64,000 nt of DNA from an uncultured Bacilli bacterium (GTDB lineage: Bacteria > Bacillota_I > Bacilli_A > RF39 > UBA660). The notes beneath the pieces are model-generated. The model made no database searches and was not told the origin of the DNA. It saw only the letters and a list, made by a program, of their open reading frames with translations. The stretch is taken from positions 16,750 to 80,749 of the forward strand of contig CAKOOV010000005.1 of the NCBI GenBank assembly GCA_934098435.1, written 5' to 3'. This document shows, one piece after another, positions 1 to 64,000 of this stretch; position 1 is the first letter of the stretch, and each line of letters opens with the position of its first letter. Made by a program: the position numbers and the translations under genes.

Positions 1-190
1 GGTAGAAAATATATCTTATATGGAACTTATTGCTAAAATTAATTATTTATTGGATAATAATATGAATATTATTATTGATGGTAAACTTAATTCTATATTT
101 TTTATGAGTAATGAGAATATGATGATGAATTATGGTATTTCTTTAAAAGATATGGTTAATATTTATACTAAGAATAAGAAAGTTAAATAG
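1..190 (+). CDS. 3' end (partial) of an upstream gene, paralog of the HA-repeat helicase at 239-3289
   Basis: Frame open from the window edge to TAG 188-190. Nt 1-190 align without gaps to 3100-3289 with about 8 mismatches (hand alignment), so the C-terminal ~60 aa are the same. Confidence 0.7.
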   Translation, partial: VENISYMELIAKINYLLDNNMNIIIDGKLNSIFFMSNENMMMNYGISLKDMVNIYTKNKKVK

Positions 191-238
191 AAGTTAAAGT
201 TATGATATAATAAATATGTATAATAAGAGGTGAGAAGT

Positions 239-3200
239 ATGAATAATATATTAAATTTATATGAACATAATATTGAAGCATTTAATAGGGTACTTAATGC
301 TTATAATTATGGTGAAGATAAAGTTGCTATATTGCAAGCTACTGGTACTGGTAAAAGTTATGTAGCTTTAAGATTAGCTTATGAATATAAAGATAAAAAA
401 GTATTATATATATCTCCTTCTGGAGCTATAATAGAGCATATTAAAAATATAATAGATAATAATGGTTTAGATATAAATAAGGATTTTTCTAATTTAAAAT
501 TTGGAACATATCAAAGTTTAATAAATTTATCAAGAGAAGAAATAGTTGATTTAGATGTTGATTTACTTATAACAGATGAACTTCATCATCTTGGTGCTCC
601 TGTATGGGGAAATAGAATTAATACTATTGTAGATACTCATCATAATATGTTATTGTTTGGTATGTCTGCCTATAATGTAAGAGATAGAGGCACTATATAT
701 GAAAGAGATATGACTAATCCAGATACTGATGAATTATTTTCTGGTAAGGTAGTAAACTATTATGATTTATGCGATGCTATGATAGATGGGGTACTACCTA
801 AACCTATTTATCGAAGTGCTTATGTAAGATTATATGATTATGAGAAATATCTTGAAGATAAAATAGAAGAAGGAAATTTATCAACGAAAGATTATACGGA
901 ATATAAGAAGTTATTATTAGATGTTAAAAGGAAAATAACTAATGCTCCGAATATACCTGATATGGTAAGAAAAAATATTAAAAATGCTGGTAAATATATT
1001 TATTTTTGTCCTCCGATTACTGAGGAGGATACTAATGATATAGATACAATTATGAATGAAGTTAAACAATGGTTTGATGGGTATGATGTAGTATTTTATA
1101 AAACGACAAGTAAAGATAAAACAAGTGGTAAACTAAATAGAGAGGCTTTTTATAATGATAGAGATCTAGAAGGAAATAGTGTTAAAAAGAAACTTAGAAT
1201 TATGTTTGCTATTAATCAATATAATGAAGGAGTGCATGCTCCAGATGTTGATGGAGTAATACTTGGAAGAGGTACTACTTCAGATATTGTATATTTTGAG
1301 CAAATAGGTAGAGCTTTAGCGGTAAAAGGAAAGACAAAAGAAAAGTATGAAGAATATGATTCATTAACTAGAAATGAATTAATAGATATAGCTAAAGGTA
1401 ATGGTATAGACGTATCTTTAGATATGACAAAAGAAGAAATAATTGATAAATTATTATCACCAGTAATTATAGATTTAACTAATAATATAGAGTTTATTGA
1501 AGAATTAGAGAATAATTTAAAGAATAGGGTAAAAGAAATTCAAAGGAAACAAGGTAAAAGTAATAGAAAGATTAAAATAAGAAATACTGATTTTGATATA
1601 AATATAGAAAATAAAGATTTATATGAAATATTAAGATATGTAAGAGATAGAATTAATCCTAATAACTGGGATATGATGTATGAATTAGCAAAGAAATATT
1701 ATGAACATTATAGTGACTTGAAAATACCATTTAGTTTTAAAACAATAAATGGTTATGAAACCGATGAAAATGGCTATAATTTAGGATTCTGGATTAGTAG
1801 TCAAAGAGTAAAATATAAAAAAGGTACTCTTTCTGAAGATAGAATAAAAAAGCTTAAAGAAATAGATATGATATTTGGAATTGGAAGGCAAGACGCCTGG
1901 AATATGATGTACGAATTAACAAAGAAATATTATGAGCATTATGGGAATTTGAAAATACCACATAGTTTTAAAACAATAAATGGTTATGAAACTGATGAAA
2001 AAGGTTATAAATTAGGATTCTGGATTAGTAAGCAAAGAAACAACTACAAAAATGGTACTCTTTCTGAAGATAGAATAGAAAAGCTTGAAGAAATAGGTAT
2101 GATATTTGAAAATGTATATAAAGATACTTGGAATATGATGTATAAATTAGCTAAGAAATACTATGAACATTATGATAATTTGAAAATACCTAAGATGTTT
2201 AAAACAATAAATGGCTATGAAATTGATGAAAAAGGTTATAATTTAGGTGTATGGATTGCTACTCAAAAAACGAATTATAATAAAAGTATTCTTTCTGAAG
2301 ATAAAATAGAAAAACTTGAAGAAATAGGTATGATATTTAAAAAAGTAAATGATAATACATGGAATATGATGTATAAATTAGCAAAGAAATACTATGAACA
2401 TTATGGTGATTTGAAAATATCACGTAGTTTTAAAACAATAAATGGATATGAAATTGATAAAAATGGCTATAATTTAGGATTCTGGATTAGTAATCAAAGA
2501 AGGGTAAAATATAAAAATGATACTCTTTCTGAAGATAGAATAAAACAACTCGAAAAAATAGACATGATATTTGGAATTGGAAAACAAGATGCCTGGAATA
2601 TAATGTACGACCTAGCAAAGAAATATTATGAACATTATGGCAATTTGAAAATACCACGTAGCTTTAAAACAGTAAATGGTTATGAAACCGATGAAAAAGG
2701 TTATAAATTAGGTGTGTGGATTACTACTCAAAAGACGAATTATAATAAAAGCATTCTTTCTGAAGATAGAATAAAAAAACTTGAAAAAATAGGTATGATG
2801 TTTGAAAATGTAAATGATGATAAATGGAATAAAATGTATGAGCTAGCTAAGAAATATTATGAACATTATGATAATTTGAAAATACCTAAGATGTTTAAAA
2901 CAATAAATGGCTATGAAATTGATGAAGAAGGTTATAATTTAGGAGCGTGGATTAATACTCAAAGGTTTAGTTATAAAAAGGGTACTCTTTTTGAAGATAG
3001 AATAGAAAAACTTGAAGAAATAGGTATGATGTGGAATATAAGAAAAGATACTGATACAAAGAAAGTATTATGTGATAAGCATGGTATTGATAGTTCTTTG
3101 GTAGAGAATATATCTTATATGGAACTTTTTGCTAAAATTAATTATTTATTGGATAATAGTATGGATATTATTATTGATGGTAAACTTAATCCTATATTTT

Positions 3201-3289
3201 TTATGAGTAATGAGAATATGATGATGAATTATGGTGTTTCTTTAAAAGATATGGTTAATATTTATACTAAGAATAAGAAGGCTAAATAG
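239..3289 (+). CDS. SF2 (ResIII/DEAH-like) helicase with six C-terminal helicase-associated (HA, PF03457-like) repeats
   Basis: Track ORF 230-3289; ATG 239 preferred (AAGAGGTGA RBS just upstream). Walker A ATGTGKS, motif II DELHH, motif VI-like EQIGRALA. These are followed by six ~77-aa repeats W..MY.LAKKYYEHYG.LKIP..FKT.NGYE.D..GY.LG.WI..Q...Y....LSEDRI..LE.IGM. Confidence 0.8.
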   Translation: MNNILNLYEHNIEAFNRVLNAYNYGEDKVAILQATGTGKSYVALRLAYEYKDKKVLYISPSGAIIEHIKNIIDNNGLDINKDFSNLKFGTYQSLINLSREEIVDLDVDLLITDELHHLGAPVWGNRINTIVDTHHNMLLFGMSAYNVRDRGTIYERDMTNPDTDELFSGKVVNYYDLCDAMIDGVLPKPIYRSAYVRLYDYEKYLEDKIEEGNLSTKDYTEYKKLLLDVKRKITNAPNIPDMVRKNIKNAGKYIYFCPPITEEDTNDIDTIMNEVKQWFDGYDVVFYKTTSKDKTSGKLNREAFYNDRDLEGNSVKKKLRIMFAINQYNEGVHAPDVDGVILGRGTTSDIVYFEQIGRALAVKGKTKEKYEEYDSLTRNELIDIAKGNGIDVSLDMTKEEIIDKLLSPVIIDLTNNIEFIEELENNLKNRVKEIQRKQGKSNRKIKIRNTDFDINIENKDLYEILRYVRDRINPNNWDMMYELAKKYYEHYSDLKIPFSFKTINGYETDENGYNLGFWISSQRVKYKKGTLSEDRIKKLKEIDMIFGIGRQDAWNMMYELTKKYYEHYGNLKIPHSFKTINGYETDEKGYKLGFWISKQRNNYKNGTLSEDRIEKLEEIGMIFENVYKDTWNMMYKLAKKYYEHYDNLKIPKMFKTINGYEIDEKGYNLGVWIATQKTNYNKSILSEDKIEKLEEIGMIFKKVNDNTWNMMYKLAKKYYEHYGDLKISRSFKTINGYEIDKNGYNLGFWISNQRRVKYKNDTLSEDRIKQLEKIDMIFGIGKQDAWNIMYDLAKKYYEHYGNLKIPRSFKTVNGYETDEKGYKLGVWITTQKTNYNKSILSEDRIKKLEKIGMMFENVNDDKWNKMYELAKKYYEHYDNLKIPKMFKTINGYEIDEEGYNLGAWINTQRFSYKKGTLFEDRIEKLEEIGMMWNIRKDTDTKKVLCDKHGIDSSLVENISYMELFAKINYLLDNSMDIIIDGKLNPIFFMSNENMMMNYGVSLKDMVNIYTKNKKAK
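1667..3057 (+). repeat. Six in-frame tandem repeats of 231/234 nt encoding the HA domains, organised as a duplicated 3-unit (693 nt) super-repeat
   Basis: The conserved Trp codon recurs at 1667, 1898, 2129, 2360, 2594 and 2825. Units 1/4, 2/5 and 3/6 are each other's closest relatives at protein level (GIG(R/K)QD linker after units 1 and 4; KIPKMFKTINGYEID in units 3 and 6). Confidence 0.85.
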
Positions 3290-3301
3290 AGGTGAAATTA
3301 T

Positions 3302-3535
3302 ATGGAAAATATTGGTGTTGTTAGAGAGATTTTTATACCAAAATGTGATGATGAACTTAGTTCTGAATTGATTGGTTTTAAAGTATATGTATATGATTTG
3401 GATAAGGAGATTACTATTACTTTAAAACAAGATGAATATAATGTAGATATTTATAAAGATGATGAGGTTATTGTTATTAAAAATAATGATAGTTATGATA
3501 TTATGTTATATGATGGTGATATAGATGTTTCTTAG
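3302..3535 (+). CDS. hypothetical small acidic protein (77 aa)
   Basis: GAGGTGA RBS 6 nt upstream of the ATG; no recognisable motif. Confidence 0.5.
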   Translation: MENIGVVREIFIPKCDDELSSELIGFKVYVYDLDKEITITLKQDEYNVDIYKDDEVIVIKNNDSYDIMLYDGDIDVS

Positions 3536-3818
3536 AAGGTATTTAGATGATTTTTACTTTGATATGGTTATGAATAATTATGATATTTCTTACTTGGAAA
3601 GTATTGATGAGGATAATTTTGAAAAGATATATTGTTTGTTAAAAATGTATAATTTTTATTATATTAATGATATTATTTTGAATTATATAGAGATATTTTC
3701 TTTGGATATTGATGATGTTAAGAATGGTATTATTGAACTTAGGAATAAACTTGGTAGTAATTATGTATATATTATTGGTAATGATATGAGATATTTAGAT
3801 TGTTTACTTAATAATTAA
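3525..3818 (+). CDS. hypothetical protein (97 aa)
   Basis: Overlaps the previous ORF by 11 nt, with a GGTGAT RBS-like element upstream. Faint by-eye resemblance to the ORF at 32187-32474. Confidence 0.5.
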   Translation: MFLRRYLDDFYFDMVMNNYDISYLESIDEDNFEKIYCLLKMYNFYYINDIILNYIEIFSLDIDDVKNGIIELRNKLGSNYVYIIGNDMRYLDCLLNN

Positions 3819-3872
3819 TAGTAGTATTTTTTATGTTTTTATGATAAAATGGTTATTGATGAGGTGTTATGT

Positions 3873-5306
3873 ATGAATGATAAACAAAATAAACAGATTA
3901 CTAGTAGGGATGTAGATTTTGCTAAATGGTATACTGATGTTGTTAGAGCTGCTAAACTTGCATGTTATTCTAATACTAAGGGGTGTATTGTTATTGAGCC
4001 TAATGGTTATGCTATATGGGAAAATATGCAAAGTATTATAGATAAGAAGTTTAAGGAAACTGGGCATGTTAATGTATCTATGCCAATGCTTATTCCTGAA
4101 TCTCTTCTTAATAAGGAAGGGGAATTAGTAGAGGGATTTGCTCCTGAAGTTGCTTGGGTTACTTATGGTGGTAATAAGAAATTAGATGAGAGGCTATGTA
4201 TTAGACCTACTTCTGAAACGGTATTTAGTGATTATTATGCTAATAATATTTCTTCTTATCGTGATTTACCTAAATTATATAATCAATGGTGTAGTGTATT
4301 AAGATGGGAGAAGGAAACTAGACCTTTTCTTAGAAGTCGTGAGTTTTTATGGCAAGAGGGTCATACTATTCATGAGACTCGTGAAGAGGCTGAAACTGAG
4401 ACTTTACAAATGTTAAATATTTATAATGATTTCTTTCATGATTATTTAGCTATTCCTAGTATTGTAGGTAGGAAGACAGAAAAGGAGAAATTTGCTGGTG
4501 CTGAATATACTTATACAGTTGAAGCTCTTATGTATAATGGTATTACTTTGCAGTCCGCTACTAGTCATTTCTTTGGTCAGAAGTTTGCTCGTGCTTATGA
4601 TATTAAATATACTTCTAGAGATAATAAGATTGATTATCCTTATCAGACTTCTTGGGGTTGTTCTACGAGAATGATAGGAGCTCTTATTATGGTACATTCT
4701 GATGATTATGGTCTTGTTTTACCTCCTAAAATTGCTCCTAAAAAGGTTGTTATTATACCTATTGGTAATGATTTGGAAGTATTATCTTTAGCTAATGATT
4801 ATTTTGATAAGTTGAAACAAGAGGGTATTGAGGCTTATATTGATAATAGTGAAAAGAGTCCGGGATATAAATTTGCTGAAGCTGAAGTTCAAGGTATTCC
4901 AGTACGTATTGAAATTGGTAAGAGGGATTTAGAGAATAATATGGTTACTTTGGTTAGAAGGGATACTAGAGAAAAATTACAAGTATTTACAAATACTGAT
5001 ATTATTCATGATGTTAAATTGCTTCTTCTTGATATTCAAAGGGATATGTATGATAGGGCTTTAAGAAGAAGAGAAGAGATGACTTATACTGCTACGGATA
5101 TGGAAGAGTTTGCTAGTATTATGAATGCTCATCCTGGTTTTGTTAAAGCTATGTGGTGTGGTGATCCTAAATGTGAAGAAAAGATTAAGGAAATAAGAGG
5201 TACGAAATCTAGATGTATTCCTTTTAGTGATGAAAAAGTATCAGATAAATGTGTTGTTTGTGGTAAAGAGGCTAAGGATTTAGTTATTTGGGGAATGCAA
5301 TATTAA
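3873..5306 (+). CDS. proS: prolyl-tRNA synthetase, archaeal/eukaryote-like short form
   Basis: The N-terminus F.KWYTDVV..A.L..YS..KGC.VI.P.GYAIWENMQ and the C-terminal ...WG.QY end are typical of the ~480-aa ProRS type. ATG 3873 follows a GAGGTG RBS (track start 3849 rejected). Confidence 0.93.
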   Translation: MNDKQNKQITSRDVDFAKWYTDVVRAAKLACYSNTKGCIVIEPNGYAIWENMQSIIDKKFKETGHVNVSMPMLIPESLLNKEGELVEGFAPEVAWVTYGGNKKLDERLCIRPTSETVFSDYYANNISSYRDLPKLYNQWCSVLRWEKETRPFLRSREFLWQEGHTIHETREEAETETLQMLNIYNDFFHDYLAIPSIVGRKTEKEKFAGAEYTYTVEALMYNGITLQSATSHFFGQKFARAYDIKYTSRDNKIDYPYQTSWGCSTRMIGALIMVHSDDYGLVLPPKIAPKKVVIIPIGNDLEVLSLANDYFDKLKQEGIEAYIDNSEKSPGYKFAEAEVQGIPVRIEIGKRDLENNMVTLVRRDTREKLQVFTNTDIIHDVKLLLLDIQRDMYDRALRRREEMTYTATDMEEFASIMNAHPGFVKAMWCGDPKCEEKIKEIRGTKSRCIPFSDEKVSDKCVVCGKEAKDLVIWGMQY

Positions 5307-5310
5307 GAAT

Positions 5311-5337
5311 ATCATAGTTTATACTATGGTATTTTTT
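5311..5337 (+). terminator. intrinsic terminator after proS
   Basis: ATCATAGT-TTAT-ACTATGGT (one G.T pair) followed by ATTTTTTG. Confidence 0.6.
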
Positions 5338-5369
5338 GTGTCAAATTTTGTTATATAATAGTTAAAAAC

Positions 5370-5398
5370 TTGACTTAATTGTTAACTATTGGTATTAT
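5370..5398 (+). promoter_or_regulatory. sigma-A-type promoter for the glycosylation operon
   Basis: TTGACT, 17 nt, TATTAT. Confidence 0.5.
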
Positions 5399-5431
5399 TT
5401 ATTTAGTATTAATTTTGAAGGGAAGTTTATT

Positions 5432-6364
5432 ATGAAGAAATTAAGTATTATTGTTCCTTGTTTTAATGAGGAAGAGAGTATACCTTATTTTTATGATGAA
5501 GTTAAAAAGGTTACTAAGAATATGGATATTAAGTTGGAACTTATTTTTGTTGATGATGGAAGTAGGGATAAGACTTTAGAGGTTATTAAGAGTAAGACTG
5601 ATGATAAGGAAGTTAAGTATATTTCTTTTTCAAGAAATTTTGGGAAAGAGGCCGCTATGTATGCTGGACTTAGTATGGCTAGTGGTGATTATGTAACTAT
5701 TATGGATGTTGATTTACAGGATCCACCTAGTTTATTACCTGAAATGGTTAGATTGATTGAAGAAGAAGGATATGACTGTGTTGCCACTAAGAGTACTAGT
5801 AGAAATGGATATTCTTTCTTAAGAAAGACATTTACTAAATGGTTTTATGATATTATTGGTAAAATGTCTAAAACAGAGATGGTACCTGGTGCTAGGGATT
5901 ATAGACTTATGACTAGACAAATGGTAGAGGCTGTTTTAAGTATGAAGGAATATAATCGTTATTCGAAAGGTTTATTTAGTTTTGTTGGATTTAAGACTAA
6001 ATGGATTGAATTTGAAAATAAGGAAAGAGTAGCAGGTACTACTAAATGGAATTTTTGGAAGTTATTTTCTTATGCTTTAGATGGTATTGTAGGATTTAGT
6101 ACGGCTCCTCTTACTATGGCTGCTTTTATAGGTGTTTTGTTCTGTTTAATAGCTTTTATTATGATTATTGTTATTATTGTTAAAACACTTGCTTTTGGTG
6201 ATCCTACTAGCGGATGGCCTAGTCTTGCTTGTATTATTTTTATGGTAAGTGGTATTCAACTTTTATGTTTAGGTGTTATTGGTGAATATTTGGCAAAGAT
6301 GTATATGGAAGTTAAAGATAGACCTATATATATTATTAAAGAAAGTAATGTTGATAAGAAATGA
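5432..6364 (+). CDS. family-2 glycosyltransferase, polyprenyl-phosphate sugar transferase type (CsbB/GtrB-like)
   Basis: IIVPCFNEEESI, DDGSRDKT and DVDLQDPP motifs plus two C-terminal TM helices. Confidence 0.85.
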   Translation: MKKLSIIVPCFNEEESIPYFYDEVKKVTKNMDIKLELIFVDDGSRDKTLEVIKSKTDDKEVKYISFSRNFGKEAAMYAGLSMASGDYVTIMDVDLQDPPSLLPEMVRLIEEEGYDCVATKSTSRNGYSFLRKTFTKWFYDIIGKMSKTEMVPGARDYRLMTRQMVEAVLSMKEYNRYSKGLFSFVGFKTKWIEFENKERVAGTTKWNFWKLFSYALDGIVGFSTAPLTMAAFIGVLFCLIAFIMIIVIIVKTLAFGDPTSGWPSLACIIFMVSGIQLLCLGVIGEYLAKMYMEVKDRPIYIIKESNVDKK

Positions 6365-6780
6365 AAAAGATAAAAGAATTATATTATAAATATGAAGAGA
6401 TTATCTCCTACTTAATAGTGGGAGGTTTAACTACGGTAGTTAGTTTAGCTACATATTATTTACTTGTATATACTATTCTTAATCCAAAAGAAGTAGTAGA
6501 ACTACAGATTGCAAATATTATATCTTGGGTTGCTTCGGTTACTTTTGCTTATTTTACTAATAGGAAATATGTATTTAAAACTAAAGAGAAAATATCTTTT
6601 AAAGAAGGGATTAATTTTTATTTATCTAGAGTAAGTACTCTTCTTTTGGATATGTTAATGATGTATGTATTTGTTAGTGTTTTGAAATTTGATGATAAGA
6701 TTATTAAACTTATTGTTCAGGTTATTGTTATAGTACTTAATTATGTATTAAGTAAGTTTATTGTTTTTAAAAAGAAATAG
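6361..6780 (+). CDS. GtrA-family small membrane protein
   Basis: 139 aa with 4 TM segments. N-terminal Y.IVGGLTTVV pattern. ATGA start/stop overlap with the glycosyltransferase gene. Confidence 0.75.
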   Translation: MKKIKELYYKYEEIISYLIVGGLTTVVSLATYYLLVYTILNPKEVVELQIANIISWVASVTFAYFTNRKYVFKTKEKISFKEGINFYLSRVSTLLLDMLMMYVFVSVLKFDDKIIKLIVQVIVIVLNYVLSKFIVFKKK

Positions 6781-6789
6781 AGGTTTGGT

Positions 6790-9282
6790 ATGAAAAAGAA
6801 AGATTATTACAATTATTTGATTTTAACTGGTATTGTCTTTGTTATTTATATGATTTTAACTCATTTTACTAATGTATTTGGTTCAGATACTGATTGGATA
6901 AATCAACATACTATAATTCCTGATTATTTTAGGCAATTATTTTATAAGACAGGTAATTTGATTCCTAGTTTTTCTTTTAACTATGGTGGTGGACAAAATA
7001 TATTTAATTTATCTTATTATGGTTTTTTGAGTCCGATTATTTTACCTTCTTATTTATTGCCTTTTGTTAGTATGAAGACTTATATGACAGTAGTGGATTT
7101 TATTATTGTTGTTTCTTCTGGTATATTGTTTTATAAGTGGATTTTATCTAATAAGTATAATAGAAATATTTCTTTTATTACTTCTATTATATTTGTTTTA
7201 TCTGAATCACTTATATTTCAGATGCATAGACATGTTATGTTTGTTAATTATATGCCTTTTTTAATAATGGGACTTATGGGTGTAGATAAGTTATTTAATG
7301 ATAATAAGAAATCTTTACTTATTATTTCAATATTTTTAATGATAATGACTAGTTATTATTATAGTGTTGGTGGTATTGTTGTTATTGGTATTTATTATTT
7401 ATATAAATATTTTAGTGATGATACTAAAAAGGGTATTAAATTATTTACTAAAGATTTGGGTAAATTTATATTATATATTTTAATACCTGTATTAATGGCG
7501 GGTGTATTACTTATTCCTACTATGAGTACTCTTTTAAGTGGTAGAGGTAGTAGTGAGAGTGCTATAAAATTAACTTCTTTATTGGTACCAAATTTTAATT
7601 TTCATAAGATTTTTTGTGGTAATTATACTATTGGTTTATCTATGCTTGGATTTATATCTTTGTTATATTTATTTTATAGTAAGAAGAAGAATAATGTTAT
7701 TTTGGGTATATTATTAAGTATTGTTTTCTTTATTCCTATATTTATGTATATATTAAATGGGGGATTATATTTGAGGGCTAAGTGTTTTATTCCTTTTGCT
7801 CCTTTAATTGGGTATTTAATTGCTTTATTTATTAATGATATTATTAATAATAAGATTGATATTAAGAAATTTATTATTTATATATTATTTGTTTGTATAT
7901 TATTATATTATTTTAATCAAAAACAATATTGTTATTTATACTTAATATTTATTTGTTTAATTCTTATATTATATAATAAGTTTAAATATAAGAATATTAT
8001 TTATATTTCTTTATGTTTAGGTGCTTTTGGAATATGTTTATATACTAATTTTACTGAGGATTATGTAAGTAAGAATATGTATAATGAAATATTTAGTGAA
8101 GATATAGAGAATAGTATTAATAATGTTATTTTAAATGATAATGATTATTATAGATCTAATAGTTTGATGAATCCTACTAAAACTGTAAATAAGATGTATA
8201 ATGATAGGTATTATACTACTAATATTTATTCTTCTACTTATAATTATGATTATTTATATTTTGTTAGGGATATATTTAAGAATAATAGGCTTGAATATAA
8301 TTATTTTATGATTCCTTCTAGTGATAATATATTATTTGATACTTATATGGGTGTTAAGTATTTATATTCTGATTATGATCCAGGACTTGGTTATAGGTCT
8401 ATTGGTAATAATATGTATATGAATGATGATGTGTTTCCTATGCTATATGCTAGTAATAATATTTTAAATGAAAAGGATTTTGATAGTTATGAATATCCTA
8501 ATTATTTAGAACTTCTTCTTAATAATGTTATTACTACTAGTAGTAGTAATAATAGTATTATGAATAATAATACAGAGAAAGTTTCTTTGGAATATGATGT
8601 TATTAGTAATGATGGAGTAGATGTTACTAAGAATGATGATGGTTATGTTCTTAAGGTAAAAGATAAGGGAACTATTAATATTAGATTAAAGGATAAGTTA
8701 GAAAATAAATTATTATTTATTAATTTATATGGTCTTAAGGAAAATAGTTGTAAATATGATAATATTGTTATGTCTATTAATAATATGGATAATTTATTAA
8801 CTTGCAGAGGGTGGACTTATGCTAATAAGAATTATACTTTTAGATATCTTATATCGGATAAGGTAATTCAAGATATTGATATTAAATTAACTAAGGGTAC
8901 TTATAATATTAAAGATATTGAAACTTATGTATTAGATTATGATAATGTTACTGGTATTAAAGATAGGTTTGATAAATTTAATATTACTAGTTTTGGTAAT
9001 GATATAATAGAGGGTAATATTAATGTTACTAGAGATAATTCTTATTTTGTTACTTCTATTCCATATGATAAGGGATTTACTATTAAGGTAGATAATAAGG
9101 TTATTTCTTATGAAAAGGTTGATAAGGCTTTTATTGGTTTTCCTATTACTAAGGGTAAACATGATATTTCTATTGTATATACTGCTCCAGGATTAAAATA
9201 TGGTTTAATATTTAGTATTATTGGTTTTATAATTTATGGAATGGTTATTATTATGGAACATAAAAAGGGTAAAAAACTATAG
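6790..9282 (+). CDS. YfhO-family polytopic membrane glycosyltransferase-like protein
   Basis: 830 aa with many TM helices and a C-terminal extracytoplasmic domain ending in a last TM. Size, architecture and csbB-gtrA context match YfhO. Confidence 0.7.
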   Translation: MKKKDYYNYLILTGIVFVIYMILTHFTNVFGSDTDWINQHTIIPDYFRQLFYKTGNLIPSFSFNYGGGQNIFNLSYYGFLSPIILPSYLLPFVSMKTYMTVVDFIIVVSSGILFYKWILSNKYNRNISFITSIIFVLSESLIFQMHRHVMFVNYMPFLIMGLMGVDKLFNDNKKSLLIISIFLMIMTSYYYSVGGIVVIGIYYLYKYFSDDTKKGIKLFTKDLGKFILYILIPVLMAGVLLIPTMSTLLSGRGSSESAIKLTSLLVPNFNFHKIFCGNYTIGLSMLGFISLLYLFYSKKKNNVILGILLSIVFFIPIFMYILNGGLYLRAKCFIPFAPLIGYLIALFINDIINNKIDIKKFIIYILFVCILLYYFNQKQYCYLYLIFICLILILYNKFKYKNIIYISLCLGAFGICLYTNFTEDYVSKNMYNEIFSEDIENSINNVILNDNDYYRSNSLMNPTKTVNKMYNDRYYTTNIYSSTYNYDYLYFVRDIFKNNRLEYNYFMIPSSDNILFDTYMGVKYLYSDYDPGLGYRSIGNNMYMNDDVFPMLYASNNILNEKDFDSYEYPNYLELLLNNVITTSSSNNSIMNNNTEKVSLEYDVISNDGVDVTKNDDGYVLKVKDKGTINIRLKDKLENKLLFINLYGLKENSCKYDNIVMSINNMDNLLTCRGWTYANKNYTFRYLISDKVIQDIDIKLTKGTYNIKDIETYVLDYDNVTGIKDRFDKFNITSFGNDIIEGNINVTRDNSYFVTSIPYDKGFTIKVDNKVISYEKVDKAFIGFPITKGKHDISIVYTAPGLKYGLIFSIIGFIIYGMVIIMEHKKGKKL

Positions 9283-9369
9283 ATAAAACTATAGTTTTTT
9301 ACTATAATACGAAATAATGATTGTTTATATAGCGTAATAAATTGGCAAAACAGTAAAAAATTACTTTGT

Positions 9370-9398
9370 AAAACAGCTTAATTTTTTAAGCTGTTTTT
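9370..9398 (+). terminator. intrinsic terminator downstream of yfhO-like gene
   Basis: AAAACAGCTTAA-TTTT-TTAAGCTGTTTT followed by T. Confidence 0.55.
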
Positions 9399-9452
9399 CT
9401 ACTAGAGACTTATAGGCTCTAGTAGACCACGGAAGACTTTGGGCTGAAGTGG
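9398..9452 (+). repeat. Two tandem hairpins of the AG-AC..GG-CT family (copies 1a, 1b)
   Basis: 1a: TCTACTAGAG-ACTTATAGG-CTCTAGTAGA (perfect 10 bp). 1b: CCACGGAAG-ACTTTGGG-CTGAAGTGG (6 of 9 pairs). Confidence 0.6.
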
Positions 9453-9472
9453 CAAGATAAGAAAAATTTTTA

Positions 9473-9501
9473 TTTACAAAGGAATAGTTATTTGTTATAA
9501 T
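9473..9501 (+). promoter_or_regulatory. sigma-A-type promoter for secG
   Basis: TTTACA, 17 nt, TATAAT. Confidence 0.55.
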
Positions 9502-9526
9502 AGATATTGTATGAAAGGAAGATAAT

Positions 9527-9739
9527 ATGGAAATAGCAGTTATTATTATATCAATATTATTAATAGCTATAGTTTTGCTACAAAGTGGCAAAGCTGAAAG
9601 TGCTTCACAAATAATTCAAGGTGGATCTTCTGATTTATTTGCTGAGAGAAAAGAGAGAGGTTTTGAGTTATTTATTACTAGAGTTACTTATATTTTAGGA
9701 GTACTTTTCTTTGTACTTTGTTTAATAATATCTTTATAG
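9527..9739 (+). CDS. secG: preprotein translocase subunit SecG
   Basis: 70 aa with two TM helices and an LLQSGKAE...GG motif. Conserved secG-rnr-smpB neighbourhood. Confidence 0.75.
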   Translation: MEIAVIIISILLIAIVLLQSGKAESASQIIQGGSSDLFAERKERGFELFITRVTYILGVLFFVLCLIISL

Positions 9740-9741
9740 TT

Positions 9742-9767
9742 AAGACTTAATTTTTTAAGTCTTTTTG
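9742..9767 (+). terminator. intrinsic terminator after secG
   Basis: AAGACTTAA-TTTT-TTAAGTCTT followed by TTTG. Confidence 0.65.
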
Positions 9768-9790
9768 TGTATAAAAAGAGGAGGGTTAGT

Positions 9791-11896
9791 ATGAAAGAGA
9801 TTATATTAGATAAGTTAAGAGATAATACTTCTCTTACTATTATGGAGTTAAATGATTTACTTGGTTTAACTACTATTGATGAATATAAAAGTTTACAAAA
9901 TACACTTGATGAAATGGTAAGTGATGGTATTCTTTATTATAGTGATAAGAAAAAGAAATATTTACTTTTAGAAAATAGTCATTTGGTAAAGGGAACTTTA
10001 TCATTAAATGAAAAGGGATTTGGTTTTATTATTATTAATAAGGATACTAAAGATGTTTATGTTAATGAAAAGAATATTAATGGAGCACAAGATGGTGACT
10101 TGGTTTTATTTGAATATTTAAATAAAGATAAAGAAAGACCTGAAGGTAGAATTATTAAAACTATTAAAAGGAATTATGAACCTTTGGTAGGAGAAGTTAT
10201 ATTAGTAGATGGTGAATACTTTGTTAAACCGGATAAAAAGGGAGCTAATATATATATTCCTAGGGATAATTTAAATGGTGCAGTAGAAGGTCATAAAGTA
10301 GTGGTTACTCCTTTAAAAGAGGGTAATAGAGTTGGTAAAATTACTAAGATTATTGGTCATAAGAACGATGTTGGTGTAGATATTTTATCTTTTGTTTATG
10401 AATATAATTTTAGTCCATCTTTTCCAGATGAGGTGGTAGAAGAATTAGATGATATTCCTTCTTATTTGACAGAAGAAGAAATTAATAAGGAATTATCTAG
10501 TGGCAGAAGAGATTTAAGAAGTGAAGAGATATTTACTATTGATGGATCTGATACTAAGGATATAGATGATGCTATTTCTTTATCTAAATTAGATGATGGT
10601 AAATATAAATTGGGAGTACATATAGCGGATGTTTCTTATTATGTTAAGGAAGGTACTAAATTAGATGATGAGGCATATTTTAGAGGTACTAGTGTATATT
10701 TAGTTGATAGGGTATTACCTATGCTTCCACATAAATTATCTAATGGTATATGTTCTTTAAATGAAAATGAAGATAGATTTGCATTTTCTTGTGAGATGAT
10801 TATTGATGATAAGGGAGATATTGGCCACTATGAAATATTTAAGTCTATTATTCGTAGTAGGAAAAAGATGACTTATGAAGAGGTTAATAAGATATTAGAG
10901 GAAAATACTACTAGTGAGGATTATAAACCATTTGAAAAGACTTTACTTTTAATGAATGAATTATCTAAGATATTAAGAAAAAAGATGATTCGTCGTGGTT
11001 ATATTGAATTTGAAAGTACTGAGGCTAAGATTAAAGTTGATGAAAATTGTCATCCTACTCATATTGAATCTAGAGTACAAAGAAGTGGTGAGGAACTTAT
11101 TGAGAACTTTATGATAGCCGCTAATGAAACGGTGGCATCATCTATATATTATAAGAATTTACCTGGTATATATCGTGTTCATGATAAACCTGATGAGAAG
11201 AGACTTGGTGAATTTATGAAGTTCTTATCTTTACATGGATATGTTGTTAATGGTAAAAATAAGATAGATAATCCTAAAGATTTACAACATATTCTTAGTC
11301 AATTAGAAGAGGTACCAGAGGTAAGAGTACTTCATGATATGGCTATTCGTAGTCAGGCTAAGGCTGTATATTCTGATATTAATATTGGACATTTTGGTCT
11401 TGGTAGTAAGTGTTATAGTCATTTTACTTCTCCTATTAGGAGATATCCAGATTTGATTTTACATAGGTTACTTAAGGATTATAATTATAATTATAGTGAT
11501 AGAATAATAAGTGAAAGAAAAGAGGAATTACCTATAGAATGTGAACATTGTTCAATTAGGGAACAAGAGGCTCAAAATTGTGAAAGAGATGTTGACAAGA
11601 TGAAGAAGGCTGAATATATGATGGATCATATTGGTGAAGTGTATGATGGTATTATATCAGGAGTACAAGAGTTTGGTTTCTTTGTTGAACTTGAAAATAC
11701 TATAGAGGGATTAGTTAAAGCTGAAAGTATTAAGGGAGATTATTATGTTTTTGATAATGATTTAATGGCTTTGATTGGTAAAAAGAGTAAGAAGAAATAC
11801 TCTTTTGGAGATAAGGTTAAAGTAAAAGTTACAAGGGCTGATAAAGATAGATCAGAAATTGACTTTGAAATATATGATGATAAAATAACTAAGTAG
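9791..11896 (+). CDS. rnr: ribonuclease R
   Basis: RNB motifs IDGSDTKDIDDAISL and HFGLG...YSHFTSPIRRYPDLILHR, plus a C-terminal S1-like domain. ATG 9791 follows a GAGGAGGG RBS. Confidence 0.9.
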   Translation: MKEIILDKLRDNTSLTIMELNDLLGLTTIDEYKSLQNTLDEMVSDGILYYSDKKKKYLLLENSHLVKGTLSLNEKGFGFIIINKDTKDVYVNEKNINGAQDGDLVLFEYLNKDKERPEGRIIKTIKRNYEPLVGEVILVDGEYFVKPDKKGANIYIPRDNLNGAVEGHKVVVTPLKEGNRVGKITKIIGHKNDVGVDILSFVYEYNFSPSFPDEVVEELDDIPSYLTEEEINKELSSGRRDLRSEEIFTIDGSDTKDIDDAISLSKLDDGKYKLGVHIADVSYYVKEGTKLDDEAYFRGTSVYLVDRVLPMLPHKLSNGICSLNENEDRFAFSCEMIIDDKGDIGHYEIFKSIIRSRKKMTYEEVNKILEENTTSEDYKPFEKTLLLMNELSKILRKKMIRRGYIEFESTEAKIKVDENCHPTHIESRVQRSGEELIENFMIAANETVASSIYYKNLPGIYRVHDKPDEKRLGEFMKFLSLHGYVVNGKNKIDNPKDLQHILSQLEEVPEVRVLHDMAIRSQAKAVYSDINIGHFGLGSKCYSHFTSPIRRYPDLILHRLLKDYNYNYSDRIISERKEELPIECEHCSIREQEAQNCERDVDKMKKAEYMMDHIGEVYDGIISGVQEFGFFVELENTIEGLVKAESIKGDYYVFDNDLMALIGKKSKKKYSFGDKVKVKVTRADKDRSEIDFEIYDDKITK

Positions 11897-11906
11897 GGGG
11901 ATATTA

Positions 11907-13973
11907 ATGGAAAATAGCATTATAGAATTACTAAGTAATAAAAGAAATAATAATTTAAAGGCTTTGGAAATAGCTAAAATATTAGGAAAAGATAAGGATG
12001 ATGTATTAGATACTTTAAGAATATTGGGAAAAGAAGGTATTGTATATAAGAATAATGATAGATATATGTTAGTATCTAATACTTCACTTAGAAAGGGTAT
12101 AATTAAGATTACTTCTAAAAGGGGTATAATTGTTGTATTAGAAGATGGTACAGAGTTAGATGTTGTATATAAAGATAAAGGGAAACTAAGAAATAATGAT
12201 ACTGTTTTAGTAGATTATGGTAGTCATAGGGGTGCTGCTAAGGTAGTTAAGATTATTGATAGGAAATACTATGATTATATTGCTGAAGTAGTAAAAGAAG
12301 GTAAGAAGTATATAGCTAGATGTGAAGATAAAGAAGATGTATATTTAAATGATATATATCCACTAGGAACTAAACTACTTATAAGTGGTGAAGATAATAC
12401 TATTAAAGAGGTATTAGGTCATAAAGATGATACTGGTATGTTAGAAAAAGAAGTACTAGCACTTAATGGTTTTCCTACTAGTTTTAGTGATAAGTATTTA
12501 GAAGAAGTAAGTGAGAAAGAGAAAGTATTATCAGAAGATAATATAATGTATGAAAAAAGAAATGGTTTAAAGGATCAAAGAGATATTGTATCTGTTACAA
12601 TAGATGGTGATGATACTAAGGATTTTGATGATGCTGTCTCCTATTATAATAATACTATTTATGTTCAAATAGCGGATCCTAATAGATATATTGAAGATAG
12701 GAGTGCTATGTGGGAAGAGACTTTAAAGAGAGCTATTTCGGTATATTTTCCTGGATGTTGTAATCCTATGATGCATGAGAGTTTATCTAATGGTATATGT
12801 TCTTTAGTACCAGGAGAGGATAGATATGCTCTATCTATGGGTATTAAGATAGATAATACTGGTAAAGTGGTAAATTATAAGATAAATGAAGCTGTAATAA
12901 ATAATAGAAAAAGAATGACTTATGGTGATGTTAATAAGTATTTAGAAGATAATATTGTTGTTTCTGGTTATCAGGAATATACTTCTTTATTAGATGATTT
13001 ATATATGTCTTCTATGAAGGTAAAGAAGAGAATGTTAGAGGATGGTTTCTTAGAGTTTTCTTCTGATGAGGTTAAGTTTTTAATTGAGAATAATACTATT
13101 ATTAATATTAAAGAAAGAAGACAGGGTAAGGCTGAAGAATTAATTGAATTTTTAATGCTTCTTCATAATATGTGTTTAACTGATTATTTCTTAAAGAATA
13201 AGTTACCTTTTATATCTAGATTCCATGATAGTCCGGATACTGATAAGTTAAATAGTTGGATTGGTTTACTTAAAAAGAGAGGATATAAAATTAATTTGGG
13301 TAAGAAGAAAGATTTTACTACTAATGATATTAAAGAGGTACAAAAAACATATACTGGTTCTAGAGAACAAATAATATATGATAAGATGGCTATTATGAGT
13401 CAATCTAAGGCTAAGTATTCCGCTAATAACTTAGGACATTATGCTTTAGGATTAGATGCTTATTCTACTGGTACTTCTCCTATAAGAAGATTATCTGATA
13501 CTATTAATGAAAGAGTAGTTAAAGATTCTCTTCGTTATGGTATTAATTATACTAAGAGAAAATGGGAAAAGATTACTCCTTATATTGCTAGAATAGCTAC
13601 TGATGCTGAACTTAGAGCTATTAAAGCTGAAAGAAAAGTAGATGATATTAGGAAAGCTGAATTTATGAAACAATATGAGAAAGAGGAATTTGAAGTTATT
13701 GTAGCAAGTGTTGGGGATAAGTATTTAACAGTATTATATCCTGATAATATGATATATGGTAGGTTATACTATAATGAGAGATATTTTCATCTTGGTAAAG
13801 ATGGTTATTCGATAGTAGGAGCTAATGGTGAAAAGATATTGATAGGGGATATGTTTACCGCTAAACTATCTAAGGTTAATACTGCTAATGGAGAAATTGT
13901 ATTTTCTAAGAAAATGAATGATGTTAAGAATAATTATGATAAAAGTTATAAGAAGAAGGTTAGAAGAAGATAA
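11907..13973 (+). CDS. second, diverged RNase R/RNase II-family (RNB domain) protein
   Basis: IDGDDTKDFDDAVSY and HYALG...YSTGTSPIRRLSD motifs, with the same overall architecture as the upstream rnr. Confidence 0.8.
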   Translation: MENSIIELLSNKRNNNLKALEIAKILGKDKDDVLDTLRILGKEGIVYKNNDRYMLVSNTSLRKGIIKITSKRGIIVVLEDGTELDVVYKDKGKLRNNDTVLVDYGSHRGAAKVVKIIDRKYYDYIAEVVKEGKKYIARCEDKEDVYLNDIYPLGTKLLISGEDNTIKEVLGHKDDTGMLEKEVLALNGFPTSFSDKYLEEVSEKEKVLSEDNIMYEKRNGLKDQRDIVSVTIDGDDTKDFDDAVSYYNNTIYVQIADPNRYIEDRSAMWEETLKRAISVYFPGCCNPMMHESLSNGICSLVPGEDRYALSMGIKIDNTGKVVNYKINEAVINNRKRMTYGDVNKYLEDNIVVSGYQEYTSLLDDLYMSSMKVKKRMLEDGFLEFSSDEVKFLIENNTIINIKERRQGKAEELIEFLMLLHNMCLTDYFLKNKLPFISRFHDSPDTDKLNSWIGLLKKRGYKINLGKKKDFTTNDIKEVQKTYTGSREQIIYDKMAIMSQSKAKYSANNLGHYALGLDAYSTGTSPIRRLSDTINERVVKDSLRYGINYTKRKWEKITPYIARIATDAELRAIKAERKVDDIRKAEFMKQYEKEEFEVIVASVGDKYLTVLYPDNMIYGRLYYNERYFHLGKDGYSIVGANGEKILIGDMFTAKLSKVNTANGEIVFSKKMNDVKNNYDKSYKKKVRRR

Positions 13974-13981
13974 TATATAGT

Positions 13982-14008
13982 AAAAGGAAGTCTTATGGAC
14001 TTCCTTTT
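13982..14008 (+). terminator. intrinsic terminator after the RNase R pair
   Basis: AAAAGGAAGTC-TTATG-GACTTCCTTTT. Confidence 0.6.
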
Positions 14009-14066
14009 AAGAAAAGAAAGATTTTACTGCAAATGAAATATCTTTCGGTAGGATAGTGAGGTATAT

Positions 14067-15269
14067 ATGAAGAGAAAAAGAAAAAAGAGGATATTACCTA
14101 AAATAATTATAGGATTATTATTAATAGTGGGTATATATTTTGGATATAATAAATTATTAAATAATCATAATAATATAAATAATGACAGTAAAGTAAATGT
14201 AGATAATAATAAGAGTACTTCGATTAGTCTTATTATGGCAGGAGATAATCTTATTAATGATAAACTATATAATGCCGCTAAAAAGGATGATGGTAGTTAT
14301 GATTTTAAGTCTATGTATAGTTATATTAAAGATATTGTTAAGAACTATGATTTAGCTTATTATAATCAGGAGACTATTTTAGGTGGTTCTGAAATAGGTG
14401 TATCTTCATATCCTGCTTTTAATTCTCCTTATGAAGTTGGTGATGCTACAATAGATACTGGTTTTAATTTGGTAAGTTTAGCTACTAATCATACTCTTGA
14501 TAGAGGTGAGAAGGCTATTATTAATTCTCTTAATTATTGGAATAATAAGAGTAATGTATTAACGTCTGGTAGTTATTTGTCTAATAATGATAGAAATAAA
14601 GTTAATATTAAAGAGGTAAATAATATTACTTATACTATGCTTAATTATACTTATGGTACTAATGGTATTAAAGTTCCTGAAGGTAAGGAATATTTAGTAA
14701 ATATATGGCCTTGTACTGGTAATAATCCAGATAATGATACTAAGTATCAAGAATATAAGAAGATAGTTAAGGAAGATATTTTAAGAGTTAGAGATAAAGT
14801 AGATTTACTTATAGTGGCAATGCATTTTGGAGTAGAATATACACATGTTCCTACTAAATATCAGATTGATATGGCAGAATTTTTATCTTCTTTAGGAGTA
14901 GATATAATTATAGGTACTCATCCTCATGTTATTATGCCTATAACATATATTAATGATACTTTAGTAATATATTCTTTAGGTAACTTTTTATCTGCTCAAG
15001 ATACTAATATTGATTATAATACTACTGTGGGATTATTAAGTAGTATTAAAATTACTAAGAATATAGATAAAGATAATAATTCTAGTATTAAGTTAAGTGA
15101 TTTAAATAATGAACTTATATATACTACTAATAAAGATGGATATAAAATTATTCCTTTTTCTAATCCTGATATTAAAGATTATCTTAATGACTATGAAAGA
15201 GTATATAATAAATATGCTAATATAGTTAGAAGTATAGATAGTAGTATTAATATTAATAGTTTAAGTTAG
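14067..15269 (+). CDS. CapA-family (PGA_cap metallophosphatase-like) membrane-anchored protein
   Basis: N-terminal TM, then MAGDNL, HFGVEY and GTHPHV motifs. Confidence 0.75.
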   Translation: MKRKRKKRILPKIIIGLLLIVGIYFGYNKLLNNHNNINNDSKVNVDNNKSTSISLIMAGDNLINDKLYNAAKKDDGSYDFKSMYSYIKDIVKNYDLAYYNQETILGGSEIGVSSYPAFNSPYEVGDATIDTGFNLVSLATNHTLDRGEKAIINSLNYWNNKSNVLTSGSYLSNNDRNKVNIKEVNNITYTMLNYTYGTNGIKVPEGKEYLVNIWPCTGNNPDNDTKYQEYKKIVKEDILRVRDKVDLLIVAMHFGVEYTHVPTKYQIDMAEFLSSLGVDIIIGTHPHVIMPITYINDTLVIYSLGNFLSAQDTNIDYNTTVGLLSSIKITKNIDKDNNSSIKLSDLNNELIYTTNKDGYKIIPFSNPDIKDYLNDYERVYNKYANIVRSIDSSININSLS

Positions 15270-15379
15270 ATAATGGAAAAATGTGATAATAGTATAAATT
15301 ATATATAAGTAGTTGAGTATATAATATTGTTAAAATATAGAAAATAATATATAATTATATATAGAAAAAGGTGATTACT

Positions 15380-15817
15380 ATGGAAATATTAAATAGAAAA
15401 GCAAGATATGATTATGAAATAGAAGATACTTATGAAGCTGGTATTGTTCTTACTGGTACAGAGATTAAATCAATAAGAATGGGTAAAGTAAATATTAAAG
15501 ATAGTTATGCTATTATTAGAAATAATGAAATTTATTTACTTAATACTCATATTTCTTTATATGAAGAAGGAAATAGATTTAATCATGATGAAGATAGAAC
15601 TAGGAAACTACTATTACATAAAAAAGAAATACTTAAATTAAAAGATAAATTAGAAATAGAAGGATATACATTAGTACCACTTAAAATATATTTTGTTAAG
15701 AATAAGGCTAAGGTTTTAATTGGAGTAGCTAAAGGTAAGAAGAATTATAATAAAAAAGAGACAATTAAAGAGAGAGATATTCAAAGAGAAATGGAAAAGA
15801 GTTTGAAATATAGATAA
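15380..15817 (+). CDS. smpB: SsrA-binding protein SmpB
   Basis: NRKARYDYEIEDTYEAGIVLTGTEIKSIR motif. ATG 15380 follows an AAGGTGA RBS. Confidence 0.93.
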   Translation: MEILNRKARYDYEIEDTYEAGIVLTGTEIKSIRMGKVNIKDSYAIIRNNEIYLLNTHISLYEEGNRFNHDEDRTRKLLLHKKEILKLKDKLEIEGYTLVPLKIYFVKNKAKVLIGVAKGKKNYNKKETIKERDIQREMEKSLKYR

Positions 15818-16113
15818 TGGATAGAGTAATAGATAAAACGAAACTACTTATTAAGGCTTTTGAAGATAGTGATATTATAAGAAATTTAGATCATTATAAA
15901 ACTTTAGTAGTTAATAATAAGAAACTGTTAGAATTAATAGATAAGTATAATAATAGTACTGATGACTATGAAAAGATATCTCTTAAAAAGGAAATATATA
16001 CATATCCAGAATATAAGGAATATATGAAATATTATAATGAACTTTTTTACTATGTTATGAATATAAATAATAGATTTAAAAAATATACTGATGTAAGAGG
16101 GTGCACTAAATGA
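15817..16113 (+). CDS. small helical protein, possibly YlbF/YmcA-like
   Basis: 98 aa; the helical repeat pattern and C-terminal Cys resemble YlbF/YmcA by eye only. Confidence 0.4.
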   Translation: MDRVIDKTKLLIKAFEDSDIIRNLDHYKTLVVNNKKLLELIDKYNNSTDDYEKISLKKEIYTYPEYKEYMKYYNELFYYVMNINNRFKKYTDVRGCTK

Positions 16114-16679
16114 GAGTAATAAGTGGTTATTTAAAAGGTAGAAATATTGATGGTTATGATACTATAGGTACTAGACCTACGATGAATAGGGTAAAAGAAT
16201 CTATGTTTGCAAGTATTCAAGAATATATAAATGATAGCTTAGTACTTGATTTATTTTCTGGTAGTGGCAGCCTTGGAATTGAAGCTATATCTATGGGAGC
16301 TAAGAAGTGTTATTTTGTTGATAATGGTAGAGAGATATTAAATATATTAAAGAAAAATATTAATAATCTTAATATTGAAGGGAAATCCACTATTATTAAT
16401 AAGGATTATAGAGAAGCCTTATTATATTTTAAAAATAATAATATTAAGTTTAATATTATTTTAGTGGATGCTCCTTATAAGATGGAAGCTATGAACGAGG
16501 TTATAGAATTAGTAAATAAATATGATCTACTAGAAGATAATGGAGTATTGGTATTAGAATATAGTACTGATATATTAAAAGATAATTATAGTAATCTTAG
16601 ATTACTTAAAAGTAAAAAATATGGTGATAAATATGTAAATATTTATATTAAGGTAACCAATAAATTATCAAAGTATTGA
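16110..16679 (+). CDS. rsmD: 16S rRNA (guanine966-N2)-methyltransferase RsmD
   Basis: R.ISG..KG....RPT..RVKES.F, LDLFSGSGSLGIEA and VDAPY motifs. Confidence 0.85.
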   Translation: MRVISGYLKGRNIDGYDTIGTRPTMNRVKESMFASIQEYINDSLVLDLFSGSGSLGIEAISMGAKKCYFVDNGREILNILKKNINNLNIEGKSTIINKDYREALLYFKNNNIKFNIILVDAPYKMEAMNEVIELVNKYDLLEDNGVLVLEYSTDILKDNYSNLRLLKSKKYGDKYVNIYIKVTNKLSKY

Positions 16680-16708
16680 TATAATTTATTTGTAATTTAA
16701 ATTACATT

Positions 16709-16758
16709 AAGAAGGCATTCCCATTCCGCTTGGAGGGGGGATGCCTTCTTATTTTCTT
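16709..16758 (+). terminator. intrinsic terminator after rsmD
   Basis: Long GC-rich stem AAGAAGGCATTCCC...GGGGATGCCTTCTT followed by ATTTTCTTT. Confidence 0.65.
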
Positions 16759-16789
16759 TAAAAAAATATAAATATTTATCTTGATATAA

Positions 16790-16818
16790 TTGACTAATAT
16801 TTTATTTTATGTTAATAT
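16790..16818 (+). promoter_or_regulatory. sigma-A-type promoter for the pilin gene
   Basis: TTGACT, 17 nt, TAATAT. Confidence 0.5.
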
Positions 16819-16849
16819 TATCTTATAAGATAGAGGAGGATTAATATAT

Positions 16850-17311
16850 ATGAAAAAATTAAATAGAAAAGGATTTACTTTAATAGAACTACTAGCAGTT
16901 ATCGTAATACTTGCTGTAGTATTAGTAGTAACTATACCATCAGTAATATCTTCAATGAATAAAGCAAAAGAAAGTCAACTTCAAAACGCTGCGGATACTG
17001 CAACAGAATGGTTTACTAAACAATATGAATTAGCTACTTTGGGTACTAATGCTGGCGATGTATCTAGCGTATATACTGCTTGGACTAGTGCTACTGGAAA
17101 AGGTAAGAGTTGGACTACAACTGATAGCGAATTGACAGAAACTGAATTAAAAGCTGCTGGTATTACTGATACTACTGGTTTGACTGGAACTGCTAAATTA
17201 ACGAATGGTAAAGTTTGTATTAAGCTTACTGCTGGTACTACTACTGATGGAAAAACAAGTCCATTTTATGTTAATGGTGGTAATAACACAGTTAATGGCT
17301 CAGGATGCTAA
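16850..17311 (+). CDS. type IV pilin / pseudopilin-like protein with prepilin N-terminal methylation motif
   Basis: MKKLNRKG|FTLIELLAVIVILAVV leader and hydrophobic helix, plus a C-terminal Cys pair (C...C). Strong AGAGGAGGA RBS. Confidence 0.8.
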   Translation: MKKLNRKGFTLIELLAVIVILAVVLVVTIPSVISSMNKAKESQLQNAADTATEWFTKQYELATLGTNAGDVSSVYTAWTSATGKGKSWTTTDSELTETELKAAGITDTTGLTGTAKLTNGKVCIKLTAGTTTDGKTSPFYVNGGNNTVNGSGC

Positions 17312-17320
17312 TAGCTAATT

Positions 17321-17347
17321 AAGAGGAGAAATCCTCTTTTTATTTTT
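17321..17347 (+). terminator. intrinsic terminator after the pilin gene
   Basis: AAGAGGA-GAAA-TCCTCTT followed by TTTTATTTTT. Confidence 0.7.
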
Positions 17348-17382
17348 GGTAAAATATAGTATAATATATTTGGGTGATAAGA

Positions 17383-18282
17383 ATGAGTTTGATAATAGGA
17401 AGTCATGTTTCTTATAAGAGTAATAATCAATTAGTGGGAAGTGCTCGTGAGGCTATTGGGTATGGGGCTAATACGTTTATGTTTTATACTGGTGCTCCAC
17501 AAAATACTAATAGGGGAGATATTAGGTCTGAATTTACGGATGAGGCTAAGAAGTTAATGGATGATAATGGGATTGATATTAATAATGTTATTGTTCATGC
17601 TCCTTATATTGTTAATTTGGCTAATATGAATAATTTTAATTTTTCTGTTTCTTTCTTAAAAGAAGAGGTAAAAAGATGTAGTACTTTGGGAATTAAATAT
17701 ATGGTTCTTCATCCTGGATCAGCGGTTAATGTATCTAGAATAGAGGCTATTGAAAATATATCTAAGGGTCTTAATTTGATACTTGATAATGATTATGATG
17801 TAAAAATATTACTTGAGACTATGGCGGGTAAAGGTAATGAGATTGGTAGATCTTTTGAGGAGATTAGGGATATTATTGATAAAATTAACGTTCCTGATAA
17901 AATAGGGGTATGTTTGGATACTTGTCATCTTAATGATGCGGGATATGATATTGGTAATTTTGATAATGTTCTTGATTTATTTGATAATATTGTTGGTATT
18001 GATAAAATATATTGTGTACATATTAATGATAGTATGAATGTTATTAATAGTCATAAGGATAGACATGCTAATATAGGCTTTGGTACTATTGGTTTTGATA
18101 ATTTGCTTAGTGTTATTTATAATAAGAGACTTAGTGATATACCTATGATATTAGAGACTCCTTATGTTACTAAGGATGATAATTCTAAAGAGAAGATATA
18201 TCCTCCTTATAAATATGAAATTGAAATGATAAGAAATAAGAAATTTGATAGTGAAATGATAAATAAGATAAGAGAAGGTTAA
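17383..18282 (+). CDS. nfo: endonuclease IV
   Basis: GANTFMFYTGAPQN, HAPYIVNLA, HPG, ETMAGKG, CLDTCH, HINDS and DRHANIG motifs. ATG 17383 chosen. Confidence 0.9.
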   Translation: MSLIIGSHVSYKSNNQLVGSAREAIGYGANTFMFYTGAPQNTNRGDIRSEFTDEAKKLMDDNGIDINNVIVHAPYIVNLANMNNFNFSVSFLKEEVKRCSTLGIKYMVLHPGSAVNVSRIEAIENISKGLNLILDNDYDVKILLETMAGKGNEIGRSFEEIRDIIDKINVPDKIGVCLDTCHLNDAGYDIGNFDNVLDLFDNIVGIDKIYCVHINDSMNVINSHKDRHANIGFGTIGFDNLLSVIYNKRLSDIPMILETPYVTKDDNSKEKIYPPYKYEIEMIRNKKFDSEMINKIREG

Positions 18283-18300
18283 TCTTCTCTTATCTTATTT
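18261..18300. terminator. 40-nt perfect palindrome spanning both stop codons of convergent genes (bidirectional terminator candidate)
   Basis: AAATAAGATAAGAGAAG-GTTAAT-CTTCTCTTATCTTATTT, with 17-bp arms. Confidence 0.6.
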
Positions 18301-18560
18301 GTAAAATTATCTATTATGTTTTTATATTTGGTTATTAGTTCTTCTATTTTGGTATATGTTAATGGTTTTACTTTATATTTTATTTCAGATAGTGTTTTCT
18401 CTATGGGGTAATAGATAATATTTTTATAGTTTGTTTTGATATAATTATATACTATGTCTAACTCTTCTTTATCTAATTTTATTCCTTGTTTTTGGGCATA
18501 GTTATTAATATCTTCTTTTGTTAATTTGCTTATGTATTCTTCTATTATTTTAATATTCAT
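18279..18560 (-). CDS. hypothetical protein (93 aa)
   Basis: GGTGAAATAATG RBS/start on the minus strand; no motif recognised. Confidence 0.5.
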   Translation of the reverse strand: MNIKIIEEYISKLTKEDINNYAQKQGIKLDKEELDIVYNYIKTNYKNIIYYPIEKTLSEIKYKVKPLTYTKIEELITKYKNIIDNFTNKIRED

Positions 18561-18632
18561 TATTTCACCTAATTTACTATATGTATATTTTTATTTTTTA
18601 TGATATAATAATAAATAGAGTGGAGGCTTTGT

Positions 18633-20807
18633 ATGGGTAGAAAGTTTGGAAAAAAGGTATTTTCTTTAGGTGATTTATTTACATTTAGAAGTAAGAAAAT
18701 TAATAAAACTAGTAAGAAGAAAAAGAAAAGTAAACTTGAAATTAAGAAAAAAACAGGGCCTATTAATAAGAAACATAAGTGTAATGATAAACATCTTGAT
18801 GAGATTATGAATAGGAGATTTGGTTTGATTATTGTTTTGGTAATTATTATATATATTGTTATTGGTTGTAGGCTTTTTAATCTTCAAATACTTAAGAATA
18901 ATGAATATAATGATAAGCTTACTATGGCTACTGAAAAGACAATTGAAAGTACTAGTGCTCCAAGGGGTAGAATATATGATAGGAATCATAAGTTACTTGT
19001 AGATAATGAGGGGGTTAAAACTATTTATTATAAGAAACAAAATGGTATTACTACTAAGGAAGAGATTGAACTTGCTTATGAGGTTTCAAATAATATTGAT
19101 ATTGATTATTCTAAAATAGATGATAATAAGCTTAAAGATTTTTATTATAAGTCTCATTATAAGGAATGTAGAAAAAAGATTACTGATGAGGAATGGGATT
19201 TATATAATAAGAGAAAACTTAATGATAAGGATATTGATAAACTTATATATGAGAGACTTGATGATGAGATTAGTGAATATACTGATAGTGATAAGAAGGC
19301 TGCGTATATTTATTATTTGATGAATAAGGGTTATTCTTATGCTGAGAAGGTTATTAAGAATAGTGATGTTACTGATGCTGAATATGCTTATATTAGTGAG
19401 AATATTGATAATTTAAAGGGCTTTAATACTAAGCTTGATTGGGAAAGGGTTTATTTGTATGGTGATACTTTTAAGTCTATTCTTGGTAATGTTTCTTCTA
19501 ATACGCAGGGGATTCCTTCGGAATTGTCTAAGGTATATTTGAAGAAGGGGTATACTTTAGATGATAGGGTTGGTATTTCTTATCTTGAATATCAATATGA
19601 GGATTATTTGAGGGGTACTAAGGCTAAGTATAGATTGTTATCGGATAATAGTTATGAACTTGTTAGTGAAGGTAAGAGGGGTAATGATATTGTTCTTACT
19701 ATTGATATTGAACTTCAGAAGTATTTGGAAGATGTTCTTAGTAATGAGGTATTAAATGCTAAGGGTGAACCTGGTACTCAGTATTATAATCGTTCTTTTG
19801 CTATTGTATCTGATCCTAATACTGGGGAGATATTAGCTATGGCAGGTAAACAAGCTGTTTTGAAAGATGGCTATTATCAAATTGTTGATTATACTCCTGG
19901 GATTGTTACTCTTCCTGTTACTCCTGGTAGTGTTGTTAAGGGTGCTTCGATGATGGTTGGATATAAGTATGGGGCAATTGATATTGGTACTGTGCTTAAT
20001 GATGAATGTATTAAAATTAAGGATACTCCTCTTAAGTGTTCTTGGCAGACTATGGGTCCTATTGATGATATTTATGCTTTACAGAATTCTTCGAATGTAT
20101 ATCAATATAAGATTGCTATTAAGGTTGGTAATGGTAGTTATGAATATAATCAAGGATTATCTTTAGATGAGAGTGCGTTTGATAAATATAGAGAGATGTA
20201 TGCTGAATTTGGTTTGGGGGAAAAGACTGGTATTGATCTTCCGGTAGAAAGTTTGGGCTTTATGGGTAAGAGTAGGCTTCCTGGTCATTTACTTGATTTT
20301 TCTATTGGACAGTATGATACTTATACTCCAATACAGTTATCGCAATATATTAATACTATTGCTAATAATGGTGTTAGGCTTAAACCTTATTTATTAAAAG
20401 AGGTATATAAACCTAGTGATAGTGGTGATACTTTTGGTTCTCTAATATATAAGGCTAATGTTACGGAACTTGGTAAATTATCTGTAGAGAAGAAATATAT
20501 TGATAGGGTAAGAGAAGGCTTTTCTGCAGTTGTTACTAGGGGACTTGGTTATGGATATATGGGTAATTATACTAATTCTGCTGGTAAGACTGGTACTAGT
20601 CAAAGCTTTATTGATACTGATGGTGATGGTAAAGTAGATACTGAAACTATTACTTCTTCGTTTGTTGGATATTCTCCAAGTGATAATCCTAAAATGAGTA
20701 TAGTAGTGGTATCTCCTGATATTAGTGTTCCAGATTCTACTACTTATGGTGTTACTAGAAATATATCTGCACAGATTGTAAATAAATATTTTGAACTTAA
20801 TGGTTAG
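18633..20807 (+). CDS. class B penicillin-binding protein (PBP2/FtsI/SpoVD-type transpeptidase)
   Basis: N-terminal TM anchor, then SVVK (SxxK), SSN and KTGT motifs in order. Confidence 0.85.
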   Translation: MGRKFGKKVFSLGDLFTFRSKKINKTSKKKKKSKLEIKKKTGPINKKHKCNDKHLDEIMNRRFGLIIVLVIIIYIVIGCRLFNLQILKNNEYNDKLTMATEKTIESTSAPRGRIYDRNHKLLVDNEGVKTIYYKKQNGITTKEEIELAYEVSNNIDIDYSKIDDNKLKDFYYKSHYKECRKKITDEEWDLYNKRKLNDKDIDKLIYERLDDEISEYTDSDKKAAYIYYLMNKGYSYAEKVIKNSDVTDAEYAYISENIDNLKGFNTKLDWERVYLYGDTFKSILGNVSSNTQGIPSELSKVYLKKGYTLDDRVGISYLEYQYEDYLRGTKAKYRLLSDNSYELVSEGKRGNDIVLTIDIELQKYLEDVLSNEVLNAKGEPGTQYYNRSFAIVSDPNTGEILAMAGKQAVLKDGYYQIVDYTPGIVTLPVTPGSVVKGASMMVGYKYGAIDIGTVLNDECIKIKDTPLKCSWQTMGPIDDIYALQNSSNVYQYKIAIKVGNGSYEYNQGLSLDESAFDKYREMYAEFGLGEKTGIDLPVESLGFMGKSRLPGHLLDFSIGQYDTYTPIQLSQYINTIANNGVRLKPYLLKEVYKPSDSGDTFGSLIYKANVTELGKLSVEKKYIDRVREGFSAVVTRGLGYGYMGNYTNSAGKTGTSQSFIDTDGDGKVDTETITSSFVGYSPSDNPKMSIVVVSPDISVPDSTTYGVTRNISAQIVNKYFELNG

Positions 20808-20836
20808 AGAAGAGACTAGTAAATAGTCTTTTTTCT
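20808..20836 (+). terminator. intrinsic terminator after the PBP gene
   Basis: AGAGACTA-GTAAA-TAGTCTTT followed by a T run. Confidence 0.6.
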
Positions 20837-20886
20837 TTATATTTGCATATATTATGGTTGTATGTAAAGAAATATTTAAAAAGTAC

Positions 20887-20915
20887 TTGACTAATTTATA
20901 TAAAAATGTTATTAT
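20887..20915 (+). promoter_or_regulatory. sigma-A-type promoter of the str operon
   Basis: TTGACT, 17 nt, TATTAT, about 95 nt upstream of rpsL. Confidence 0.55.
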
Positions 20916-21010
20916 TAATTCGTTCGTGAATTTAGGTTTTACTATTGGTAAAACTTATATTTAAGATTAAAAATGAAACACCAGGATATGTGTAAGAAAG
21001 GAGTGATATA

Positions 21011-21424
21011 ATGCCTACAATTAATCAGTTAACTAGAAAACCTAGAACTAAGAAAGTAAGAAAGAGTAAATCTCCAGTATTATTAGTAGGAAAGAATAGT
21101 ATCCAAAAGAAACAAACTGTACAAGTTTCACCTCAAAAGAGAGGAGTTTGTACTAGGGTTGGTACTACTACACCTAAGAAACCTAACTCAGCTTTAAGAA
21201 AATATGCGAGAGTTAGATTATCTAATGGTATGGAAGTTACTTGTTATATTCCAGGTATTGGACACAACTTACAAGAACATAGTGTTGTTCTTATAAGAGG
21301 CGGAAGAGTTAAAGACTTAATCGGTGTTAGATACCATATTATTAGAGGTACTTTAGATACTGCTGGAGTTCAAAACAGAAAGCAAGGTAGAAGTAAGTAC
21401 GGTGCTAAAAAAGATAAGAAATAA
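21011..21424 (+). CDS. rpsL: 30S ribosomal protein S12
   Basis: MPTINQL..., [11 protein letters not shown] and [10 protein letters not shown](I)GVRYH motifs. Confidence 0.97.
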
Positions 21425-21457
21425 TAATTATTAATAATATTGGAAGGAGGATAAACT

Positions 21458-21925
21458 ATGAGAAAGAGACAAGCTACTAAAAGAGATGTTTTAGCAGATC
21501 CTATTTATAATTCTAAGGTGGTTACTAAGTTAGTTAATCATATTATGAAAGATGGTAAAAAAGGTACTGCTCAAAAGATTATATATAATGCTTTTGATAT
21601 AGTTAAAGAAAAAACTGGTGAAGATCCTATGGTAGTATTTAATAAAGCTATGGATAATATTAAACCAGGTCTTGAAGTTAAGTCTAGAAGAGTTGGTGGA
21701 GCTAACTACCAAGTACCAGTTGAGGTTAAACCTGAAAGAGCTCAAGCTTTAGCTTTTAGATGGTTAGCTCAATATGCAAGATTAAGAGGAGGTCATTCAA
21801 TGGCTGAAAATCTTGCTAATGAAATTATTGATGCATCTAATGGAACTGGTGCATCTGTTAAGAAGAAAGATGATACTCATAAGATGGCAGAAGCTAATAA
21901 GGCATTTGCTCATTATAGATGGTAA
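21458..21925 (+). CDS. rpsG: 30S ribosomal protein S7
   Basis: DPIYNS..V.KL.N..M.DGKK..A..I.Y.AF pattern and C-terminal AHYRW. Confidence 0.97.
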
Positions 21926-21965
21926 TTATTGCTATAATTTAGTGATTATTTAAGGAGAGCAATAA

Positions 21966-22346
21966 ATGAATGATAATGATTCTAAAGATATAGGTTTTAT
22001 TTATAACAATAATGATTTGAGTTATTGTAATATTAGATTTGCTTTTGATAAATTACTTGGTCCACTTGCTACTCTAAGTTGTTATAGTAAATTTGGAGAT
22101 AGTAGAAAAGATTATACTAGAATTTTAAAAATAGTTTCTAGATGGTCTAGTGAATATGAAGAGAAGAGAACTTTAATCTATATTGATCATAATGAAATGT
22201 TATCTGTATACTATAAAGTCGATGAGTTAAATGTTGAACTTCTTAGTTATATTGATAGTGATTTAACTGATGAAATAGTAATTTGGTTATGGGAAATCAT
22301 GTTACTAAGAAAAAAGCAAATTGATAATTTAAAGACTGATAAATAA
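21966..22346 (+). CDS. hypothetical acidic protein (126 aa) inserted in the str operon
   Basis: AAGGAG RBS. Starts 40 nt after rpsG with no terminator in between. Weak paralogy to the next ORF (ILKIVSRWSSEY versus ILNIVEKWLTYY). Confidence 0.55.
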   Translation: MNDNDSKDIGFIYNNNDLSYCNIRFAFDKLLGPLATLSCYSKFGDSRKDYTRILKIVSRWSSEYEEKRTLIYIDHNEMLSVYYKVDELNVELLSYIDSDLTDEIVIWLWEIMLLRKKQIDNLKTDK

Positions 22347-22358
22347 TTACTAATAAAT
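22342..22358 (+). repeat. 17-nt direct repeat, copy 1 (AATAATTACTAATAAAT)
   Basis: Overlaps the stop codon of ORF 21966-22346. Identical to 23324-23340. Confidence 0.6.
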
Positions 22359-22384
22359 ATAGAGTATAAAGGAAATTAATTGTA

Positions 22385-22756
22385 ATGGATAATATGAAGA
22401 AGATTACTAGGCTTGAAGTTGAAACTGGTTTAGCTAAGTTACTTTTTTATACTAAAGTAAGTGTATACTATGAACCATATCTACCATATCGTGATATTTT
22501 TGAAAAAATATTGAATATTGTGGAGAAATGGTTAACTTATTATGCTACTGATGGTGATTTGTCTAAAATGACTGATGATGAAGCAAAAAGTATAATAGAA
22601 TTAGTTGATGAGATACCAGTTGAAGCTTATTGCTGTGACTATTATGAAGAAATAGAAAATTGGGTTGATATAGTGATTTACTATGGAAGCTGTCCGTTAA
22701 ATGCAATATTTGATGAAAATAAAATTATATTGAAAGGAAAAAGCAAAAAGTTATGA
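22385..22756 (+). CDS. hypothetical acidic protein (123 aa) inserted in the str operon
   Basis: AAAGGAAA RBS-like element upstream. Its stop overlaps the next start (ATGA). Confidence 0.55.
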   Translation: MDNMKKITRLEVETGLAKLLFYTKVSVYYEPYLPYRDIFEKILNIVEKWLTYYATDGDLSKMTDDEAKSIIELVDEIPVEAYCCDYYEEIENWVDIVIYYGSCPLNAIFDENKIILKGKSKKL

Positions 22757-23325
22757 GTGATGATAAAGATAAAATAATTGGTAAAGATCCAAAAACGGGA
22801 TCGTTTATAAATGAAAGAGGAGAGGCTTTAAAGTTTACAAAAAAATCTATGTCTATTTATAGCAATACTCCAGATAAACCTCATGATGGTGTGCATTTAA
22901 ATTATGATAAAGATGGTAAAATATTAACTATGACAACACATAACAAGGATAAGACTGAAAAAAGTACTAATAGTGGAAGCTGTTATTTAACCACTGCTTG
23001 TATGAAACATTATTTAAGTAATTTTGACGATAATTGTTATGAGCTTTCTGTACTTAGATGGTTCAGAGATAATTTTGTTTCTGAGAAAGATATAGAACAT
23101 TATTATAAAACTGCACCTTATATAGTTAAAGGTATAGAAAATGATTGTAATAAAGATATTGTTTATGATTATATTTATGATAATGTAGTAGATTATTGCG
23201 TTACTGCTATCGAAAATGGAAATTATATTGAAGCATATAATAGATATAAAGATAGTATTATTGATCTTGAACAAGTATATGCAAGAAAAGAATTAGGCAA
23301 GAGACTTGTTAAAACTTTAAGTTAA
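22753..23325 (+). CDS. hypothetical protein (190 aa) with a Cys motif CYLTTAC...[17 protein letters not shown]
   Basis: Translationally coupled to the previous ORF. The C-terminal half carries a C.LTTAC / DD.CYEL..LR.FRD motif that I recall from small Firmicute/phage proteins but cannot name. Confidence 0.6.
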
Positions 23326-23340
23326 TAATTACTAATAAAT
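23324..23340 (+). repeat. 17-nt direct repeat, copy 2 (AATAATTACTAATAAAT)
   Basis: Overlaps the stop codon of ORF 22753-23325. Identical to 22342-22358. Confidence 0.6.
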
Positions 23341-23369
23341 TAAATAATAAAAGAAAGGAAAAAAGAATT

Positions 23370-25442
23370 ATGGCTCGTGAAATAAGCTTAGATCATACAA
23401 GAAATATTGGAATTATGGCTCATATTGATGCTGGTAAGACTACTTGTACTGAGAGAATTTTGTTCCATACTCATAAGATTCATAAGATTGGTGAAACTCA
23501 TGATGGTGAATCGCAAATGGACTGGATGGCTCAAGAGCAAGAGAGAGGTATTACTATTACTAGTGCCGCTACTACTGCATTTTGGAAGGGTTATAGATTT
23601 AATATTATTGATACTCCAGGACATGTTGACTTTACTATTGAAGTTCAAAGAAGTTTAAGAGTACTTGATGGTGCTGTTTTACTTATTGATGCTCAAGCTG
23701 GTGTTGAACCTCAAAGTGAGACTGTATGGAGACAAGCAAATGAATATGCTGTACCTAGAATTATCTTTGCTAATAAGATGGATAAAATGGGAGCTGACTT
23801 CTATTTTAGTTTAGGTACTATTAAAGATAGATTAGGAGCAAATACTGCTGCTATGGAACTTCCTATTGGAGCTGAATCTGATTTTAATGGTGTAATTGAT
23901 CTAGTTACTATGAAAGCATATCACTTTGATGGTAAACAAGCTGAAGATTATACTGAGATTGAGATTCCTGAAGATATGAAGGATAAAGCAGTAGAATATA
24001 GAAATATATTAATTGAAGCTGCTGCTGATTATGATGAAGAATTAATGATGAAATACTTAGATGGTGAAGAAATAGGAGTAGAAGAACTTAAAAAGGCTAT
24101 CAGAAAGGGTGTATTAAAGGCAGAATTCTTCCCTGTTATGTGTGGAACTGCTTTAGGTAATATGGGTATTAAGTTACTACTTGATGCTGTTGTTGATTAT
24201 TTACCTGCTCCTACTGATGTTGAGGCTATTGAATGTACTGATATGAAAGGAAACTTAGTATTAAGACATCCATCTGATTCTGAACCATTTACTGCATTAG
24301 CATTTAAGATTGCTACTGATCCATTCGTAGGAAGACTTACTTTCTTTAGAGTATATTCTGGTACTTTAAAGAGTGGTTCTTATGTACTTAACTCTACTAA
24401 AGATGTTAAGGAAAGAATTGGTAGAATACTACTAATGCATGCTAATCACAGAGAAGAGATTCCAGAAATATATGCTGGTGAAATTGGAGCTGCTGTAGGT
24501 CTTAAGAATACTACAACTGCTGATACTCTATGTGATGAGAAGAAACCTGTTATCATGAAAGGTATGGAATTCCCTGAACCAGTTATTACTCAGGCTGTTG
24601 AACCTAAAACTAAAGCAGATCAAGAAAAGATGGGTATTGCCCTTCAAAAACTTGCTGAAGAAGATCCAACATTTAGAATGCATACTGATCCTGAAACTGG
24701 TCAAACTACTATCTCTGGTATGGGTGAGTTACACCTTGATATTATCGTAGATAGAATGAGAAGAGAATTTAATGTTGAAGCTACTGTTGGTGCTCCAATG
24801 GTTGCTTATAGAGAAACTATTACACAAACTGGTGAGTGTGAAGGTAAACATATTAAACAATCTGGTGGACGTGGACAATATGGACATGTTTGGATTAGAT
24901 TTGAACCAAATCCTGAGAAAGGTTATGAATTTGTTGATAACATTGTTGGTGGTGTTGTTCCTAGAGAATACATCTCAGTTATCGATAAAGGATTACAAGA
25001 TGCTATGCAAACTGGTATTCTAGCAGGATACCCTATGGTAGATGTTAAGGCTACATTATTTGATGGATCATACCACGATGTAGACTCATCTGAAATGGCA
25101 TTTAAGATTGCAGCATCACTTGCTTTAAAAGAAGCTAAAAACAAATGTAAACCTGTACTACTTGAACCAATAATGAAAGTAGTAGTTACTGCTCCAGATG
25201 AATATACTGGTGCTGTAATTGGTGACTTAACAGCAAGAAGAGGTAAACCACAAGGACAAGAATCAAGAGGAAATGCTATTGCATTTACTGCGATGGTACC
25301 ACTTGCTGAAATGTTTGGTTATGCTACTAGTTTAAGAAGTTCTACTCAAGGTAGAGGTAACTATGTAATGGAACTTGACCATTATGAAGAAGTTCCAAAA
25401 TCAATTGCTGATGAAATCATCAAAAAAAATGGTGGAAATTAG
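23370..25442 (+). CDS. fusA: elongation factor G
   Basis: [14 protein letters not shown] and DTPGHVDF motifs; full-length 690 aa. Confidence 0.97.
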
Positions 25443-25515
25443 TAAAAACACTTGAAAAAATACAATAATATGATAAAATATATATTGTAATATTAAAGAA
25501 AGAGAGGAAATTAAA

Positions 25516-26700
25516 ATGGCAAAAGCTAAATTTGATCGTTCAAAACCACACGTTAACATTGGTACAATTGGCCACGTTGACCATGGTAAAACAACATTAA
25601 CTGCCGCTATTACAAAAGTTTTAGCAGCTAAAGGCGGAGCTGAATTTATGGATTATGCAAATATCGATAAAGCTCCAGAAGAAAGAGAAAGAGGTATTAC
25701 AATCAACACTGCACACGTTGAATACCAAACTGAAAAGAGACACTATGCTCACGTTGACTGTCCAGGACACGCAGACTATGTTAAAAACATGATTACTGGT
25801 GCTGCTCAAATGGATGGAGCAATCCTAGTTATTGCTGCAACTGATGGTCCTATGGCTCAAACAAGAGAGCACATCTTACTTGCTAGACAAGTTGGTGTAC
25901 CTAGAATGGTTGTATTCTTAAACAAATGTGATATGGTTGATGATGAAGAATTATTAGACCTAGTTGAAATGGAAGTAAGAGAATTACTTACTGAATATGG
26001 ATTTGATGGAGACAATACTCCAATCATTAGAGGTTCTGCTCTTAAAGCTCTTGAAGGAGATCCTAAGTATGTTAAGGCTATTGAAGACTTAATGGATGCT
26101 GTTGATGAATGGATTCCAACTCCTGAAAGAGATAATGACAAACCATTCTTAATGTCAATTGAAGACGTATTTACTATTACTGGTAGAGGAACAGTTGTTA
26201 CTGGTAGAGTTGAAAGAGGACAATTAAAACTTAATGATGAAGTTGAAATCGTTGGTTTAAAAGATACTAAGAAAACAGTTGTTACTGGTATTGAAATGTT
26301 TAGAAAACAACTTGACTATGCTGAAGCTGGAGATAATGCTGGTGTATTATTAAGAGGAATTGACAGAAGTGAAGTTGAAAGAGGACAAGTTCTTGCTAAA
26401 CCTGGAACAGTTCATCCACATAAAAAATTCAAAGCACAAGTTTATGTACTTTCTAAAGAAGAAGGTGGAAGACATACTCCATTCTTTACAAACTACAGAC
26501 CTCAATTCTATTTCAGAACTACTGATGTTACTGGTGTAGTTACATTACCAGAAGGAACTGAAATGGTTATGCCTGGTGACAATGTTACTATGACAGTTGA
26601 ATTAATTGCTCCAATCGCAGTTGAAAATGGTACTAAATTCTCTATTAGAGAAGGTGGACACACTGTTGGTGCTGGTTCAGTTACTGAAATTATTGAATAA
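25516..26700 (+). CDS. tuf: elongation factor Tu
   Basis: [36 protein letters not shown] and NKCD motifs. Confidence 0.97.
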
Positions 26701-26708
26701 TTAAATTA

Positions 26709-26736
26709 AAGATACTCGTTTGAGTGTCTTTTTTTC
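26709..26736 (+). terminator. intrinsic terminator after tuf
   Basis: AAGATACTC-GTTT-GAGTGTCTT followed by TTTTTC. Confidence 0.75.
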
Positions 26737-26747
26737 TTTTCCATTTC

Positions 26748-26804
26748 AAACATAAACAAGTTTATGTTTTCCATGGTATGAGCAAGCCTTGTTGTCTTGC
26801 TCAT
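26748..26804 (+). other. Two further perfect hairpins in the tuf-distal intergenic region
   Basis: AAACATAAAC-AA-GTTTATGTTT (26748-26769) and ATGAGCAAG-CCTTGTTGT-CTTGCTCAT (26778-26804). Confidence 0.5.
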
Positions 26805-26854
26805 AAAGGTTATTTGGTTTGATAATGAATAGGTATTTGCTGTGAATATAATAT

Positions 26855-26906
26855 TCATTTCTAGACTTAGGCTGGAAATGACATGAAATGACTTTGGCAT
26901 TTCATG
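26855..26906 (+). repeat. Two tandem hairpins of the AG-AC..GG-CT family (copies 2a, 2b)
   Basis: 2a: TCATTTCTAG-ACTTAGG-CTGGAAATGA (one G.T pair). 2b: CATGAAATG-ACTTTGG-CATTTCATG (perfect 9 bp). Confidence 0.6.
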
Positions 26907-26980
26907 AAAGGTGATAGAATGTAAACGATAATAATTACTTAAATATTATTATTACATAAATTATTATAGGGAGGGATTGT

Positions 26981-27535
26981 ATGAATCTTTATGATAATAT
27001 TAATAATAATAAGAAATGTGTATGTAATCCTATTATTATTGGGATGACTGGACCTACAGGGCCACAGGGATTAATTGGTCCGACGGGACCTCAAGGAGAG
27101 AGAGGAGAAACTATTAGTAGTACTGAAGGGATATTCTTTGCTAGTTATAATGATACTAATGATGCAATAGCAATGGTTATTAATGATACTTGGTTAATAC
27201 CAGAACTTAGTGAGTATTTTATTATTCCTAATAATACGGAAGTAGAAGTTGTACCTGGTATATATGAAATTGATTTATCAGGATATATTGATGGGGTAGA
27301 TAATACTCATGGCGGTAGTTTTTATTTAGTAGATAGTACTGGTGCTGCTATTAAGGATTTAAATTTTGAATTACTTCTTGGTGATATTAGTAGGATGTAT
27401 TTTAGTAAGAATATTTTATTTAGATTTGAGGAAGATACAATACTTGAGATTATGACTAATCTAACTGGTGATATTAATACTTCTAATGTTGGGGTAAAAG
27501 ATGTTACTTTACTTATGAAGAAAATACATGAATAG
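26981..27535 (+). CDS. collagen-like triple-helix repeat protein (BclA-type exosporium/spore surface protein candidate)
   Basis: Eight G-X-Y triplets GMTGPTGPQGLIGPTGPQGERGET (27041-27112) followed by a ~140-aa globular C-terminal domain. Confidence 0.6.
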   Translation: MNLYDNINNNKKCVCNPIIIGMTGPTGPQGLIGPTGPQGERGETISSTEGIFFASYNDTNDAIAMVINDTWLIPELSEYFIIPNNTEVEVVPGIYEIDLSGYIDGVDNTHGGSFYLVDSTGAAIKDLNFELLLGDISRMYFSKNILFRFEEDTILEIMTNLTGDINTSNVGVKDVTLLMKKIHE

Positions 27536-27582
27536 GGGTACTTTAGAGTACTTTTTTTCTTTACTTTAATATGTATATTTGA

Positions 27583-29470
<1,888 letters not shown>

Positions 29471-29488
29471 TATAAATATTTATTTTTG

Positions 29489-30337
29489 ATGGATTTAGAG
29501 GTGGATATAGTGAAAAATAAGAAGATTAATGTTCAAAAAGCAATTAAAATGACTTATAAGGAAAATAAGAGAAGTTCTTTGGTTATTTATTTGATTTTGA
29601 GATTTTTGGTTATTATATGTATGATATTACAAATATTAAGAGGGGATTTGAATAATGCTTTATTATGTTTGTTGTCTCTTATATTATTATTTGCTCCTTT
29701 ATTTATTCAAGATAAGTTTGAGATTACTTTGCCTAATGATTTAGAAATTGCTATTTATTTATTTATTTTTTCTGCTGAAATATTAGGGGAAATTGATAAT
29801 TTTTTTGGTATTATTCCTTATTGGGATATTATATTACATACTATTAATGGTTTTTTAGCTACTGCGGTTGGTTTTTCTTTAGTTGATTTATTAAATAAAA
29901 ATAGTAAGAATATGAATTTGTCACCATTTTATTTGTGTTTGGTTGCTTTTTGTTTTTCTATGACTATTGGTGTGTTATGGGAATTTTTTGAATATGGTTG
30001 TGATAAGTTTTTAAATGTTGATATGCAAAAGGATACGGTTATACAGAAGATTTCTTCGGTTGCTTTGAATCCTGATGGTGAGAATAAGGCTGTTGTGATT
30101 GATGATATTGGTAAAACTATTATTTATAATAATAATGGTGATGTGCTTCAGATAATTGATAATGGTTATTTGGATATTGGTTTAAATGATACGATTGAAG
30201 ATTTATTTGTTAATTTTATTGGTGCTATTGTATTTAGTTGTTTTGCTTTTTTTGATTTGAAACATAATAGAAGTAATTCTTTTATTAATAGATTTGTTCC
30301 TACTAAGGGTAATAATAAGCTTATTAAATCTATTTAA
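29489..30337 (+). CDS. multi-pass membrane protein of unknown function
   Basis: About 6 hydrophobic segments. The start is ambiguous (ATG 29489, or GTG 29510 after GAGGTGG). Confidence 0.55.
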   Translation: MDLEVDIVKNKKINVQKAIKMTYKENKRSSLVIYLILRFLVIICMILQILRGDLNNALLCLLSLILLFAPLFIQDKFEITLPNDLEIAIYLFIFSAEILGEIDNFFGIIPYWDIILHTINGFLATAVGFSLVDLLNKNSKNMNLSPFYLCLVAFCFSMTIGVLWEFFEYGCDKFLNVDMQKDTVIQKISSVALNPDGENKAVVIDDIGKTIIYNNNGDVLQIIDNGYLDIGLNDTIEDLFVNFIGAIVFSCFAFFDLKHNRSNSFINRFVPTKGNNKLIKSI

Positions 30338-30403
30338 TTTGTTATTATGATAGACTTTTTTATATAAATTTGATACAATTATTATTGTAAGGAAAGTGAT
30401 GGT

Positions 30404-30688
30404 ATGTATTGTATTAATTGTGGTAATAAATTAGATAAGCGGGCTATGTATTGTCCTAAATGTGGTGTTTATACTGATAATTATATTAAAAGTATGAGGG
30501 ATAAGCCTAGTTTTATATTGGAATTTTTTTCTTTCTTTTTTCCTTTATTTGGGTTTATTGTATATTGGTTTTCGAATAATAGTAAACCTAATAGAGCTGA
30601 TTTATGTCTTAGATATGCAGTGTTTGGAATTTTTATGAATATTCTTATAGGTATAATTAATTTTATTGGAACTACTATTAATGGCTGA
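30404..30688 (+). CDS. zinc-ribbon domain membrane protein
   Basis: N-terminal CINCG...CPKCG ribbon followed by two TM helices. Confidence 0.55.
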   Translation: MYCINCGNKLDKRAMYCPKCGVYTDNYIKSMRDKPSFILEFFSFFFPLFGFIVYWFSNNSKPNRADLCLRYAVFGIFMNILIGIINFIGTTING

Positions 30689-30746
30689 AGTATTGTATTT
30701 TTATTGAATTTATGTTAGAATATTAGTTGTAAAAAAAGGAGATTTT

Positions 30747-31289
30747 ATGGAAGATATTATTTTGAATACTGAAGAGAAGATGATGTTATCGATTGAGGCA
30801 TTAGAAAATAGATTTTTAAATGTTAGAGCGGGTAGAGCTAATCCTAGTATGCTTGATGGGGTTATGGTAGAGTATTATGGTACTCCTACTCCTATTAAGA
30901 GTTTAGCAAATATTTCTGTACCGGAGGCTAGGCAATTATCTATTAAACCTTTTGATAGATCTTGTTTGGGTGCTATTGAAAAGGCTATTTTTGAGGCTAA
31001 TTTAGGTGTTACTCCTAATAATAATGGAGAGGTTATATTTATTGTTATTCCTCCTCTTACTGAGGATAGAAGACGTGAACTTGTTAAACAGGTTAAACAA
31101 ATTGCTGAAGAGGGTAAGATTGCTCTTAGAAATATTAGGCAGGATGCTAATAAGGCACTTGAAAACTTAGAATTACCTGAAGATGAGGAAAAAAGGGGTA
31201 ATGAAAAGGTACAAGAGTTGATTAATGAATATAATAAAATTATTGATGAGAAATTAAAGGAAAAAGAAAAAGATTTGATGACTATATAG
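30747..31289 (+). CDS. frr: ribosome recycling factor
   Basis: RAGRANPSMLD...V.YYG..TPI...A.ISVPE.R and LTE.RR.ELVK motifs. Confidence 0.93.
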   Translation: MEDIILNTEEKMMLSIEALENRFLNVRAGRANPSMLDGVMVEYYGTPTPIKSLANISVPEARQLSIKPFDRSCLGAIEKAIFEANLGVTPNNNGEVIFIVIPPLTEDRRRELVKQVKQIAEEGKIALRNIRQDANKALENLELPEDEEKRGNEKVQELINEYNKIIDEKLKEKEKDLMTI

Positions 31290-31308
31290 TTATGTGGGGT
31301 GTTTGGTT

Positions 31309-31974
31309 ATGAAGAAGGTTTTTATTCCTTCGATGGATGATTTATATAAAATGCAAGATATGCATATAAATATATTACCATATTTATATGCTAAGGCTAT
31401 TGAAAGATTATGTATTGAATATAATAATTATCCTAAGATGGGAAGTATATTAAGAAATGAATATAAATATTTACGTGAGGATCCGGTTATTGCTAAGGCT
31501 ATATGTATGATGTATCCTAGTGAGATTATGTATTCTGATATTGTTAAATATGATACTGGTTTAGCTATGAAATTAATTAGTGAACCTAAGAATAATGATA
31601 TTTATAGATTGGATAATATTTCTTACTTTGGTAATAATTTGGATAGTAATTTATTAATTCAAAAAGAAGTTATAAGAATATTGTATAATGAAATTTATAA
31701 TAATCCTAAGTATCGTTTTGAGTATAAGGATAGTAATATTTTAGATGATATTTTTATGGGAAGATTTAATACGACATTATTTTTAGATGATATTACTAAA
31801 GAGCAGCTTGGTTATATTGAACCATATTATGGGTTGGATAGTGATATGTTATCTAATATGATGGAACGTTATGTGAATAGATATGGTATTGATTATATGT
31901 CTAATAATAAGGATATATTAACTAATCAAACTACAGAAGTTAAAAGATTATTTAGATGTATTGATAGAAAATAA
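31309..31974 (+). CDS. hypothetical protein (221 aa)
   Basis: ATG 31309 preferred over GTG 31294 (GGGGTG RBS-like 8 nt upstream). No motif recognised. Confidence 0.5.
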   Translation: MKKVFIPSMDDLYKMQDMHINILPYLYAKAIERLCIEYNNYPKMGSILRNEYKYLREDPVIAKAICMMYPSEIMYSDIVKYDTGLAMKLISEPKNNDIYRLDNISYFGNNLDSNLLIQKEVIRILYNEIYNNPKYRFEYKDSNILDDIFMGRFNTTLFLDDITKEQLGYIEPYYGLDSDMLSNMMERYVNRYGIDYMSNNKDILTNQTTEVKRLFRCIDRK

Positions 31975-32178
31975 GACGATGATAAGGAAATAGTAATATT
32001 AAAGATGCTTTATAGAGAGTTAAGAATGGTGGAAGCTTGACATGATATTTAATATGAATTCACCCTTTAGTTTTAACCGTTTATCTGGTTATAGATTTGA
32101 GTGTATAACAATTGTTATAAAGAAAGGTGGTACCACGGATATTATTCGTCCTTTTATGGTACTATCTTTTTATTTTTA
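31975..32178 (+). promoter_or_regulatory. T-box riboswitch leader with Phe (UUC) specifier
   Basis: GA/K-turn motif GACGATGA...AGAGAG. Specifier context GAA-TTC-A at 32059-32061. Conserved T-box sequence GGTGGTACCACGG at 32126-32138. A terminator alternative GTACCA...TGGTAC is followed by a T run to 32177. Confidence 0.8.
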
Positions 32179-32186
32179 GGAGGAAT

Positions 32187-32474
32187 ATGGGATATAATAT
32201 TGATTATTTACTTAGATATGTATCTATGGATACATATAATAAAATTATAAATAATAATAATGATTATGTATTGGGATTACTTAGTGATAATTATATTGAT
32301 GTTAATCTTAATATTAAATATTTAATTAAATATGGGGTATCTAATATAGATAAGATTGTTTATAATAATATTAATGATTTTATTGTTAGTCATAGTGAAT
32401 TTATTAATGTTATTAAGAATTATGAGAAGAGTTTATCTAAAGATGAAATTATAATGTTATATGAAAATAAATAG
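32187..32474 (+). CDS. hypothetical protein (95 aa) between the T-box leader and pheS
   Basis: AGGAGG RBS 4 nt upstream of ATG 32187. The track's upstream extension (32127) would run through the T-box terminator. Confidence 0.5.
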   Translation: MGYNIDYLLRYVSMDTYNKIINNNNDYVLGLLSDNYIDVNLNIKYLIKYGVSNIDKIVYNNINDFIVSHSEFINVIKNYEKSLSKDEIIMLYENK

Positions 32475-32480
32475 GAGGAT

Positions 32481-33521
32481 ATGATGAATAAGATTGATGA
32501 TGTTAAAAAATTAATTGAAGAGAAGTTAATTGGTATTAATAGTATGGAAGAATTAAATGCTATTAAGAGTGAGTTTTTGGGTAAGAAGGGATTTATTACT
32601 GAACTTCAGGGTTTGATTAAAGAAGTAGAAAATGATAAGAAAAAGGAATTTGGTATGAAATTAAATGAGGTTAAGTCTTTGTTTAATTCTAAGTATGAAG
32701 AAATTAAAAGTAAAATAGAAGAGGATATTATTAATAAAAGATTGGAAGAAGAGGCTATTGATGTTACTCTTCCTAGTGATGGTATTTGTACTGGTTCTTT
32801 ACATCCTTTTAATAGAATTATTGAAGAAGTAGAGGATTTGTTTGTTTCTATGGGATATGATGTAGTTGATGGTCCTGAGCTTGAGACTGATGAGTATTGT
32901 TTTAAGAGGCTTAATGTTCCGGAGGGACATCCCGCTAGGGATATGCAAGATACTTTTTATATTACTAATGAGTATTTACTTAGAACACAGACTAGTTCTA
33001 GTCAGGCTCATACTATGGAAGATAGTATTTCTAAAGAACCTATTAGAATGATATGTCCTGGTAAGGTATATAGAAGGGATGATGATGCTACGCATTCTCA
33101 TCAATTTGGACAGGTTGAAGGGCTTGTAGTTGATAAGGATATTTCTCTTGCTGATCTTAAGGGAACACTTGAAATATTTGCTAAGAAATTAATAGGAGAG
33201 AATACTAAAGTAAGATTTAGACCTAGTTATTTTCCTTTTACTGAGCCTAGTGTTGAGGTTGATTTATCATGCTTTAAATGTGGTGGTAAGGGATGTAATT
33301 TATGTAAGGGTACTGGCTTTATTGAGGTATTAGGAGCTGGTATGGTTCATCCTGATGTACTTAGAATGGGTGGTTATGATCCTAAGGTATATACTGGGTT
33401 TGCTTTTGGCACTGGTCTTGATAGGCTTGCCATGTTTAAATATAATATTCCTGATATTAGGTATTTATATACTAATGATATTAGAATGCTTAAACAATTT
33501 GATAGAAAGGATGAGGAATAA
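32481..33521 (+). CDS. pheS: phenylalanyl-tRNA synthetase alpha subunit
   Basis: HP......E....F...G, FRPSYFPFTEPS and GFAFG.G.DR motifs. Confidence 0.95.
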   Translation: MMNKIDDVKKLIEEKLIGINSMEELNAIKSEFLGKKGFITELQGLIKEVENDKKKEFGMKLNEVKSLFNSKYEEIKSKIEEDIINKRLEEEAIDVTLPSDGICTGSLHPFNRIIEEVEDLFVSMGYDVVDGPELETDEYCFKRLNVPEGHPARDMQDTFYITNEYLLRTQTSSSQAHTMEDSISKEPIRMICPGKVYRRDDDATHSHQFGQVEGLVVDKDISLADLKGTLEIFAKKLIGENTKVRFRPSYFPFTEPSVEVDLSCFKCGGKGCNLCKGTGFIEVLGAGMVHPDVLRMGGYDPKVYTGFAFGTGLDRLAMFKYNIPDIRYLYTNDIRMLKQFDRKDEE

Positions 33522-35896
33522 TGTTATTAAGTAGAAAGTTTGTAAGTGATTATATTGATTTACCTAAAGATGAGAATATTCATGATATTGCTGAAAAGAT
33601 GACTAGTATAGGTAATGAATATGATTATGAAGGTAAGTTAATACCTTGTAGTGGTTTGGTTATTGGTAAGATTATTGAATGTGAGATGCATCCTGATTCT
33701 ACTAAATTACATATATGTAAGGTTGATGTTGGTAATAAGGTACTTCAGATTGTATGTGGGGCTCCTAATGCTAGATGTGGTATTAAGGTAATAGTAGCAA
33801 TGGATGGGGCAACTCTTCCTGATAAAACTATTAGGAAATCTCTTTTAGCGGGATATGAGAGTAATGGTATGTTATGTTCTTTAGGAGAACTTGGACTTGA
33901 TCATAAATACTTAAAGCAAAGTGATTTGGATGGTATTTGTGAGCTTGATAATGATGCTCCTATTGGGGAGGATCCTATTAAGTATTTGAAACTTGATGAT
34001 GAAGTTATTGATTTTGAACTTACTTCTAATAGGGGTGATTTACTTAGTATATTAGGTATGGCATATGAACTTGGTGCTATATATAATACTAAAGTTAAAG
34101 ATATTGATTTATCTTACAAAGAGAATAATAATAATATTAAAGATTTATTATCTTTGAATGTTAAAACTAATGAATGTTCTTTATTCTTAGTTAAAAAGGC
34201 TATTAATGTTACTATTGGTGAGAGTCCTGATTTTATTAAGAATAGGCTTATTGCTTCTGGTATTAGACCTATTAATAATGTTGTAGATATTTCTAATTAT
34301 GTAATGCTTGAAACTGGACAACCGCTTCATTTTTATGATGCTGATAGACTTGGTAGTTCTATTGGGGTAAGAATGGCAAATGATGGTGAAGATATAACTA
34401 CTTTAGATGGTGAAAAGAGAGTTCTTACTAATAGTGATATGGTTATTGTTAATGATATGGATACTCCTATTGGATTAGCGGGAGTTATGGGTGGTTTATC
34501 TACTGAGGTTGAAAATGATACTAAGAATATAGTAATAGAGAGTGCTATATTTAATCCGACATTAATTAGAAAGACTTCGAAGAAGATACTTAGAAGTGAA
34601 GCTTCTAATAGATTTGAAAAGGGTCTTGATCCTAATAGAACTTATATGGCTATTGAAAGAAGTATGCATTTACTTGAGAAATATGCTGGTGCTACTATTA
34701 TTGGGGGATTATTAGAATATAAGGATATAGATATTAATGATAAGGAAATAACTATTACTTATGATAAGATTAATAAAGTACTTGGTACTGATTTGGATAA
34801 AGAGACAATACTTGATACTTTAGATAGATTAGAATTTACTTATATAACTAATAAAGAAGAAGTAACTATTAGAGTTCCTTCGAGAAGAATTGATGTTAAT
34901 ATTGAAGAAGATATTATTGAAGAAGTTGGAAGGATATATGGTATTGATAATATTCAAGGTAGAAAGATGAATCTTTCGGTAAGAAGTGGTCATGTAGATA
35001 AAACTAATAGAAGTATTAGACATTTGCTTTGTGATTTAGGTCTTAATGAGACTCTTACTTATACTCTTATTAAAGAAGATGATGTATATAAATATACTAC
35101 TGATAGTTTTGATATGGTTAAGATATTGGATCCTATGACTTTAGATAGATGTACTTTAAGATATAGTCTTATTCCTTCACTTTTATCTGTATATGATTAT
35201 AATATTAAAAGGGGTATTACTGATATTAATTTATTTGAAATAGGTAAGGGCTTTTATAATAAGAATAATATATATGGGGAAGAAGAGAGATTATCTATTC
35301 TTATGAGTGGTAATTATTATCATACTTTGGGTAATATTAGGAAAGCGGATTTTTATGTTATTAAGGGAATAGTAGAAAGATTACTTAATTATTTGGGTTA
35401 TAATGGTAGATATTATTTTAAAGTAATGGATCTTCCTAGTGAATTACATCCTGGTGTTAGTGCTTCTATATATATTGATAATAAAAAAATAGGAATTATT
35501 GGTAAGATACATCCTAATGTGACTAAAGATAATATTTTTGTTAGTGAGATTAATTTATCATTACTTAAGAGTATTAGAACTTCTAAAATGAAATATAAAG
35601 AGATTAGTAAATATCCTTCTATATCTAAAGATGTTGCTTTCTTACTTAGAGATGATATTACTTCAGAAGAAGTAATTAAGGCTATTAAGAAAGCTGGAGG
35701 TAGATTACTTACTAAGATAGAGGTATTTGATTTATATAAAGGTATAGGTACTCCTGAAAATATGAAATCTTTAGCATTTAAGTTATATTTTGAAGATCCT
35801 AATAAGACTTTGACTTTAGATGAGGTTATGCCTATATTTGAAAAGATTATTACTGAGATTGAAAAGAAATATAATGCTAGTGTAAGAAGTAGTTAA
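33521..35896 (+). CDS. pheT: phenylalanyl-tRNA synthetase beta subunit
   Basis: 791 aa with a tRNA-binding domain (HPDSTKLHICKVDVG) and B3/4, B5 and FDX-ACB domain order. ATGA-type overlap with pheS. Confidence 0.95.
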   Translation: MLLSRKFVSDYIDLPKDENIHDIAEKMTSIGNEYDYEGKLIPCSGLVIGKIIECEMHPDSTKLHICKVDVGNKVLQIVCGAPNARCGIKVIVAMDGATLPDKTIRKSLLAGYESNGMLCSLGELGLDHKYLKQSDLDGICELDNDAPIGEDPIKYLKLDDEVIDFELTSNRGDLLSILGMAYELGAIYNTKVKDIDLSYKENNNNIKDLLSLNVKTNECSLFLVKKAINVTIGESPDFIKNRLIASGIRPINNVVDISNYVMLETGQPLHFYDADRLGSSIGVRMANDGEDITTLDGEKRVLTNSDMVIVNDMDTPIGLAGVMGGLSTEVENDTKNIVIESAIFNPTLIRKTSKKILRSEASNRFEKGLDPNRTYMAIERSMHLLEKYAGATIIGGLLEYKDIDINDKEITITYDKINKVLGTDLDKETILDTLDRLEFTYITNKEEVTIRVPSRRIDVNIEEDIIEEVGRIYGIDNIQGRKMNLSVRSGHVDKTNRSIRHLLCDLGLNETLTYTLIKEDDVYKYTTDSFDMVKILDPMTLDRCTLRYSLIPSLLSVYDYNIKRGITDINLFEIGKGFYNKNNIYGEEERLSILMSGNYYHTLGNIRKADFYVIKGIVERLLNYLGYNGRYYFKVMDLPSELHPGVSASIYIDNKKIGIIGKIHPNVTKDNIFVSEINLSLLKSIRTSKMKYKEISKYPSISKDVAFLLRDDITSEEVIKAIKKAGGRLLTKIEVFDLYKGIGTPENMKSLAFKLYFEDPNKTLTLDEVMPIFEKIITEIEKKYNASVRSS

Positions 35897-35910
35897 GTCT
35901 GCTTCTTTTT
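35884..35910 (+). terminator. intrinsic terminator overlapping the pheT stop
   Basis: AAGAAGTAG-TTAAGT-CTGCTTCTT followed by TTT. Confidence 0.6.
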
Positions 35911-35911
35911 A

Positions 35912-35940
35912 TTGACACAGATAGTTATTAATGATAAAAT
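35912..35940 (+). promoter_or_regulatory. sigma-A-type promoter for 35969-37486
   Basis: TTGACA, 17 nt, TAAAAT. Confidence 0.55.
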
Positions 35941-35968
35941 TATAATGTAATATAAAGTAGGTGACATT

Positions 35969-37486
35969 ATGAGTACTAAGAAAAATATAAAGGAAATAAT
36001 GAGTAAAAGATATATTCAAATTGGTATATTGATTGTATTAATATCTTTAGTATGTTTAATGGGTACTTATGCTTGGTTTACTTGGGCTAGTCCTAGTAAT
36101 ACTAATGTTACTTTATCGATAGGTAATTTAGCTGATGTAACTTTTACTAGTGGTCCTGATATTAATGTATCTAATTTAGCACCTGTATATAATTATACTG
36201 ATGGAGTAAGTACTACTTTTGTTATGAAGAATAATAGTACCACTAATAATCTTAATTATGAAATAAAATTAGATGTAACTAGTATTTCTAATGAACTTAA
36301 GAGTGGATCATTTAAATATACTTTATTAAAAGATAATAAAGTAGTACAAACTGGTAATCTTAAGAATGCAGTAAATGGTAAAACTTTAATATTAAATACT
36401 GGTTCATTAGCTAAATCATCTACTTCTAATTATAAACTATATTTTTGGATAGATGGTAATATAGAAAATAGTTCTAGTATGATGAATAAGTCTTTGGTAG
36501 GTAAGATAGATGTAGGTGAAAAGATTACATATATAAATAATTTATATAATAATAGTACTAAGACACCAGTAACAAATAATAGTATTACATATCAGTATGA
36601 TACTACAAATAATTTAATGCAAGATACTGCAGGTAACATAAGATATTATGGGGCCTCTCCTAATAACTATGTATATTTTAATTGTGATAGTTATCCTAGT
36701 ACTAACTGTGAACTATGGAGAATAATAGGAGTATTTGATGGTAAAATAAAATTAATGAGAAATAGTACTATAGGCTCATATTCTTGGGATACATCTGCAA
36801 GTGCAGTAAACTCTGGATATGGCGTAAATGAATGGAGTCAAGCTGATTTAATGAAACTTCTTAATCCAGGTCACGAATCGGAATCCGTAGGAGGAAGTCT
36901 ATATTATAATAGCAAGTCAGGTACATGCTATTCTGGTCAAAGTAATGCTACTAAATCATGCAATTTTACTAGTACAGGTATAAAAAATGATGTTACAAGA
37001 AATATGATTGCCGAGACAACATGGAATCTTGGATGGTGGGATACTTCTAGTATATATTCTAATGTAATGTATGAAAAAGAAAGAGGGACAACAGTAATAT
37101 CAAATCCTAGTGATGGTATAACTAGAACAACTACATGGACCGGTAAAATAGCTTTGCCATATCCATCTGACTATGGCTATGCAACTGATTTAAGCAAATG
37201 TTCCCAAGTATTATATAATTATGCCAGTAGTACTGACTCATATGCATGTCGTAGTAATGATTGGATGTATCCGATATTGGGTACAAGTAACTGGGGAAGG
37301 TTATTAACCCCTGTCTCAGACTATGCGGACGTTGCGTTCGACGTGAACTCGATGAGCTATGTCAACAGCGGCCATCGCGTCTGTAATGCGTATGGGGTCG
37401 CTCCAGTCCTTTATCTTGGTTCTGACCAAGATATAGTGTCAGGGGATGGTTTGCAAAGTAATCCATATAAGTTAACTGGGAATTAA
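35969..37486 (+). CDS. exported protein with TasA/SipW-type signal-like N-terminus and lectin-like C-terminus (candidate DGR target)
   Basis: N-terminal TM/signal ending in GTYAWFT. The C-terminus WGRLLTP...AYGVAPVLYL resembles the ends of DUF1566/DUF6273/CLec-type domains by eye. Confidence 0.6.
   Translation: MSTKKNIKEIMSKRYIQIGILIVLISLVCLMGTYAWFTWASPSNTNVTLSIGNLADVTFTSGPDINVSNLAPVYNYTDGVSTTFVMKNNSTTNNLNYEIKLDVTSISNELKSGSFKYTLLKDNKVVQTGNLKNAVNGKTLILNTGSLAKSSTSNYKLYFWIDGNIENSSSMMNKSLVGKIDVGEKITYINNLYNNSTKTPVTNNSITYQYDTTNNLMQDTAGNIRYYGASPNNYVYFNCDSYPSTNCELWRIIGVFDGKIKLMRNSTIGSYSWDTSASAVNSGYGVNEWSQADLMKLLNPGHESESVGGSLYYNSKSGTCYSGQSNATKSCNFTSTGIKNDVTRNMIAETTWNLGWWDTSSIYSNVMYEKERGTTVISNPSDGITRTTTWTGKIALPYPSDYGYATDLSKCSQVLYNYASSTDSYACRSNDWMYPILGTSNWGRLLTPVSDYADVAFDVNSMSYVNSGHRVCNAYGVAPVLYLGSDQDIVSGDGLQSNPYKLTGN
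37307..37411 (+). other. GC-rich, adenine-poor NNC-codon patch (candidate DGR variable region)
   Basis: Hand count of 37310-37409 gives ~57% G+C and ~18% A. Codons: gac gac ttc gac aac agc gtc aac agc ggc cgc gtc gtc. Confidence 0.45.
37412..37433 (+). other. perfect hairpin immediately 3' of the GC-rich patch
   Basis: TATCTTGGT-TCTG-ACCAAGATA (9-bp stem, 4-nt loop), inside the coding sequence. Confidence 0.6.
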
Positions 37487-37497
37487 TTTAATGTAAT

Positions 37498-37527
37498 AAA
37501 AAAATAGGTTTTGATAACCTATTTTTT
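37498..37527. terminator. bidirectional intrinsic terminator between convergent genes
   Basis: AAAAAAATAGGTT-TTGAT-AACCTATTTTTT, with A/T runs on both sides. Overlaps the stop of the minus-strand gene. Confidence 0.7.
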
Positions 37528-37945
37528 ATATACATTCTACATATGTATCGTCTAGACATCTTAGTATGCAGCAGCAACCTAGATTTATTGTGAAGAAAGA
37601 ATTGGTTGCTTCGTAAGGAAATACACTTGATTCATCGGTATTTGGTGCTAGTACTCTACATGTAGCACAGCATCCGTCTAATTTTTCTAATCTAAATACT
37701 GTACTTGTAGTAGATACTGCTGGATCTTTACTTATTGGCATTGCTAATGGTGTTCCACCATTACCACAAGTATATAGAACGATTGGTCTAGTGTTATAAC
37801 ACAAGCTACTATTTTGTCCTAAAAAGCCTCTATCACAGGTTTCTAAACAGCAGTCATTTTGACATACGCTTTGTTGTAATATTAAAATAACTTTTAGGAT
37901 ATCTGCGATGCAATTTTCGCAAGTATTATTTTCATTGTTACACAT
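37526..37945 (-). CDS. Cys-rich CotY/CotZ/ExsY-like spore coat/exosporium protein
   Basis: 17 Cys. The pattern NC.ADIL..IL.LQ, FR.EKLDGCCATCR and INLGCCCILRCL matches my memory of the B. subtilis CotZ/CotY layout. ATG 37945 follows an AAGGGGTGG RBS. Confidence 0.5.
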   Translation of the reverse strand: MCNNENNTCENCIADILKVILILQQSVCQNDCCLETCDRGFLGQNSSLCYNTRPIVLYTCGNGGTPLAMPISKDPAVSTTSTVFRLEKLDGCCATCRVLAPNTDESSVFPYEATNSFFTINLGCCCILRCLDDTYVECI

Positions 37946-38057
37946 ATAATCCACCCCTTTTTTATATTCAATATAACTTATGTTAATTAATTATAAAAAT
38001 GCACTACTAATACCTAGTATTTTATAATATTTTTATCTATCTGTCATATATAGTATT

Positions 38058-38297
38058 ATGAGACTGGTTAGAATTTTGGATAATTATATTAATGATAAGA
38101 AGTTTAGTATGATATATACTAATGGTGGTATTGATATTGTTAATTATAGTGAAATACTTGATTTTTCTTCTAGTAAGATATCTATTAGATATAATAAATG
38201 TATTTATTCTATATATGGAGATGATTTGGTTATATCTAAGATGATGGATGATGAGATATTTATATGTGGTAGTATTGGTGAGATTATTTTTGAATAG
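38058..38297 (+). CDS. yqfC: YabP/YqfC-family sporulation protein
   Basis: 79 aa with a YabP-like beta pattern (I.IVNYSEILDFSS.KISI...L.I.G..L.I). Lies immediately upstream of yqfD. Confidence 0.65.
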   Translation: MRLVRILDNYINDKKFSMIYTNGGIDIVNYSEILDFSSSKISIRYNKCIYSIYGDDLVISKMMDDEIFICGSIGEIIFE

Positions 38298-38312
38298 AAA
38301 TGGGCTGATATT

Positions 38313-39506
38313 ATGAAGAAGAAGTTATTATATATTTTTTCTAGTAATGTTAAGATTAGGGTTAGTGGTAGGAATATTAATTTGTTTATTAAGAGGCTTA
38401 TTAAAAATAATATTAATGTTATTAGGGTAATACCTGTTAGTTATAAAGAGGTATTACTTATAGTGGATTATAATGATATAGAGAAGATTAATAGGATTAA
38501 GAGTATATATAAAGTTGATATTGTTAAGTATTATGGGAAACTTAGGTTACTTAGGTTTATTAAGAAGAATATTTTTATTATTTCTTTTTTAATTATTGGT
38601 ATTATTATGATATATATTTTATCTAATGTTATATTTAGTATTGATATTATTCATTCTAATAGTAATATTATATCTTTAGTGGATGGGGAACTTAAGAGTC
38701 ATGGTATTAAGAAATATGGTTTTGTTAAAAGTTATAAAGAAATTGAAAAAATTAAAAAAGAAATATTAGAGGATAATAGGGATAGTTTGGAATGGCTTGA
38801 GATTATTAGAAGTGGTACTAAGTATATTGTTAGAGTAGAAGAGAGAATTATTAATAGTGATATTAATAATAGTAATAATTATAGTATTGTGGCTAAGAAG
38901 AATGCTGTTATTAAGAGTATTATTGCTTATAATGGAGAGAAGGTAAAAGAAGTTAATTCTTATGTTAAGAAGGGGGAAGAGATTATTTCTTCTTATGTTA
39001 CTATGCCTAATAATGAGAAGGTTTTTAGTGGAGCTAATGGTAAGGTAATAGGAGAGGTTTGGTATGATGTTAGTATTGATTATCCTTATTTTTATAATGA
39101 GATATTATATACTGGTAAAAAGAGAAGGGTTATTTCTTTTAATATATTGAGTAAGAGTTATTCTTTATTTAGTTTTAAGAAGTATAAGAGTTTTGATATT
39201 AATAGGAAATATATATTTAAAAATAGTATTATTCCTATTAGTTTTAGTATTGATTATGAATATGAAACTAAGATTATTAATGATATTTATACTTATGATA
39301 CCGCTAAAGAGAAGGCTATTATGGTGGCTAAGAAGAAACTTATGGATAAATATAAGGATATTATAGATGTAGATAAGGTTATTATTGTTAATGAAAGTGA
39401 GGATTCTTCTAAAATTAGTTTGAATTTATTTATTATATGTAATGAGGATATTACTGAATATAAGGAAGTAATAGAAGAAAAAAATGAAAGTGTAAAGAGT
39501 GAGTAA
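38313..39506 (+). CDS. yqfD: sporulation protein YqfD
   Basis: 397 aa. N-terminal V.I.V.G.N...FI.RL....I....V motif, a single central TM, and size and context as in Bacillus/Clostridium YqfD. Confidence 0.75.
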   Translation: MKKKLLYIFSSNVKIRVSGRNINLFIKRLIKNNINVIRVIPVSYKEVLLIVDYNDIEKINRIKSIYKVDIVKYYGKLRLLRFIKKNIFIISFLIIGIIMIYILSNVIFSIDIIHSNSNIISLVDGELKSHGIKKYGFVKSYKEIEKIKKEILEDNRDSLEWLEIIRSGTKYIVRVEERIINSDINNSNNYSIVAKKNAVIKSIIAYNGEKVKEVNSYVKKGEEIISSYVTMPNNEKVFSGANGKVIGEVWYDVSIDYPYFYNEILYTGKKRRVISFNILSKSYSLFSFKKYKSFDINRKYIFKNSIIPISFSIDYEYETKIINDIYTYDTAKEKAIMVAKKKLMDKYKDIIDVDKVIIVNESEDSSKISLNLFIICNEDITEYKEVIEEKNESVKSE

Positions 39507-39603
39507 AATGTCAAATTATGCTTGAAAAAGAATAATATTTCTGATATACTTTAATCATAGGATAGAAGTTAGATCCGATTGAAAGAAAAAAGGAGAGAGA
39601 AAA

Positions 39604-41142
39604 ATGAAAAAGAAAATGTTATTCTTAATGGCAGCACTTGCTTTTATGGTGTCTTTACCAATTGCTAGTGCTGAAGTATTGGAAGCAAAAGATACTGCTA
39701 CTTTAGTAGAAATGGTTAAAAAGGCTAAGGATGGGGATACTGTTAAGTTAGTTGCTGATATTACTGGTTATGATCAGAAACTTGAAATAAATGGTAACAG
39801 AACTATAACGCTTGATATGAACGGTCATAATATTACATATCTTACTGATTCTAAGTCTTTTATAGGTGTTTATGGTGCTACTTTGATTGTTAAAGGTAGT
39901 GGCGTTATTACTAATGATACCGATTCAGGACTTAATGTATATGGAAAAGAGACAAAAGATGATAGTTTTGCTTCAAAACTTGTTGTGGAAAAAGATGTTA
40001 CTTTAAAAGGTAAATATGGTTTAGCAATATTCTGGGACGTAAAAAATGGTTCTCATGGTGCAAGCGTTGATTTTTATGGTAAGGTTGATGTTACCAACAA
40101 TGGTATTGCTACTAATGGTGATATTTTAAATGAAGATGGTCCAGTTGTTAATATTAAAAAAGGAGCAGTTGTAAAGTCAACTGGTGCTGACGGAGTTGCT
40201 GTTTATTGTGCAGGTAATGGTACTTATAATATTGAAGATGGTGCTACTATTACAGGTGCAACTGGTATTGAAGTAAGAGCAGGTAAATTAAATGTTAAAG
40301 GTGGTACTATTACTGGTGCTGCAAAAGAATTAACATCAAAAGCTAATGGTAGTGGAAGTACTACTGTTGGTGCTGGTATTGCTGTTGTACAACATACTAC
40401 TCAATTACCTATTGAAGTTAATATTACAGGTGGTACTATTACTGGTGCTGAAGCTTTATATGTAAATAATACTCAAGGAAATCCTACTACAGCATGGGCT
40501 AAAGTTAATGTTGATGTAACTGGCGGAACATTTAATACAGATGTTACTAAATTTGTAGGAGATAAATATGTAGTTAACAAAAATGGTAACTCATATGCAG
40601 TAATAGAAAACAAAGTGTTAGAAACTAATGATGAAAAGGTTATTTTTGAAAGTGCAGAAGCTATTAGAAATGATTTAGTTTTAAATGTAACTGAAAAAAG
40701 TGAAGATGAAGTTAAAAAAGGTTCTGAAAAGGTAACTGATGCATATAAGGATAATAAGAAAGTAAAAGATGTTAAACTAATTAGTTTATATGAAATTAAT
40801 GTTTTAAATGGTGATGGTAGAATTGAAGAATTAGAAGATGGTAATTATACAATTTCTATTGCTATTGCTGAAAGTGAACAAAAATTTAATACTTATAAAG
40901 TTGTATATTTTGATGAAGATGGAAAATTAGTTGAGACTTTAGATGCTAAATTAGAAAATGGTAAAGTAGTGTTTACTACTACTCATTTAAGTACTTATGG
41001 TGTTGTTGGATATAATACTGTAGCTTCTGAGAATCCTAAAACTTCTGATATGAATCTAGCTTTAATTCTTGCTTTATTGGGATTCGCTTCAGTTGGTACT
41101 GTATTAATTTCAAGAAGAAAATTAGCTAAGAATAATAAATAA
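39604..41142 (+). CDS. cell-wall-anchored surface protein with beta-helix-like GGTITGA repeats and an NPKTS sorting signal
   Basis: Signal peptide ...PIASA|EV and repeated GGTITGA / G.T.TGA segments. The C-terminal NPKTS (41032-41046) is followed by a hydrophobic stretch and an RRKLAKNNK tail. Confidence 0.7.
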   Translation: MKKKMLFLMAALAFMVSLPIASAEVLEAKDTATLVEMVKKAKDGDTVKLVADITGYDQKLEINGNRTITLDMNGHNITYLTDSKSFIGVYGATLIVKGSGVITNDTDSGLNVYGKETKDDSFASKLVVEKDVTLKGKYGLAIFWDVKNGSHGASVDFYGKVDVTNNGIATNGDILNEDGPVVNIKKGAVVKSTGADGVAVYCAGNGTYNIEDGATITGATGIEVRAGKLNVKGGTITGAAKELTSKANGSGSTTVGAGIAVVQHTTQLPIEVNITGGTITGAEALYVNNTQGNPTTAWAKVNVDVTGGTFNTDVTKFVGDKYVVNKNGNSYAVIENKVLETNDEKVIFESAEAIRNDLVLNVTEKSEDEVKKGSEKVTDAYKDNKKVKDVKLISLYEINVLNGDGRIEELEDGNYTISIAIAESEQKFNTYKVVYFDEDGKLVETLDAKLENGKVVFTTTHLSTYGVVGYNTVASENPKTSDMNLALILALLGFASVGTVLISRRKLAKNNK

Positions 41143-41213
41143 GAATAGTTTGTCTATTCTTTTTTTTCTTTACATTAGATGAAAAATTTAGTACAATTAT
41201 AATAGGTGATAAT

Positions 41214-42239
41214 GTGAAAGATGATAATTATGTACCAAGACATGCTAATAATGATAATGTTATTCATAATTGGAATGAAGATTTTATGAATCAAAATAAT
41301 ATTAATAATAATGGTAATTATACTTCTAATAATATATTAGATAATTTAGATGATATTGATTATTTTAAACGTTATGACTTAGATGATAATAATAATAATA
41401 ATGTAGATAGTGAATTAAATAATAAGAAAAAGAGAAAGAAAAATACTGGTTTTATTTGGAAAGTTTTATTGGTATTATTTATTGTTATTATTATTGGTAG
41501 TTCTCTTAAAATTATTTTATGGTTAATTGATAATAAAAGGACTTCTAATAATATTGATGATATTAGTAGTACTACTGATATTATTTTTAGGGAGGATAAT
41601 GAGAATACGGAGTTAATTAATGAGGATGATGATAAGAATAGTGATTATTGGTATTATATTAAGTTTCCTTTAATTGATGTGGATATTAATAAACTTAAGA
41701 GTAAGAATAGTGATACTGTTGGATGGGTTAATGTTAATAATACAAATATTAATTATCCTTATGTACAAAGAGATGATAATGTTTTTTATTTAGATCATTC
41801 TTATGATAAAAAGTATAATGAGGCTGGATGGGTATTTTTGGATTATCGTAATAATAAGGATTTGTCTGATAGGAATAATATTTTATATGCTCATAGTAGG
41901 TTAGATAAGACGATGTTTGGTTCTCTTAGTAAAACGCTTCATTCTTCTTGGTTTACTAATTTGGATAATCATATTATTAGGATATCTACGGAAAATGATA
42001 ATACTTTATGGCAGATATTTTCGGTATATAAGATTAAAGAAGAGAGTTATTATATTACTACTGATTTTAATAGTGATAATGAATATACTAAGTTTTTAGA
42101 TACTATTAAGAATAGGAGTATTTATAATTTTAATACTAAGGTTACCGCTGAAGATAAGATTCTTACACTTAGTACTTGTTACTCTGATACAGAAAGAACT
42201 GTTGTTCATGCTAAACTTATTAAGAGGAGTAAAAACTAA
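41214..42239 (+). CDS. srtB: class B sortase
   Basis: GWVNV..TNINYPYVQ..DN.FYL, ILYAHS (His) and LTLSTC (Cys) motifs with a downstream Arg. GTG start after an AGGTGA RBS. Long Asn-rich N-terminal region plus a TM. Confidence 0.8.
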   Translation: MKDDNYVPRHANNDNVIHNWNEDFMNQNNINNNGNYTSNNILDNLDDIDYFKRYDLDDNNNNNVDSELNNKKKRKKNTGFIWKVLLVLFIVIIIGSSLKIILWLIDNKRTSNNIDDISSTTDIIFREDNENTELINEDDDKNSDYWYYIKFPLIDVDINKLKSKNSDTVGWVNVNNTNINYPYVQRDDNVFYLDHSYDKKYNEAGWVFLDYRNNKDLSDRNNILYAHSRLDKTMFGSLSKTLHSSWFTNLDNHIIRISTENDNTLWQIFSVYKIKEESYYITTDFNSDNEYTKFLDTIKNRSIYNFNTKVTAEDKILTLSTCYSDTERTVVHAKLIKRSKN

Positions 42240-42305
42240 AAAAATATAAAGAATATATTTAAAATATTCTTTTTTTATGGTATAATTTTCTTCGAGGTGT
42301 GTATT

Positions 42306-42746
42306 ATGAAGGCAAATAGAACAATAACAAGAGAGAAAGCAATGACTGTATTGTATCAAATCTTTTTATATAATAAAAATAATATTAGTTATGAGGCTGA
42401 TGATGTTATTAATGAAATACTAGAGTCTATGGAAATAGAGGATAGAAAAAAAATTGATATTAATTTTTTAAATGATTTAGTTAATGGTGTTATTAATAAT
42501 ATGAGTAATATTGATGAATATATTTCTAAGTATTTATCTAATTGGACTATTGATAGACTTGGACTTACTGATCAGGCTATTATTAGGATATCTGTATATG
42601 AACTTATATATACTGATACTCCTAATTTGGTATGTATTAATGAAGCAATTGAACTTGCTAAGAGATATTCTGATGAAAAGGTAGCTAAAATGATTAATGG
42701 TGTATTAGATAAGATCTATCATGAAATAGAGGATAATTGTGAATAA
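42306..42746 (+). CDS. nusB: transcription antitermination factor NusB
   Basis: REKAMTVLYQ and DRL...D.AI.R...YEL.Y....P..V.INEAIELAK.Y motifs. ATG 42306 follows GAGGTG. Confidence 0.85.
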   Translation: MKANRTITREKAMTVLYQIFLYNKNNISYEADDVINEILESMEIEDRKKIDINFLNDLVNGVINNMSNIDEYISKYLSNWTIDRLGLTDQAIIRISVYELIYTDTPNLVCINEAIELAKRYSDEKVAKMINGVLDKIYHEIEDNCE

Positions 42747-43569
42747 TAGTTATAATATTATTAAATTTGATTCTAACTATGATGATTTAGTTAATAGTGG
42801 TGTGATATCACCACTTAATAGATATAAGTATTCTTTTTATATTAATAGTGATAAATTATTTTTTAAAGAGGATACTGATAGAATGTATTATGAACTTATT
42901 GGGACTGCTATAGGGGATTATTTAAATATTTTACATACTAGTTATAAGTTAACTATGATTGAGACTAGTGATACTAATATTAAGGGAGTAACTTCTAAGG
43001 ACTATAGAGAAGATGGCTATAAACTTATTAAGTTTAGTAATATTTTATTTGGAAAAGATATGACTTTAGATAATATTAGTGAGAGGCTTAATGTTTATTT
43101 TAGTGATTATAAGAATAAAGATGTTATTGTAAAGAATATTTATAATGATGTTATTACTTATTATATGTTAGATTTATTACTTGGTAATATTGATAATGGT
43201 AAATATAATTATGAGTTTATGGTTAATGGTATTGATGGTAAGATGTCTTTATATTCTGATTTTGGAATGATATTTAATTTTAGTAGTACTAAATTAAGGG
43301 TTAATGATTCTTGTACTTCTTCTATATATGATAATTTAAGTGTATTACTTAGTATGAATAATGAATATTTTACTAGATTTTCTTCTATGTATGAAAAACT
43401 TAATCCGAATAGGTTAGAAGAGATTATTAATGATGTAGAAAAGAATAATAAAGTTGATTTTGGAAATAATTTTAAGAATATAATTTTTCTTTCTTATAGT
43501 AGGCATTATGTTATGCTTGGTAATGTTATTAATAATGTTAGAAAAAGTAATTATTTTATTAGGAAATGA
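42739..43569 (+). CDS. hypothetical protein, faint HipA-like/atypical kinase-fold resemblance
   Basis: LDLLLGNIDNGKYNYEF ... LYSDFGMIF resembles the HipA_C pattern l.gN.D.H.kN..f ... aP.yD by eye, but the catalytic-loop His is absent. Confidence 0.45.
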   Translation: MNNSYNIIKFDSNYDDLVNSGVISPLNRYKYSFYINSDKLFFKEDTDRMYYELIGTAIGDYLNILHTSYKLTMIETSDTNIKGVTSKDYREDGYKLIKFSNILFGKDMTLDNISERLNVYFSDYKNKDVIVKNIYNDVITYYMLDLLLGNIDNGKYNYEFMVNGIDGKMSLYSDFGMIFNFSSTKLRVNDSCTSSIYDNLSVLLSMNNEYFTRFSSMYEKLNPNRLEEIINDVEKNNKVDFGNNFKNIIFLSYSRHYVMLGNVINNVRKSNYFIRK

Positions 43570-43579
43570 GGGGTATGTT

Positions 43580-44866
43580 ATGAATAATAATTATATTACT
43601 GTTACTGAAGTTAATAAATATATTAAAGAGATTATTAATGATGACTTACTTCTTAAGAAAGTATATTTAAGGGGAGAAATATCTAATTTTAAAGCTCATT
43701 CTAGGGGACATTATTATTTTACTTTGAAAGATGAAAATTCTAGAATAGCGGCGGTTATGTTTTCTTTTAATAATCGTAATTTGAAATTTGTTCCTTATGA
43801 TGGTATGAAGGTTCTTGTTAGTGGTAAGATTGATGTATATGAGGCTTCTGGTAGTTATCAGATATATGTTGAAGAGATGGCTCCTGATGGCATTGGAGAA
43901 TTATATGTGGCTTTTGAACAACTTAAAGAGAAGTTATCTAAAGAGGGATTATTTGATAAGGATAAGAAGAAAAAGGTTAGAAGGGTACCTAATGTTGTTG
44001 GGATTGTTACTTCTCCTACTGGAGCTGCTATTAGGGATATTCTTACGACTATTAAAAGGAGATATCCGGTATGTAAAACTATTTTGTTTCCGGCTTTAGT
44101 ACAGGGAGATAATGCTGCTTTAGATATTGCTAAGAAAATTAAACTGGCTAATGAGGTAAAAGATATATTTGGTATTGATACTTTGATTGTTGGACGTGGT
44201 GGTGGTTCACTTGAGGATTTATGGCCTTTTAATGAGGAAATTGTAGCAAGAGCTATATATGATAGTGAACTTCCTGTTATATCTGCTGTTGGGCATGAGG
44301 TTGATATTACTATTTCGGATTATGTAGCAGATCTTAGGGCTCCTACACCTACAGCGGCTGCTGAACTTGCTGTACCGGATATTAATACTATTATTACGTA
44401 TTTGGATACTGCTAGGAATAGGGGGTATACGGCTCTTACTAATATTGTTAATTTTAATTATAAGAAATTAGATGCTTTAAAAAATAGTTATATTCTTAGT
44501 AAACCTATGAGTATGTATGAGATTAAAGAACAGAAGTTAGATATACTTATTGACAGTTTAAATAAGGCTATGAATAAGAAATTAGAGAATACTAAAGTTA
44601 AATTATATACATTAGAGAATAGTTATATTCTTAATAATCCTAATATGTTATATAAATATAGTACTCAGAAATTAGAACATATTATATCTAAATTAGAAGT
44701 TCTTAATCCACTTAATACTTTAAGTAGAGGATATGCTATTATTAAAAAAGATGGTAAGGTATTACCTAGTGTTAAAAATATGAAAAAGGATGATGTAGTA
44801 ACTATAACATTAAATGATGGTGAAGTTACTAGTAAAATAATTAAGGTAGGTGAAAAAAATGGCTAA
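43580..44866 (+). CDS. xseA: exodeoxyribonuclease VII large subunit
   Basis: VTEVNKYIKEII......V.L.GEISNFK.HSRGHYYFTLKD motif. ATG 43580 follows GAGGGG (track start 43508 rejected). Confidence 0.93.
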   Translation: MNNNYITVTEVNKYIKEIINDDLLLKKVYLRGEISNFKAHSRGHYYFTLKDENSRIAAVMFSFNNRNLKFVPYDGMKVLVSGKIDVYEASGSYQIYVEEMAPDGIGELYVAFEQLKEKLSKEGLFDKDKKKKVRRVPNVVGIVTSPTGAAIRDILTTIKRRYPVCKTILFPALVQGDNAALDIAKKIKLANEVKDIFGIDTLIVGRGGGSLEDLWPFNEEIVARAIYDSELPVISAVGHEVDITISDYVADLRAPTPTAAAELAVPDINTIITYLDTARNRGYTALTNIVNFNYKKLDALKNSYILSKPMSMYEIKEQKLDILIDSLNKAMNKKLENTKVKLYTLENSYILNNPNMLYKYSTQKLEHIISKLEVLNPLNTLSRGYAIIKKDGKVLPSVKNMKKDDVVTITLNDGEVTSKIIKVGEKNG

Positions 44867-45086
44867 AGAAAAGGAAATGACTTTTGAAGAAAAAATAAAG
44901 TTACTTGAAGAAATAGTTAAAGAACTTGAGGGTGGTGAGGTACCACTAGATGAAGCAATAGAGAAATATACTTCTGCGATGAAACTAGCTAAAGAATGTT
45001 CAGATAAATTAAATGAAGTTAGTGAAAAAGTTAATAAAATAATGCTTGAGAATGGTAAATTAGAAGACTTTACTGTGAGTGAGTAG
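44859..45086 (+). CDS. xseB: exodeoxyribonuclease VII small subunit
   Basis: FEE....LEEIV..LE.GE.PLDEAI..Y..AM.L...C motif. Confidence 0.85.
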   Translation: MAKEKEMTFEEKIKLLEEIVKELEGGEVPLDEAIEKYTSAMKLAKECSDKLNEVSEKVNKIMLENGKLEDFTVSE

Positions 45087-45158
45087 TAATTAATGAAAAG
45101 TAAACAAAATATTTACTTTTCTTTTTCTTTATGAGATAATTATGATGGTGGTATAAAG

Positions 45159-47447
45159 ATGGAATATATAGTATTAATACCTAATTCTATTAAAAAAAAT
45201 ATTATTAAGGAAGTTAGAAATAAATATTATAACTATAATATTAAGTTTTTATCTTTAGAAGAGTTTATTGAGAAATATACTTTTTCTTATAATAATAAAA
45301 CAATATATTATTTAATGCGTGAATATAATCTTAATTTAAGTAGCGCTATGGTATATATTAAGAATTTATATTATATTGATATGAATATTCATAATAAAAA
45401 GATGGATACTCTTATTAATATGAAAAAGTTTTTAGATGATAATAATTTACTTATATATGATAAATATTTTAAAGAGTATGTTAAGAATAAAGAAATATAT
45501 ATATATGGATATGATTATCTTAATAAATATTATCTTAAAGTATTAGAAGGGCTTAATTATAAAGTTATTGATTATGTATATAATGATTATGAAGTTAAGA
45601 ATATTTATGAATTTAATTATATTGATGAAGAAGTTATATTTGTTATTGATAAGATATTAGAATTAATTAGAAATAATATAAAACCAGAGAATATTAAACT
45701 TATTATATCTAAAGAGTATGAAGAGGTTATAGATAGATTATTTAAAATATATAATATTCCTATTAATGTAAAAAAAGGAAGTATTTATAGCGCTAGAAGT
45801 GTTAAAGACTTTTTGAATAATTTAGATGATATTAATAAGGGTTTAGATGATATTAATGATGATGAAATTAGGAATAAGGTTATTTCAGTTCTTAATAATT
45901 ATGCTTTTATAGATAATAAAAAAGAGGCCCTAGAACTTATTATTAATGATTTAAAGAATACTTATTTTGAAGATGGTAATACTTCTGTTAAAATAGCTAG
46001 ATTAGATGATTATTTTACAGATGATGATTATGTTTTCTTACTTGGATTTAATAAAGAGAATATACCTATATTATATAAAGATGATGAGTATTTTAGTGAT
46101 AAAGAAAAAGAAAAAATGGGATATGATAGTAGTAATACTCTTAATATTAATAAGAAAATAGAGGTTATTAAGAAAATTAAGAATATTAAAAATATTATAA
46201 TTAGTTATAAATTATATGATGCTAATAATATTTATACTAGGAGTGACTTATTTAGTGATGTTAATATTATTAAAGATTATAAGCATTTATATACTAATAG
46301 TGATATGATGAATAAAATCTTTTTAGCAGGTATGTTAGATGATTTGGTTAAGTATGATGTTATGAATGATGATATTAATTTACTTATAAGTAATTATCAT
46401 ATTCCTTATATGGAATATGATAATAGTTATCATACTATTGATAAGGATAAATTATATAAATATTTGAATAATAAGCTACTATTATCTTATACTTCACTTA
46501 ATAATTATTATAAATGTAAGTTTAAATATTATCTTAATCATGTTCTTAAGATTAATATTATTCGTGATGATTTTGCTATTTTAGTAGGAGAGGTATGTCA
46601 TTATATTTTATCTTGTATGGATAATGATGATTTTGATATTGATACTTTATTTGATAATTATTTGAAAACGAAAAGGGAATTTTCTAAGAGAGAGATGTTC
46701 TTTCTTAATAGTATTAAAGAAGAAATAGTATTTATAGTGGCTACTATTAGAAAACAAATGACTTATACTACTTTTGATAAAAGTATGAAAGAAAAGTGTG
46801 TATATGTAAATAAGGATAGGAATATTAAAGTTACTTTTAAAGGGGTTATAGATAAAGTTTTATATAAAGAAGAAGATGATATTACTTATTTAGTTGTTAT
46901 TGATTATAAGACTGGTAACGCTGGAATTGATATTAAGAATATGGAGTATGGTCTTGGTATGCAACTTCCAATATATTTATATTTATCTAGTAAGATTGGT
47001 CTTAAAGATGTTAAAGTAGTTGGTTTTTATTTGCAAAAACTTTTTAATACTAGTTTAGATAATAGTAAAGATTATTTAGAAGAGAAGGAAAGTAAGTTAA
47101 AATTAGATGGTTATTCTATAAATAATGAAAATATATTGTCTAAGTTTGATACTACTTATCATGATTCTAAACTTATTAAATCTATGAAAACCACTAATAA
47201 TGGTTTTTATAAATACAGTAAGGTATTAAGTGATGATGAAATGGATGAAATGATATTACTTGCTGATAATATGATTGATAATTCTATAGATGGTATATTA
47301 GATTGTGATTTTGATATTGATCCTAAGGTAATAAATGGTAGTAATGAAAGTTGTAAGTTATGTGAATATAGAGATATCTGCTACCAAAGAGAGAAGGATA
47401 TTGTTTATATTAATAAGGAGGTTAAAGATGATGGAGAAGTACAGTAG
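45159..47447 (+). CDS. addB: helicase-nuclease AddAB subunit AddB (short form)
   Basis: C-terminal PD-(D/E)xK nuclease (VIDYKTG). Four Fe-S Cys are present (VCHY ... C.LC.....C). No Walker A seen. 762 aa. Confidence 0.75.
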   Translation: MEYIVLIPNSIKKNIIKEVRNKYYNYNIKFLSLEEFIEKYTFSYNNKTIYYLMREYNLNLSSAMVYIKNLYYIDMNIHNKKMDTLINMKKFLDDNNLLIYDKYFKEYVKNKEIYIYGYDYLNKYYLKVLEGLNYKVIDYVYNDYEVKNIYEFNYIDEEVIFVIDKILELIRNNIKPENIKLIISKEYEEVIDRLFKIYNIPINVKKGSIYSARSVKDFLNNLDDINKGLDDINDDEIRNKVISVLNNYAFIDNKKEALELIINDLKNTYFEDGNTSVKIARLDDYFTDDDYVFLLGFNKENIPILYKDDEYFSDKEKEKMGYDSSNTLNINKKIEVIKKIKNIKNIIISYKLYDANNIYTRSDLFSDVNIIKDYKHLYTNSDMMNKIFLAGMLDDLVKYDVMNDDINLLISNYHIPYMEYDNSYHTIDKDKLYKYLNNKLLLSYTSLNNYYKCKFKYYLNHVLKINIIRDDFAILVGEVCHYILSCMDNDDFDIDTLFDNYLKTKREFSKREMFFLNSIKEEIVFIVATIRKQMTYTTFDKSMKEKCVYVNKDRNIKVTFKGVIDKVLYKEEDDITYLVVIDYKTGNAGIDIKNMEYGLGMQLPIYLYLSSKIGLKDVKVVGFYLQKLFNTSLDNSKDYLEEKESKLKLDGYSINNENILSKFDTTYHDSKLIKSMKTTNNGFYKYSKVLSDDEMDEMILLADNMIDNSIDGILDCDFDIDPKVINGSNESCKLCEYRDICYQREKDIVYINKEVKDDGEVQ

Positions 47448-47790
47448 TGATTATAGTTATTATGGTAATGTATATAGAAAAAGTGCTGATGGTAATGATA
47501 TATTAGTAGAGGAGAATGCAATGTTAGAGTATTATGATGATTCTTTTAAATTTGCTTTTTTGACTGATGCTATGGATTATATTCTTTCACTTACTTATGA
47601 TAAAGAAGAAGATAATAAAATAGCAGAAGGTGTTTTGAATAGTAAAATGTTTTCTTGTGATAGAAATGCTACTAATAATGGGGAAATTTATGTTGCTCCT
47701 GAATCAATTAGAGTTAATATGAAATATCCTGAATTAAGTGTACTTATTGATAATCTTAATATTCCAAAAAAAGGTAAAGGTAAGAAGTGA
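47428..47790 (+). CDS. hypothetical acidic protein (120 aa) between addB and addA
   Basis: AAGGAGG RBS 6 nt upstream of ATG 47428. Overlaps the addB end by 20 nt and stops 4 nt before the addA start. Confidence 0.5.
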   Translation: MMEKYSSDYSYYGNVYRKSADGNDILVEENAMLEYYDDSFKFAFLTDAMDYILSLTYDKEEDNKIAEGVLNSKMFSCDRNATNNGEIYVAPESIRVNMKYPELSVLIDNLNIPKKGKGKK

Positions 47791-47794
47791 TATT

Positions 47795-50700
47795 ATGGCA
47801 TGGACTAATGAACAAAAACAGGCTATTTATACTGAGGGAACTAATATTATAGTTTCTGCTGGAGCGGGAAGTGGTAAAACGGCTGTATTAACTGAAAGGG
47901 TATTAGAAAAAGTAAAAAAAGGTATATCAGTGGATAATCTTCTTATTTTAACTTTTACTAAAATGGCCGCTAAAGAGATGAAAGAAAGAATAGGAGATAA
48001 GTTAAAAAAAGAAGGACTTACTAGTGAACTTGCTAAATTAGATACAGCGGATATTACTACTTTTGATGCTTATGCTTTATCAGTTGTAAAGAAATATCAT
48101 TATTGTTTAAATGTTAGTAGGGATATTAATATTATAGATAATTCTGTTATTACTTTATATAAAAGAAAGATACTTAAAGATATATTTGAAGAGTTATACG
48201 AAGAAAATAATCATGAATTTATTGATTTTATACAGGAATATTGTATTAAAGATGATAAAGATATATTTGAATTTATACTTAATATTAATAGTAAACTTGA
48301 TTTAAAGACTAATAAAAGAGAATATTTAGATAATTATATTAATACAGTATATGATGAAGTAAAGATTGATAATGATATTGATAATTATATTAAAGTAATA
48401 CTTAAACTTATTTCTAATATTAATGATTATCTAGAATATATAGATGATGATGATTATTTAGCAAAATTATATGATGTTATATCTCCTTTATTAAGTGCTA
48501 AAAGCTATGATGATATTAAAAGTAATATTTCTATTAAACTACCTATTCTTAGAGGTGCTAGTGATATTACTCGTGAATATAGAGATAAAATTAAGAGTAC
48601 TATAGATGAAATTAAAAAACTTGCTACTTATGATAGTTATGATGAAATAAAAAGGGGTATACTTAGTACTAAAAAAAATGTAAAAGTTATTATTGATATT
48701 ATTAGGGAATTAGATGATATTGTTTATAATTATAAAGTTAAATATAATTCTTATGAATATTCAGATATTTCTGCTTTAGCTATTAAGTTAGTAAGAGATA
48801 ATAAAGAGATTAGAGAAGAAATTAAAAATAATTTGAATGAGATATTAATTGATGAATATCAGGATACTAATGATGTTCAAGAAGAATTTATATCTTATAT
48901 ATCTAATAATAATGTTTATATGGTTGGAGATATTAAGCAATCTATATATAGGTTTAGAAATGCTAATCCATATATTTTTAAGAATAAGTATGATTCTTAT
49001 AGTAATAATAATGGTGGTTTAAAAATTGATTTGAATAAGAATTTTAGAAGTAGAGAAGAAGTCATTAATAATATTAATTTGCTTTTTGATAGGATTATGG
49101 ATAATGATATAGGGGGAGCTGATTATTCTTTATCTCATAGAATGTTATATGGTAATCTTATGTATAAGGGTGATGGTGATAATAAAGAAGATAATAACTT
49201 CTCAGTATATAATTATCTTAATGATACTAATTTTAAAAATAATGAAGTAGAGGCATTTATTATTGCTAATGATATTAAATATAAAATTAATAGTGGTTAT
49301 AGAGCTTTTGGCAAGGATACTAATGGGGTTAGAAAAATTAAGTATAGTGATTTTGCTATTTTACTTGATAGTAGTAAATCGTTTGAGTTATATAAAAAAA
49401 TATTAGAATATAATGGTATTCCTACTTCTATTATTAAGTCTGTTAATTTAACTGATGGTGAAGTTATATTAATTATTAAAAATATTATTAGTTTTATTAT
49501 TAAGATTAAAGATAATAAAATAGATAGTGAATTTAAAAGGTTATTTATGTCTATTGGAAGAAGTTTTTTATTTAATATTGATGATAATATTTTATTTGAT
49601 TATTTTTTAGATAATAATTTTAAGAATAGTGATATATATACATATAGTTATGAGATTACTAAGAAGATAGATGTTATTTCTTTGGAGGAGGTTATTGATC
49701 TTGTCATAGATAGATTTGATTTTTATAATAAATTATTTTTACTTGGGGATTATAATGCTAATATTTTAAGAATACAAAAGTTAAAAGAGATTACTAGTAG
49801 TTTGGTTAATCTTGATTATGATATTTATGATTATCAAAAATATTTAGATGATATTATTAGTAATAATTTAAAAATTGAATATAACGTTAATGATAATAGT
49901 ACTGATACGGTTAAAATTATGACTATTCATGCTTCTAAGGGACTTGAATTTGGGGTCTGCTACTACGGGGAATTATATAATAGATTTAATAATAGTGATG
50001 CTATAAGTAAGTATTCATATGATAATAAATATGGTATTATTCTTCCTTATAAAGATAAATTCTTATATAATACTATTTATCATAATCTTAGTTATAGAGA
50101 TTATGTAATGGAAAATATTAGTGAAAGAATAAGACTTTTTTATGTAGCTTTAACTAGAGCTAAAGAGAAGATGATATTTATTTTGCCTAGTAATACTAAA
50201 GATAATGATAAGTGTATTAGTAATATTATTGATAATAGTATTAGAAGTAAATATAATAGTTTTGCTAGTATTATGTATTCTTTAGAGAGTATTACTAAAG
50301 ATTATTATACGAATATTGATATTAATGATATTAATTTATCTAAAGATTATAATATGATTTCTAATGATAATTATATGAAACATTTGAATTTAATAGATGA
50401 TAAAATAGTAATTAATAATATTTATGTTCCTAGTAGTATTAAAGAGAATAAGACCTTTTCAAAAAAAGATATTCATATTATTACTAAAGAGGAAGAAGAT
50501 AAACTTCTTTATGGTAGATTGGTACATGAATTATTTGAATGTACTGACTTTAATAATTTAGATAATTTATCAGATAGTAATAAAAAAATTATTAATAATT
50601 TCTTAGAGAAGATTGATATAAATGGGGCTAATATTTATAAGGAATATGAGTTTATCTATGAAGAAGATAATACTACATATCATGGTATTATTGATTTAAT

Positions 50701-50875
50701 GTTAGAATATCAAGATAATATTAAAATAATTGATTATAAACTTAAGAATATAAATGATGATGCCTATATTAAACAGCTTACTGGTTATAAGAATTATATT
50801 GAAAAATTATTTAATAAAAAGACTAGTATTTATTTATATTCTATAACTTTAAATACTTTAGAAGAAATTAAGTAA
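47795..50875 (+). CDS. addA: helicase-nuclease AddAB subunit AddA (UvrD-like helicase plus C-terminal nuclease)
   Basis: WT.EQ..AI......IIVSAGAGSGKTAVL, DEYQDTN and C-terminal IIDLM...IIDYK nuclease motifs. ATG 47795. Confidence 0.9.
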   Translation: MAWTNEQKQAIYTEGTNIIVSAGAGSGKTAVLTERVLEKVKKGISVDNLLILTFTKMAAKEMKERIGDKLKKEGLTSELAKLDTADITTFDAYALSVVKKYHYCLNVSRDINIIDNSVITLYKRKILKDIFEELYEENNHEFIDFIQEYCIKDDKDIFEFILNINSKLDLKTNKREYLDNYINTVYDEVKIDNDIDNYIKVILKLISNINDYLEYIDDDDYLAKLYDVISPLLSAKSYDDIKSNISIKLPILRGASDITREYRDKIKSTIDEIKKLATYDSYDEIKRGILSTKKNVKVIIDIIRELDDIVYNYKVKYNSYEYSDISALAIKLVRDNKEIREEIKNNLNEILIDEYQDTNDVQEEFISYISNNNVYMVGDIKQSIYRFRNANPYIFKNKYDSYSNNNGGLKIDLNKNFRSREEVINNINLLFDRIMDNDIGGADYSLSHRMLYGNLMYKGDGDNKEDNNFSVYNYLNDTNFKNNEVEAFIIANDIKYKINSGYRAFGKDTNGVRKIKYSDFAILLDSSKSFELYKKILEYNGIPTSIIKSVNLTDGEVILIIKNIISFIIKIKDNKIDSEFKRLFMSIGRSFLFNIDDNILFDYFLDNNFKNSDIYTYSYEITKKIDVISLEEVIDLVIDRFDFYNKLFLLGDYNANILRIQKLKEITSSLVNLDYDIYDYQKYLDDIISNNLKIEYNVNDNSTDTVKIMTIHASKGLEFGVCYYGELYNRFNNSDAISKYSYDNKYGIILPYKDKFLYNTIYHNLSYRDYVMENISERIRLFYVALTRAKEKMIFILPSNTKDNDKCISNIIDNSIRSKYNSFASIMYSLESITKDYYTNIDINDINLSKDYNMISNDNYMKHLNLIDDKIVINNIYVPSSIKENKTFSKKDIHIITKEEEDKLLYGRLVHELFECTDFNNLDNLSDSNKKIINNFLEKIDINGANIYKEYEFIYEEDNTTYHGIIDLMLEYQDNIKIIDYKLKNINDDAYIKQLTGYKNYIEKLFNKKTSIYLYSITLNTLEEIK

Positions 50876-50926
50876 AAAATATTTTCTATATGATATAACT
50901 TATGTTATAATTATATAGAAAGTTAT

Positions 50927-51000
50927 GCCGAATTAGTTTAGTGGTAGAACAAGGCCCTCGTAATGCCTAGAGGTAAGTTCGATTCTTACATTCGGCACCA
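50927..51000 (+). tRNA. tRNA-Thr (anticodon CGT), CCA encoded
   Basis: Hand-folded cloverleaf. Acceptor GCCGAAT/ATTCGGC, D arm GTTT/GAAC, anticodon loop CTCGTAA (U33, CGU), T arm GTAAG-TTCGATT-CTTAC, discriminator A plus CCA. One C.U mismatch at 31-39. Confidence 0.85.
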
Positions 51001-51042
51001 GGTTGATAGGAAACTCGAACTTTTCGAGTAGTAATAAATGCT

Positions 51043-51068
51043 AACTAGAAGTACTATCTAGTTTTTTT
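51043..51068 (+). terminator. intrinsic terminator after tRNA-Thr
   Basis: AACTAGA-AGTACTA-TCTAGTT followed by TTTTT. Confidence 0.6.
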
Positions 51069-51141
51069 GTTATTATTACGAAATTATATAAAAAATAACA
51101 AATACATTGCATAATTTTACTAATTATGATATATTATAAAT

Positions 51142-51206
51142 GTGAATGGCGGTGAATGTCTTCGGACTACACCTGAGCAAGTTGGATGCGTCTAACTTGC
51201 TTTTTT
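51142..51206 (+). ncRNA. candidate small RNA (cUUCGg hairpin plus intrinsic terminator) with its own promoter
   Basis: Promoter TTGCAT-17-TATATT at 51107-51135. Hairpin GGTG-AAT-GTC-TTCG-GAC-TA-CACC at 51151-51173. Terminator GCAAGTTGGA-TGCG-TCTAACTTGC plus T6 at 51177-51206. Confidence 0.35.
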
Positions 51207-51256
51207 ATGAGGTAAGTAGGATTTTAATGAAGAGAGTAGAAATATTGAAAGTTGAA

Positions 51257-51284
51257 AAGTAATCCGAAAGGGTTACTTTTTTCT
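51257..51284 (+). terminator. second terminator-like hairpin with GAAA tetraloop
   Basis: AAGTAATCC-GAAA-GGGTTACTT followed by TTTTC. Confidence 0.5.
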
Positions 51285-51439
51285 TTAAAATAGGAAACTT
51301 TTGAATCCTTAGTTTTTTTATATTTTTATATAATAAAATTAGCTTTTTATTTAAATTTATGATATACTTAATATAGAAATTAATTATAGATGCTTATAAT
51401 TTGCAAAGCCAGTAATTGATTATTCTTGGAGGTATAATA

Positions 51440-53191
51440 ATGAATAAACTACAGTGGAATTTAGAAGATGTATTTTCTGATAATCAATCATTTTATGATG
51501 AAATAAATAATGTAAAACAGTTATTAGAAGATATTAAAAAATATGAAAATAGTCAATTAGATTCTACTTTGCTATTAAACTTGTTGGATAAAAAATGGAA
51601 AATAAAAGAAAAATGTAATAATATTTTAGTTTATGGTTCATTAATGTATTATAAAAATATTAATGATGAAGAATGTATTGAATTAAAAAAAGTAGCAGAA
51701 AGTTTTAATAATGATATAAATGCTATATTAAAATTTATTGATAGAATGATATTGAATCTAGGATTTGAAAAAGTTTCTAGTTTTATTACTGAAAATCCTA
51801 AACTAGAAGTTTATAAGTTGGCATTATATAATTTATTTAGACTTGAAGAATATATACAATCTGATGAAGTAAATTATCAAATTAAAGAAAATAGTAATAG
51901 TATAAATGAACAATTAAGTATATATAACAATTTACTTAGAGATATTGAATATGAAAGTATAAATGTTTATGGAGAAGAAATTCACTTAACAGCATCTAAT
52001 TTTGCAAAATACATTTCTTCTAGAGACAGAGAGACGAGAAAACAAGCATTTTTTTCTATCTATAGTGCTTTTCAGAAGGGAAAAGACAATTTTGCCAATT
52101 TATTAAATAAAATTTATGGTTATAGAATAGAAAATGCTATTTTAGAAAAATACAACTCCGTACTTGAAAAAATATTATTTGAAGAAAATATTAATCCAGA
52201 AATTATAAATAAATTAATTAAATCAGTAAATAATAATTTAAATCTTATTCAAAAGTATTTAAAAATTAAATCTAATTTACTTGAAATAGAAAAGCCTCAT
52301 TTATATGACTTTGGTGTTCCTTTAGATAGTAATTTAAAAATCAAGTATTCCTTAGAAGAAGCAAAGAAAATAATTTTAAATGCATTAGAACCATTAGGAA
52401 CAGAATATACCGAAATAGTAAAAATTTTATTTAATGGACATATAGATGCTGAATTAGATGAAAATAAGCATCAATCAATAACTTTTTCTTGGAATACATA
52501 TTCATTTATGAATTTTAGAGGAGGATATATCGATTTAAAGAATATGATTCATGAAATAGGGCATATTGTTAATTACTATTTATCAAAAAAAGAACAACCA
52601 TTTATATATGAAGATAGCACAGTATTTGTTGGAGAGACAGCTTCTATAGTAAATGAAATTTTATTAAATAGATATTTATATAATAATGCAGATACTATAG
52701 AAGAAAAAATATTTTATTTAAGTAAAGAAATAGAAAATTATTTTTCGTCAGTATTTAAACAAACAATGTATACTGAATTTGAAAACGAATTATATAAAAT
52801 CAGAACTCATTCTGAATTAACATCAGAAATTTTATGTGAAAAATATTTTGATATAATAAATAAATATTATGGTAATGATATAATTTATGATCAAATATCT
52901 AACGTAGAGTGGGCTAAACTTGGCCACTTATATAGATGGAGTTATTATCCATATAAATATGCCACAGGTTTATTAATGGCAAGTGTAGTTGTAAATTCTT
53001 TAATTGATGAAAAAAACTTATCAAATGAAGATTATATTAAATTCTTATCAGCAGGAAGTAGTCAATATTCATTAGATTTATTAAAAATACTTAATATCGA
53101 TTTAGTGAATACTAATATTATAGAATCGGGCTTTAACGTCATGGAAAAAGATATAAAAGAATTGCAAAAAGTCTTATCACAAAAAAATTAA
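51440..53191 (+). CDS. pepF: oligoendopeptidase F (M3B family)
   Basis: Zinc motif HEIGH (MIHEIGHIVNYY), length ~585 aa. ATG 51440 follows a GGAGG RBS. Confidence 0.85.
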   Translation: MNKLQWNLEDVFSDNQSFYDEINNVKQLLEDIKKYENSQLDSTLLLNLLDKKWKIKEKCNNILVYGSLMYYKNINDEECIELKKVAESFNNDINAILKFIDRMILNLGFEKVSSFITENPKLEVYKLALYNLFRLEEYIQSDEVNYQIKENSNSINEQLSIYNNLLRDIEYESINVYGEEIHLTASNFAKYISSRDRETRKQAFFSIYSAFQKGKDNFANLLNKIYGYRIENAILEKYNSVLEKILFEENINPEIINKLIKSVNNNLNLIQKYLKIKSNLLEIEKPHLYDFGVPLDSNLKIKYSLEEAKKIILNALEPLGTEYTEIVKILFNGHIDAELDENKHQSITFSWNTYSFMNFRGGYIDLKNMIHEIGHIVNYYLSKKEQPFIYEDSTVFVGETASIVNEILLNRYLYNNADTIEEKIFYLSKEIENYFSSVFKQTMYTEFENELYKIRTHSELTSEILCEKYFDIINKYYGNDIIYDQISNVEWAKLGHLYRWSYYPYKYATGLLMASVVVNSLIDEKNLSNEDYIKFLSAGSSQYSLDLLKILNIDLVNTNIIESGFNVMEKDIKELQKVLSQKN

Positions 53192-53261
53192 AACAACTTG
53201 TCAAAAAGCCATTAAATAGTAAGAATAGTAAAATAAAGATAACTGTTACAAAATAAACATT

Positions 53262-53346
53262 ATTTTTAAAGACTTATAAGGCTTTAAAAATTTAGTTAAA
53301 GACTTATGGCTTTAACTAACAGTGAGAGACCTTAGGCTCGAACTGT
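53262..53346 (+). repeat. Three tandem hairpins of the AG-AC..GG-CT family (copies 3a-3c)
   Basis: 3a: ATTTTTAAAG-ACTTATAAGG-CTTTAAAAAT. 3b: TTAGTTAAAG-ACTTATGG-CTTTAACTAA. 3c: ACAGTGAGAG-ACCTTAGG-CTCGAACTGT (8 of 10 pairs). Confidence 0.65.
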
Positions 53347-53363
53347 AACTAAGGAGATAAATA

Positions 53364-54038
53364 ATGAATAATATGAAAAAAGTTTTATTAATGGGGATTA
53401 TATTTTTTGTATGTGGATGTTCTTTATTTAATAAAGAAGAAAAGAAAGAAATTATCACTAATAATGATGATGTTAAAGTAGAGGATAAATATATAGATGA
53501 TAATCCTATTAAACTTGGTATTTTTTTGGTAGATAATAATTATCATAATAAAAGTGTTATTGATGATGATTATTATACTGATTTTGTAAGTGGTAAGGAT
53601 ATTGCTTCATTCGAAGTTTTTTATACAGAAGATGAAGTTATTGATGGTACTAATTTTAAGAATACTTGGAATAATTATTATGATAAATATACTGATATTG
53701 ATAATTATAAAATAGGATATAATATTAAATTTATATTAAATGATGGTACTAGTTTTGATCATACTTTTTTAAAACCAGATATATTTTATTTTGCTAAATA
53801 TTTTTATGTTTATTTTTATGATGATATTCATCAGAAGGATGGAACTATGTATGGTCATTTGGAAGATGTTAATGATAATACTTTGATGACCTCTGTTAAG
53901 TTATACGCTGTAGATGGTATAGATGATGTTAAAGATATTATTTTGACTGCTTTTACATATGATGATGAAGATGATTTTGATGATAATGGTAATTATAGGG
54001 GTAATTCTAGTTATACTATTAATATTAAAAGAAAGTGA
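53364..54038 (+). CDS. lipoprotein of unknown function
   Basis: Signal peptide with a lipobox-like FFVCGC|S, followed by an Asp/Asn-rich mature part. Confidence 0.65.
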   Translation: MNNMKKVLLMGIIFFVCGCSLFNKEEKKEIITNNDDVKVEDKYIDDNPIKLGIFLVDNNYHNKSVIDDDYYTDFVSGKDIASFEVFYTEDEVIDGTNFKNTWNNYYDKYTDIDNYKIGYNIKFILNDGTSFDHTFLKPDIFYFAKYFYVYFYDDIHQKDGTMYGHLEDVNDNTLMTSVKLYAVDGIDDVKDIILTAFTYDDEDDFDDNGNYRGNSSYTINIKRK

Positions 54039-54056
54039 TTTTATTCACTTTCTTTT
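54027..54056. terminator. bidirectional hairpin spanning both stop codons of convergent genes
   Basis: AAAAGAAAGTGA-TTTTAT-TCACTTTCTTTT (12-bp perfect stem). Confidence 0.6.
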
Positions 54057-54280
54057 AATATTTCAAAATATTCTTTACTTATTTGTATTAGAATGTCCTC
54101 TACTTCTTTTGGATTATCAAGCCCTATATAGTATTCTTTGTTATTTTCTTTAATTTTTTTTCTTAAACATATGTCTTCTGGATTATTAATGTTAGCAAAT
54201 AGGGTATATTGATTATTATTTTTTGTTATTTCTTTAATAATAATATATTCTATGTTATCATCTAAAACTATTGTTTTCAT
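54041..54280 (-). CDS. small acidic protein, possibly DUF1292-like
   Basis: 79 aa; the pattern ..I.L.D.N.E...Y.I...I....N.Y.LF resembles DUF1292 by eye only. ATGA overlap with the upstream gene. Confidence 0.5.
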   Translation of the reverse strand: MKTIVLDDNIEYIIIKEITKNNNQYTLFANINNPEDICLRKKIKENNKEYYIGLDNPKEVEDILIQISKEYFEILKESE

Positions 54281-55008
54281 TTTCTTCCTTTCGTATTTTT
54301 ACTTGTATCTTTTACGATATTATCTATTGTTCCTTTTTCATATGCTTCTATTAATTCTTTTTTACCATATGTTTCTAATACTTGAATACTTGGATTTCCA
54401 TTTGTGTCTAATAGATTGTTTATTTTGCAATAATCTGCCCAATCTTTGTATCTTTTGGTTCCATCAGAATATGTTATAGAACTTATTAAGTTATAGTCTT
54501 GTAATAGGTTGGCACCTGCTTTTTCTAATACTTTTTTATAGGCATATGTTTCACCAATACTTGGATCTGTTATACCGATATTTTGATAAGCTTCTATAGG
54601 GATATAATTATTCATCTTTATTGTACCGTTTTCTCTGATAGTAATTATACCTGCTGCTTCTAAGTTTCTTTCGGCTTGTTTAATGACTATAGCAATAGCG
54701 GCATTTGATTTTCCTGTTTCTTTGATATCTCTTAGGGTGTATACAGCGGTTCCTAAAGAGATAGCTACTGCTAAAGAGAGTGGGACTATTTTACGATAGA
54801 AAAATGTACTTTGATATTTTATATTATCTTTTGCTTTTGTTGTTTCTACTTTGTTGGTAGTAATACTTTTACTTGATACTTCTTCTAGTTTACTAGCTAT
54901 ATTTATTTGTTTTGTTCCATCAAAAGAAAAGTATTTTATTGGTATTTTTTCACCATTGTTACTTATTATATATTCTTGTTTTTTATTGTTTTTTAAGTTG
55001 TTTTCCAT
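54277..55008 (-). CDS. single-pass membrane protein of unknown function (243 aa)
   Basis: One TM (IVPLSLAVAISLGTAVY) and a C-terminal ~150-aa domain. Confidence 0.55.
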   Translation of the reverse strand: MENNLKNNKKQEYIISNNGEKIPIKYFSFDGTKQINIASKLEEVSSKSITTNKVETTKAKDNIKYQSTFFYRKIVPLSLAVAISLGTAVYTLRDIKETGKSNAAIAIVIKQAERNLEAAGIITIRENGTIKMNNYIPIEAYQNIGITDPSIGETYAYKKVLEKAGANLLQDYNLISSITYSDGTKRYKDWADYCKINNLLDTNGNPSIQVLETYGKKELIEAYEKGTIDNIVKDTSKNTKGRK

Positions 55009-55019
55009 TATTTATATTT

Positions 55020-55505
55020 TTATCTCCTTTTCCTAGAATTTATATCTATTATTTTAGAATCGTTGTTATTATCTTGATTTTTTCCTCTAGGATTTTCATC
55101 TAGTTCGATATAGTTTCCATTTTCATCATATGTGAAATATATTGCATATTTAGATGGAACTTTATTAATATTAATTATTTTGTCTTCTATATAATAATTG
55201 CCTTCATTGTCTTCAAAATATATATTATCGTTTTTATCTTTGAAGATATATTTTATTTTTGTTATGGCTTTGTTATAGTCTTGAAAATAATATTCATTGT
55301 TTTGTGTAATATACAACCAGCCTTTTTTTGAATTGTCACTTGTTTTAAAATTTATGGTTTGTTTTATTATTATTGGATAGCCATATGAATCTAATATTGG
55401 TTTTCCATCTGGACCAATAATATATTTTTTTTCTCTTTCGGTGGTTCGTTTATTTAGTTCTTGGAACCAGGCATCTTCTTTCTTTTTTTCTTCTAAATCA
55501 CTCAT
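55020..55505 (-). CDS. hypothetical protein (161 aa) with Y/N/D-rich beta-like repeats
   Basis: AGGAGGA RBS. Repeated Y(F/I).D..GNYY-type segments. Confidence 0.55.
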   Translation of the reverse strand: MSDLEEKKKEDAWFQELNKRTTEREKKYIIGPDGKPILDSYGYPIIIKQTINFKTSDNSKKGWLYITQNNEYYFQDYNKAITKIKYIFKDKNDNIYFEDNEGNYYIEDKIININKVPSKYAIYFTYDENGNYIELDENPRGKNQDNNNDSKIIDINSRKRR

Positions 55506-55557
55506 TTTTAATCCTCCTAGGATAAATATATATTAAAAAAGAAAAAAAGTCAATTTA

Positions 55558-56205
55558 CTAGACATTTTTTCTTTTTTTTATGTAAATATTATTATTTGTA
55601 TTTTGATATGGTTTTGTTTGAATAGTTATTTTTTCTTTAGCTCTATATTCTTCAGTAAAGTTTATTACTGGTTCTAAATAGTCTATATTTTTTTGCATTA
55701 TTTTAGTTATTGGGATATTGTTATTTATATATAATAATAGTTTTTCATTTTGAATAGTCGTATATAAATAGCCAGAAGCTATAAGTTCTTTTAGGGTTAT
55801 GAATAGTCTTTTTTTAGTATAGTCTATTAATAATTCTTGATATTCTTTATTTTTTATTTTTTCGTAAATTAGTTCATTTAGTATTTCTGGGTCGAAGGCT
55901 TTTTGTTCTTTTATTTTTAATATTATTATGAACATTTCTGTTAGATCTTTTAATCTAAATGTAATTTTTTGCTCTTCATCATTTTTGATTGAATTTGATT
56001 TTATTCCAAATGTTTTAATTACTTCGGCTTTGTTTGGCATACATTTTTTACAGCAATGGCATGGTTCTATTTTGCTATCTAAATATCTAAAATATGTTAT
56101 TTCCCACATTTTTCCGGTTGATAATTCTTTTCCACATGAGTAACATATTGTTGGTTTATTTATTTCTATTTCTTTAATGCTTTTTATTCTATCATTTATT
56201 ATCAT
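55558..56205 (-). CDS. hypothetical protein (215 aa) with N-terminal four-Cys zinc-ribbon-like motif
   Basis: CYSCGKEL...x24...CHCCKKC followed by a helical C-terminal part. AAAGGAAG RBS. Confidence 0.55.
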   Translation of the reverse strand: MIINDRIKSIKEIEINKPTICYSCGKELSTGKMWEITYFRYLDSKIEPCHCCKKCMPNKAEVIKTFGIKSNSIKNDEEQKITFRLKDLTEMFIIILKIKEQKAFDPEILNELIYEKIKNKEYQELLIDYTKKRLFITLKELIASGYLYTTIQNEKLLLYINNNIPITKIMQKNIDYLEPVINFTEEYRAKEKITIQTKPYQNTNNNIYIKKRKNV

Positions 56206-56237
56206 ATTATTCTTCCTTTCAAAATATTAGTGAACGT

Positions 56238-56266
56238 ATTATATACTTTATTTTATTTTTTGTCAA
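56238..56266 (-). promoter_or_regulatory. consensus sigma-A promoter for the four-gene minus-strand operon
   Basis: On the minus strand: TTGACA, 17 nt, TATAAT. Confidence 0.6.
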
Positions 56267-56269
56267 ATT

Positions 56270-56296
56270 AAAGACTATTGTTAGTCAATAGTCTTT
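56270..56296 (-). terminator. hairpin overlapping the clpB stop codon
   Basis: AAAGACTATTG-(5 nt)-CAATAGTCTTT, an 11-bp perfect stem with only a weak T run. Confidence 0.5.
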
Positions 56297-58401
56297 AGTG
56301 TTAATTTATTATTTATTAAATCTATAGTAATTGTACTATTATATTTTATTTGATCATTTATTATGGCATTAGCTATTAGGGTTTCGACATTTCGCTGCAA
56401 ATATCTTTTTAATGGTCTTGCACCATATTTTTCATCATATGATGAATTGATTATATATTCTTTTGCTTTATCTGTTATTACTAGATGTAATCTTTTGTCT
56501 TGTAATCTTTTCTCAGTATCAGTAATTATTTTATCTAAGATGTCATATATTACTTCTTTAGTTAATGAATTAAATATAATTATTTCATCAATACGATTTA
56601 TGAATTCTGGTTTAAATGTGTTTTTTAGTTCATTCATTACTAATTCATTGGCATTATTATTGCCTTCGAGAATATATTCGCTACCTAAATTAGATGTCAT
56701 AATTATAATGGTGTTTTTGAAATCTACTGTTCTTCCTTGACCATCTGTTATTCTTCCATCGTCTAATATTTGAAGTAATACATTAAAGATATCACGATGG
56801 GCTTTTTCTATTTCATCAAATAGAATTATAGAGTAGGGGTTCCTTCTTACTGCTTCAGTAAGTTGTCCACCTTCGTCATAGCCGACATATCCTGGAGGAG
56901 CTCCTATTAACCTAGCTACGGAATGACTTTCCATATATTCGGACATATCTATTCTTATCATATGTCTTTCATCATCAAATAATTCATAGGCTAATGTCTT
57001 AGCGACTTCGGTTTTACCAACACCAGTAGGGCCTAAGAAGATAAATGAACCGATAGGTCTATTTGGATCTTTAATACCCGCTCTAGCACGAATTATTGCT
57101 TCGCTTACTAAATGTATTGCTTCATCTTGACCTTTAACTCTTTTTTTCATGTTTTCTTCTAGGTGAAGTAGTTTTTCTTTTTCTCCTCCGACTAATTTTG
57201 ATATTGGGATATTAGTCCATTTAGATATAATGGCTGCTACTGATTCTTCATCTACGGTATCAGATAATATATCAGATTTATTTATTTTTTCTAATTCTGC
57301 TAATTCTTTTTCTAGTCTTGGGATTGTACCATGTCTTAGTTTAGCAGCTGTTTCTAAATCGTAGTTGTTTTCAGCTTTTTCTAATGCAAAATTAGCAGAG
57401 TCTATTTCTTCTTTCTTTTTACTTATTTTGGAATTAACTGTTTTTTCTTCTTCCCATCTTGTTTTTAGATTCTTTTCTTTTTCTTTTAGATCTAGTAATT
57501 CGTTATTTATGGATTCTATTCTGTTTTTGGAAATATCATCCTTTTCTTTTTTTAGGGCTTCTTTTTCTATTTCTAGACGCATAATGTTTCTTTCTAAGTT
57601 ATCTAGTTCAGTAGGTACTGATTCCATTTGTACTTTAATAGTAGCGGCAGCTTCATCTATTAAATCAATGGCTTTATCTGGTAAGAATCTATCAGTAATA
57701 TATCTATCTGATAGGGTAGCCGCTGCTATGAGGGCTTTATCTTTTATATTAACACCATGAAATACTTCAAATTTAGGTTTTAGTCCTCTAAGAATAGTAA
57801 TAGTGTCTAAGACATTTGGTTCTTTTACTAATACTTTTTGGAATCTTCTTTCTAGGGCAGCATCTTTCTCTATATATTTTCTATATTCATTTAGAGTAGT
57901 TGCACCAATACAATGTATTTCACCTCTAGCAAGCATAGGTTTAAGCATATTGCCAGCATCCATAGCTCCTTCAATAGCACCCGCTCCGACTATCATATGT
58001 ATTTCATCGATGAACATAATGATGTTACCATCAGAGTCTTTTACTTCTTTAAGAACTGCTTTTAATCTTTCTTCAAATTCTCCACGATATTTGGCTCCCG
58101 CTACTAAGGCTCCCATATCTAGTTCCCATATTGTTTTATCTTTTAAACTATTTGGAACATCTCCTTTGATTATTCTTGTTGCAAGTCCTTCAACTATAGC
58201 GGTTTTACCAACACCTGGTTCACCAATTAATACAGGATTATTTTTTGTTTTTCTAGATAGTATTCTTGTAATACTTCTTATTTCATCATCACGACCGATG
58301 ACTGGATCTATTTTTCCATCTTTAGCGGCCTGTGTTATATCACGACCATATTTTTCTAATGGTTTTTGTAAATTTTCTTCATATGGATTATTCATATTCA
58401 T
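56281..58401 (-). CDS. clpB: ClpB-type AAA+ disaggregase lacking the Clp_N domain
   Basis: Two Walker A motifs ([16 protein letters not shown]) and a long coiled-coil M-domain between the NBDs. The protein starts directly at ...[20 protein letters not shown]. The fourth in-frame ATG, 58401, lies 9 nt after AGGAGG. Confidence 0.92.
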
Positions 58402-58429
58402 AATTATCATCCTCCTTTTTACATATATA

Positions 58430-58470
58430 ATTATAACACAATATTAGCAATTGTCAATAGAGATTGCTAA
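58430..58470 (-). promoter_or_regulatory. clpB promoter overlapped by a CIRCE-like inverted repeat (HrcA operator candidate)
   Basis: Minus strand TTAGCAATC-TCTATTGAC-AATTGCTAA (58444-58470) versus the CIRCE consensus TTAGCACTC-N9-GAGTGCTAA. The -35 TTGACA lies across the spacer/right-arm junction of the element, then 16 nt, then TATAAT. Confidence 0.65.
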
Positions 58471-58573
58471 AATAAAATATATAAATATGATTAATTTATA
58501 ATGTAAGATTTAACTTTCTATATTAATTATTTTTTATTTATGTTATACTTATAATTGAAAGGAGTGATAAAAA

Positions 58574-59392
58574 GTGGAAAAACAAAAAAATAATGGATTG
58601 ATCGTTTTAGTAATTGTTTTATTATTTGTAATATTGGGATTGGGAGGTTATATTGTTTATGATAAGGTGTTGAATAAAAATCAAATTGAAAATAATAATT
58701 CTAACATCCAAAATCATAATGGTAATTCTAGTAATAAAAATAATTCAAACCTGGCATTAAAAATTGATAGCACTAAAGATTGGGTTTATGATGCCGATTA
58801 TAATTTATCAACAAATAAAGATAGCTATTATGGTTTTAGTGATCATAGTAAATTGATTAAAGCTAGTGATTTAATTGTTCCTTATATAAATATTAATTCT
58901 TCTGATGCTAAAACAGCAAATCAAGAAATTTATAAATTATATGAGCAATTAATAAATAAGTTTAATGAAAATCTAAAAGAAGAAATTTGGTTTACTACTG
59001 TAGAATATTCTTCGAATATAAATAATGATATAATTTCTATAATGATTAAAACTACTTCTGCTGGTACATCTACACCATTATACGAATATTATACATACAA
59101 TTTTGATGTTACTAATGGTAATATATTGTCATATCAAGATGCCTACAAATTAGTAAATATTAATGATTCTACTATTGAAAACGTAGTAGAGCAAAAGATA
59201 AAGAACGAATTAAAAGATTATCCACAATCTTCTTATGAAGAAGCCTTAAATGGCAGTATTGATAATTATAAAAAATCTGTTAATAATAAGTCAATAAAAT
59301 ATTATTTTGATTCTACTGGAAAACTTAACGTTATTGTTACTTTATATCCTATTGCTAGCGGAGACTCTAAAAAGATTTTAGTTTTAGGATAA
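58574..59392 (+). CDS. membrane-anchored protein, possibly DUF4163/DUF3298 (RsiV/PdaC-type) like
   Basis: GTG start after AAAGGAG. N-terminal TM, Asn-rich linker, then LIVPYININ...YYTYNFDVTNGNILSYQD, which resembles DUF3298 by eye. Confidence 0.5.
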   Translation: MEKQKNNGLIVLVIVLLFVILGLGGYIVYDKVLNKNQIENNNSNIQNHNGNSSNKNNSNLALKIDSTKDWVYDADYNLSTNKDSYYGFSDHSKLIKASDLIVPYININSSDAKTANQEIYKLYEQLINKFNENLKEEIWFTTVEYSSNINNDIISIMIKTTSAGTSTPLYEYYTYNFDVTNGNILSYQDAYKLVNINDSTIENVVEQKIKNELKDYPQSSYEEALNGSIDNYKKSVNNKSIKYYFDSTGKLNVIVTLYPIASGDSKKILVLG

Positions 59393-59469
59393 ATTATATG
59401 TTTATTAATTCATAGGTTAATTAGTATTATAATCGATTATGATAAAATCACTATTATTTGTTAGATGTA

Positions 59470-59510
59470 ATATTAAAAGTAAGGGATGATACATCCTCTA
59501 CTTTTAATAT
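59470..59510 (+). other. long imperfect hairpin in the intergenic region
   Basis: ATATTAAAAGTA-AG-GGATG-ATA-CATCC-TC-TACTTTTAATAT (12 + 5 bp, 2x2 internal loop), with no T run. Confidence 0.4.
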
Positions 59511-59544
59511 GTAAATGATAATATAATTATTATAATAAAATGTT

Positions 59545-59598
59545 TTATTTGTAGACCTTAGGCTACAAATAACCTAGAAAGACTATAGGCTTTCTAGG
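59545..59598 (+). repeat. Two tandem hairpins of the AG-AC..GG-CT family (copies 4a, 4b)
   Basis: 4a: TTATTTGTAG-ACCTTAGG-CTACAAATAA (perfect 10 bp). 4b: CCTAGAAAG-ACTATAGG-CTTTCTAGG (perfect 9 bp). Confidence 0.65.
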
Positions 59599-59702
59599 AT
59601 AAAAAAGATAAGTATATATTATATATAATAATGAAAGGGGAATTGATAAAATAAAATTTATATAAGAATAAAGAAAAATATTAAAAAAGTTATAAAAAAG
59701 CC

Positions 59703-59731
59703 TTGATTTTCATAGATTTATTTAGTATAAT
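59703..59731 (+). promoter_or_regulatory. sigma-A-type promoter of the S10 operon
   Basis: TTGATT, 17 nt, TATAAT. Confidence 0.55.
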
Positions 59732-59737
59732 TGTATC

Positions 59738-59867
59738 TGTGTGACTGGCTTAGATGTGCGAAGTTGCTGATACACCCGGTTAAGTTGTCAATAAAATTAA
59801 AGGGTTTGTCAGGTAATTCGTTCGGAGCTATGTCTATACTAAGATATAGGCGAAGGGAGGACAACTT
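59738..59867 (+). promoter_or_regulatory. ~130-nt relatively GC-rich structured 5' leader of the S10 operon
   Basis: Helices GTATC...GATAC and CTATGTCT-ATACTA-AGATATAG lie just upstream of the GGGAGG RBS. Confidence 0.35.
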
Positions 59868-60176
59868 ATGGCAAAGGAAATTGTGAGAGTTAAACTTAAA
59901 GCTTACGACCACAGAATTCTTGATAACGCTGCTGCTAAAATAGTAGCTACTGTTAAGAGAAGTGGTGGAGAAGTTTCTGGTCCTGTACCATTACCAACTG
60001 AAATTGAAAAAATTACAGTATTAAGAGCGGTACATAAATATAAGGATTCAAGAGAGCAATTTGAGAAGAGAACTCACAAGAGATTAATCGATATCATTAA
60101 TCCTAGCAAGGAGACAATTGATGCACTTGCTCATTTAGATATACCAAGTGGTGTAGATATCAAAATTAAAAAATAA
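59868..60176 (+). CDS. rpsJ: 30S ribosomal protein S10
   Basis: R.KLKAYDH..LD........GPVPLPT pattern; operon position. Confidence 0.97.
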
Positions 60177-60190
60177 GTAGGAGGAAGAAA

Positions 60191-60955
60191 ATGAAAGGAA
60201 TCTTAGGAAGAAAAAAAGGGATGACTGAAGTATTTACTGCTGATGGAAAACTTATTCCTGTAACTGTTATTGAAGTTGAAGATAATGTTGTTTCTCAAAT
60301 TAAGACTGAAGAGAATGATGGTTATGAAGCAATTCAACTTGCAACAGTAGAGAAAAAAGAATCTAGAAGTAATAAACCAGAAACTGGTCATCTTAAAAAA
60401 GCAAACACTACCCCTAAGCGCTTCTTAAAAGAAATTAGAGGTGTAAGTGTTAGCGATTATGCTTTAGGTGATGTACTTAAGGCTGATGTATTTGCTGCAG
60501 GAGAAATGGTTGATGTAACCGGCACTTCTAAAGGTAAAGGATTTCAAGGTGTTATTAAAAGACACAATCAAAGTAGAGGACCTATGAGTCATGGTTCACA
60601 ATACCATAGAGGTGTAGGTTCAATGGGTACTATGTTACCAATGAGGGTTTTACCAGGAAAGAAATTACCTGGACATATGGGTCATGTACAAGTTACTATT
60701 CAAAATCTTGAAGTAATTAAAGTTGATCTAGAAAATAATGTTATCTTAATTAAAGGAAGTGTTCCTGGTCCTAAAAACTCTTTAGTACTTGTTAGAACTG
60801 CTGTTAAATCTGGAGATAAAACAAAAGAACCAGTAGAATTAATAGTATATGAAGATGGTACTTCTTCTGAAGAAGTTATCGAAGAGACTATTGAAACTAT
60901 TAATGAAGAATTAGCAGAAACTAATGAAGAGACATCACAAGAAGCTAGCGAATAA
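60191..60955 (+). CDS. rplC: 50S ribosomal protein L3 with a ~48-aa acidic C-terminal extension
   Basis: [13 protein letters not shown] motif and [19 protein letters not shown]; tail from residue 207. Confidence 0.95.
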
Positions 60956-61005
60956 TTTACTTGATATTATGTTAAGATTATATTGTGATGATAAAGGAGG
61001 AAATT

Positions 61006-61635
61006 ATGTCTAAGAAAATAGATGTTTTAAGTCTTAAAGGCGAAAAGGTAAAGGATATAAAATTAGAAGATAACGTATTTAATGTAAAACCAAATGATGC
61101 TGTAATTAAAGATGCAGTTGTTGCTGCTATGGCAGGAGCAAGACAAGGTACTTCTAAAGTTAAAACTAGAAGTGAAGTATCTGGTGGTGGAAGAAAACCA
61201 TATAGACAAAAAGGTACTGGTAATGCAAGACAAGGTAGTATTAGAGCACCACATTATAGACATGGTGGTATTGTATTTGGACCAGTTCCAAGAGATTATT
61301 CAAAGAAAATGAATAAGAAGGAAAAGAGATTAGCTTTAAAGAGCGCTTTATCTTATAAAGTATTAGATAAAGAACTTGTTGTAATAGATAATATTAACTT
61401 TGAAACTAACAAAACAAAAGAAATGGTAAGTTTATTAGAAAACTTAAAGTTAACTAATAATAAGGTACTTGTTTGTGTAAACGAACTTACTGATAATATT
61501 TGTTTAGCTGCTAGAAACCTTGCTAATGTAAAAATTGTAATGCCTAGTGAAGTAAATACTTTTGATGTTGTTTCTTGCGATAATTTACTTATTACAGAAG
61601 AAGCTTTAAAATCATTAGAGGAGGTGCTTAAGTAA
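61006..61635 (+). CDS. rplD: 50S ribosomal protein L4
   Basis: SGGGRKPYRQKGTGNARQGSIRAPH motif. ATG 61006 follows AAGGAGG. Confidence 0.95.
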   Translation: MSKKIDVLSLKGEKVKDIKLEDNVFNVKPNDAVIKDAVVAAMAGARQGTSKVKTRSEVSGGGRKPYRQKGTGNARQGSIRAPHYRHGGIVFGPVPRDYSKKMNKKEKRLALKSALSYKVLDKELVVIDNINFETNKTKEMVSLLENLKLTNNKVLVCVNELTDNICLAARNLANVKIVMPSEVNTFDVVSCDNLLITEEALKSLEEVLK

Positions 61636-61913
61636 TGGATAATTATTTAGATATAATTGTAGCACCAATTATTACTGAAAAAACTGCTGGTATGGAAGCA
61701 GATGGCAAATATGCTTTCAAAGTTTTGAATAAAGCAAATAAAACTTTGGTAAAGCAAGCTATTGAAAAGAAATTTAATGTTAAGGTTAAATCTGTTAATA
61801 TTTCTAATTCTCATCCTAAAAAGAAGAGAGTTGGTAAATATACTGGTATGACTAATAAATATAAGAAAGCTATTGTAACACTTGAGAAAGGTAGTACTAT
61901 TAGTTTTGACTAA
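61635..61913 (+). CDS. rplW: 50S ribosomal protein L23
   Basis: I..P.ITEK...........F.V...ANK..VKQAIE..F.VKV..VN pattern. Confidence 0.95.
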   Translation: MDNYLDIIVAPIITEKTAGMEADGKYAFKVLNKANKTLVKQAIEKKFNVKVKSVNISNSHPKKKRVGKYTGMTNKYKKAIVTLEKGSTISFD

Positions 61914-61930
61914 TGTAAGGAGGAAATATA

Positions 61931-62761
61931 ATGGCAATAAGAGTTTATAAACCTATGACAAATGGTACAAGACAGAGATCTGTTTTGACTAGTGAAGAAA
62001 TCACTAAAACAACTCCCGAAAAAAGTTTAACAGTTACTAAAACTAAGACTAATGGTAGAAATAATCAAGGTAGAATTACTGTTAGACATAGAGGCGGAGG
62101 AGCTAAAAGAAAATATAGAATTATTGACTTTAAGAGAAGAAAAGATAATGTTCCTGCTAGAGTTGTTTCTATTGAATATGATCCTAATAGAAGTGCTAAT
62201 ATTGCTTTAATATCTTATAAAGATGGTGAAAAAGCTTATATTATTGCTCCTAAGGGATTAACTGTAGGAACTATAGTTGAATCTGGCGAGAATGTTGATA
62301 TTAAAGTTGGTAATACTCTTCCTATTATGAATATTCCAGTTGGTACTGTAATTCATAATATTGAGTTAAAACCAGGAAAAGGAGCTAGCTTAGCAAGAAG
62401 TGCTGGTGCTAGTGCACAAATTCTTGGTAGAGAAGATAAATATGTATTAATAAGATTATCTAGTGGTGAAACAAGAAAGATTTTAGGTACTTGTAGAGCT
62501 ACTATTGGAACAGTTGGTAATGAAGATTATGGACTAGTTAAAATCGGTAAAGCTGGTAGAACTAGACATAAAGGATTTAGACCTACAGTTCGTGGTTCTG
62601 TTATGAACCCTAATGATCACCCACATGGTGGTGGTGAAGGTAGAGCTCCAATTGGTAGAAGTGGACCTATGACACCTTGGGGTAAACCTGCTCTTGGATA
62701 TAAAACAAGAAAAAATAAGAAAGCGTCTGATAAATATATCGTATCACGTCGTAAGAAATAA
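61931..62761 (+). CDS. rplB: 50S ribosomal protein L2
   Basis: RHRGGG.KR.YR.IDF.R and [13 protein letters not shown] motifs. Confidence 0.97.
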
Positions 62762-62779
62762 GGAAAGGAAGATTAAAAA

Positions 62780-63046
62780 ATGGCTAGAAGTATTAAAAAA
62801 GGACCTTACGTTTTTGATAGATTATTAAAAAAAGTAAGAGCATTAAATGAATCTGGTAAGAAGGAAGTTATTAAGACTTGGTCACGTCGTTCTACAATCT
62901 ATCCTGAATTTATTGGTCATACTTTCGCTGTACATAATGGAAAAGAATTTATTCCAGTTTATGTAACTGAAGATATGGTTGGTCATAAGCTTGGAGAATT
63001 TTCACTTACTAGAAAGTTTGGCGGACACGGATCAGACAAGAAATAA
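62780..63046 (+). CDS. rpsS: 30S ribosomal protein S19
   Basis: MARSIKKGP and [22 protein letters not shown] motifs. Confidence 0.97.
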
Positions 63047-63067
63047 TTTTCTTAAAGGAGGACAAAA

Positions 63068-63409
63068 ATGGAAAGAACTGAAGCTAAGGCTGTAGCTAAA
63101 ACTGTTAGAATTTCCCCTAGAAAAACTAGATTGGTTATTGATCTTATTAGAGGTAAAAATGTTAATGATGCAAGAGCTATTCTTGCTAATCAACCTCAAA
63201 GAGCATCTAGAGTTATTTCTAAAGTATTAGAATCTGCTATAGCAAATGCTACTAATAATTTTGGTATGAACGAAGAGAATCTTTATGTTAAAGAATGCTA
63301 TGTTGATGAAGCATTAGTAATAAAAAGAATTAAATTTGATTCAAGAGGTCGTACTGGTAGAAACGATCATAAAACAAGTCACATAACAGTAATCGTGGCT
63401 GAAAAATAA
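63068..63409 (+). CDS. rplV: 50S ribosomal protein L22
   Basis: RISPRKTRLVIDLIRGK.V.DA..IL motif and KTSHITV. Confidence 0.95.
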   Translation: MERTEAKAVAKTVRISPRKTRLVIDLIRGKNVNDARAILANQPQRASRVISKVLESAIANATNNFGMNEENLYVKECYVDEALVIKRIKFDSRGRTGRNDHKTSHITVIVAEK

Positions 63410-63424
63410 AGAAGGAGGACACTT

Positions 63425-64000
63425 ATGGGACAAAAGGTTAGTCCAACAGGACTTAGAATTGGTATCAATAAGGATTGGGAATCTAAGTGGTATGCTGAAA
63501 ATGACTTTGCTAAATATTTGAATAATGATTATAAAATTCGTAAATATTTAAATAAGAAATTTAAAAATGCTGGTATTTCACAAATTATAGTTGAAAGAAA
63601 TCCTAAAAGATGTGAAATATTTATCTATGCTGCTAAACCTGGTTTAATTATTGGACAAAGTGGTGTTGAAATTGAAAAGATAAAAAAAGAAGTTGCAAAA
63701 CTTGTTAATGAAGAAATTCAAATTTCTGTAGTTGAAATTAAGAACCCTGATATGGTTGCAGAATTAGTTGCACAAAATATTGCTCATAATATTGAAAATA
63801 GAGTATCATTTAGGGTTGCTCAAAAGAAGGCTATTAGAAATACTATGAAAGCTGGAGCTTTAGGTATTAAGACTTTAGTATCTGGAAGACTTGGTGGTGC
63901 TGATATTGCTAGAAGTGAAGGCTATTCAGAAGGAACTATTCCACTTCATACTTTAAGAGCAGATATTGATTATGCTACTTGTGAAGCTGATACTACTTAT
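63425..64000 (+). CDS. rpsC: 30S ribosomal protein S3 (5' part; runs off the window)
   Basis: Own translation from ATG 63425 gives [24 protein letters not shown]..., following an AAGGAGG RBS. It is absent from the ORF track because it has no stop in the window. Confidence 0.95.

Follow-up and report, generated by a model that had tools for sequence, protein, structure and literature searches.

The described systems closest to the locus studied here are type II toxin-antitoxin modules, polymorphic toxin-immunity loci, genes carried beside prophage integrases, gene-intervening elements and insertions into clusters of translation genes. Most type II antitoxins have a DNA-binding domain. In the standard layout of a polymorphic toxin, the toxin is the variable, C-terminal part of the protein and the immunity gene lies downstream. 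Gene-intervening elements include skin, SPbeta and gin, which split sigK, spsM and gerE (PMC5595907, PMC4191935). For translation genes, the excerpted text of Brandis et al. 2019 (PMC6735719) places multigene insertions near the str/S10/spc supercluster between operons, for example between str and S10. Our literature searches returned no earlier description of insertions within the str operon.

Here, we describe a cassette of three genes within the str operon of a gut bacterium, an uncultured member of the Bacilli. The cassette is part of what we call the window, that is, the whole 64,000-nt stretch of DNA that was analysed, and it had been singled out in an earlier note on that DNA. The reading we prefer, with a probability of about one half, is that the cassette is a toxin-antitoxin-like or defence-like conflict module that hitch-hikes on str transcription.

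All features of the locus are on the + strand. A promoter scan gave a sigma-70-like candidate for the str unit (TTGACT-17-TATTAT plus TG) at 20887..20915, just 3' of a terminator-like hairpin at 20806-20836. This is followed by rpsL (ribosomal protein S12, 21011..21424; PF00164 in identical or related loci) and rpsG (ribosomal protein S7, 21458..21925). The cassette starts directly 3' of the rpsG TAA stop codon and holds, at the coordinates given in the earlier note, three open reading frames: ORF1 (126 aa, 21966..22346), ORF2 (123 aa, 22385..22756) and ORF3 (190 aa, 22753..23325). ORF1 and ORF2 are acidic members of what we call the partner family, ORF2 being a divergent one. ORF3 can be divided into two regions: a variable, beta-rich, basic head with a PHxxxH motif (residues 1–75, 22753..22977) and a conserved helical tail, in part a divergent CFI-box domain (residues 76–190, 22978..23325). 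Downstream are fusA (EF-G, 23370..25442), whose ribosome-binding site, GAAAGGAAAA, is intact at the right edge of the insert, and tuf (EF-Tu, 25516..26700), after which a terminator-like hairpin at 26708..26731 closes the str unit.

The spacing within the cassette is tight, with 40 nt between rpsG and ORF1, 38 nt between ORF1 and ORF2 and 44 nt between ORF3 and fusA, whereas ORF2 and ORF3 share an ATGA overlap. The gaps of 38–44 nt and the translational coupling of ORF2 to ORF3 that had been claimed for this locus are therefore both borne out, and an AGGA-type ribosome-binding site precedes each of the three ORFs. In the region 20700-27000, the only terminator-like hairpins are the two named above; there is none between the rpsL promoter-like site and tuf, in keeping with the earlier observation that the cassette holds no terminator hairpin. 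As it has no terminator, the cassette would be read through from the str promoter, and it is probably co-transcribed with the str genes. An extended -10-like sequence, TGCTATAAT, at 21930..21938, right 3' of the rpsG stop, could possibly act as a weak internal promoter; it is absent from the promoter-scan calls and is not kept in L006, a related locus.

The cassette resembles its surroundings in composition: the three ORFs have a GC content of 24–28% compared with 27% for the window, and a composition check of ORF1–3 gave no foreign signature. An Rfam search of the cassette found no RNA family. The search of the cassette edges for att sites or a target-site duplication yielded only a short TAATTAYT motif at both edges, together with a 17-nt exact direct repeat, AATAATTACTAATAAAT, around ORF2–ORF3. 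The first copy of the repeat spans the ORF1 stop (22342..22358) and the second spans the ORF3 stop (23324..23340), so that the two copies bracket ORF2–ORF3. The edges carry no inverted repeats and no recombinase, and the window contains no second copy of the module.

The sequence record indicates that ORF1–3 are real genes. Homologues of ORF3 form more than 1,250 protein clusters in uncultured gut Bacilli, and species-representative genomes contain 228 matching stretches. Measured against a relative that is 79–81% identical, dN/dS is 0.17 for ORF2 and 0.17 for ORF3, a value that places both under purifying selection; their dN is far above that of the flanking genes. The identical ORF3 protein is found in 22 contigs from independent gut samples, and in the 3 of these contigs that were checked the DNA from S12 to ORF3 is identical as well. 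A chance-ORF reading was rejected on the number of ORF3 clusters, the dN/dS and the identical DNA in independent samples.

The rpsG and fusA genes are normally adjacent, as the earlier note had stated: the gap between them is 9–209 nt in 75/75 metagenome loci of S7 relatives having both genes. The junction is unoccupied in each of the 75 metagenome loci that allowed it to be examined, and relatives whose EF-G is 97–100% identical have a scar-free gap of 19–21 nt. The presence/absence polymorphism that the earlier note had suggested looking for is thus found among close relatives. In a tree of S7 plus EF-G, occupied and empty sites are interleaved, and only six backbones have the module in the str operon. 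At least six cassette variants, in two clades, occupy exactly the same junction, and copies at the str junction make up only four of the 80 loci from species-representative genomes. Compared with L006, EF-G is 98.8% identical while ORF1 is 70% and ORF3 60% identical. Such comparisons indicate that different cassette versions are exchanged at the same str site. They also support the view that the cassette is an insertion of accessory genes, with no housekeeping role, within the str transcription unit.

The conserved unit, as judged by what recurs across loci, is a two-gene pair made up of a small upstream partner and a member of the ORF3 family. A small (90–153 aa), same-strand gene lies upstream of the ORF3 homologue in 75 of 78 loci, and the two genes usually overlap or are a few nt apart. 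Of the two- or three-component module proposed earlier, the two-component version is retained and the three-component version is not, as ORF1 is an extra partner paralogue. When module copies are compared, ORF3 heads are 45% identical if the partners belong to the same family and 25% identical if they belong to different families, whereas the tails are 69% and 70% identical. In these alignments the partner family co-varies with the ORF3 head and not with the tail. Copies within multi-copy genomes use different partner families in five of six cases, and in one genome with two copies the tails are 97% identical and the heads 30% identical. Part of this co-variation could reflect co-inheritance of adjacent DNA instead of a protein interface. 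Elsewhere, the module has, by its promoter-like sequences, its own promoter (TTGATT-17-TATAAT plus AAGAAAGGAG upstream), and a hairpin with a T-run is often found downstream.

The partner proteins are small, acidic and fast-evolving. ORF1 and ORF2 have pI values of 4.87 and 4.57, compared with 8.9 for the ORF3 head, and all three proteins are of low hydropathy with no segment resembling a membrane helix. ORF1 and ORF2 match each other weakly (BLASTP E=8e-5, 26% identity over 78 aa), and both match the partner-family profile at 1e-31 to 1e-38, the profile having been built with both included. The description of the two as acidic, weakly similar and immunity-like in size and charge was accurate: they are paralogues of an immunity- or antitoxin-like type. 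AlphaFold2 predicts a confident four-helix bundle for ORF1 (pLDDT 90), and the predicted partner is a plain four-helix bundle with no match to HTH or RHH domains. A word-indexed search found 11 relatives of ORF1 and 13 of ORF2; with an exhaustive profile search, the partner family grew to 75 representatives, which gave no link to any named family. The main partner family was also compared, profile to profile, with three alternative families of upstream genes: the match was weak for c4 (E=8.5e-4) and negative for c9 and c13.

Partner genes also occur in excess. Extra or orphan partner genes are present in the window and in four further loci (L039, L045, L058 and L077), and tandem partners fused into one protein are found as well. 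At the str site, L025 and L176 share a first gene that is 100% identical over 117 aligned residues, and their downstream units differ. ORF1 is probably an orphaned second partner paralogue by this pattern, and it most likely stayed in place while the unit downstream of it was swapped.

The tail of ORF3, from residue 76 to about 180, is partly assignable as a divergent CFI-box domain. ORF3 matches the NCBIfam model NF041770 with 25.7 bits (E=7e-6), which does not reach the curated cut-off of 40 bits; residues 77–145 cover model positions 1–68 of 69. Four other members of the ORF3 family align to the model end to end at 25.8–29.1 bits, compared with 52–54 bits for bona fide CFI-box proteins. By tblastn, ORF3 residues 62–176 are 32.8% identical over 115 aa (E=4e-7) to WP_263082632.1, a protein from a Lysinibacillus plasmid that is annotated as CFI-box-CTERM domain-containing. 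The tail follows the pattern CYLTTAC...DDNCYEL..LRWFRD...YY..AP.IV, and the signature of the domain (the C-[FY]-[IL]-T-T start, LR.[FY]RD and YY..AP) is present, as is the C-terminal placement. In an alignment of 59 ORF3-family sequences, Cys77, Cys83 and Cys149 never vary, and conservation of Cys95, His44 and His48 is 90% or higher; the PHxxxH motif of the head persists across partner types. ORF3 has no recognisable catalytic motif, and its AlphaFold2 model has a pLDDT of 81. Of the bona fide CFI-box proteins, one combines a Ser/Thr kinase with a treble-clef finger, matches PIN weakly and adjoins VWA and PP2C genes; another is a 994-aa protein encoded beside the portal gene of a podophage. 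Literature searches on the CFI-box name and on its motif (CFIATAA) found nothing.

Beyond this domain, the three proteins stand apart from known families. ORF1–3 have no toxin, antitoxin or defence match in Pfam, NCBIfam, PHROGs or PADLOC, with no PADLOC-DB 2.0 match at E<=1 for any of the three, and PDB sequence-profile searches gave no match. When ORF1–3 were scanned together with 55 partner-family and 59 ORF3-family members, only the sub-threshold CFI-box match recurred. Models of ORF3 and ORF1 were also used in fold searches of PDB and BFVD, with E<=0.001 taken as significant; the best E values were 0.015 and 0.5 in PDB and 0.02 in BFVD. The top fold matches, the DnaK substrate-binding domain and generic four-helix bundles, were rejected for their low TM-scores. 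The earlier note had been unable to assign any of the three proteins and had recommended Pfam, profile and structure searches. Its statement stands insofar as no characterised family was found for any of them, and needs amending for ORF3, whose tail gives the sub-threshold CFI-box match.

Copies of the module outside the str operon are often on prophages or serine-recombinase elements. In prophages of 40–56 kb, the module is found at one end, between the endolysin and the serine integrase. In elements of about 3 kb it is the sole cargo: these mini-elements consist of a partner, an ORF3 homologue and a recombinase, with or without a 65-aa ORF, and they interrupt an Amidase_3-LysM gene and a gene for a SpoVD-like PBP. 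Both of these, together with SleB-like Hydrolase_2, are recurrent neighbours; no secretion genes recur beside the module in 86 loci. A large serine recombinase is at most four genes away in 19 of 80 loci, and none is that near in the other 61. Three recombinase lineages occur near the module; they are only about 25% identical to one another, yet the ORF3 tails that go with them are no less conserved, and cognate specificity would predict the opposite. Further, one recombinase subtype (85–91% identical) occurs with the P, c13 and c4 partner/head types, and the pair is absent within 3.5 kb in 16 of 18 IMG/VR relatives of the recombinase. Taking these settings together, the module is mobile, strain-variable and accessory. 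That it rides on a ribosomal operon is right for the str insertion but is not a general property, as the module is not specific to this operon and is mostly found elsewhere with its own promoter.

Several explanations other than a conflict module were weighed. In spore-forming gut Bacilli, ORF2 and ORF3 could be a regulatory or structural pair that has no part in conflict, such as a metal-binding factor tied to the cell wall or sporulation, with mobile carriage being incidental. The conserved cysteines and histidines listed above suggest a metal site, the PHxxxH motif is retained across partner types, cell-wall enzymes are recurrent neighbours, and some loci encode Spo0A-like and sporulation-type sigma-factor-like proteins (identified by eye and not by a family scan). 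We consider this reading unlikely: the cell-wall genes are targets split by the elements and not co-regulated partners, and the multi-copy, orthogonal, fast-diversifying and presence/absence-polymorphic behaviour is atypical of a housekeeping regulator. Extra, orphan and fused partner genes, and a variable domain that is joined to a constant one and co-varies with a small acidic partner, also fit a polymorphic toxin that is exported or packaged. In that case the CFI-box tail would act as a signal for sorting or packaging, the head as a small toxin directed at competitors or packed into phage particles, and the upstream partners, including orphan ORF1, as immunity proteins. This idea is favoured by the definition of the CFI-box, which is appended to the C-terminus of proteins that have nothing else in common, the 994-aa podophage protein among them. 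It is nonetheless quite unlikely, because ORF3 lacks a hydrophobic segment resembling a membrane helix as well as LXG, WXG or RHS-type trafficking domains, no secretion genes recur beside the module, the orientation is opposite to that of known polymorphic toxins (partner upstream, variable part N-terminal), and the heads share a PHxxxH skeleton and are not unrelated toxin folds.

A role in recombination itself is improbable. Here, the pair would serve large serine recombinases as a recombination directionality factor or as a regulator of excision, and the str copy would be a stranded remnant. The mini-elements, which hold little besides the pair and the recombinase and interrupt genes that would need precise excision, would suit such a role, and non-phage gene-intervening elements that combine a recombinase with one additional factor have been described (gin, PMC5595907). 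As directionality factors are conserved in neither sequence, structure nor synteny (PMC12286644), missing homology is no evidence against this explanation. What argues against it is that 61/80 loci have no recombinase within four genes, that most recombinase relatives in IMG/VR lack the pair and the window lacks another module copy, that types P, c13 and c4 share one recombinase subtype with no co-variation with recombinase lineage, and that stand-alone copies are under purifying selection with their own promoter and terminator-like hairpin. Very improbable, finally, is that the str position is functional and the proteins are lineage-specific accessory translation factors that act on or regulate S7, EF-G, EF-Tu or the ribosome. 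The repeated occupation of one exact junction in two clades, the probable co-transcription with translation genes and a composition that matches the host would suit such factors. However, relatives with nearly identical EF-G have neither the cassette nor a scar, all but four of the 80 loci are scattered elsewhere, on prophages or recombinase elements and with their own promoters, and the cassette proteins diverge far faster than their flanks.

Under the conflict-module reading, the cassette would be a copy, domesticated or hitch-hiking, of a module that is mobile and self-contained and follows a toxin-antitoxin, abortive-infection or exclusion-like logic. ORF3 would be the conserved effector or sensor, with a constant, helical CFI-box domain at the C-terminus and a fast-diversifying head of 75 residues at the N-terminus. 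ORF2, an acidic four-helix bundle, would be its specific partner, and translational coupling would keep the two in a fixed ratio. ORF2 may bind ORF3 through the head, thereby neutralising or gating it, for which the co-variation of partner and head gives indirect support. ORF1 would be a partner paralogue remaining from an earlier version of the cassette. The usual home of the module would be prophages, mini serine-recombinase elements and variable chromosomal spots, where it uses its own promoter; in this lineage, it would have inserted precisely in the space that separates the rpsG stop codon from the ribosome-binding site of fusA. Several observations run counter to the conflict-module reading: the sequence, profile and fold searches described above gave no toxin, antitoxin or defence protein, no DNA-binding domain can be recognised in the partner and no catalytic motif in ORF3, and the most conserved part, the CFI-box, is elsewhere only a C-terminal appendage. 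The possible share of co-inheritance in the co-variation of head and partner also weighs against it.

The cassette is a clear, population-level case of foreign genes between cistrons of the str operon, which is apparently intact around it, with the ribosome-binding site kept and no terminator. It is relevant to the question of how selfish or defence genes ensure that they are expressed and not deleted. The analysis also reveals a large family that is confined to poorly studied, uncultured gut Bacilli, and the CFI-box, which is named in NCBIfam, gains a tractable 190-aa model with a specific partner. The 3-kb serine-recombinase elements that carry only the pair could be useful as compact integrase systems. 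If the module is a new type of toxin-antitoxin or defence system, the code that matches heads to partners would be a natural system of orthogonal protein pairs.

In comparison with known systems, the module has much in common with type II toxin-antitoxin systems: a small bicistronic operon, overlapping stop and start codons, a small, acidic and fast-evolving upstream protein with a more conserved downstream one, multiple orthogonal copies per genome, carriage on prophages and mobile elements, and presence/absence polymorphism. It differs in that its proteins match no toxin or antitoxin family in the searches of Pfam, NCBIfam, PHROGs, PADLOC and PDB, and in that the partner has no identifiable DNA-binding domain. 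With bona fide CFI-box-CTERM proteins ORF3 shares C[YF]LTT, DDxxxxL..LR.[FY]RD, YY..AP.IV and I[EK]xG..EA[YF]..YK, and the similarity to the Lysinibacillus and phage tails runs about 40 residues beyond the model; ORF3 is a short protein that stands alone and has a small beta-structured head, whereas bona fide members are multidomain proteins of 860–994 aa.

Like prophage morons or defence genes found by an integrase, the pair lies in relatives between lysis genes and a serine integrase. The ~3-kb elements that hold the pair split genes (amidase, SpoVD-like) just as skin, SPbeta and gin do. Unlike prophages and gene-intervening elements, the copy in the window has no recombinase, att sites or phage genes, and in contrast to the latter it is within an essential operon and interrupts no coding sequence. 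The insertions in the excerpted part of Brandis et al. 2019 (PMC6735719) likewise bring foreign genes into a conserved cluster of translation genes; the cassette differs from those in being inside the str operon, between two cistrons, with the downstream ribosome-binding site kept.

Polymorphic toxin-immunity loci with orphan immunity genes resemble the module in that they combine constant with variable domains, pair the variable domain with a small partner, swap cassettes at one fixed locus and leave stray partner genes behind, here ORF1. The polarity of the module is reversed (partner upstream, variable region N-terminal, constant region C-terminal), it has no trafficking domain or secretion system, and its heads are divergent versions of one small fold. 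More tentatively than the conflict-module reading itself, we propose that the ORF2–ORF3 pair belongs to a so far undescribed family of conflict modules with the CFI-box as their basis: a constant tail would carry a diversifying head, and exchangeable four-helix partners, each specific to one type, would lock that head. Such a family would be a reversed-polarity analogue of polymorphic toxin-immunity loci; it would spread with prophages and as the only cargo of miniature serine-recombinase elements, and it could colonise, and be exchanged within, an essential ribosomal operon.

The window is AT-rich (GC 26.9%). Its str operon (21011-26700, + strand throughout) consists of rpsL, rpsG, three additional ORFs, fusA and tuf. 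The sizes and the overall position that the earlier note gave for the extra ORFs are confirmed: ORF1 (21966-22346, + strand) encodes 126 aa, ORF2 (22385-22756, +) 123 aa and ORF3 (22753-23325, +) 190 aa. Its description of 38-44 nt gaps and ATGA coupling also holds, with spacings of 40, 38 and 44 nt and an ATGA overlap joining ORF2 to ORF3. A consensus scan placed a promoter-like site at 20887-20915 and terminator-like hairpins only at 20806-20836 and 26708-26731. As had been claimed, none lies within the cassette, so transcription would not stop there. The sequence TGCTATAAT at 21930-21938 may act as a weak promoter within the unit, but L006, a related locus from another genome, does not keep it.

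Elsewhere in the window, a 184-aa ORF directly 3' of the tuf terminator (26981-27535) carries a collagen-like GPTGPQGLIGPTGPQGERG repeat close to the N terminus, which recalls proteins of the exosporium or BclA type. At 31970-32156 lies a T-box leader (Rfam RF00230, 106.8 bits) that covers the GTG annotated as start codon of the ORF 32127-32474, itself upstream of 32481-35896; the real start of the former ORF probably lies further downstream.

The three cassette ORFs are real genes. ORF3 homologues form more than 1,250 clusters at 90% identity, and dN/dS is 0.17 for ORF2 and 0.17 for ORF3 in a comparison with a relative whose proteins are 79-81% identical. The identical ORF3 protein is present on 22 contigs from independent human-gut samples. 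The DNA from rpsL to ORF3 is identical in all three of these that were compared, so the gene order does not stem from an assembly error.

The premise that rpsG and fusA are normally adjacent is borne out: S7 relatives were found with both genes at 75 metagenome loci, and in all 75 the two lie 9-209 nt apart, making the insertion in the window unusual. Among 86 loci examined, only L006, L025, L036 and L058 have the module at this junction; with the window and locus L175, the occupied str backbones are six. In loci L087-L090 (EF-G 97-100% identical) the junction is empty and reads TGG-TAA-GAAAGGAAAATGAATT-ATG with no scar, so the insertion point is exact, after the stop codon of rpsG and before the ribosome-binding site of fusA. 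In a tree built on S7+EF-G, occupied sites are interleaved with empty ones inside a clade at least 94% identical, while L058 falls in a second clade, where its nearest relatives are empty. The junction is thus polymorphic for presence and absence, the check that the earlier note had proposed.

Occupied sites also differ in content. The window and L006 share 98.8% identity in EF-G, 60% in ORF3, 70% in ORF1 and 32% in the middle gene, so that the cassettes are strongly different despite near-identical backbones. The first genes of L025, which has two genes, and of L176, which has three, are 100% identical over 117 aligned residues; downstream of this gene, L176 has a window-type ORF2-ORF3 unit and L025 its own ORF3 homologue. 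In addition, an exact 17-nt direct repeat (22342-22358 and 23324-23340) flanks ORF2-ORF3 and has no further copy in the 64 kb. Together, these features indicate that cassettes are replaced unit-wise at the str site, and that ORF1 is most likely an orphan partner left behind by such a replacement. Two contigs match the window DNA without a difference from rpsL to the end of ORF3 and yet have a differing fusA (L169:4618-6690 and L171:4618-6690 versus 23370-25442; dS 0.23-0.24, 97-98% amino acid identity). The window fusA is nearest to that of L006 (dS 0.10), although in rpsL and rpsG L006 stands further off (dS 0.35-0.50). These distances place a recombination breakpoint at or just after the cassette.

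A survey of one genome per species gave 228 matching stretches, of which 80 were kept; these come almost entirely from MAGs that bear the label Bacilli, Tenericutes, Mollicutes or Firmicutes, apart from a few with other labels. A small same-strand gene (median 120 aa) precedes the ORF3 homologue in 75 of the 78 loci with enough upstream sequence to judge. This conserved unit is a mobile two-gene module, and the three-component option raised earlier falls. The preceding gene, or partner, belongs to the ORF1/ORF2 family (P type) in 54 loci and elsewhere to the small families c4, c13, c9 and c42, whose homology to that family is weak or undetectable. Pairs outside the str operon come with a ribosome-binding site and a near-consensus promoter of their own, and in many cases with a terminator-like hairpin as well. 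In seven loci (L020, L021, L024, L031, L066, L070 and L071), which include all three without an upstream partner, a 130-aa family with no Pfam match, c10, lies directly 3' of the ORF3 homologue and may be an alternative downstream partner.

ORF1 and ORF2 are small, acidic (pI 4.87 and 4.57) and weakly alike, as described previously. They match in BLASTP at E=8e-5 and align over their whole length with common KLL, ILxIVxxW and EExxxW motifs; on this likeness they are paralogues. When 1.8 billion representatives were searched exhaustively with a profile, only 75 fell into the family, nearly all of 90-150 aa with a few tandem fusions. ORF1, modeled from 55 family members, is confidently predicted to be a four-helix bundle (pLDDT 90, pTM 0.82) whose sole PDB matches are generic helical bundles.

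ORF3 is predicted to have two parts (pLDDT 81): a basic head of beta strands (residues 8-75, pI 8.9) and a tail of five helices (residues 78-189), with no similar fold in PDB or BFVD. The sequence makes the tail a divergent CFI-box domain: the NCBIfam model NF041770 aligns to it from end to end (E=7e-6, 25.7 bits; cut-off 40), and four more family members behave in the same sub-cut-off manner. Further support came from tblastn, which matched ORF3 to an annotated CFI-box protein from a plasmid of Lysinibacillus at 33% identity across 115 aa, and from a three-way alignment with this and a 994-aa podophage protein, where common motifs are found and the likeness runs about 40 residues past the model. 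The assignment gives a fold relative, not a function. The view that no cassette product could be assigned to a named family stands for ORF1 and ORF2, while ORF3 can be assigned in part. Unlike the 190-aa ORF3, the two bona fide CFI-box proteins examined are large and multidomain. That of Lysinibacillus capsici plasmid pFN9B (NZ_CP106864.1; L167:2814-7814) has 860 aa, with a weak PIN match, a Ser/Thr kinase and a treble-clef (zinc) finger; VWA, PP2C phosphatase and DnaJ-like genes follow and IS1182 copies flank it. This locus is a conflict-system-like operon, and the triad of kinase, VWA and PP2C is on record for prokaryotic conflict systems (PMC7159879). The podophage protein (Caudoviricetes sp. 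MW202701.1; L168:1412-4396), a hypothetical protein with a full-score CFI-box at its end (52 bits), is encoded between portal and major capsid genes, so the domain also occurs in a protein whose gene lies within a virion-gene module. No literature on the CFI-box domain was found.

When de-duplicated loci with the same or different partner families were compared, tail identity was 69% versus 70%, whereas head identity was 45% versus 25%; the heads retain a common skeleton, including a PHxxxH motif. Copies have different partner families in five of six multi-copy genomes. In one assembly (CAVKUP01; L026 and L083), two copies with P-type and c13-type partners have tails 97% and heads 30% identical, which points to domain-level recombination or gene conversion. 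Such a pattern is what specific recognition of the head by its partner, a binding that we infer, would produce where co-resident copies must not cross-react.

Of 80 loci, 19 have a large serine recombinase within four genes of the module. L053:4106-9085 includes an element of some 2.9 kb that holds a partner gene, an ORF3 homologue and a recombinase, nothing else, and interrupts a gene for a SpoVD-like class B PBP, the break falling exactly at residues 352-354. Equivalent elements of about 3 kb split an Amidase_3-LysM gene (Amidase_3+4xLysM) in three loci (L017:3200-7634, L009:173-5066 and L055:4821-9530). A 65-aa ORF may be present or absent in these elements, which resemble miniature skin/SPbeta/gin gene-intervening elements of spore formers. 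In IMG/VR prophages of 40-56 kb the pair lies at the prophage end between endolysin and integrase, the classical moron position. On large predicted viral contigs of IMG/VR (L182-L189; 149-167 kb, one 52 kb), a 177-aa ORF3 homologue follows an unrelated ORF of 187 aa with no PHROG or Pfam match and lies within a few kb of tape-measure-like genes.

The best-supported reading, to which we give roughly even odds, is a mobile partner/effector conflict module that would act by toxin-antitoxin-, abortive-infection- or exclusion-like logic, would have been captured in the str operon and would be expressed by read-through from the str promoter. Against this, four libraries and two structure sets gave no toxin, antitoxin or defence homology, and the partner has no recognisable DNA-binding domain. 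A much less likely rival, an exported polymorphic toxin with the CFI-box as C-terminal signal, would account for the constant/variable logic and for orphan partners, but comes without any secretion context.

That the pair is a recombination directionality factor (RDF) of the large serine recombinases fits poorly. Missing homology carries no weight here because RDFs share no common motif (PMC12286644); however, most loci have no recombinase within four genes, the pair is absent within 3.5 kb of 16 of 18 IMG/VR relatives of the recombinase, a single recombinase subtype is seen with three head and partner types, and recombinases only ~25% identical carry equally conserved tails. A translation-related role is contradicted by the empty sites in near-identical relatives. 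A non-conflict metal-binding regulator is possible because Cys77, Cys83 and Cys149 of ORF3 are invariant and Cys95, His44 and His48 at least 90% conserved.

A literature search found no description of the ORF3 family, its partner or gene insertions between rpsG and fusA. In the portion of PMC6735719 consulted, the published insertions around the str supercluster sit between operons, whereas the cassette of the window lies inside the str operon. A small mobile two-gene module is a familiar kind of thing; the components, the reversed constant/variable polarity, the carriage by mini-elements and the intra-operon location are the unfamiliar parts.

Follow-up and report, generated by a model that had tools for sequence, protein, structure and literature searches.

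A probable diversity-generating retroelement variable region at the C-terminus of a chromosomal, predicted surface protein of an uncultured gut Bacilli bacterium

Introduction

Why should the last codons of a gene in a 27% G+C genome turn abruptly G+C-rich and poor in adenine? The question is raised by a stretch of 64,000 nucleotides from an uncultured Bacilli bacterium (contig CAKOOV010000005.1 of assembly GCA_934098435.1; the window from here on). A first-pass annotation, made from the letters alone, read the end of one gene in it as a variable region (VR), the short part of a gene that a diversity-generating retroelement (DGR) rewrites by reverse transcription, placed at the C-terminus of an exported protein. 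But is there a template repeat (TR) from which such a region could have been copied? Is the variation between strains tied to the adenines of that template? Is the reverse transcriptase (RT) still at hand? Could the same pattern arise with no retroelement at all? A matching TR and adenine-tied variation support the annotation's reading: 37307-37414 is very probably the VR of a DGR target, a surface protein, a judgement that includes both a system still present and one since lost.

The patch and its gene

By composition count the 100 nucleotides at 37310-37409 hold 57% G+C and 18% A, just as first described; the mean G+C of the window is 26.9%. When G+C was scanned in 100-nt segments over all 64 kb (standard deviation 6.6%), the maximum of 0.56 was this patch, and the 10 of about 6400 segments reaching at least 50% were every one consistent with its locus. 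The encoded peptide, WGRLLTPVSDYADVAFDVNSMSYVNSGHRVCNAYGVAPVLYL, and the GTYAWFT motif near the N-terminus are both as annotated, in the list of open reading frames. Also upheld was the statement that the window holds no second copy of the patch and no RT: blastn-short returned nothing longer than 12 nt, a pattern of the fixed VR bases with three mismatches allowed matched the VR itself and nothing else in the 64 kb, and tblastn with proteins of related cassettes found no RT, Avd or accessory gene below E = 0.09. The gene and its surroundings comprise the following features.

35884-35907: terminator-like hairpin of pheT, just before the promoter-like site of the target gene
35912-35940, + strand: promoter-like site, TTGACA-17-TAAAAT with TG (consensus scan, 11/12 matches), of putative function
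35969-37486, + strand: predicted DGR target gene, 505 aa (list of open reading frames, synteny, homology to cis-targets)
37504-37527, no strand assigned: AT-rich stem-loop ATAGGTT-ttgat-AACCTAT, between an A-run and a T-run (read from the sequence)

In every strain examined (L001-L010 and L098-L102) the gene lies between pheT and a convergent cotZ-like gene. The locus is chromosomal, with pheT on one side and sporulation genes on the other, and has no phage context. The stem-loop at 37504-37527, unchanged across strains and situated between the two convergent genes, is likely a bidirectional terminator; a consensus scan did not pick it up, its G-C pairs being too few.

A template repeat in other metagenome records

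Where could the template be? Metagenome contigs were searched with a TR-specific pattern, which found record L087, carrying a 108-nt copy of the same length as the VR. This repeat defines type A, and a second type-A TR allele is present in L111.

37307-37414, + strand: variable region, 108 nt, gap-free to the type-A TR at 162-269 of L087 (alignment, Fisher test)

Between the window VR and the L087 TR, 15 of 33 adenines are changed compared with 7 of 75 other bases (Fisher p = 5e-5); for the VR of strain locus L003 and the L111 TR, the counts are 19 of 35 adenines and 6 of 76 other bases. A TR-like copy with mismatches concentrated at adenines, much as the annotation had anticipated, exists in metagenome records other than the window's own. 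The number of AAC codons in the TR alleles, five or six, goes with the length of the VR alleles, 108 or 111 nt. The seven non-adenine mismatches to L087 (sibling cognate pairs have two) are all G-to-A or C-to-T, and such GC-to-AT changes are expected from either a different TR allele or decay without re-homing. TRs of types B, C and E were also tried as templates and rejected, with 20-35 non-adenine mismatches and GCGTGG in place of the GCGTTC of the VR.

The type-A TR has a promoter that matches the sigma-70 consensus at 12 of 12 positions. It is followed in L087 by a 96-aa ORF, a MutS_I-like ORF of 121 aa (E = 4e-5) and the beginning of Avd. The Avd fragments, 38 aa long in L087 and 53 aa in L111, are clear homologues of the bAvd of sibling cassettes, and both records end inside Avd, before any RT position. 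Neither the VR nor the TR spacer matched Rfam.

What would a complete cassette look like? In the siblings (L088-L097, L103-L110 and L115-L117) the order is cis-target, TR, a 98-aa ORF, a 120-aa ORF, bAvd and RT (RVT_1); L113 retains the TR-to-RT part only, and L067 has a single upstream ORF. The sibling RT is an RVT_1 protein of 351-358 aa, with LPIGNMTSQ in the RT of L067, and in L067 and in types C and E all core VR/TR mismatches fall at adenines. The window protein is 46% identical over its full length to a type-B cis-target that adjoins a DGR cassette; none of the genes flanking cassettes of types B, C or E occurs in the window. Of the RT and Avd-like gene that the annotation proposed to look for beside the TR, the start of Avd is seen next to the type-A TR, together with a MutS-like gene, and a DGR-type RT is read in the sibling cassettes only; for the type-A cassette we infer one. 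Three protein clusters (P0188, P0191 and P0129) were considered as type-A RTs and set aside, as they belong to the further TR type, E, or their sequence ends before the TR.

Variation follows the adenines of the template

Is the patch variable, and where? Column entropy was computed over 81 close homologues or alleles (85-100% identity), among which there are 38 VR alleles. The variation clusters in residues 441-476: entropy averages 0.22 bits per column over residues 1-439 and is 1.9-2.9 bits at 16 columns within 449-475.

37313-37391, + strand: hypervariable codon stretch (residues 449-475), from the first to the last mismatch at an A site (entropy of 81 alleles, DNA alignment of four alleles)

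These 16 columns of highest entropy are exactly the codons of the type-A TR that contain adenine, namely 13 AAC or AAT codons and three with a single A (ACG, TAT and TAC); the test of A-codon columns against entropy over the 81 alleles gives a Mann-Whitney p of 1e-5. In the ACG column the residues are mostly T, A and S, and in the TAY columns mostly Y, S, F and C. The abundance of NNC codons in the patch had been attributed to AAC templates; the adenine-templated origin stands, with the correction that both AAC and AAT serve as templates. Between lineages the DNA of the pheT and cotZ flanks diverges by about 2% and that of the VR by 29-45%, so that hypervariability between strains is, as predicted, confined to the patch and to its NNY-type codons.

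The 3' element and the hairpin

37394-37409, + strand: IMH-like G+C-rich 3' element, GGGGTCGCTCCAGTCC, near-invariant in four VR alleles
37412-37433, + strand: perfect hairpin TATCTTGGT-TCTG-ACCAAGATA, 9-bp stem and 4-nt loop, within the coding sequence and 2 nt past the IMH-like element

Apart from single-base variants in L007 and L008, the 3' element is strongly conserved across the four VR alleles. The T at 37407 of the VR is C in every TR observed: wherever both can be read, in types A, B and C, the VR has CCAGTC and the TR CCAGCC, and the cis-VR of type E also has CCAGTC. By analogy with the initiation-of-mutagenic-homing (IMH) element of studied DGRs, it may have a role in homing. The hairpin, which the annotation had likened to an element downstream of VR in the Bordetella phage DGR, where a hairpin or cruciform helps in recognising the target, is present and folds as DNA with -7.5 kcal/mol, more favourably than 197 of 200 shuffled sequences (z = -2.8), but it is not conserved in sibling targets. 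DNA folding of the equivalent segments gave no significant hairpin at the cis-VRs of types B, C and L067, and within the strains L007 and L008 carry one-sided, uncompensated changes in the stem.

The target protein

What kind of protein carries the patch? An AF2 model with an overall pLDDT of 91.6 divides it into three parts (an earlier model, built from close homologues only, had a pLDDT of 37 and was unusable).

36008-36082, + strand: N-terminal hydrophobic helix (residues 14-31), then GTYAWFT (32-38) (AF2 helix)
36101-36523, + strand: predicted N-terminal β-sandwich, CBM-like (residues ~45-185) (AF2 and Foldseek)
36524-37483, + strand: predicted enlarged C-type-lectin-like C-terminal domain (residues ~186-505), with the VR near its end (AF2 and Foldseek)

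The helix at residues 14-31, which runs into a low-confidence linker (32-41), is predicted to be a signal peptide or membrane anchor. Of the TasA/SipW-type export signal proposed from the sequence, GTYAWFT and the N-terminal helix remain, but not the SipW type: TIGR04088 matches at E = 1.3 with 9.3 bits against a cut-off of 19, and TasA (NF046066) at a sub-threshold E = 0.11. As nothing else matched, the likeness to a SipW signal counts as a lead and not as a finding. The β-sandwich has a pLDDT mostly above 85, and Foldseek matches of about 140-150 columns to CBM35, PA14, BcsB and EclA are assigned to it from their length.

The C-terminal domain is modelled with a pLDDT above 90. [quoted passage not shown] Among DGR targets, DUF6273 is known as a CLec-like domain whose C-terminus bears the VR (PMC10743442, PMC11792537). 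The top 50 structural matches, whose output lacks aligned residue ranges, include no direct match to Mtd or TvpA. The PDB, searched by sequence and by profile, had no match, and neither had Pfam for the window protein at E <= 1; PF19789 (DUF6273) matches 1 of 40 close and 5 of 84 distant family members (best E = 7e-7), and the type-C cis-target reaches 22.3 bits against a cut-off of 23.5. The proposed check by HMM succeeds with some relatives and not with the window protein itself. The family is a more divergent relative of DUF6273 and no member of it by the curated Pfam test. Together, the IgAse and DUF6273 structural matches and the five distant relatives favour the CLec/DUF6273-like target domain suggested at first pass, and the model supports a C-type-lectin-like C-terminal domain distantly related to DUF6273. 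The target-protein family itself is large, with more than 5,000 clusters at 50% identity.

Is the variable region still being written?

If a DGR wrote the VR, where is its cassette? No TR, RT or Avd lies within 10 kb of the target gene in 15 strain loci, nor anywhere in the 64-kb window, and the GTDB representative genome of the window's own species gives no VR or TR match with the fixed-base pattern of the VR. Across GTDB genomes that pattern had 74 chance matches, in high-GC genomes, and one true relative, L067, which has 27.5% G+C and carries its own DGR. The type-A cassette is found in only three short or incomplete records (L087, L111 and L112), none of which extends to the RT, and no contig or sample was found in common between these and the records that bear the target. 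Viral contigs, searched with TR-specific patterns and an accessory protein, yielded no relative. The one match of the VR pattern in viral contigs was by chance, in a high-GC phage, and was discarded, as was the match of L087 in a phage collection, an AT-rich chance match only. We judge the odds to be about even that a functional cognate cassette persists in this genome; such a cassette would presumably sit outside the window, making the VR a remote target.

Turnover of the VR is rare or has stopped. In 45 of 45 allele pairs with at most five residue differences outside the VR there are no differences inside it, so these near-identical backbones give no sign of ongoing diversification. A single VR allele is common to 29 cluster representatives, and identical VRs are found across samples and hosts despite SNPs and an insertion in the flanks. 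Switches on a close backbone are rare, one case being P0052 and P0064.

Is the VR then a fossil, written once by a DGR whose cassette has since been lost here and perhaps in most lineages? On that view the 38 alleles would be standing variation passed down by inheritance, which selection and recombination maintain while AT-biased mutation slowly erodes it. The fossil reading falls within the DGR reading, from which it differs only in the presence or activity of the system here, and we place it a little short of an even chance. The stability of the VR within lineages speaks for it, as does the persistence of the same VR in different hosts whose flanks have slightly diverged; so does the GC-to-AT direction of all seven non-adenine mismatches to the nearest TR. 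RT loss is moreover known in the family, with a frameshifted RT in five type-C loci that all have one VR. Type-A cassettes are also far rarer in databases than the target gene (about 5 protein clusters of type-A accessory proteins against about 90 of type-A target alleles), but part of this rarity may come from fragmented assembly, as type-B cassettes too are mostly on contigs below 5 kb. An orphan would also have to account for a VR whose G+C stays at 53-57% and whose frame is unbroken in all alleles, and for near-identical backbones with very different VRs (8 differences outside, 16 inside). Furthermore, TR length alleles track VR length alleles, which implies that templates and targets co-evolved recently.

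A rather unlikely but more specific scenario is that the pheT-linked target is serviced episodically, in trans, by a rare type-A cassette that has no adjacent target of its own, is present in a minority of strains and is possibly gained and lost repeatedly. Most VR alleles would then be 'frozen', and the 38 or more alleles would record brief bursts followed by loss of the cassette.

Could the pattern arise without a retroelement?

Can an ordinary hypervariable tip look like this, one that owes its diversity to positive selection and to recombination or gene conversion between paralogues? The rest of the gene is divergent too (7.5-11% between lineages outside the VR, against about 2% in the flanks), VR differences correlate with those of the backbone (r = 0.75) and a very large family offers many potential donors. 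Variation is, however, limited to the adenine positions of a promoter-driven non-coding repeat. Columns templated by codons only partly made of A have the predicted residue sets in 81-88% of alleles, and at the AAY-templated columns 1021 of 1028 residues can be encoded by NNY, leaving 7 that cannot. Homologous proteins directly adjoin canonical DGR cassettes, and neither selection nor conversion explains the depletion of adenine together with invariant, interspersed GCG, TTC, GTG and TCG codons. The codon-column test largely refutes this explanation, which we hold to be very improbable. Finally, a mosaic segment recombined from a G+C-richer donor genome, which the abrupt local rise to 57% G+C might bring to mind, has practically no chance of being correct, given that all strains have the patch in frame at one position, as do 46%-identical homologues of equally AT-rich relatives, that its non-adenine positions match a TR from an AT-rich organism, and that the GTDB DNA matches are chance apart from the one AT-rich relative with its own DGR.

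A model, and known systems

Since DGRs are known to work in this way, we infer a homing mechanism for the DGR reading preferred here. The TR, equal in length to the VR, would be transcribed from its own promoter, and a DGR RT with Avd and the MutS-like accessory protein would copy the TR RNA into cDNA, misincorporating opposite adenines. With the G+C-rich 3' element as its guide, in which the VR has T where the TR has C, this cDNA would replace the VR, which is predicted to encode exposed C-terminal strands and loops of the enlarged C-type-lectin-like domain. The scaffold codons of the TR avoid adenine (GCG, TTC, GTG, TCG, GGC and GTC) and its 16 adenine-containing codons (13 AAC/AAT and three single-A) would be randomised by mutagenesis, so that the patch would come out G+C-rich and A-poor in a 27% G+C genome.

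What does the locus add? It brings a chromosomal, non-phage family, missed by Pfam at threshold, to the catalogue of DGR-diversified proteins, in hosts that are uncultured, very AT-rich, spore-forming human-gut Firmicutes. The locus further shows that, in AT-rich genomes, a local G+C jump with adenine depletion at the 3' end of a gene can serve to spot a VR from sequence alone. Many species-level alleles set against strict within-lineage stability and a rare cassette make this family suited to asking how often gut DGRs fire, and what becomes of targets after the retroelement is lost. Our understanding of DGRs is unchanged; the case is solid, and as an instance of a known mechanism it is unremarkable.

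How does it compare with known systems? With the prototype, the Mtd DGR of BPP-1, it has in common adenine-specific TR-to-VR differences, AAY codons, a G+C-rich IMH-like element not identical in VR and TR and, in the window, a hairpin of putative role just past the VR. The TR of BPP-1 is found between avd and brt, adjoining the target, on a phage. The type-A TR, in contrast, precedes the accessory genes, and the window target is not adjacent; the hairpin also differs from that of BPP-1 in being AT-rich, located in coding sequence and absent from sibling targets. DUF6273 targets of gut Firmicute phages (in Faecalibacterium prophages, PMC11792537; the 'tentaclins', PMC10743442) likewise have a CLec-like domain and a C-terminal VR, but they are tail or receptor-binding proteins with phage-borne DGRs, whereas the window gene is chromosomal and below the Pfam threshold.

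Remote targets and accessory sets of MSL plus Avd are documented DGR variations (PMC5758913). The Legionella pneumophila DGR, like the clade of the window, combines Avd with a small MutS-domain-I-like protein (MSL, PMC5758913), and is chromosomal with surface-displayed targets. Beside it, the window clade has the gene order target, TR, ORF, MSL, Avd and RT, in a different phylum and with a different target family. Legionella DGR targets are lipoproteins on an integrative element. Compared with the TvpA DGR of Treponema denticola and the 'lineage 4-like' systems (Wu et al. 2018, PMC5758913), the window target joins a transmembrane or signal helix to a CBM-like sandwich and an enlarged CTLD; in its clade the accessory genes comprise Avd, a MutS-like protein and a further ORF of about 97 aa; and its cognate cassette was not located in the same genome. 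Like the window locus, these systems are chromosomal and non-phage, with a C-terminal VR in a CLec-type surface protein; their targets can sit far from the TR and RT, with several homologous targets per clade (PMC5758913).

The variable patch and its neighbourhood

The patch near the 3' end of the gene at 35969-37486 (+) is the variable region (VR, 37307-37414) of a diversity-generating retroelement (DGR), placed at the tip of a C-type-lectin (CLec)-like surface protein whose gene is not adjacent to its retroelement. The DGR call made in the first-pass annotation is borne out by adenine-specific differences from a template repeat (TR), hypervariability confined to the VR, a G+C-rich 3' element resembling an IMH and a C-type-lectin-like fold. 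The gene itself (505 aa), its C-terminal peptide and the N-terminal GTYAWFT are as first described, and so is the G+C-rich, A-poor composition: positions 37310-37409 have 57% G+C and 18% A, the window mean being 26.9% G+C, and in a 100-nt scan (sd 6.6%) the maximum, 0.56, is the patch itself. The window was also rightly said to contain no TR or reverse transcriptase (RT). blastn-short found no second copy of the patch longer than 12 nt, the pattern of VR fixed bases matched only the VR at up to three mismatches, and tblastn with proteins of related cassettes found no RT, Avd or accessory genes. No Rfam family was found at the patch.

Features of the window around the target gene
31970-32156: T-box leader upstream of pheS (106.8 bits), expected for a Firmicute pheST operon
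35969-37486 (+): target gene
37307-37414: VR
37412-37433: perfect hairpin TATCTTGGT-TCTG-ACCAAGATA, read directly in the sequence
37504-37527: AT-rich bidirectional terminator-like hairpin common to the target and CotZ-like genes
37526-37954 (-): cysteine-rich CotZ-like spore-coat gene, convergent with the target gene
39604-41142: 512-aa surface protein downstream of yqfD, with a hydrophobic sorting-like C-terminal tail
41214-42239: sortase gene
50927-51000: tRNA-Thr, the sole tRNA in the window

The DGR target lies in the midst of sporulation genes, with the CotZ-like gene beside it and yabP and yqfD on its downstream side. The yqfD-linked surface protein and sortase form a neighbouring, second surface locus that varies between strains: in other lineages the surface protein has 439 aa or is split (347 + 58 aa), and the sortase varies from 341 to 375 aa.

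Variation between strains

How variable is the patch? The target protein has about 90 close relatives (clusters at 80-100% identity) in a large protein database, 81 of which were aligned. Residues 1-439 average 0.22 bits of entropy per column, and alternating columns within residues 449-475 reach 1.9-2.9 bits; the codons GCG, TTC, GTG, TCG, GGC and GTC are fixed and scattered among the variable ones. The locus was examined in 15 strain contigs. All 15 have the order pheS-pheT, target gene, convergent cotZ-like gene, yabP, yqfD, surface protein, sortase, and none has an RT within 10 kb of the target gene. The hypervariability expected of the VR is evident when it is set against pheT and cotZ.

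DNA divergence between lineages
pheT and cotZ (flanks): about 2%
Remainder of target gene (35969-37280): 7.5-11%
VR: 29-45%
130 nt 3' of VR: 3-5%

The part of the gene outside the VR is itself more divergent than pheT and cotZ, and the protein has secondary variable clusters at residues 322-326, 358-361 and 416-419. The entire target gene, not its tip alone, behaves like an old allelic series.

A template repeat matching the VR

Which template wrote the patch? A scan of GTDB representative genomes with the pattern of VR fixed bases gave 74 matches by chance, all to high-GC genomes, and a single true relative (L067), a 'Bacilli' MAG of 27.5% G+C carrying a textbook DGR. Its target has a C-terminus homologous to that of our protein, and its TR, ~150 nt downstream of its VR, is followed by a small ORF, an Avd-like ORF and an RT with LPIGNMTSQ. 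A TR-specific pattern, in which adenines were set at the variable sites, matched one metagenome record (L087), where a 108-nt non-coding copy aligns without gaps to 37307-37414. A further metagenome record, L111, holds a second allele of this template.

Changes between VR and TR
Window VR against L087 TR: TR adenines changed 15/33; other bases 7/75; Fisher p 5e-5
L003 (strain locus) VR against L111 TR: TR adenines changed 19/35; other bases 6/76; Fisher p 2e-7

A TR copy differing from the patch only at adenines had been anticipated; the copy exists, with changes concentrated at adenines, not solely there. The seven non-adenine mismatches between the window VR and the nearest TR are all G-to-A or C-to-T; the L111 allele accounts for two of them and the IMH base for one. 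The number of AAC codons in the TR (five or six, depending on the allele) matches the length of the VR (108 or 111 nt).

The TR was also translated codon by codon against the 81 alleles. Its 13 AAC/AAT codons and three codons with one A (ACG, TAT, TAC) make up the 16 columns of highest entropy; among codons without A the maximum is 1.64 bits (Mann-Whitney p = 1e-5). ACG columns give T/A/S and TAY columns Y/S/F/C, matching the adenine-only prediction, and all but 7 of 1028 residues in AAY columns can be encoded by NNY. This pattern is the hallmark of adenine-specific mutagenesis. It excludes both an insert from a GC-rich foreign source and diversifying selection of the ordinary kind as the main cause.

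Fold of the target protein

The target protein has no match in Pfam, or in the PDB by sequence, and a profile search places it in a family of 5,079 clusters at 50% identity (E <= 0.001). An alignment of diverse members gave a confident AF2 model (pLDDT 91.6); close homologues alone gave an unusable one.

Domains in the AF2 model
Residues 14-31: helix
Residues about 45-185: beta-sandwich
Residues about 186-505: large domain; its last strands and loops carry the VR

Foldseek returned matches of about 145 columns to CBM35, PA14 and BcsB-type sugar-binding sandwiches. The best match was the Thomasclavelia ramosa IgA peptidase (321 columns, E = 6e-9), whose N-terminal domain of ~290 residues the authors call an enlarged C-type-lectin-like domain. 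The top viral matches were DUF6273 proteins; DUF6273 has been reported as a CLec-like domain of DGR targets that carries the VR at the C-terminal end (PMC10743442, PMC11792537). The suspected link to CLec or DUF6273 models holds in part: DUF6273 is the sole Pfam family matched by relatives (5/84, best E = 7e-7), the window protein staying below threshold. In the model, the VR is predicted to be displayed on a C-type-lectin-like fold. As for the proposed SipW/TasA-type signal, the motif is present and signal models score only below threshold.

The cassette family

A promoter with a 12/12 match to the sigma-70 consensus precedes the TR of L087 by ~35 nt. After the TR come a conserved spacer, a 96-aa ORF, a 121-aa ORF resembling MutS domain I (E = 4e-5) and the first part of an Avd ORF. 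The spacer (~200 nt; L087 270-480, with equivalents in L111 and in L113, a TR-to-RT fragment) shows conservation across cassette types, has at its end a long stem-loop (GCTAGTACAGAC...GTCTGTACTAG) followed by a T-run, and matches no Rfam family. Promoter and terminal stem-loop together suggest a TR RNA made as a separate, structured transcript.

Through homologues of the MutS-like ORF, three sibling types (B, C and E) came to light, all in chromosomal contexts, C and E upstream of hrcA-grpE-dnaK. Their order is cis-target (521-604 aa), TR, ~98 aa, 120 aa, bAvd and RT (351-358 aa, RVT_1); the type-B cis-target and our protein share 46% identity from end to end, GTYAW motif included. Cognate VR/TR pairs of types C, E and L067 differ at adenines only, plus two bases in the 3' element. 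This element reads CCAGTC in the VR and CCAGCC in the TR of types A (the L087 type), B and C where both are readable, a difference of the IMH/IMH* kind. The B, C and E templates did not write the window VR, given 20-35 non-adenine mismatches and GCGTGG where the VR has GCGTTC. No relatives were found in viral contigs or phage genomes; the family is not phage-borne.

The hairpin at 37412-37433, noted earlier as a possible DGR element, is indeed perfect and unusual, folding better than 197 of 200 shuffles. However, equivalent segments 3' of the cis-VRs in types B, C and L067 are without significant structure, and two strains carry one-sided stem changes. The hairpin might still serve in target recognition, a role that these results do not support.

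Type B is abundant (its accessory protein is listed in 1144 index blocks). Its loci (L088-L097; cis-target 7565-9154, TR 9349-9460) show six distinct cis-VRs at eight loci, two TR variants and at least three contexts (Tad-pilus/yebC, spoIIIAH/gerE, gyrB/rseP); either cassette and target are mobile or several species are involved. Six type-C loci (L103, L104, L106-L109; L104 12518-13783) encode an additional RVT_1 protein (421 aa), inserted between hrcA and the DGR RT and missing from L105 and L110; by its size it is probably a group II intron-type RT.

Is the system still active?

A test for ongoing diversification of the target VR was negative: all 45 allele pairs with at most five differences outside the VR showed none inside it. 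One VR allele is common to 29 cluster representatives, and different hosts with an identical VR can be told apart in the flanks, by SNPs and an inserted gene; the VR marks lineages stably. An extra 558-aa radical-SAM/GNAT gene (L004 2611-4287) lies between the DUF2238 and zinc-ribbon genes upstream of frr in L004, L008-L010, L098 and L100-L102, and is missing from the window lineage (~30340-30740); L003 and L004 share a VR allele and differ in this insertion.

Turnover is pointed to by the total of 38 VR alleles, by a few near-identical backbones with very different VRs (8 differences outside, 16 inside), by the length co-variation of TR and VR, and by type C. There, five loci with a frameshifted RT (L103, L106-L109) have one common cis-VR, and the three with an intact RT (L104, L105, L110) each have a different one. 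In the former, a frameshift near position 10999 leaves two ORFs, of 112 and 207 aa, in place of the RT (about 10682-11736 in L103 and L106). The pattern fits RT-dependent diversification, though clonality, with one clone sampled five times, may explain it at least in part. Our reading is that VR turnover is rare or episodic.

Where, then, is the cassette? The three type-A records are short or cut off and come from other samples, and type-A accessory proteins are far rarer than the target gene in the protein database. The chances that the window's genome still has a working cognate cassette are about even. DGRs that have accessory sets with MutS-like and Avd proteins, or whose targets are over 100 kb away from the RT, have been described (PMC5758913), and the system of the window would work in the same way as known chromosomal DGRs with remote targets.

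What the first reader, a model, noticed from the sequence alone, without database searches (positions are those of the whole stretch)
53262..53346. Intergenic hairpin family with covarying stems and a conserved apical motif: triple tandem copy
Three back-to-back hairpins fill the pepF-lipoprotein spacer: ATTTTTAAAG-ACTTATAAGG-CTTTAAAAAT, TTAGTTAAAG-ACTTATGG-CTTTAACTAA and ACAGTGAGAG-ACCTTAGG-CTCGAACTGT. The same design recurs at 9398-9452 (2 copies), 26855-26906 (2 copies) and 59545-59598 (2 copies), giving nine copies in four loci. Each has a 9-10-bp stem whose outer sequence is unrelated between copies but stays complementary (covariation). In most copies the innermost pairs are AG/CT, and the apical segment is AC(C/T)T(A/T)0-3(A)GG, which could form an A.G mismatch plus a C-G pair closing a 3-6-nt loop. 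All nine have the same polarity on the + strand (GAC...GGC, never GCC...GTC). All lie downstream of + strand genes, and none is followed by a T run, so they are not ordinary intrinsic terminators. Tandem arrangement, fixed orientation and a conserved loop point to a REP/BIME-like element or a protein-binding or RNA-processing motif. I do not recognise it as a described family.
Basis: seen in the sequence. Interest (0 to 1): 0.65.

Follow-up and report, generated by a model that had tools for sequence, protein, structure and literature searches.

The report
Lineage-specific dispersed hairpin-pair DNA repeats
The tandem hairpins are real copies of a previously undescribed small repeat family in an uncultured, AT-rich gut Bacilli lineage; they most likely spread as DNA and mark places where the genome gains and loses genes, and are not terminators or a conserved RNA switch.

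Summary
No Rfam family matches them. Two corrections apply. The window also holds a minus-strand copy at 26741-26805, and the stems are related by descent, not unrelated. The unit is modular: one or two "A" hairpins with AT-rich stems, then directly one "B" hairpin (base pair C:G), then a short tail. Nearly every hairpin tops its 8-9-bp stem with G:C, A.G, C:G below a 3-9-nt loop.

- **Distribution:** the family occurs in the window lineage, a 96%-identical sister lineage and a ~80%-identical lineage, partly at non-orthologous sites. It is absent from 23 related species (~380 kb).
- **Paralogy:** one sister-lineage copy is a paralogue of the locus-3 dimer plus tail, with compensatory changes in both stems.
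- **Polymorphism:** strains show a flipped loop, a hairpin indel and mutations in the core.
- **Position:** arrays lie after canonical terminators and before promoters, and abut breakpoints of strain-specific DNA.

Best reading: a non-autonomous, REP/BOX/MITE-like repeat that propagates as DNA. The partner enzyme is unknown. REP membership is not supported, because there is no GTAG/CGTC tag and no RAYT was seen.

The parts
9398..9426 (+). Locus 1, A hairpin: TCTACTAGA-GAC-TTATA-GGC-TCTAGTAGA
   Evidence: (33.9 bits). Identical in the 96% sister lineage.
9427..9452 (+). Locus 1, B hairpin: CCACGGAA-GAC-TTTG-GGC-TGAAGTGG, with a G.A/G.A/A.G internal loop
   Evidence: (18.4 bits).
26741..26776 (-). 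Locus 2, minus-strand long B' hairpin: CCATGGAAAAC-ATAAACTTGTTTAT-GTTTGAAATGG.
   Evidence: Same design as the B' hairpins of L004 and L106.
26777..26805 (-). Locus 2, minus-strand A hairpin: TATGAGCAA-GAC-AACAA-GGC-TTGCTCATA. It lies head-to-head with the plus-strand array 49 nt away.
   Evidence: (20.9 bits).
26855..26881 (+). Locus 2, A hairpin: TCATTTCTA-GAC-TTA-GGC-TGGAAATGA (one T.G pair)
   Evidence: (32 bits).
26882..26906 (+). Locus 2, B hairpin of sub-type B1: CATGAAAT-GAC-TTT-GGC-ATTTCATG
   Evidence: B1 relatives occur in L102 and L106.
26907..26924 (+). Locus 2 tail: AAAGGTGATAGAATGTAA. It is Shine-Dalgarno-like and is followed by a start-stop. The AAAGGT tail recurs after B hairpins in L102, L106 and L113.
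53262..53291 (+). Locus 3, first A hairpin. The sister lineage has TTTTCAAAGACAATAGGCTTTGAAAA here, a C:G to T:A compensatory difference.
   Evidence: (32.7 bits).
53292..53319 (+). Locus 3, second A hairpin. Its loop is inverted in strains L082 and L088.
   Evidence: (35.2 bits).
53320..53345 (+). Locus 3, B hairpin: CAGTGAGA-GAC-CTTA-GGC-TCGAACTG, with a tandem G.A/A.G
   Evidence: (21.8 bits).
53346..53366 (+). Locus 3 tail: TAACTAAGGAGATAAATAATG. It supplies the ribosome-binding site and start codon of the 224-aa lipoprotein gene. The tail is copied together with the dimer at sister-lineage locus 5.
   Evidence: 88.9% over 72 nt.
59545..59572 (+). Locus 4, A hairpin: TTATTTGTA-GAC-CTTA-GGC-TACAAATAA
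   Evidence: 35.8 bits.
59573..59598 (+). Locus 4, B hairpin: CCTAGAAA-GAC-TATA-GGC-TTTCTAGG
   Evidence: 22.7 bits.
26736..27545 (.). Context: an 810-bp segment present in the window lineage and absent from the sister lineage. It holds the minus-strand element, the plus-strand array, a collagen-like 184-aa gene and its terminator. Its left edge is 5 nt from the outer end of the minus-strand element.
51001..53259 (.). Context: a 2.26-kb segment carrying pepF that is absent from most sister-lineage genomes. In those genomes tRNA-Thr is followed after 6 nt by the array. The right breakpoint is 2 nt before the array.
58476..59537 (.). Context: a strain-variable segment. It holds a 272-aa ORF here and a DUF1016/YhcG gene in L051, L073 and L079. 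L004 and L101-L111 have a different arrangement. The right breakpoint is 7 nt before the array.
9370..9397 (+). Context: a canonical intrinsic terminator (12-bp stem plus T run) directly upstream of locus 1. It belongs to a metallophosphatase gene that is intact in L048 and deleted here.
9473..9501 (+). Context: a strong promoter-like site (TTTACA-17-TATAAT, 11 of 12 positions plus TG) downstream of locus 1 and upstream of secG. The array therefore sits between a terminator and a promoter.

Best explanation
The hairpins are copies of a lineage-specific family of small, modular, non-coding interspersed repeats. One element is 55-105 bp long. It has one or two A hairpins (27-33 nt, AT-rich stem), then directly one B hairpin (25-36 nt, base pair C:G), then a weakly conserved purine-rich tail of about 15-20 nt.

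Shown:
- Elements occur at different, non-orthologous intergenic sites in three related lineages.
- A dimer plus tail has been copied to a new site.
- Single hairpins are gained or lost, and a hairpin can flip.
- Arrays sit next to breakpoints of strain-specific DNA.

Inferred:
- The elements propagate at the DNA level as non-autonomous elements, and the hairpins form on single-stranded DNA. Nine of the eleven window units have their folding strand on the G-rich leading strand, which is the lagging-strand template.
- The invariant top of the helix (W:W, G:C, A.G, C:G) is the recognition determinant for a trans-acting enzyme that has not been identified. Only copies with an intact top would be able to found new copies.
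- Stem pairing is kept by compensatory change or by intra-hairpin template switching, while individual resident copies decay.
- Any effects on neighbouring genes are secondary. Examples are the ribosome-binding site that locus 3 supplies to the lipoprotein gene, and the promotion of rearrangements.
For: **Real and non-random:**

**Uniform architecture:** in 21 distinct units from 11 loci, an A hairpin is always followed directly by a B hairpin, and the top is G:C / A.G / C:G in 17 of 21.

**Restricted to a small clade:** there are no copies in 23 GTDB species loci (pepF 58-84% amino-acid identity, about 380 kb), by regex, by a census of adjacent hairpins and by the covariance model. There are none in L075.

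**Presence or absence between close lineages:**
- Locus 1 is shared with the 96% lineage.
- Locus 2 exists only in the window lineage, inside an 810-bp insert.
- Locus 5 exists only in the sister lineage.
- The ~80% lineage has elements at other places, for example two between addA and tRNA-Thr and none after the tRNA.

**Paralogy:** sister locus 5 matches window 53293-53364 (A2 + B + tail) at 88.9% over 72 nt. It carries a T:A to C:G change in A and a G:C to A:T change in B, and keeps the tandem G.A/A.G.

**DNA-level dynamics:**
- The loop of unit 53292-53319 is inverted in L082 and L088.
- A 26-nt A-hairpin indel lies next to a B' hairpin.
- Core mutations GAC to GAT and GGC to GGT segregate among strains.

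**Position:**
- Arrays come after canonical terminators and before promoter-like sites at loci 1, 4 and 5 and in L004.
- Breakpoints of variable DNA lie 2-7 nt from the A foot at loci 3 and 4, and 5 nt from the element end at locus 2.

**Strand:** GC skew is +0.35, so the plus strand is the leading strand. Stems contain T.G pairs but no A.C pairs.
Against: - No transposase or nuclease partner was found. Precomputed Pfam lists for the loci show no Y1/HUH family, and a crude HUH-Y motif scan of all held ORFs found none. Less than about 15% of a ~1.1-Mb genome was seen.
- No clean filled-versus-empty site with defined ends or a target duplication was recovered. The only clean indel lies between AAAAA repeats and could be a slippage deletion.
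- Copy number is only extrapolated, at about one locus per 15-20 kb.
- Stems differ much more than in typical REP or MITE families, so amplification must be old or slow.
- Most copies are co-oriented with the downstream gene, and one is certainly inside a 5' UTR, which also fits an RNA-level role.
- Not every structural variant in the window has an array. The rpsG-fusA insert at 21927-23347 has none.
Confidence: 0.55

Rival explanations
1. The hairpins are an RNA-level cis element. When transcribed as part of 5' or 3' UTRs, they bind a lineage-specific RNA-binding protein or block exoribonucleases. The top of the helix (G:C, A.G, C:G plus an AU-rich loop) would be the protein contact. The copies would have spread together with gene ends.
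For: - The apical motif is conserved over otherwise diverged stems, and older differences are compensated.
- Stems contain T.G pairs but no A.C pairs.
- Nine of the eleven window units are co-oriented with flanking genes.
- The locus 3 array must lie in the lipoprotein 5' UTR. It ends 5 nt before the AGGAG, and the tail supplies the ribosome-binding site.
- Tails look like Shine-Dalgarno sequences.
- The arrays fold well as RNA.
Against: - At loci 1, 4 and 5 and in L004 the arrays lie downstream of a terminator and upstream of the next promoter-like site.
- Minus-strand copies lie directly after plus-strand genes (window 26741-26805; L106 2360-2431).
- A loop flip and mutations in GAC/GGC segregate freely among strains.
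- The family is absent from related species that have the same housekeeping genes.
- No transcript data could be obtained.
Confidence: 0.2
2. The arrays are folded single-strand recombination sites, functionally like integron attC sites. An unidentified recombinase would insert, excise or swap gene-sized DNA at the 5' foot of the A hairpin, with the A.G mismatch marking the reactive strand.
For: - Variable DNA abuts the A foot within 2-7 nt at loci 3 and 4. The same array is found with three different left neighbours at each locus: pepF, the L090 island or nothing at locus 3, and the 272-aa ORF, DUF1016 or the rearranged version at locus 4.
- In L004 and L101, and at window 26741-26805, the conserved backbone is on the tail side and the variable DNA is on the A side.
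- In L106 a 305-bp piece with a small ORF lies between two elements whose A feet face inwards.
- Five of about nine structural differences between the window and its sister strains touch an array.
Against: - No recombinase gene was seen.
- The conserved part of the hairpin is apical and the foot is variable, which is the opposite of attC.
- Neighbouring cassettes have their own promoters and terminators and do not form an array.
- The breakpoints could simply reflect hairpin-induced replication slippage or illegitimate recombination, as is known for REP elements.
- The sample is small (5-6 junctions).
Confidence: 0.1
3. The hairpins are non-canonical transcription terminators, or insulators that back up the upstream terminator.
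For: - They are stable hairpins downstream of genes.
- At loci 1 and 2 they come just after canonical terminators.
Against: - None has a T run, and the genome uses ordinary terminators with T runs.
- The conserved loop, the A.G mismatch and the tandem modular design are not needed for termination.
- One array sits inside a 5' UTR directly before a ribosome-binding site.
- Related species manage without them.
Confidence: 0.04

Closest known systems
REP/BIME elements and REPINs mobilised by RAYT (TnpA-REP), as surveyed in PMC3733652, PMC2817692 and PMC3116915
   Same: - Both are short (25-35 nt) imperfect palindromes confined to intergenic DNA.
- Both are clustered in composite arrays, lineage-specific and variable between close strains.
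- Both are associated with rearrangement junctions.
- In both, a mismatch in the hairpin is a plausible protein-recognition feature.
- Head-to-tail dimers, trimers and occasional head-to-head pairs also occur in REP families.
   Different: - No conserved GTAG or CGTC tag at either foot.
- The conserved part is the top of the hairpin, while the stems vary.
- The stems are AT-rich, not GC-rich.
- The dominant arrangement is a direct A-B pair, not alternating orientation.
- No RAYT gene was seen.
- The host is a low-GC Bacilli lineage. The REP survey read here mentions no Firmicutes.
BOX elements of Streptococcus (boxA-boxB(n)-boxC) and other pneumococcal small interspersed repeats (PMC3049150)
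   Same: - The host is a Firmicute.
- The build is modular, with a variable number of one module in tandem.
- Both are intergenic and form independent stem-loops.
- Both affect neighbouring gene expression in an orientation-dependent way.
- The mobilising enzyme is uncertain, and most copies are dormant.
   Different: - BOX modules are 45-60 bp each, and boxA and boxC form terminal inverted repeats. Here the modules are 25-33-nt self-contained hairpins and there are no terminal inverted repeats.
- No sequence relationship was tested.
IS200/IS605-derived miniature elements (PATE-type) and the hairpin ends of IS608/ISDra2 (established knowledge; PMC6006769)
   Same: - Two hairpins of like design lie on the same strand, as the left-end and right-end hairpins do.
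- A mismatch or irregularity in the stem serves as a recognition feature.
- The active strand is expected on the lagging-strand template.
- No target duplication is evident.
   Different: - No conserved tetra- or pentanucleotide target next to the left end (flanks).
- No TnpA or TnpB gene was found.
- There is no spacer between the hairpins.
- The copies are far more diverged than typical PATEs.
Integron attC sites
   Same: Structure, more than sequence, is conserved among copies. Strand-specific folding with unpaired or mismatched bases is expected. They sit at the borders of exchangeable genes.
   Different: attC sites conserve the foot (R and L boxes) and vary the top. They are 57-141 nt long, occur as one per cassette in an ordered array, and lie next to intI. 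None of this is seen here.

Membership tests
REP / BIME (RAYT-associated) | Short (20-40 bp) imperfect palindrome, extragenic, in many copies | tested here: inconclusive
   The palindromic and extragenic features are met. Copy number is known only for about 84 kb of the window lineage, which holds 11 units at 4 loci. The whole genome could not be reached.
REP / BIME (RAYT-associated) | Conserved GTAG or CGTC tetranucleotide at one end of the palindrome | tested here: not met
   The feet of 21 units were aligned. A units start with T or A, B units start with C, and neither end has a shared tetranucleotide.
REP / BIME (RAYT-associated) | A RAYT (Y1/HUH) gene in the genome, typically flanked by REPs | not testable with these tools
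   No Y1_Tnp family appears in the precomputed Pfam lists of the fetched loci. A crude HUH...Y motif scan also found none. More than 85% of the genome was not seen.
REP / BIME (RAYT-associated) | REPs in alternating orientation within clusters (BIME) or inverted doublets (REPIN) | tested here: not met
   In all 11 loci the units are direct and abutting (A then B). Only two head-to-head element pairs were found: window 26741-26906, and L106 2360-2794.
IS200/IS605-derived miniature element | Conserved target and cleavage tetra- or pentanucleotide at a fixed distance from the left hairpin, plus a cognate TnpA | tested here: inconclusive
   The 5' flanks of 13 A units share no fixed motif. TTGAT occurs in 3 of them. 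TnpA was not found in the held DNA.
Intrinsic (Rho-independent) terminator | GC-rich stem-loop directly followed by a T/U run | tested here: not met
   The consensus scans call none of the plus-strand units as terminators, but they do call the true terminator 26708-26731. The terminator at 9370-9397 is seen by eye.
Integron attC | Conserved R''/L'' and L'/R' boxes at the foot (RYYYAAC / GTTRRRY), a variable top, and a neighbouring intI | tested here: not met
   Here the foot is variable and the top is conserved. No integrase gene is among the called neighbours.
Any Rfam 15 RNA family | Covariance-model match at gathering score, or at least at E<10 | tested here: not met
   The only gathering-score matches are a T-box (31970-32156) and a tRNA (50927-50997). 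Even at E<10 nothing overlaps the four loci.
BOX elements (Streptococcus) | boxA and boxC terminal modules that pair with each other, with boxB in between; sequence similarity to the boxA/B/C consensus | not tested
   No BOX consensus sequences were on hand. Only the architecture was compared, from PMC3049150. No terminal inverted repeats are present here.

The most novel reading that the evidence does not exclude
The A-B hairpin arrays are folded single-strand DNA recombination sites of a new kind. Their conserved helix top (G:C, A.G, C:G) marks the reactive strand. An unidentified enzyme inserts, deletes or swaps gene-sized DNA at the 5' foot of the A hairpin. This would be a cassette-exchange system in a reduced-genome gut Firmicute that resembles an integron in logic but not in parts. 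A related possibility is that new hairpin arms are templated from the flanking target by strand switching, which would explain why the stems differ while the tops stay the same.
Probability: 0.1. Interest if true: 0.8.

Novelty: new variant of a known kind. Interest (0 to 1): 0.42.

Why it matters
Small interspersed palindromic repeats are well studied in Proteobacteria (REP/RAYT) and streptococci (BOX, RUP, SPRITE). They are essentially uncharted in the uncultured, small-genome, AT-rich Bacilli that are very common in the human gut; the sister lineage turns up in thousands of assemblies.

This family has a clear, testable recognition feature: an invariant G:C / A.G / C:G helix top on otherwise free stems. 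It shows live polymorphism (a loop flip, hairpin gain or loss, a paralogous copy). It also sits at the junctions where these genomes gain and lose genes, including next to a tRNA gene and upstream of the S10 operon.

- It could help explain how such reduced genomes rearrange.
- It gives a strain-typing marker.
- It points to an unidentified hairpin-recognising enzyme.
- It is a practical warning for assemblers: several metagenome contigs end inside these hairpins.

Tried and rejected
- **Rfam:** searched at gathering score and at E<10. Nothing matches at the loci.
- **Ordinary terminators:** rejected. There is no T run, and real terminators lie upstream.
- **Chance palindromes in AT-rich DNA:** rejected by shuffles.
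- **A conserved functional RNA shared with relatives:** rejected. There are no copies in 23 related species loci or in L075.
- **The lipoprotein-to-clpB block as an island bounded by loci 3 and 4:** rejected. The sister lineage has the block; it is pepF that is missing there.
- **The 397-aa ORF in L005 as a transposase:** rejected. It is a frameshifted fragment of pepF.
- **A multicopy PDDEXK_2 (Rpn-like) gene as the mobilising enzyme:**
  - The metagenome scan shows it mostly at one locus, next to clpB.
  - It has an element upstream in only two contexts (L004/L101 and L114).
  - Several strains keep B' but lack A.
  - The link remains unproven.
- **A promoter carried by the element:**
  - Exact TATAAT occurs within 20 nt upstream of 5 of 11 A hairpins.
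  - The consensus scans give no consistent -35/-10 pair, and shuffles give similar counts.
  - The question is left open.
- **HUH/Y1 transposase motif scan of all held ORFs:** no hits.
- **Public collections:**
  - A pattern scan of viral contigs for the B1 hairpin plus tail found only unrelated iterons.
  - BLAST of the array against plasmids and phages gave only chance-level matches.
- **Homologues of the 272-aa ORF in other lineages:** L098-L100 and L119 carry no elements.
- **Short-motif scans of the large collections:** not attempted. A motif with fewer than 17 specified bases would give thousands of chance hits.
Full report
**1. The observation.**
- A scan for GAC-N2-8-GGC flanked by at least 8 of 10 complementary bases finds 7 sites on the plus strand and 1 on the minus strand. 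200 dinucleotide-preserving shuffles give 0.36 for both strands together, with a maximum of 3.
- The two copies that miss this threshold (9427-9452 and 53320-53345) carry purine-purine internal mismatches. A covariance model built from ten units recovers them.
- The triple array folds into three separate hairpins, with z = -7.0 under DNA parameters and -4.4 under RNA parameters.
- On the unit alignment 89% of cells pair (63% in shuffles), and 9 of 11 pairs change on both sides. That count is inflated, because the units were picked for being hairpins.
- Rfam has nothing at these loci, even at E<10.

**2. Corrections to the description.**
- The window holds a further, minus-strand element at 26741-26805. 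It has an A hairpin (26777-26805; on the minus strand TATGAGCAA-GAC-AACAA-GGC-TTGCTCATA) followed on that strand by a long B' hairpin (26741-26776). It lies head-to-head with the plus-strand pair 49 nt away. So "never GCC...GTC" is not true of the window.
- The stems are not unrelated. The units fall into two classes that always occur in the order A then B with no spacer.
  - A units are 27-33 nt long, with an AT-rich stem and a T:A or A:T pair at the foot.
  - B units are 25-26 nt long, with a C:G pair at the foot. There is a B1 sub-type (CATGAAA(A)T...ATTT(T)CATG) and a long B' sub-type in which the loop is replaced by an extra small palindrome.
- A pair table of 21 distinct units from 11 loci shows one plan: 8-9 stem pairs, a W:W pair, then G:C, A.G, C:G, then a loop of 3-9 nt.
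- Three B units also share a tandem G.A/A.G in mid-stem.
- After B comes a weakly conserved purine-rich tail. Examples are AAAGGTGATAGAATG, AAAGGTATATAAT, TAACTAAGGAGATAAATAATG and AAGATAAG.

**3. Organism and relatives.**
The window (27% G+C, GC skew +0.35) comes from an uncultured gut bacterium. Its nearest species in GTDB are labelled uncultured Bacilli or Tenericutes. It carries sporulation, sortase and PBP genes.
- Identical or near-identical strains occur in Hadza and other gut assemblies.
- A far more prevalent sister lineage, about 96% identical, occurs on 1.0-1.14-Mb contigs.
- A third lineage, about 77-85% identical, was reached through a metagenome scan.

**4. Distribution of the repeat.**
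- No copy exists in 23 related species loci (about 380 kb; pepF 58-84% amino-acid identity). This holds by regex, by an unbiased census of abutting hairpins and by the covariance model. There is also none in a species with an 87%-identical ribosomal operon (L075).
- Within the clade the pattern is patchy.
  - Locus 1 is shared with the sister lineage.
  - Locus 2 is absent there. tuf is followed by its terminator, a promoter and tgt. The window has an 810-bp insert (26736-27545) that begins 5 nt from the outer end of the minus-strand element. The insert also holds the plus-strand pair and a collagen-like 184-aa gene.
  - Locus 3 is shared, but in most sister genomes it follows tRNA-Thr after 6 nt. 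The window has 2.26 kb with pepF (51001-53259) in between, ending 2 nt before the array. One sister strain (L090) has a different island at the same place.
  - At locus 4 the left neighbour is a 272-aa ORF, or a DUF1016/YhcG gene (L051, L073, L079). Homology resumes 7 nt before the array. Other strains join clpB to a PDDEXK_2 gene and ftsA instead, with a minus-strand element at that junction.
  - The sister lineage has a fifth locus that the window lacks.
  - The ~80% lineage has elements at yet other sites, in both orientations. These include two head-to-head copies around a 305-bp piece between addA and tRNA-Thr, and none after the tRNA.

**5. Evidence for copying and for DNA-level dynamics.**
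- Sister locus 5 (ACTAGTTAAAGACTTTGGCTTTAACTAG CAATGAGAGACCTTAGACTCGAATTG aaattaagagataaataac) matches window 53293-53364 at 88.9% over 72 nt. That stretch is the second A hairpin, the B hairpin and the 19-nt tail of locus 3. The 5' flank is not shared. A dimer plus tail has therefore been duplicated to a new site.
- The two copies differ by a T:A to C:G change in A and a G:C to A:T change in B, while the tandem G.A/A.G is kept. Likewise, the first A hairpin of locus 3 differs between lineages by a C:G to T:A change.
- Recent polymorphisms, by contrast, are uncompensated. Examples are found in L007, L049, L051 and L084. They also hit the conserved core, with GAC to GAT in L086 and GGC to GGT in L085 and L087.
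- In L082 and L088 the loop of the middle hairpin is replaced by its reverse complement (aaagCCATAAGTcttt). The hairpin has flipped.
- Next to the B' hairpin at the clpB junction, an A hairpin is present in L004 and L101 and absent in L102-L104. This is a 26-nt indel between AAAAA runs.

**6. Position relative to transcription signals.**
- Locus 1 follows a canonical terminator (9370-9397). That terminator belongs to a metallophosphatase gene that is intact in L048 and deleted here. Locus 1 precedes a strong promoter-like site (9473-9501) for secG.
- Locus 2 lies 120 nt after the tuf terminator.
- Locus 4 lies about 100 nt upstream of the S10 promoter and leader.
- Sister locus 5 and the L004 element also lie upstream of promoter-like sites.
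- Only locus 3 must be transcribed with the downstream gene, since it ends 5 nt before the AGGAG of the lipoprotein gene.
- No transcript data could be obtained.

**7. Interpretation.**
Six lines of evidence fit a small non-autonomous repeat that propagates as DNA and then decays:
- restriction to a small clade;
- non-orthologous sites in close lineages;
- a paralogous copy that carries flank sequence;
- modular gain and loss of hairpins;
- a flipped hairpin;
- core mutations that segregate among strains, together with a preference for the spacer between terminator and promoter.

The invariant helix top on free stems is best explained as the recognition feature of whatever enzyme copies the element. 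Stem pairing would be kept by compensatory substitution or by intra-hairpin template switching. Nine of the eleven window units have their folding strand on the leading strand (the lagging-strand template). Stems show T.G pairs but no A.C pairs. Both points suit a single-strand DNA mechanism of the IS200/IS605-RAYT type, but this step is inference. No HUH or other partner gene was found in the small part of the genome that could be read (and the Pfam lists).

**8. Association with structural variation.**
Of about nine structural differences between the window and its sister strains, five touch an array. Every one of the five array loci touches a breakpoint.
- In four cases the conserved backbone lies on the tail side and the variable DNA at the A foot.
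- Hairpin-induced illegitimate recombination could produce this pattern.
- More speculatively, it could reflect site-specific cassette exchange.
- Not all variants have arrays; the rpsG-fusA insert at 21927-23347 has none.

**9. Comparison with known families.**
- The family works like REP/BIME, BOX or IS200/IS605-derived miniature elements, but it is not a demonstrated member of any.
- REP membership fails on the GTAG/CGTC tag and on alternating orientation. The RAYT criterion could not be tested.
- It is not an intrinsic terminator, not attC-like in site design and not in Rfam.
- The closest analogy in a Firmicute is the modular BOX element.

**10. Verdict.**
- This is a real, previously undescribed family of dispersed hairpin-pair repeats in a gut Bacilli clade, and a new variant of a known kind of element.
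- Its "REP/BIME-like" reading is the best supported of its three options in the loose sense, but not as family membership.
- Interest is moderate. The partner enzyme and the link to genome rearrangement are the open questions.

Noticed in passing
window 50927-53259; L081 16080-16250; L090 16140-20228: The 3' side of tRNA-Thr(CGT) is a hotspot for variable DNA. The window lineage has a 2.26-kb segment with pepF there. Most sister-lineage genomes have nothing. One sister strain (L090) has a different set of genes, including a DUF4379 protein, and shares the window's first ~70 nt after the tRNA.
   Followed up: partly
window 21927-23347: Three small ORFs with no convincing family match (126, 123 and 190 aa; the last has a weak CFI-box-CTERM hit) lie between rpsG and fusA. 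They are absent from some sister strains (L063, L065). Others (L064, L067, L068, L070) have a partly different set. No hairpin element is present at this variant.
   Followed up: partly
window 26981-27535: The 184-aa ORF that came in with locus 2 has collagen-like GPTGPQG repeats near its N-terminus (weak Pfam Collagen hit). It resembles a small spore-surface or exosporium collagen-like protein. It is lineage-specific.
   Followed up: partly
window 9303-9397; L048 15795-16745: An orphan promoter plus terminator in the window is the remnant of a deleted 283-aa metallophosphatase gene. That gene is intact in strain L048.
   Followed up: yes
window 58444-58470: A CIRCE-like inverted repeat, TTAGCAAT-N11-ATTGCTAA, overlaps the promoter region of the minus-strand clpB gene. 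It is conserved in all strains and marks the left edge of the variable segment.
   Followed up: no
L012 11780-11860; L030 1915-1990; L013 2520-2595: In related species the DNA after pepF carries a conserved structured-looking element (TAGTTAGTTAATAGTT...CTAAC, then CCTAGAA...TTCCCTTAGGGCAC). It is absent from the window and was not identified.
   Followed up: no
L106 2490-2585: Between the two head-to-head elements lies a strong ribosome-binding site followed by a ~21-codon hydrophobic ORF (VESVVALAMIIFSFVVYIDNL). It looks like a small membrane peptide or a type I toxin.
   Followed up: no
window 1-3300; L047, L048, L049 3600-9800: Large helicase genes (ResIII plus HA domains, 786-1094 aa) occur as tandem paralogues, and their number differs between strains.
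   Followed up: no
L038 and L039 start at window ~26795; L043 at ~26875; L008 and L051 inside 53320-53345: Several metagenome contigs begin or end inside the hairpins. This suggests that the palindromes, or their flip variants, break short-read assemblies.
   Followed up: no
window 59743-59853 and 31970-32156: There is a sub-threshold match to the S10-Clostridia ribosomal leader just downstream of the S10 promoter-like site (24.5 bits, gathering score 35.1). There is also a clear T-box leader upstream of pheS.
   Followed up: no
5' flanks of A hairpins: window 26847-26852 and 59526-59531; L113 ~5885; L106 ~2440 and ~2720-2733: An exact TATAAT lies within about 20 nt upstream of 5 of 11 A hairpins. 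That is more than the ~8% expected by composition. It might mean that elements start near transcription start sites or carry a -10 box. No consistent -35 box was found.
   Followed up: partly
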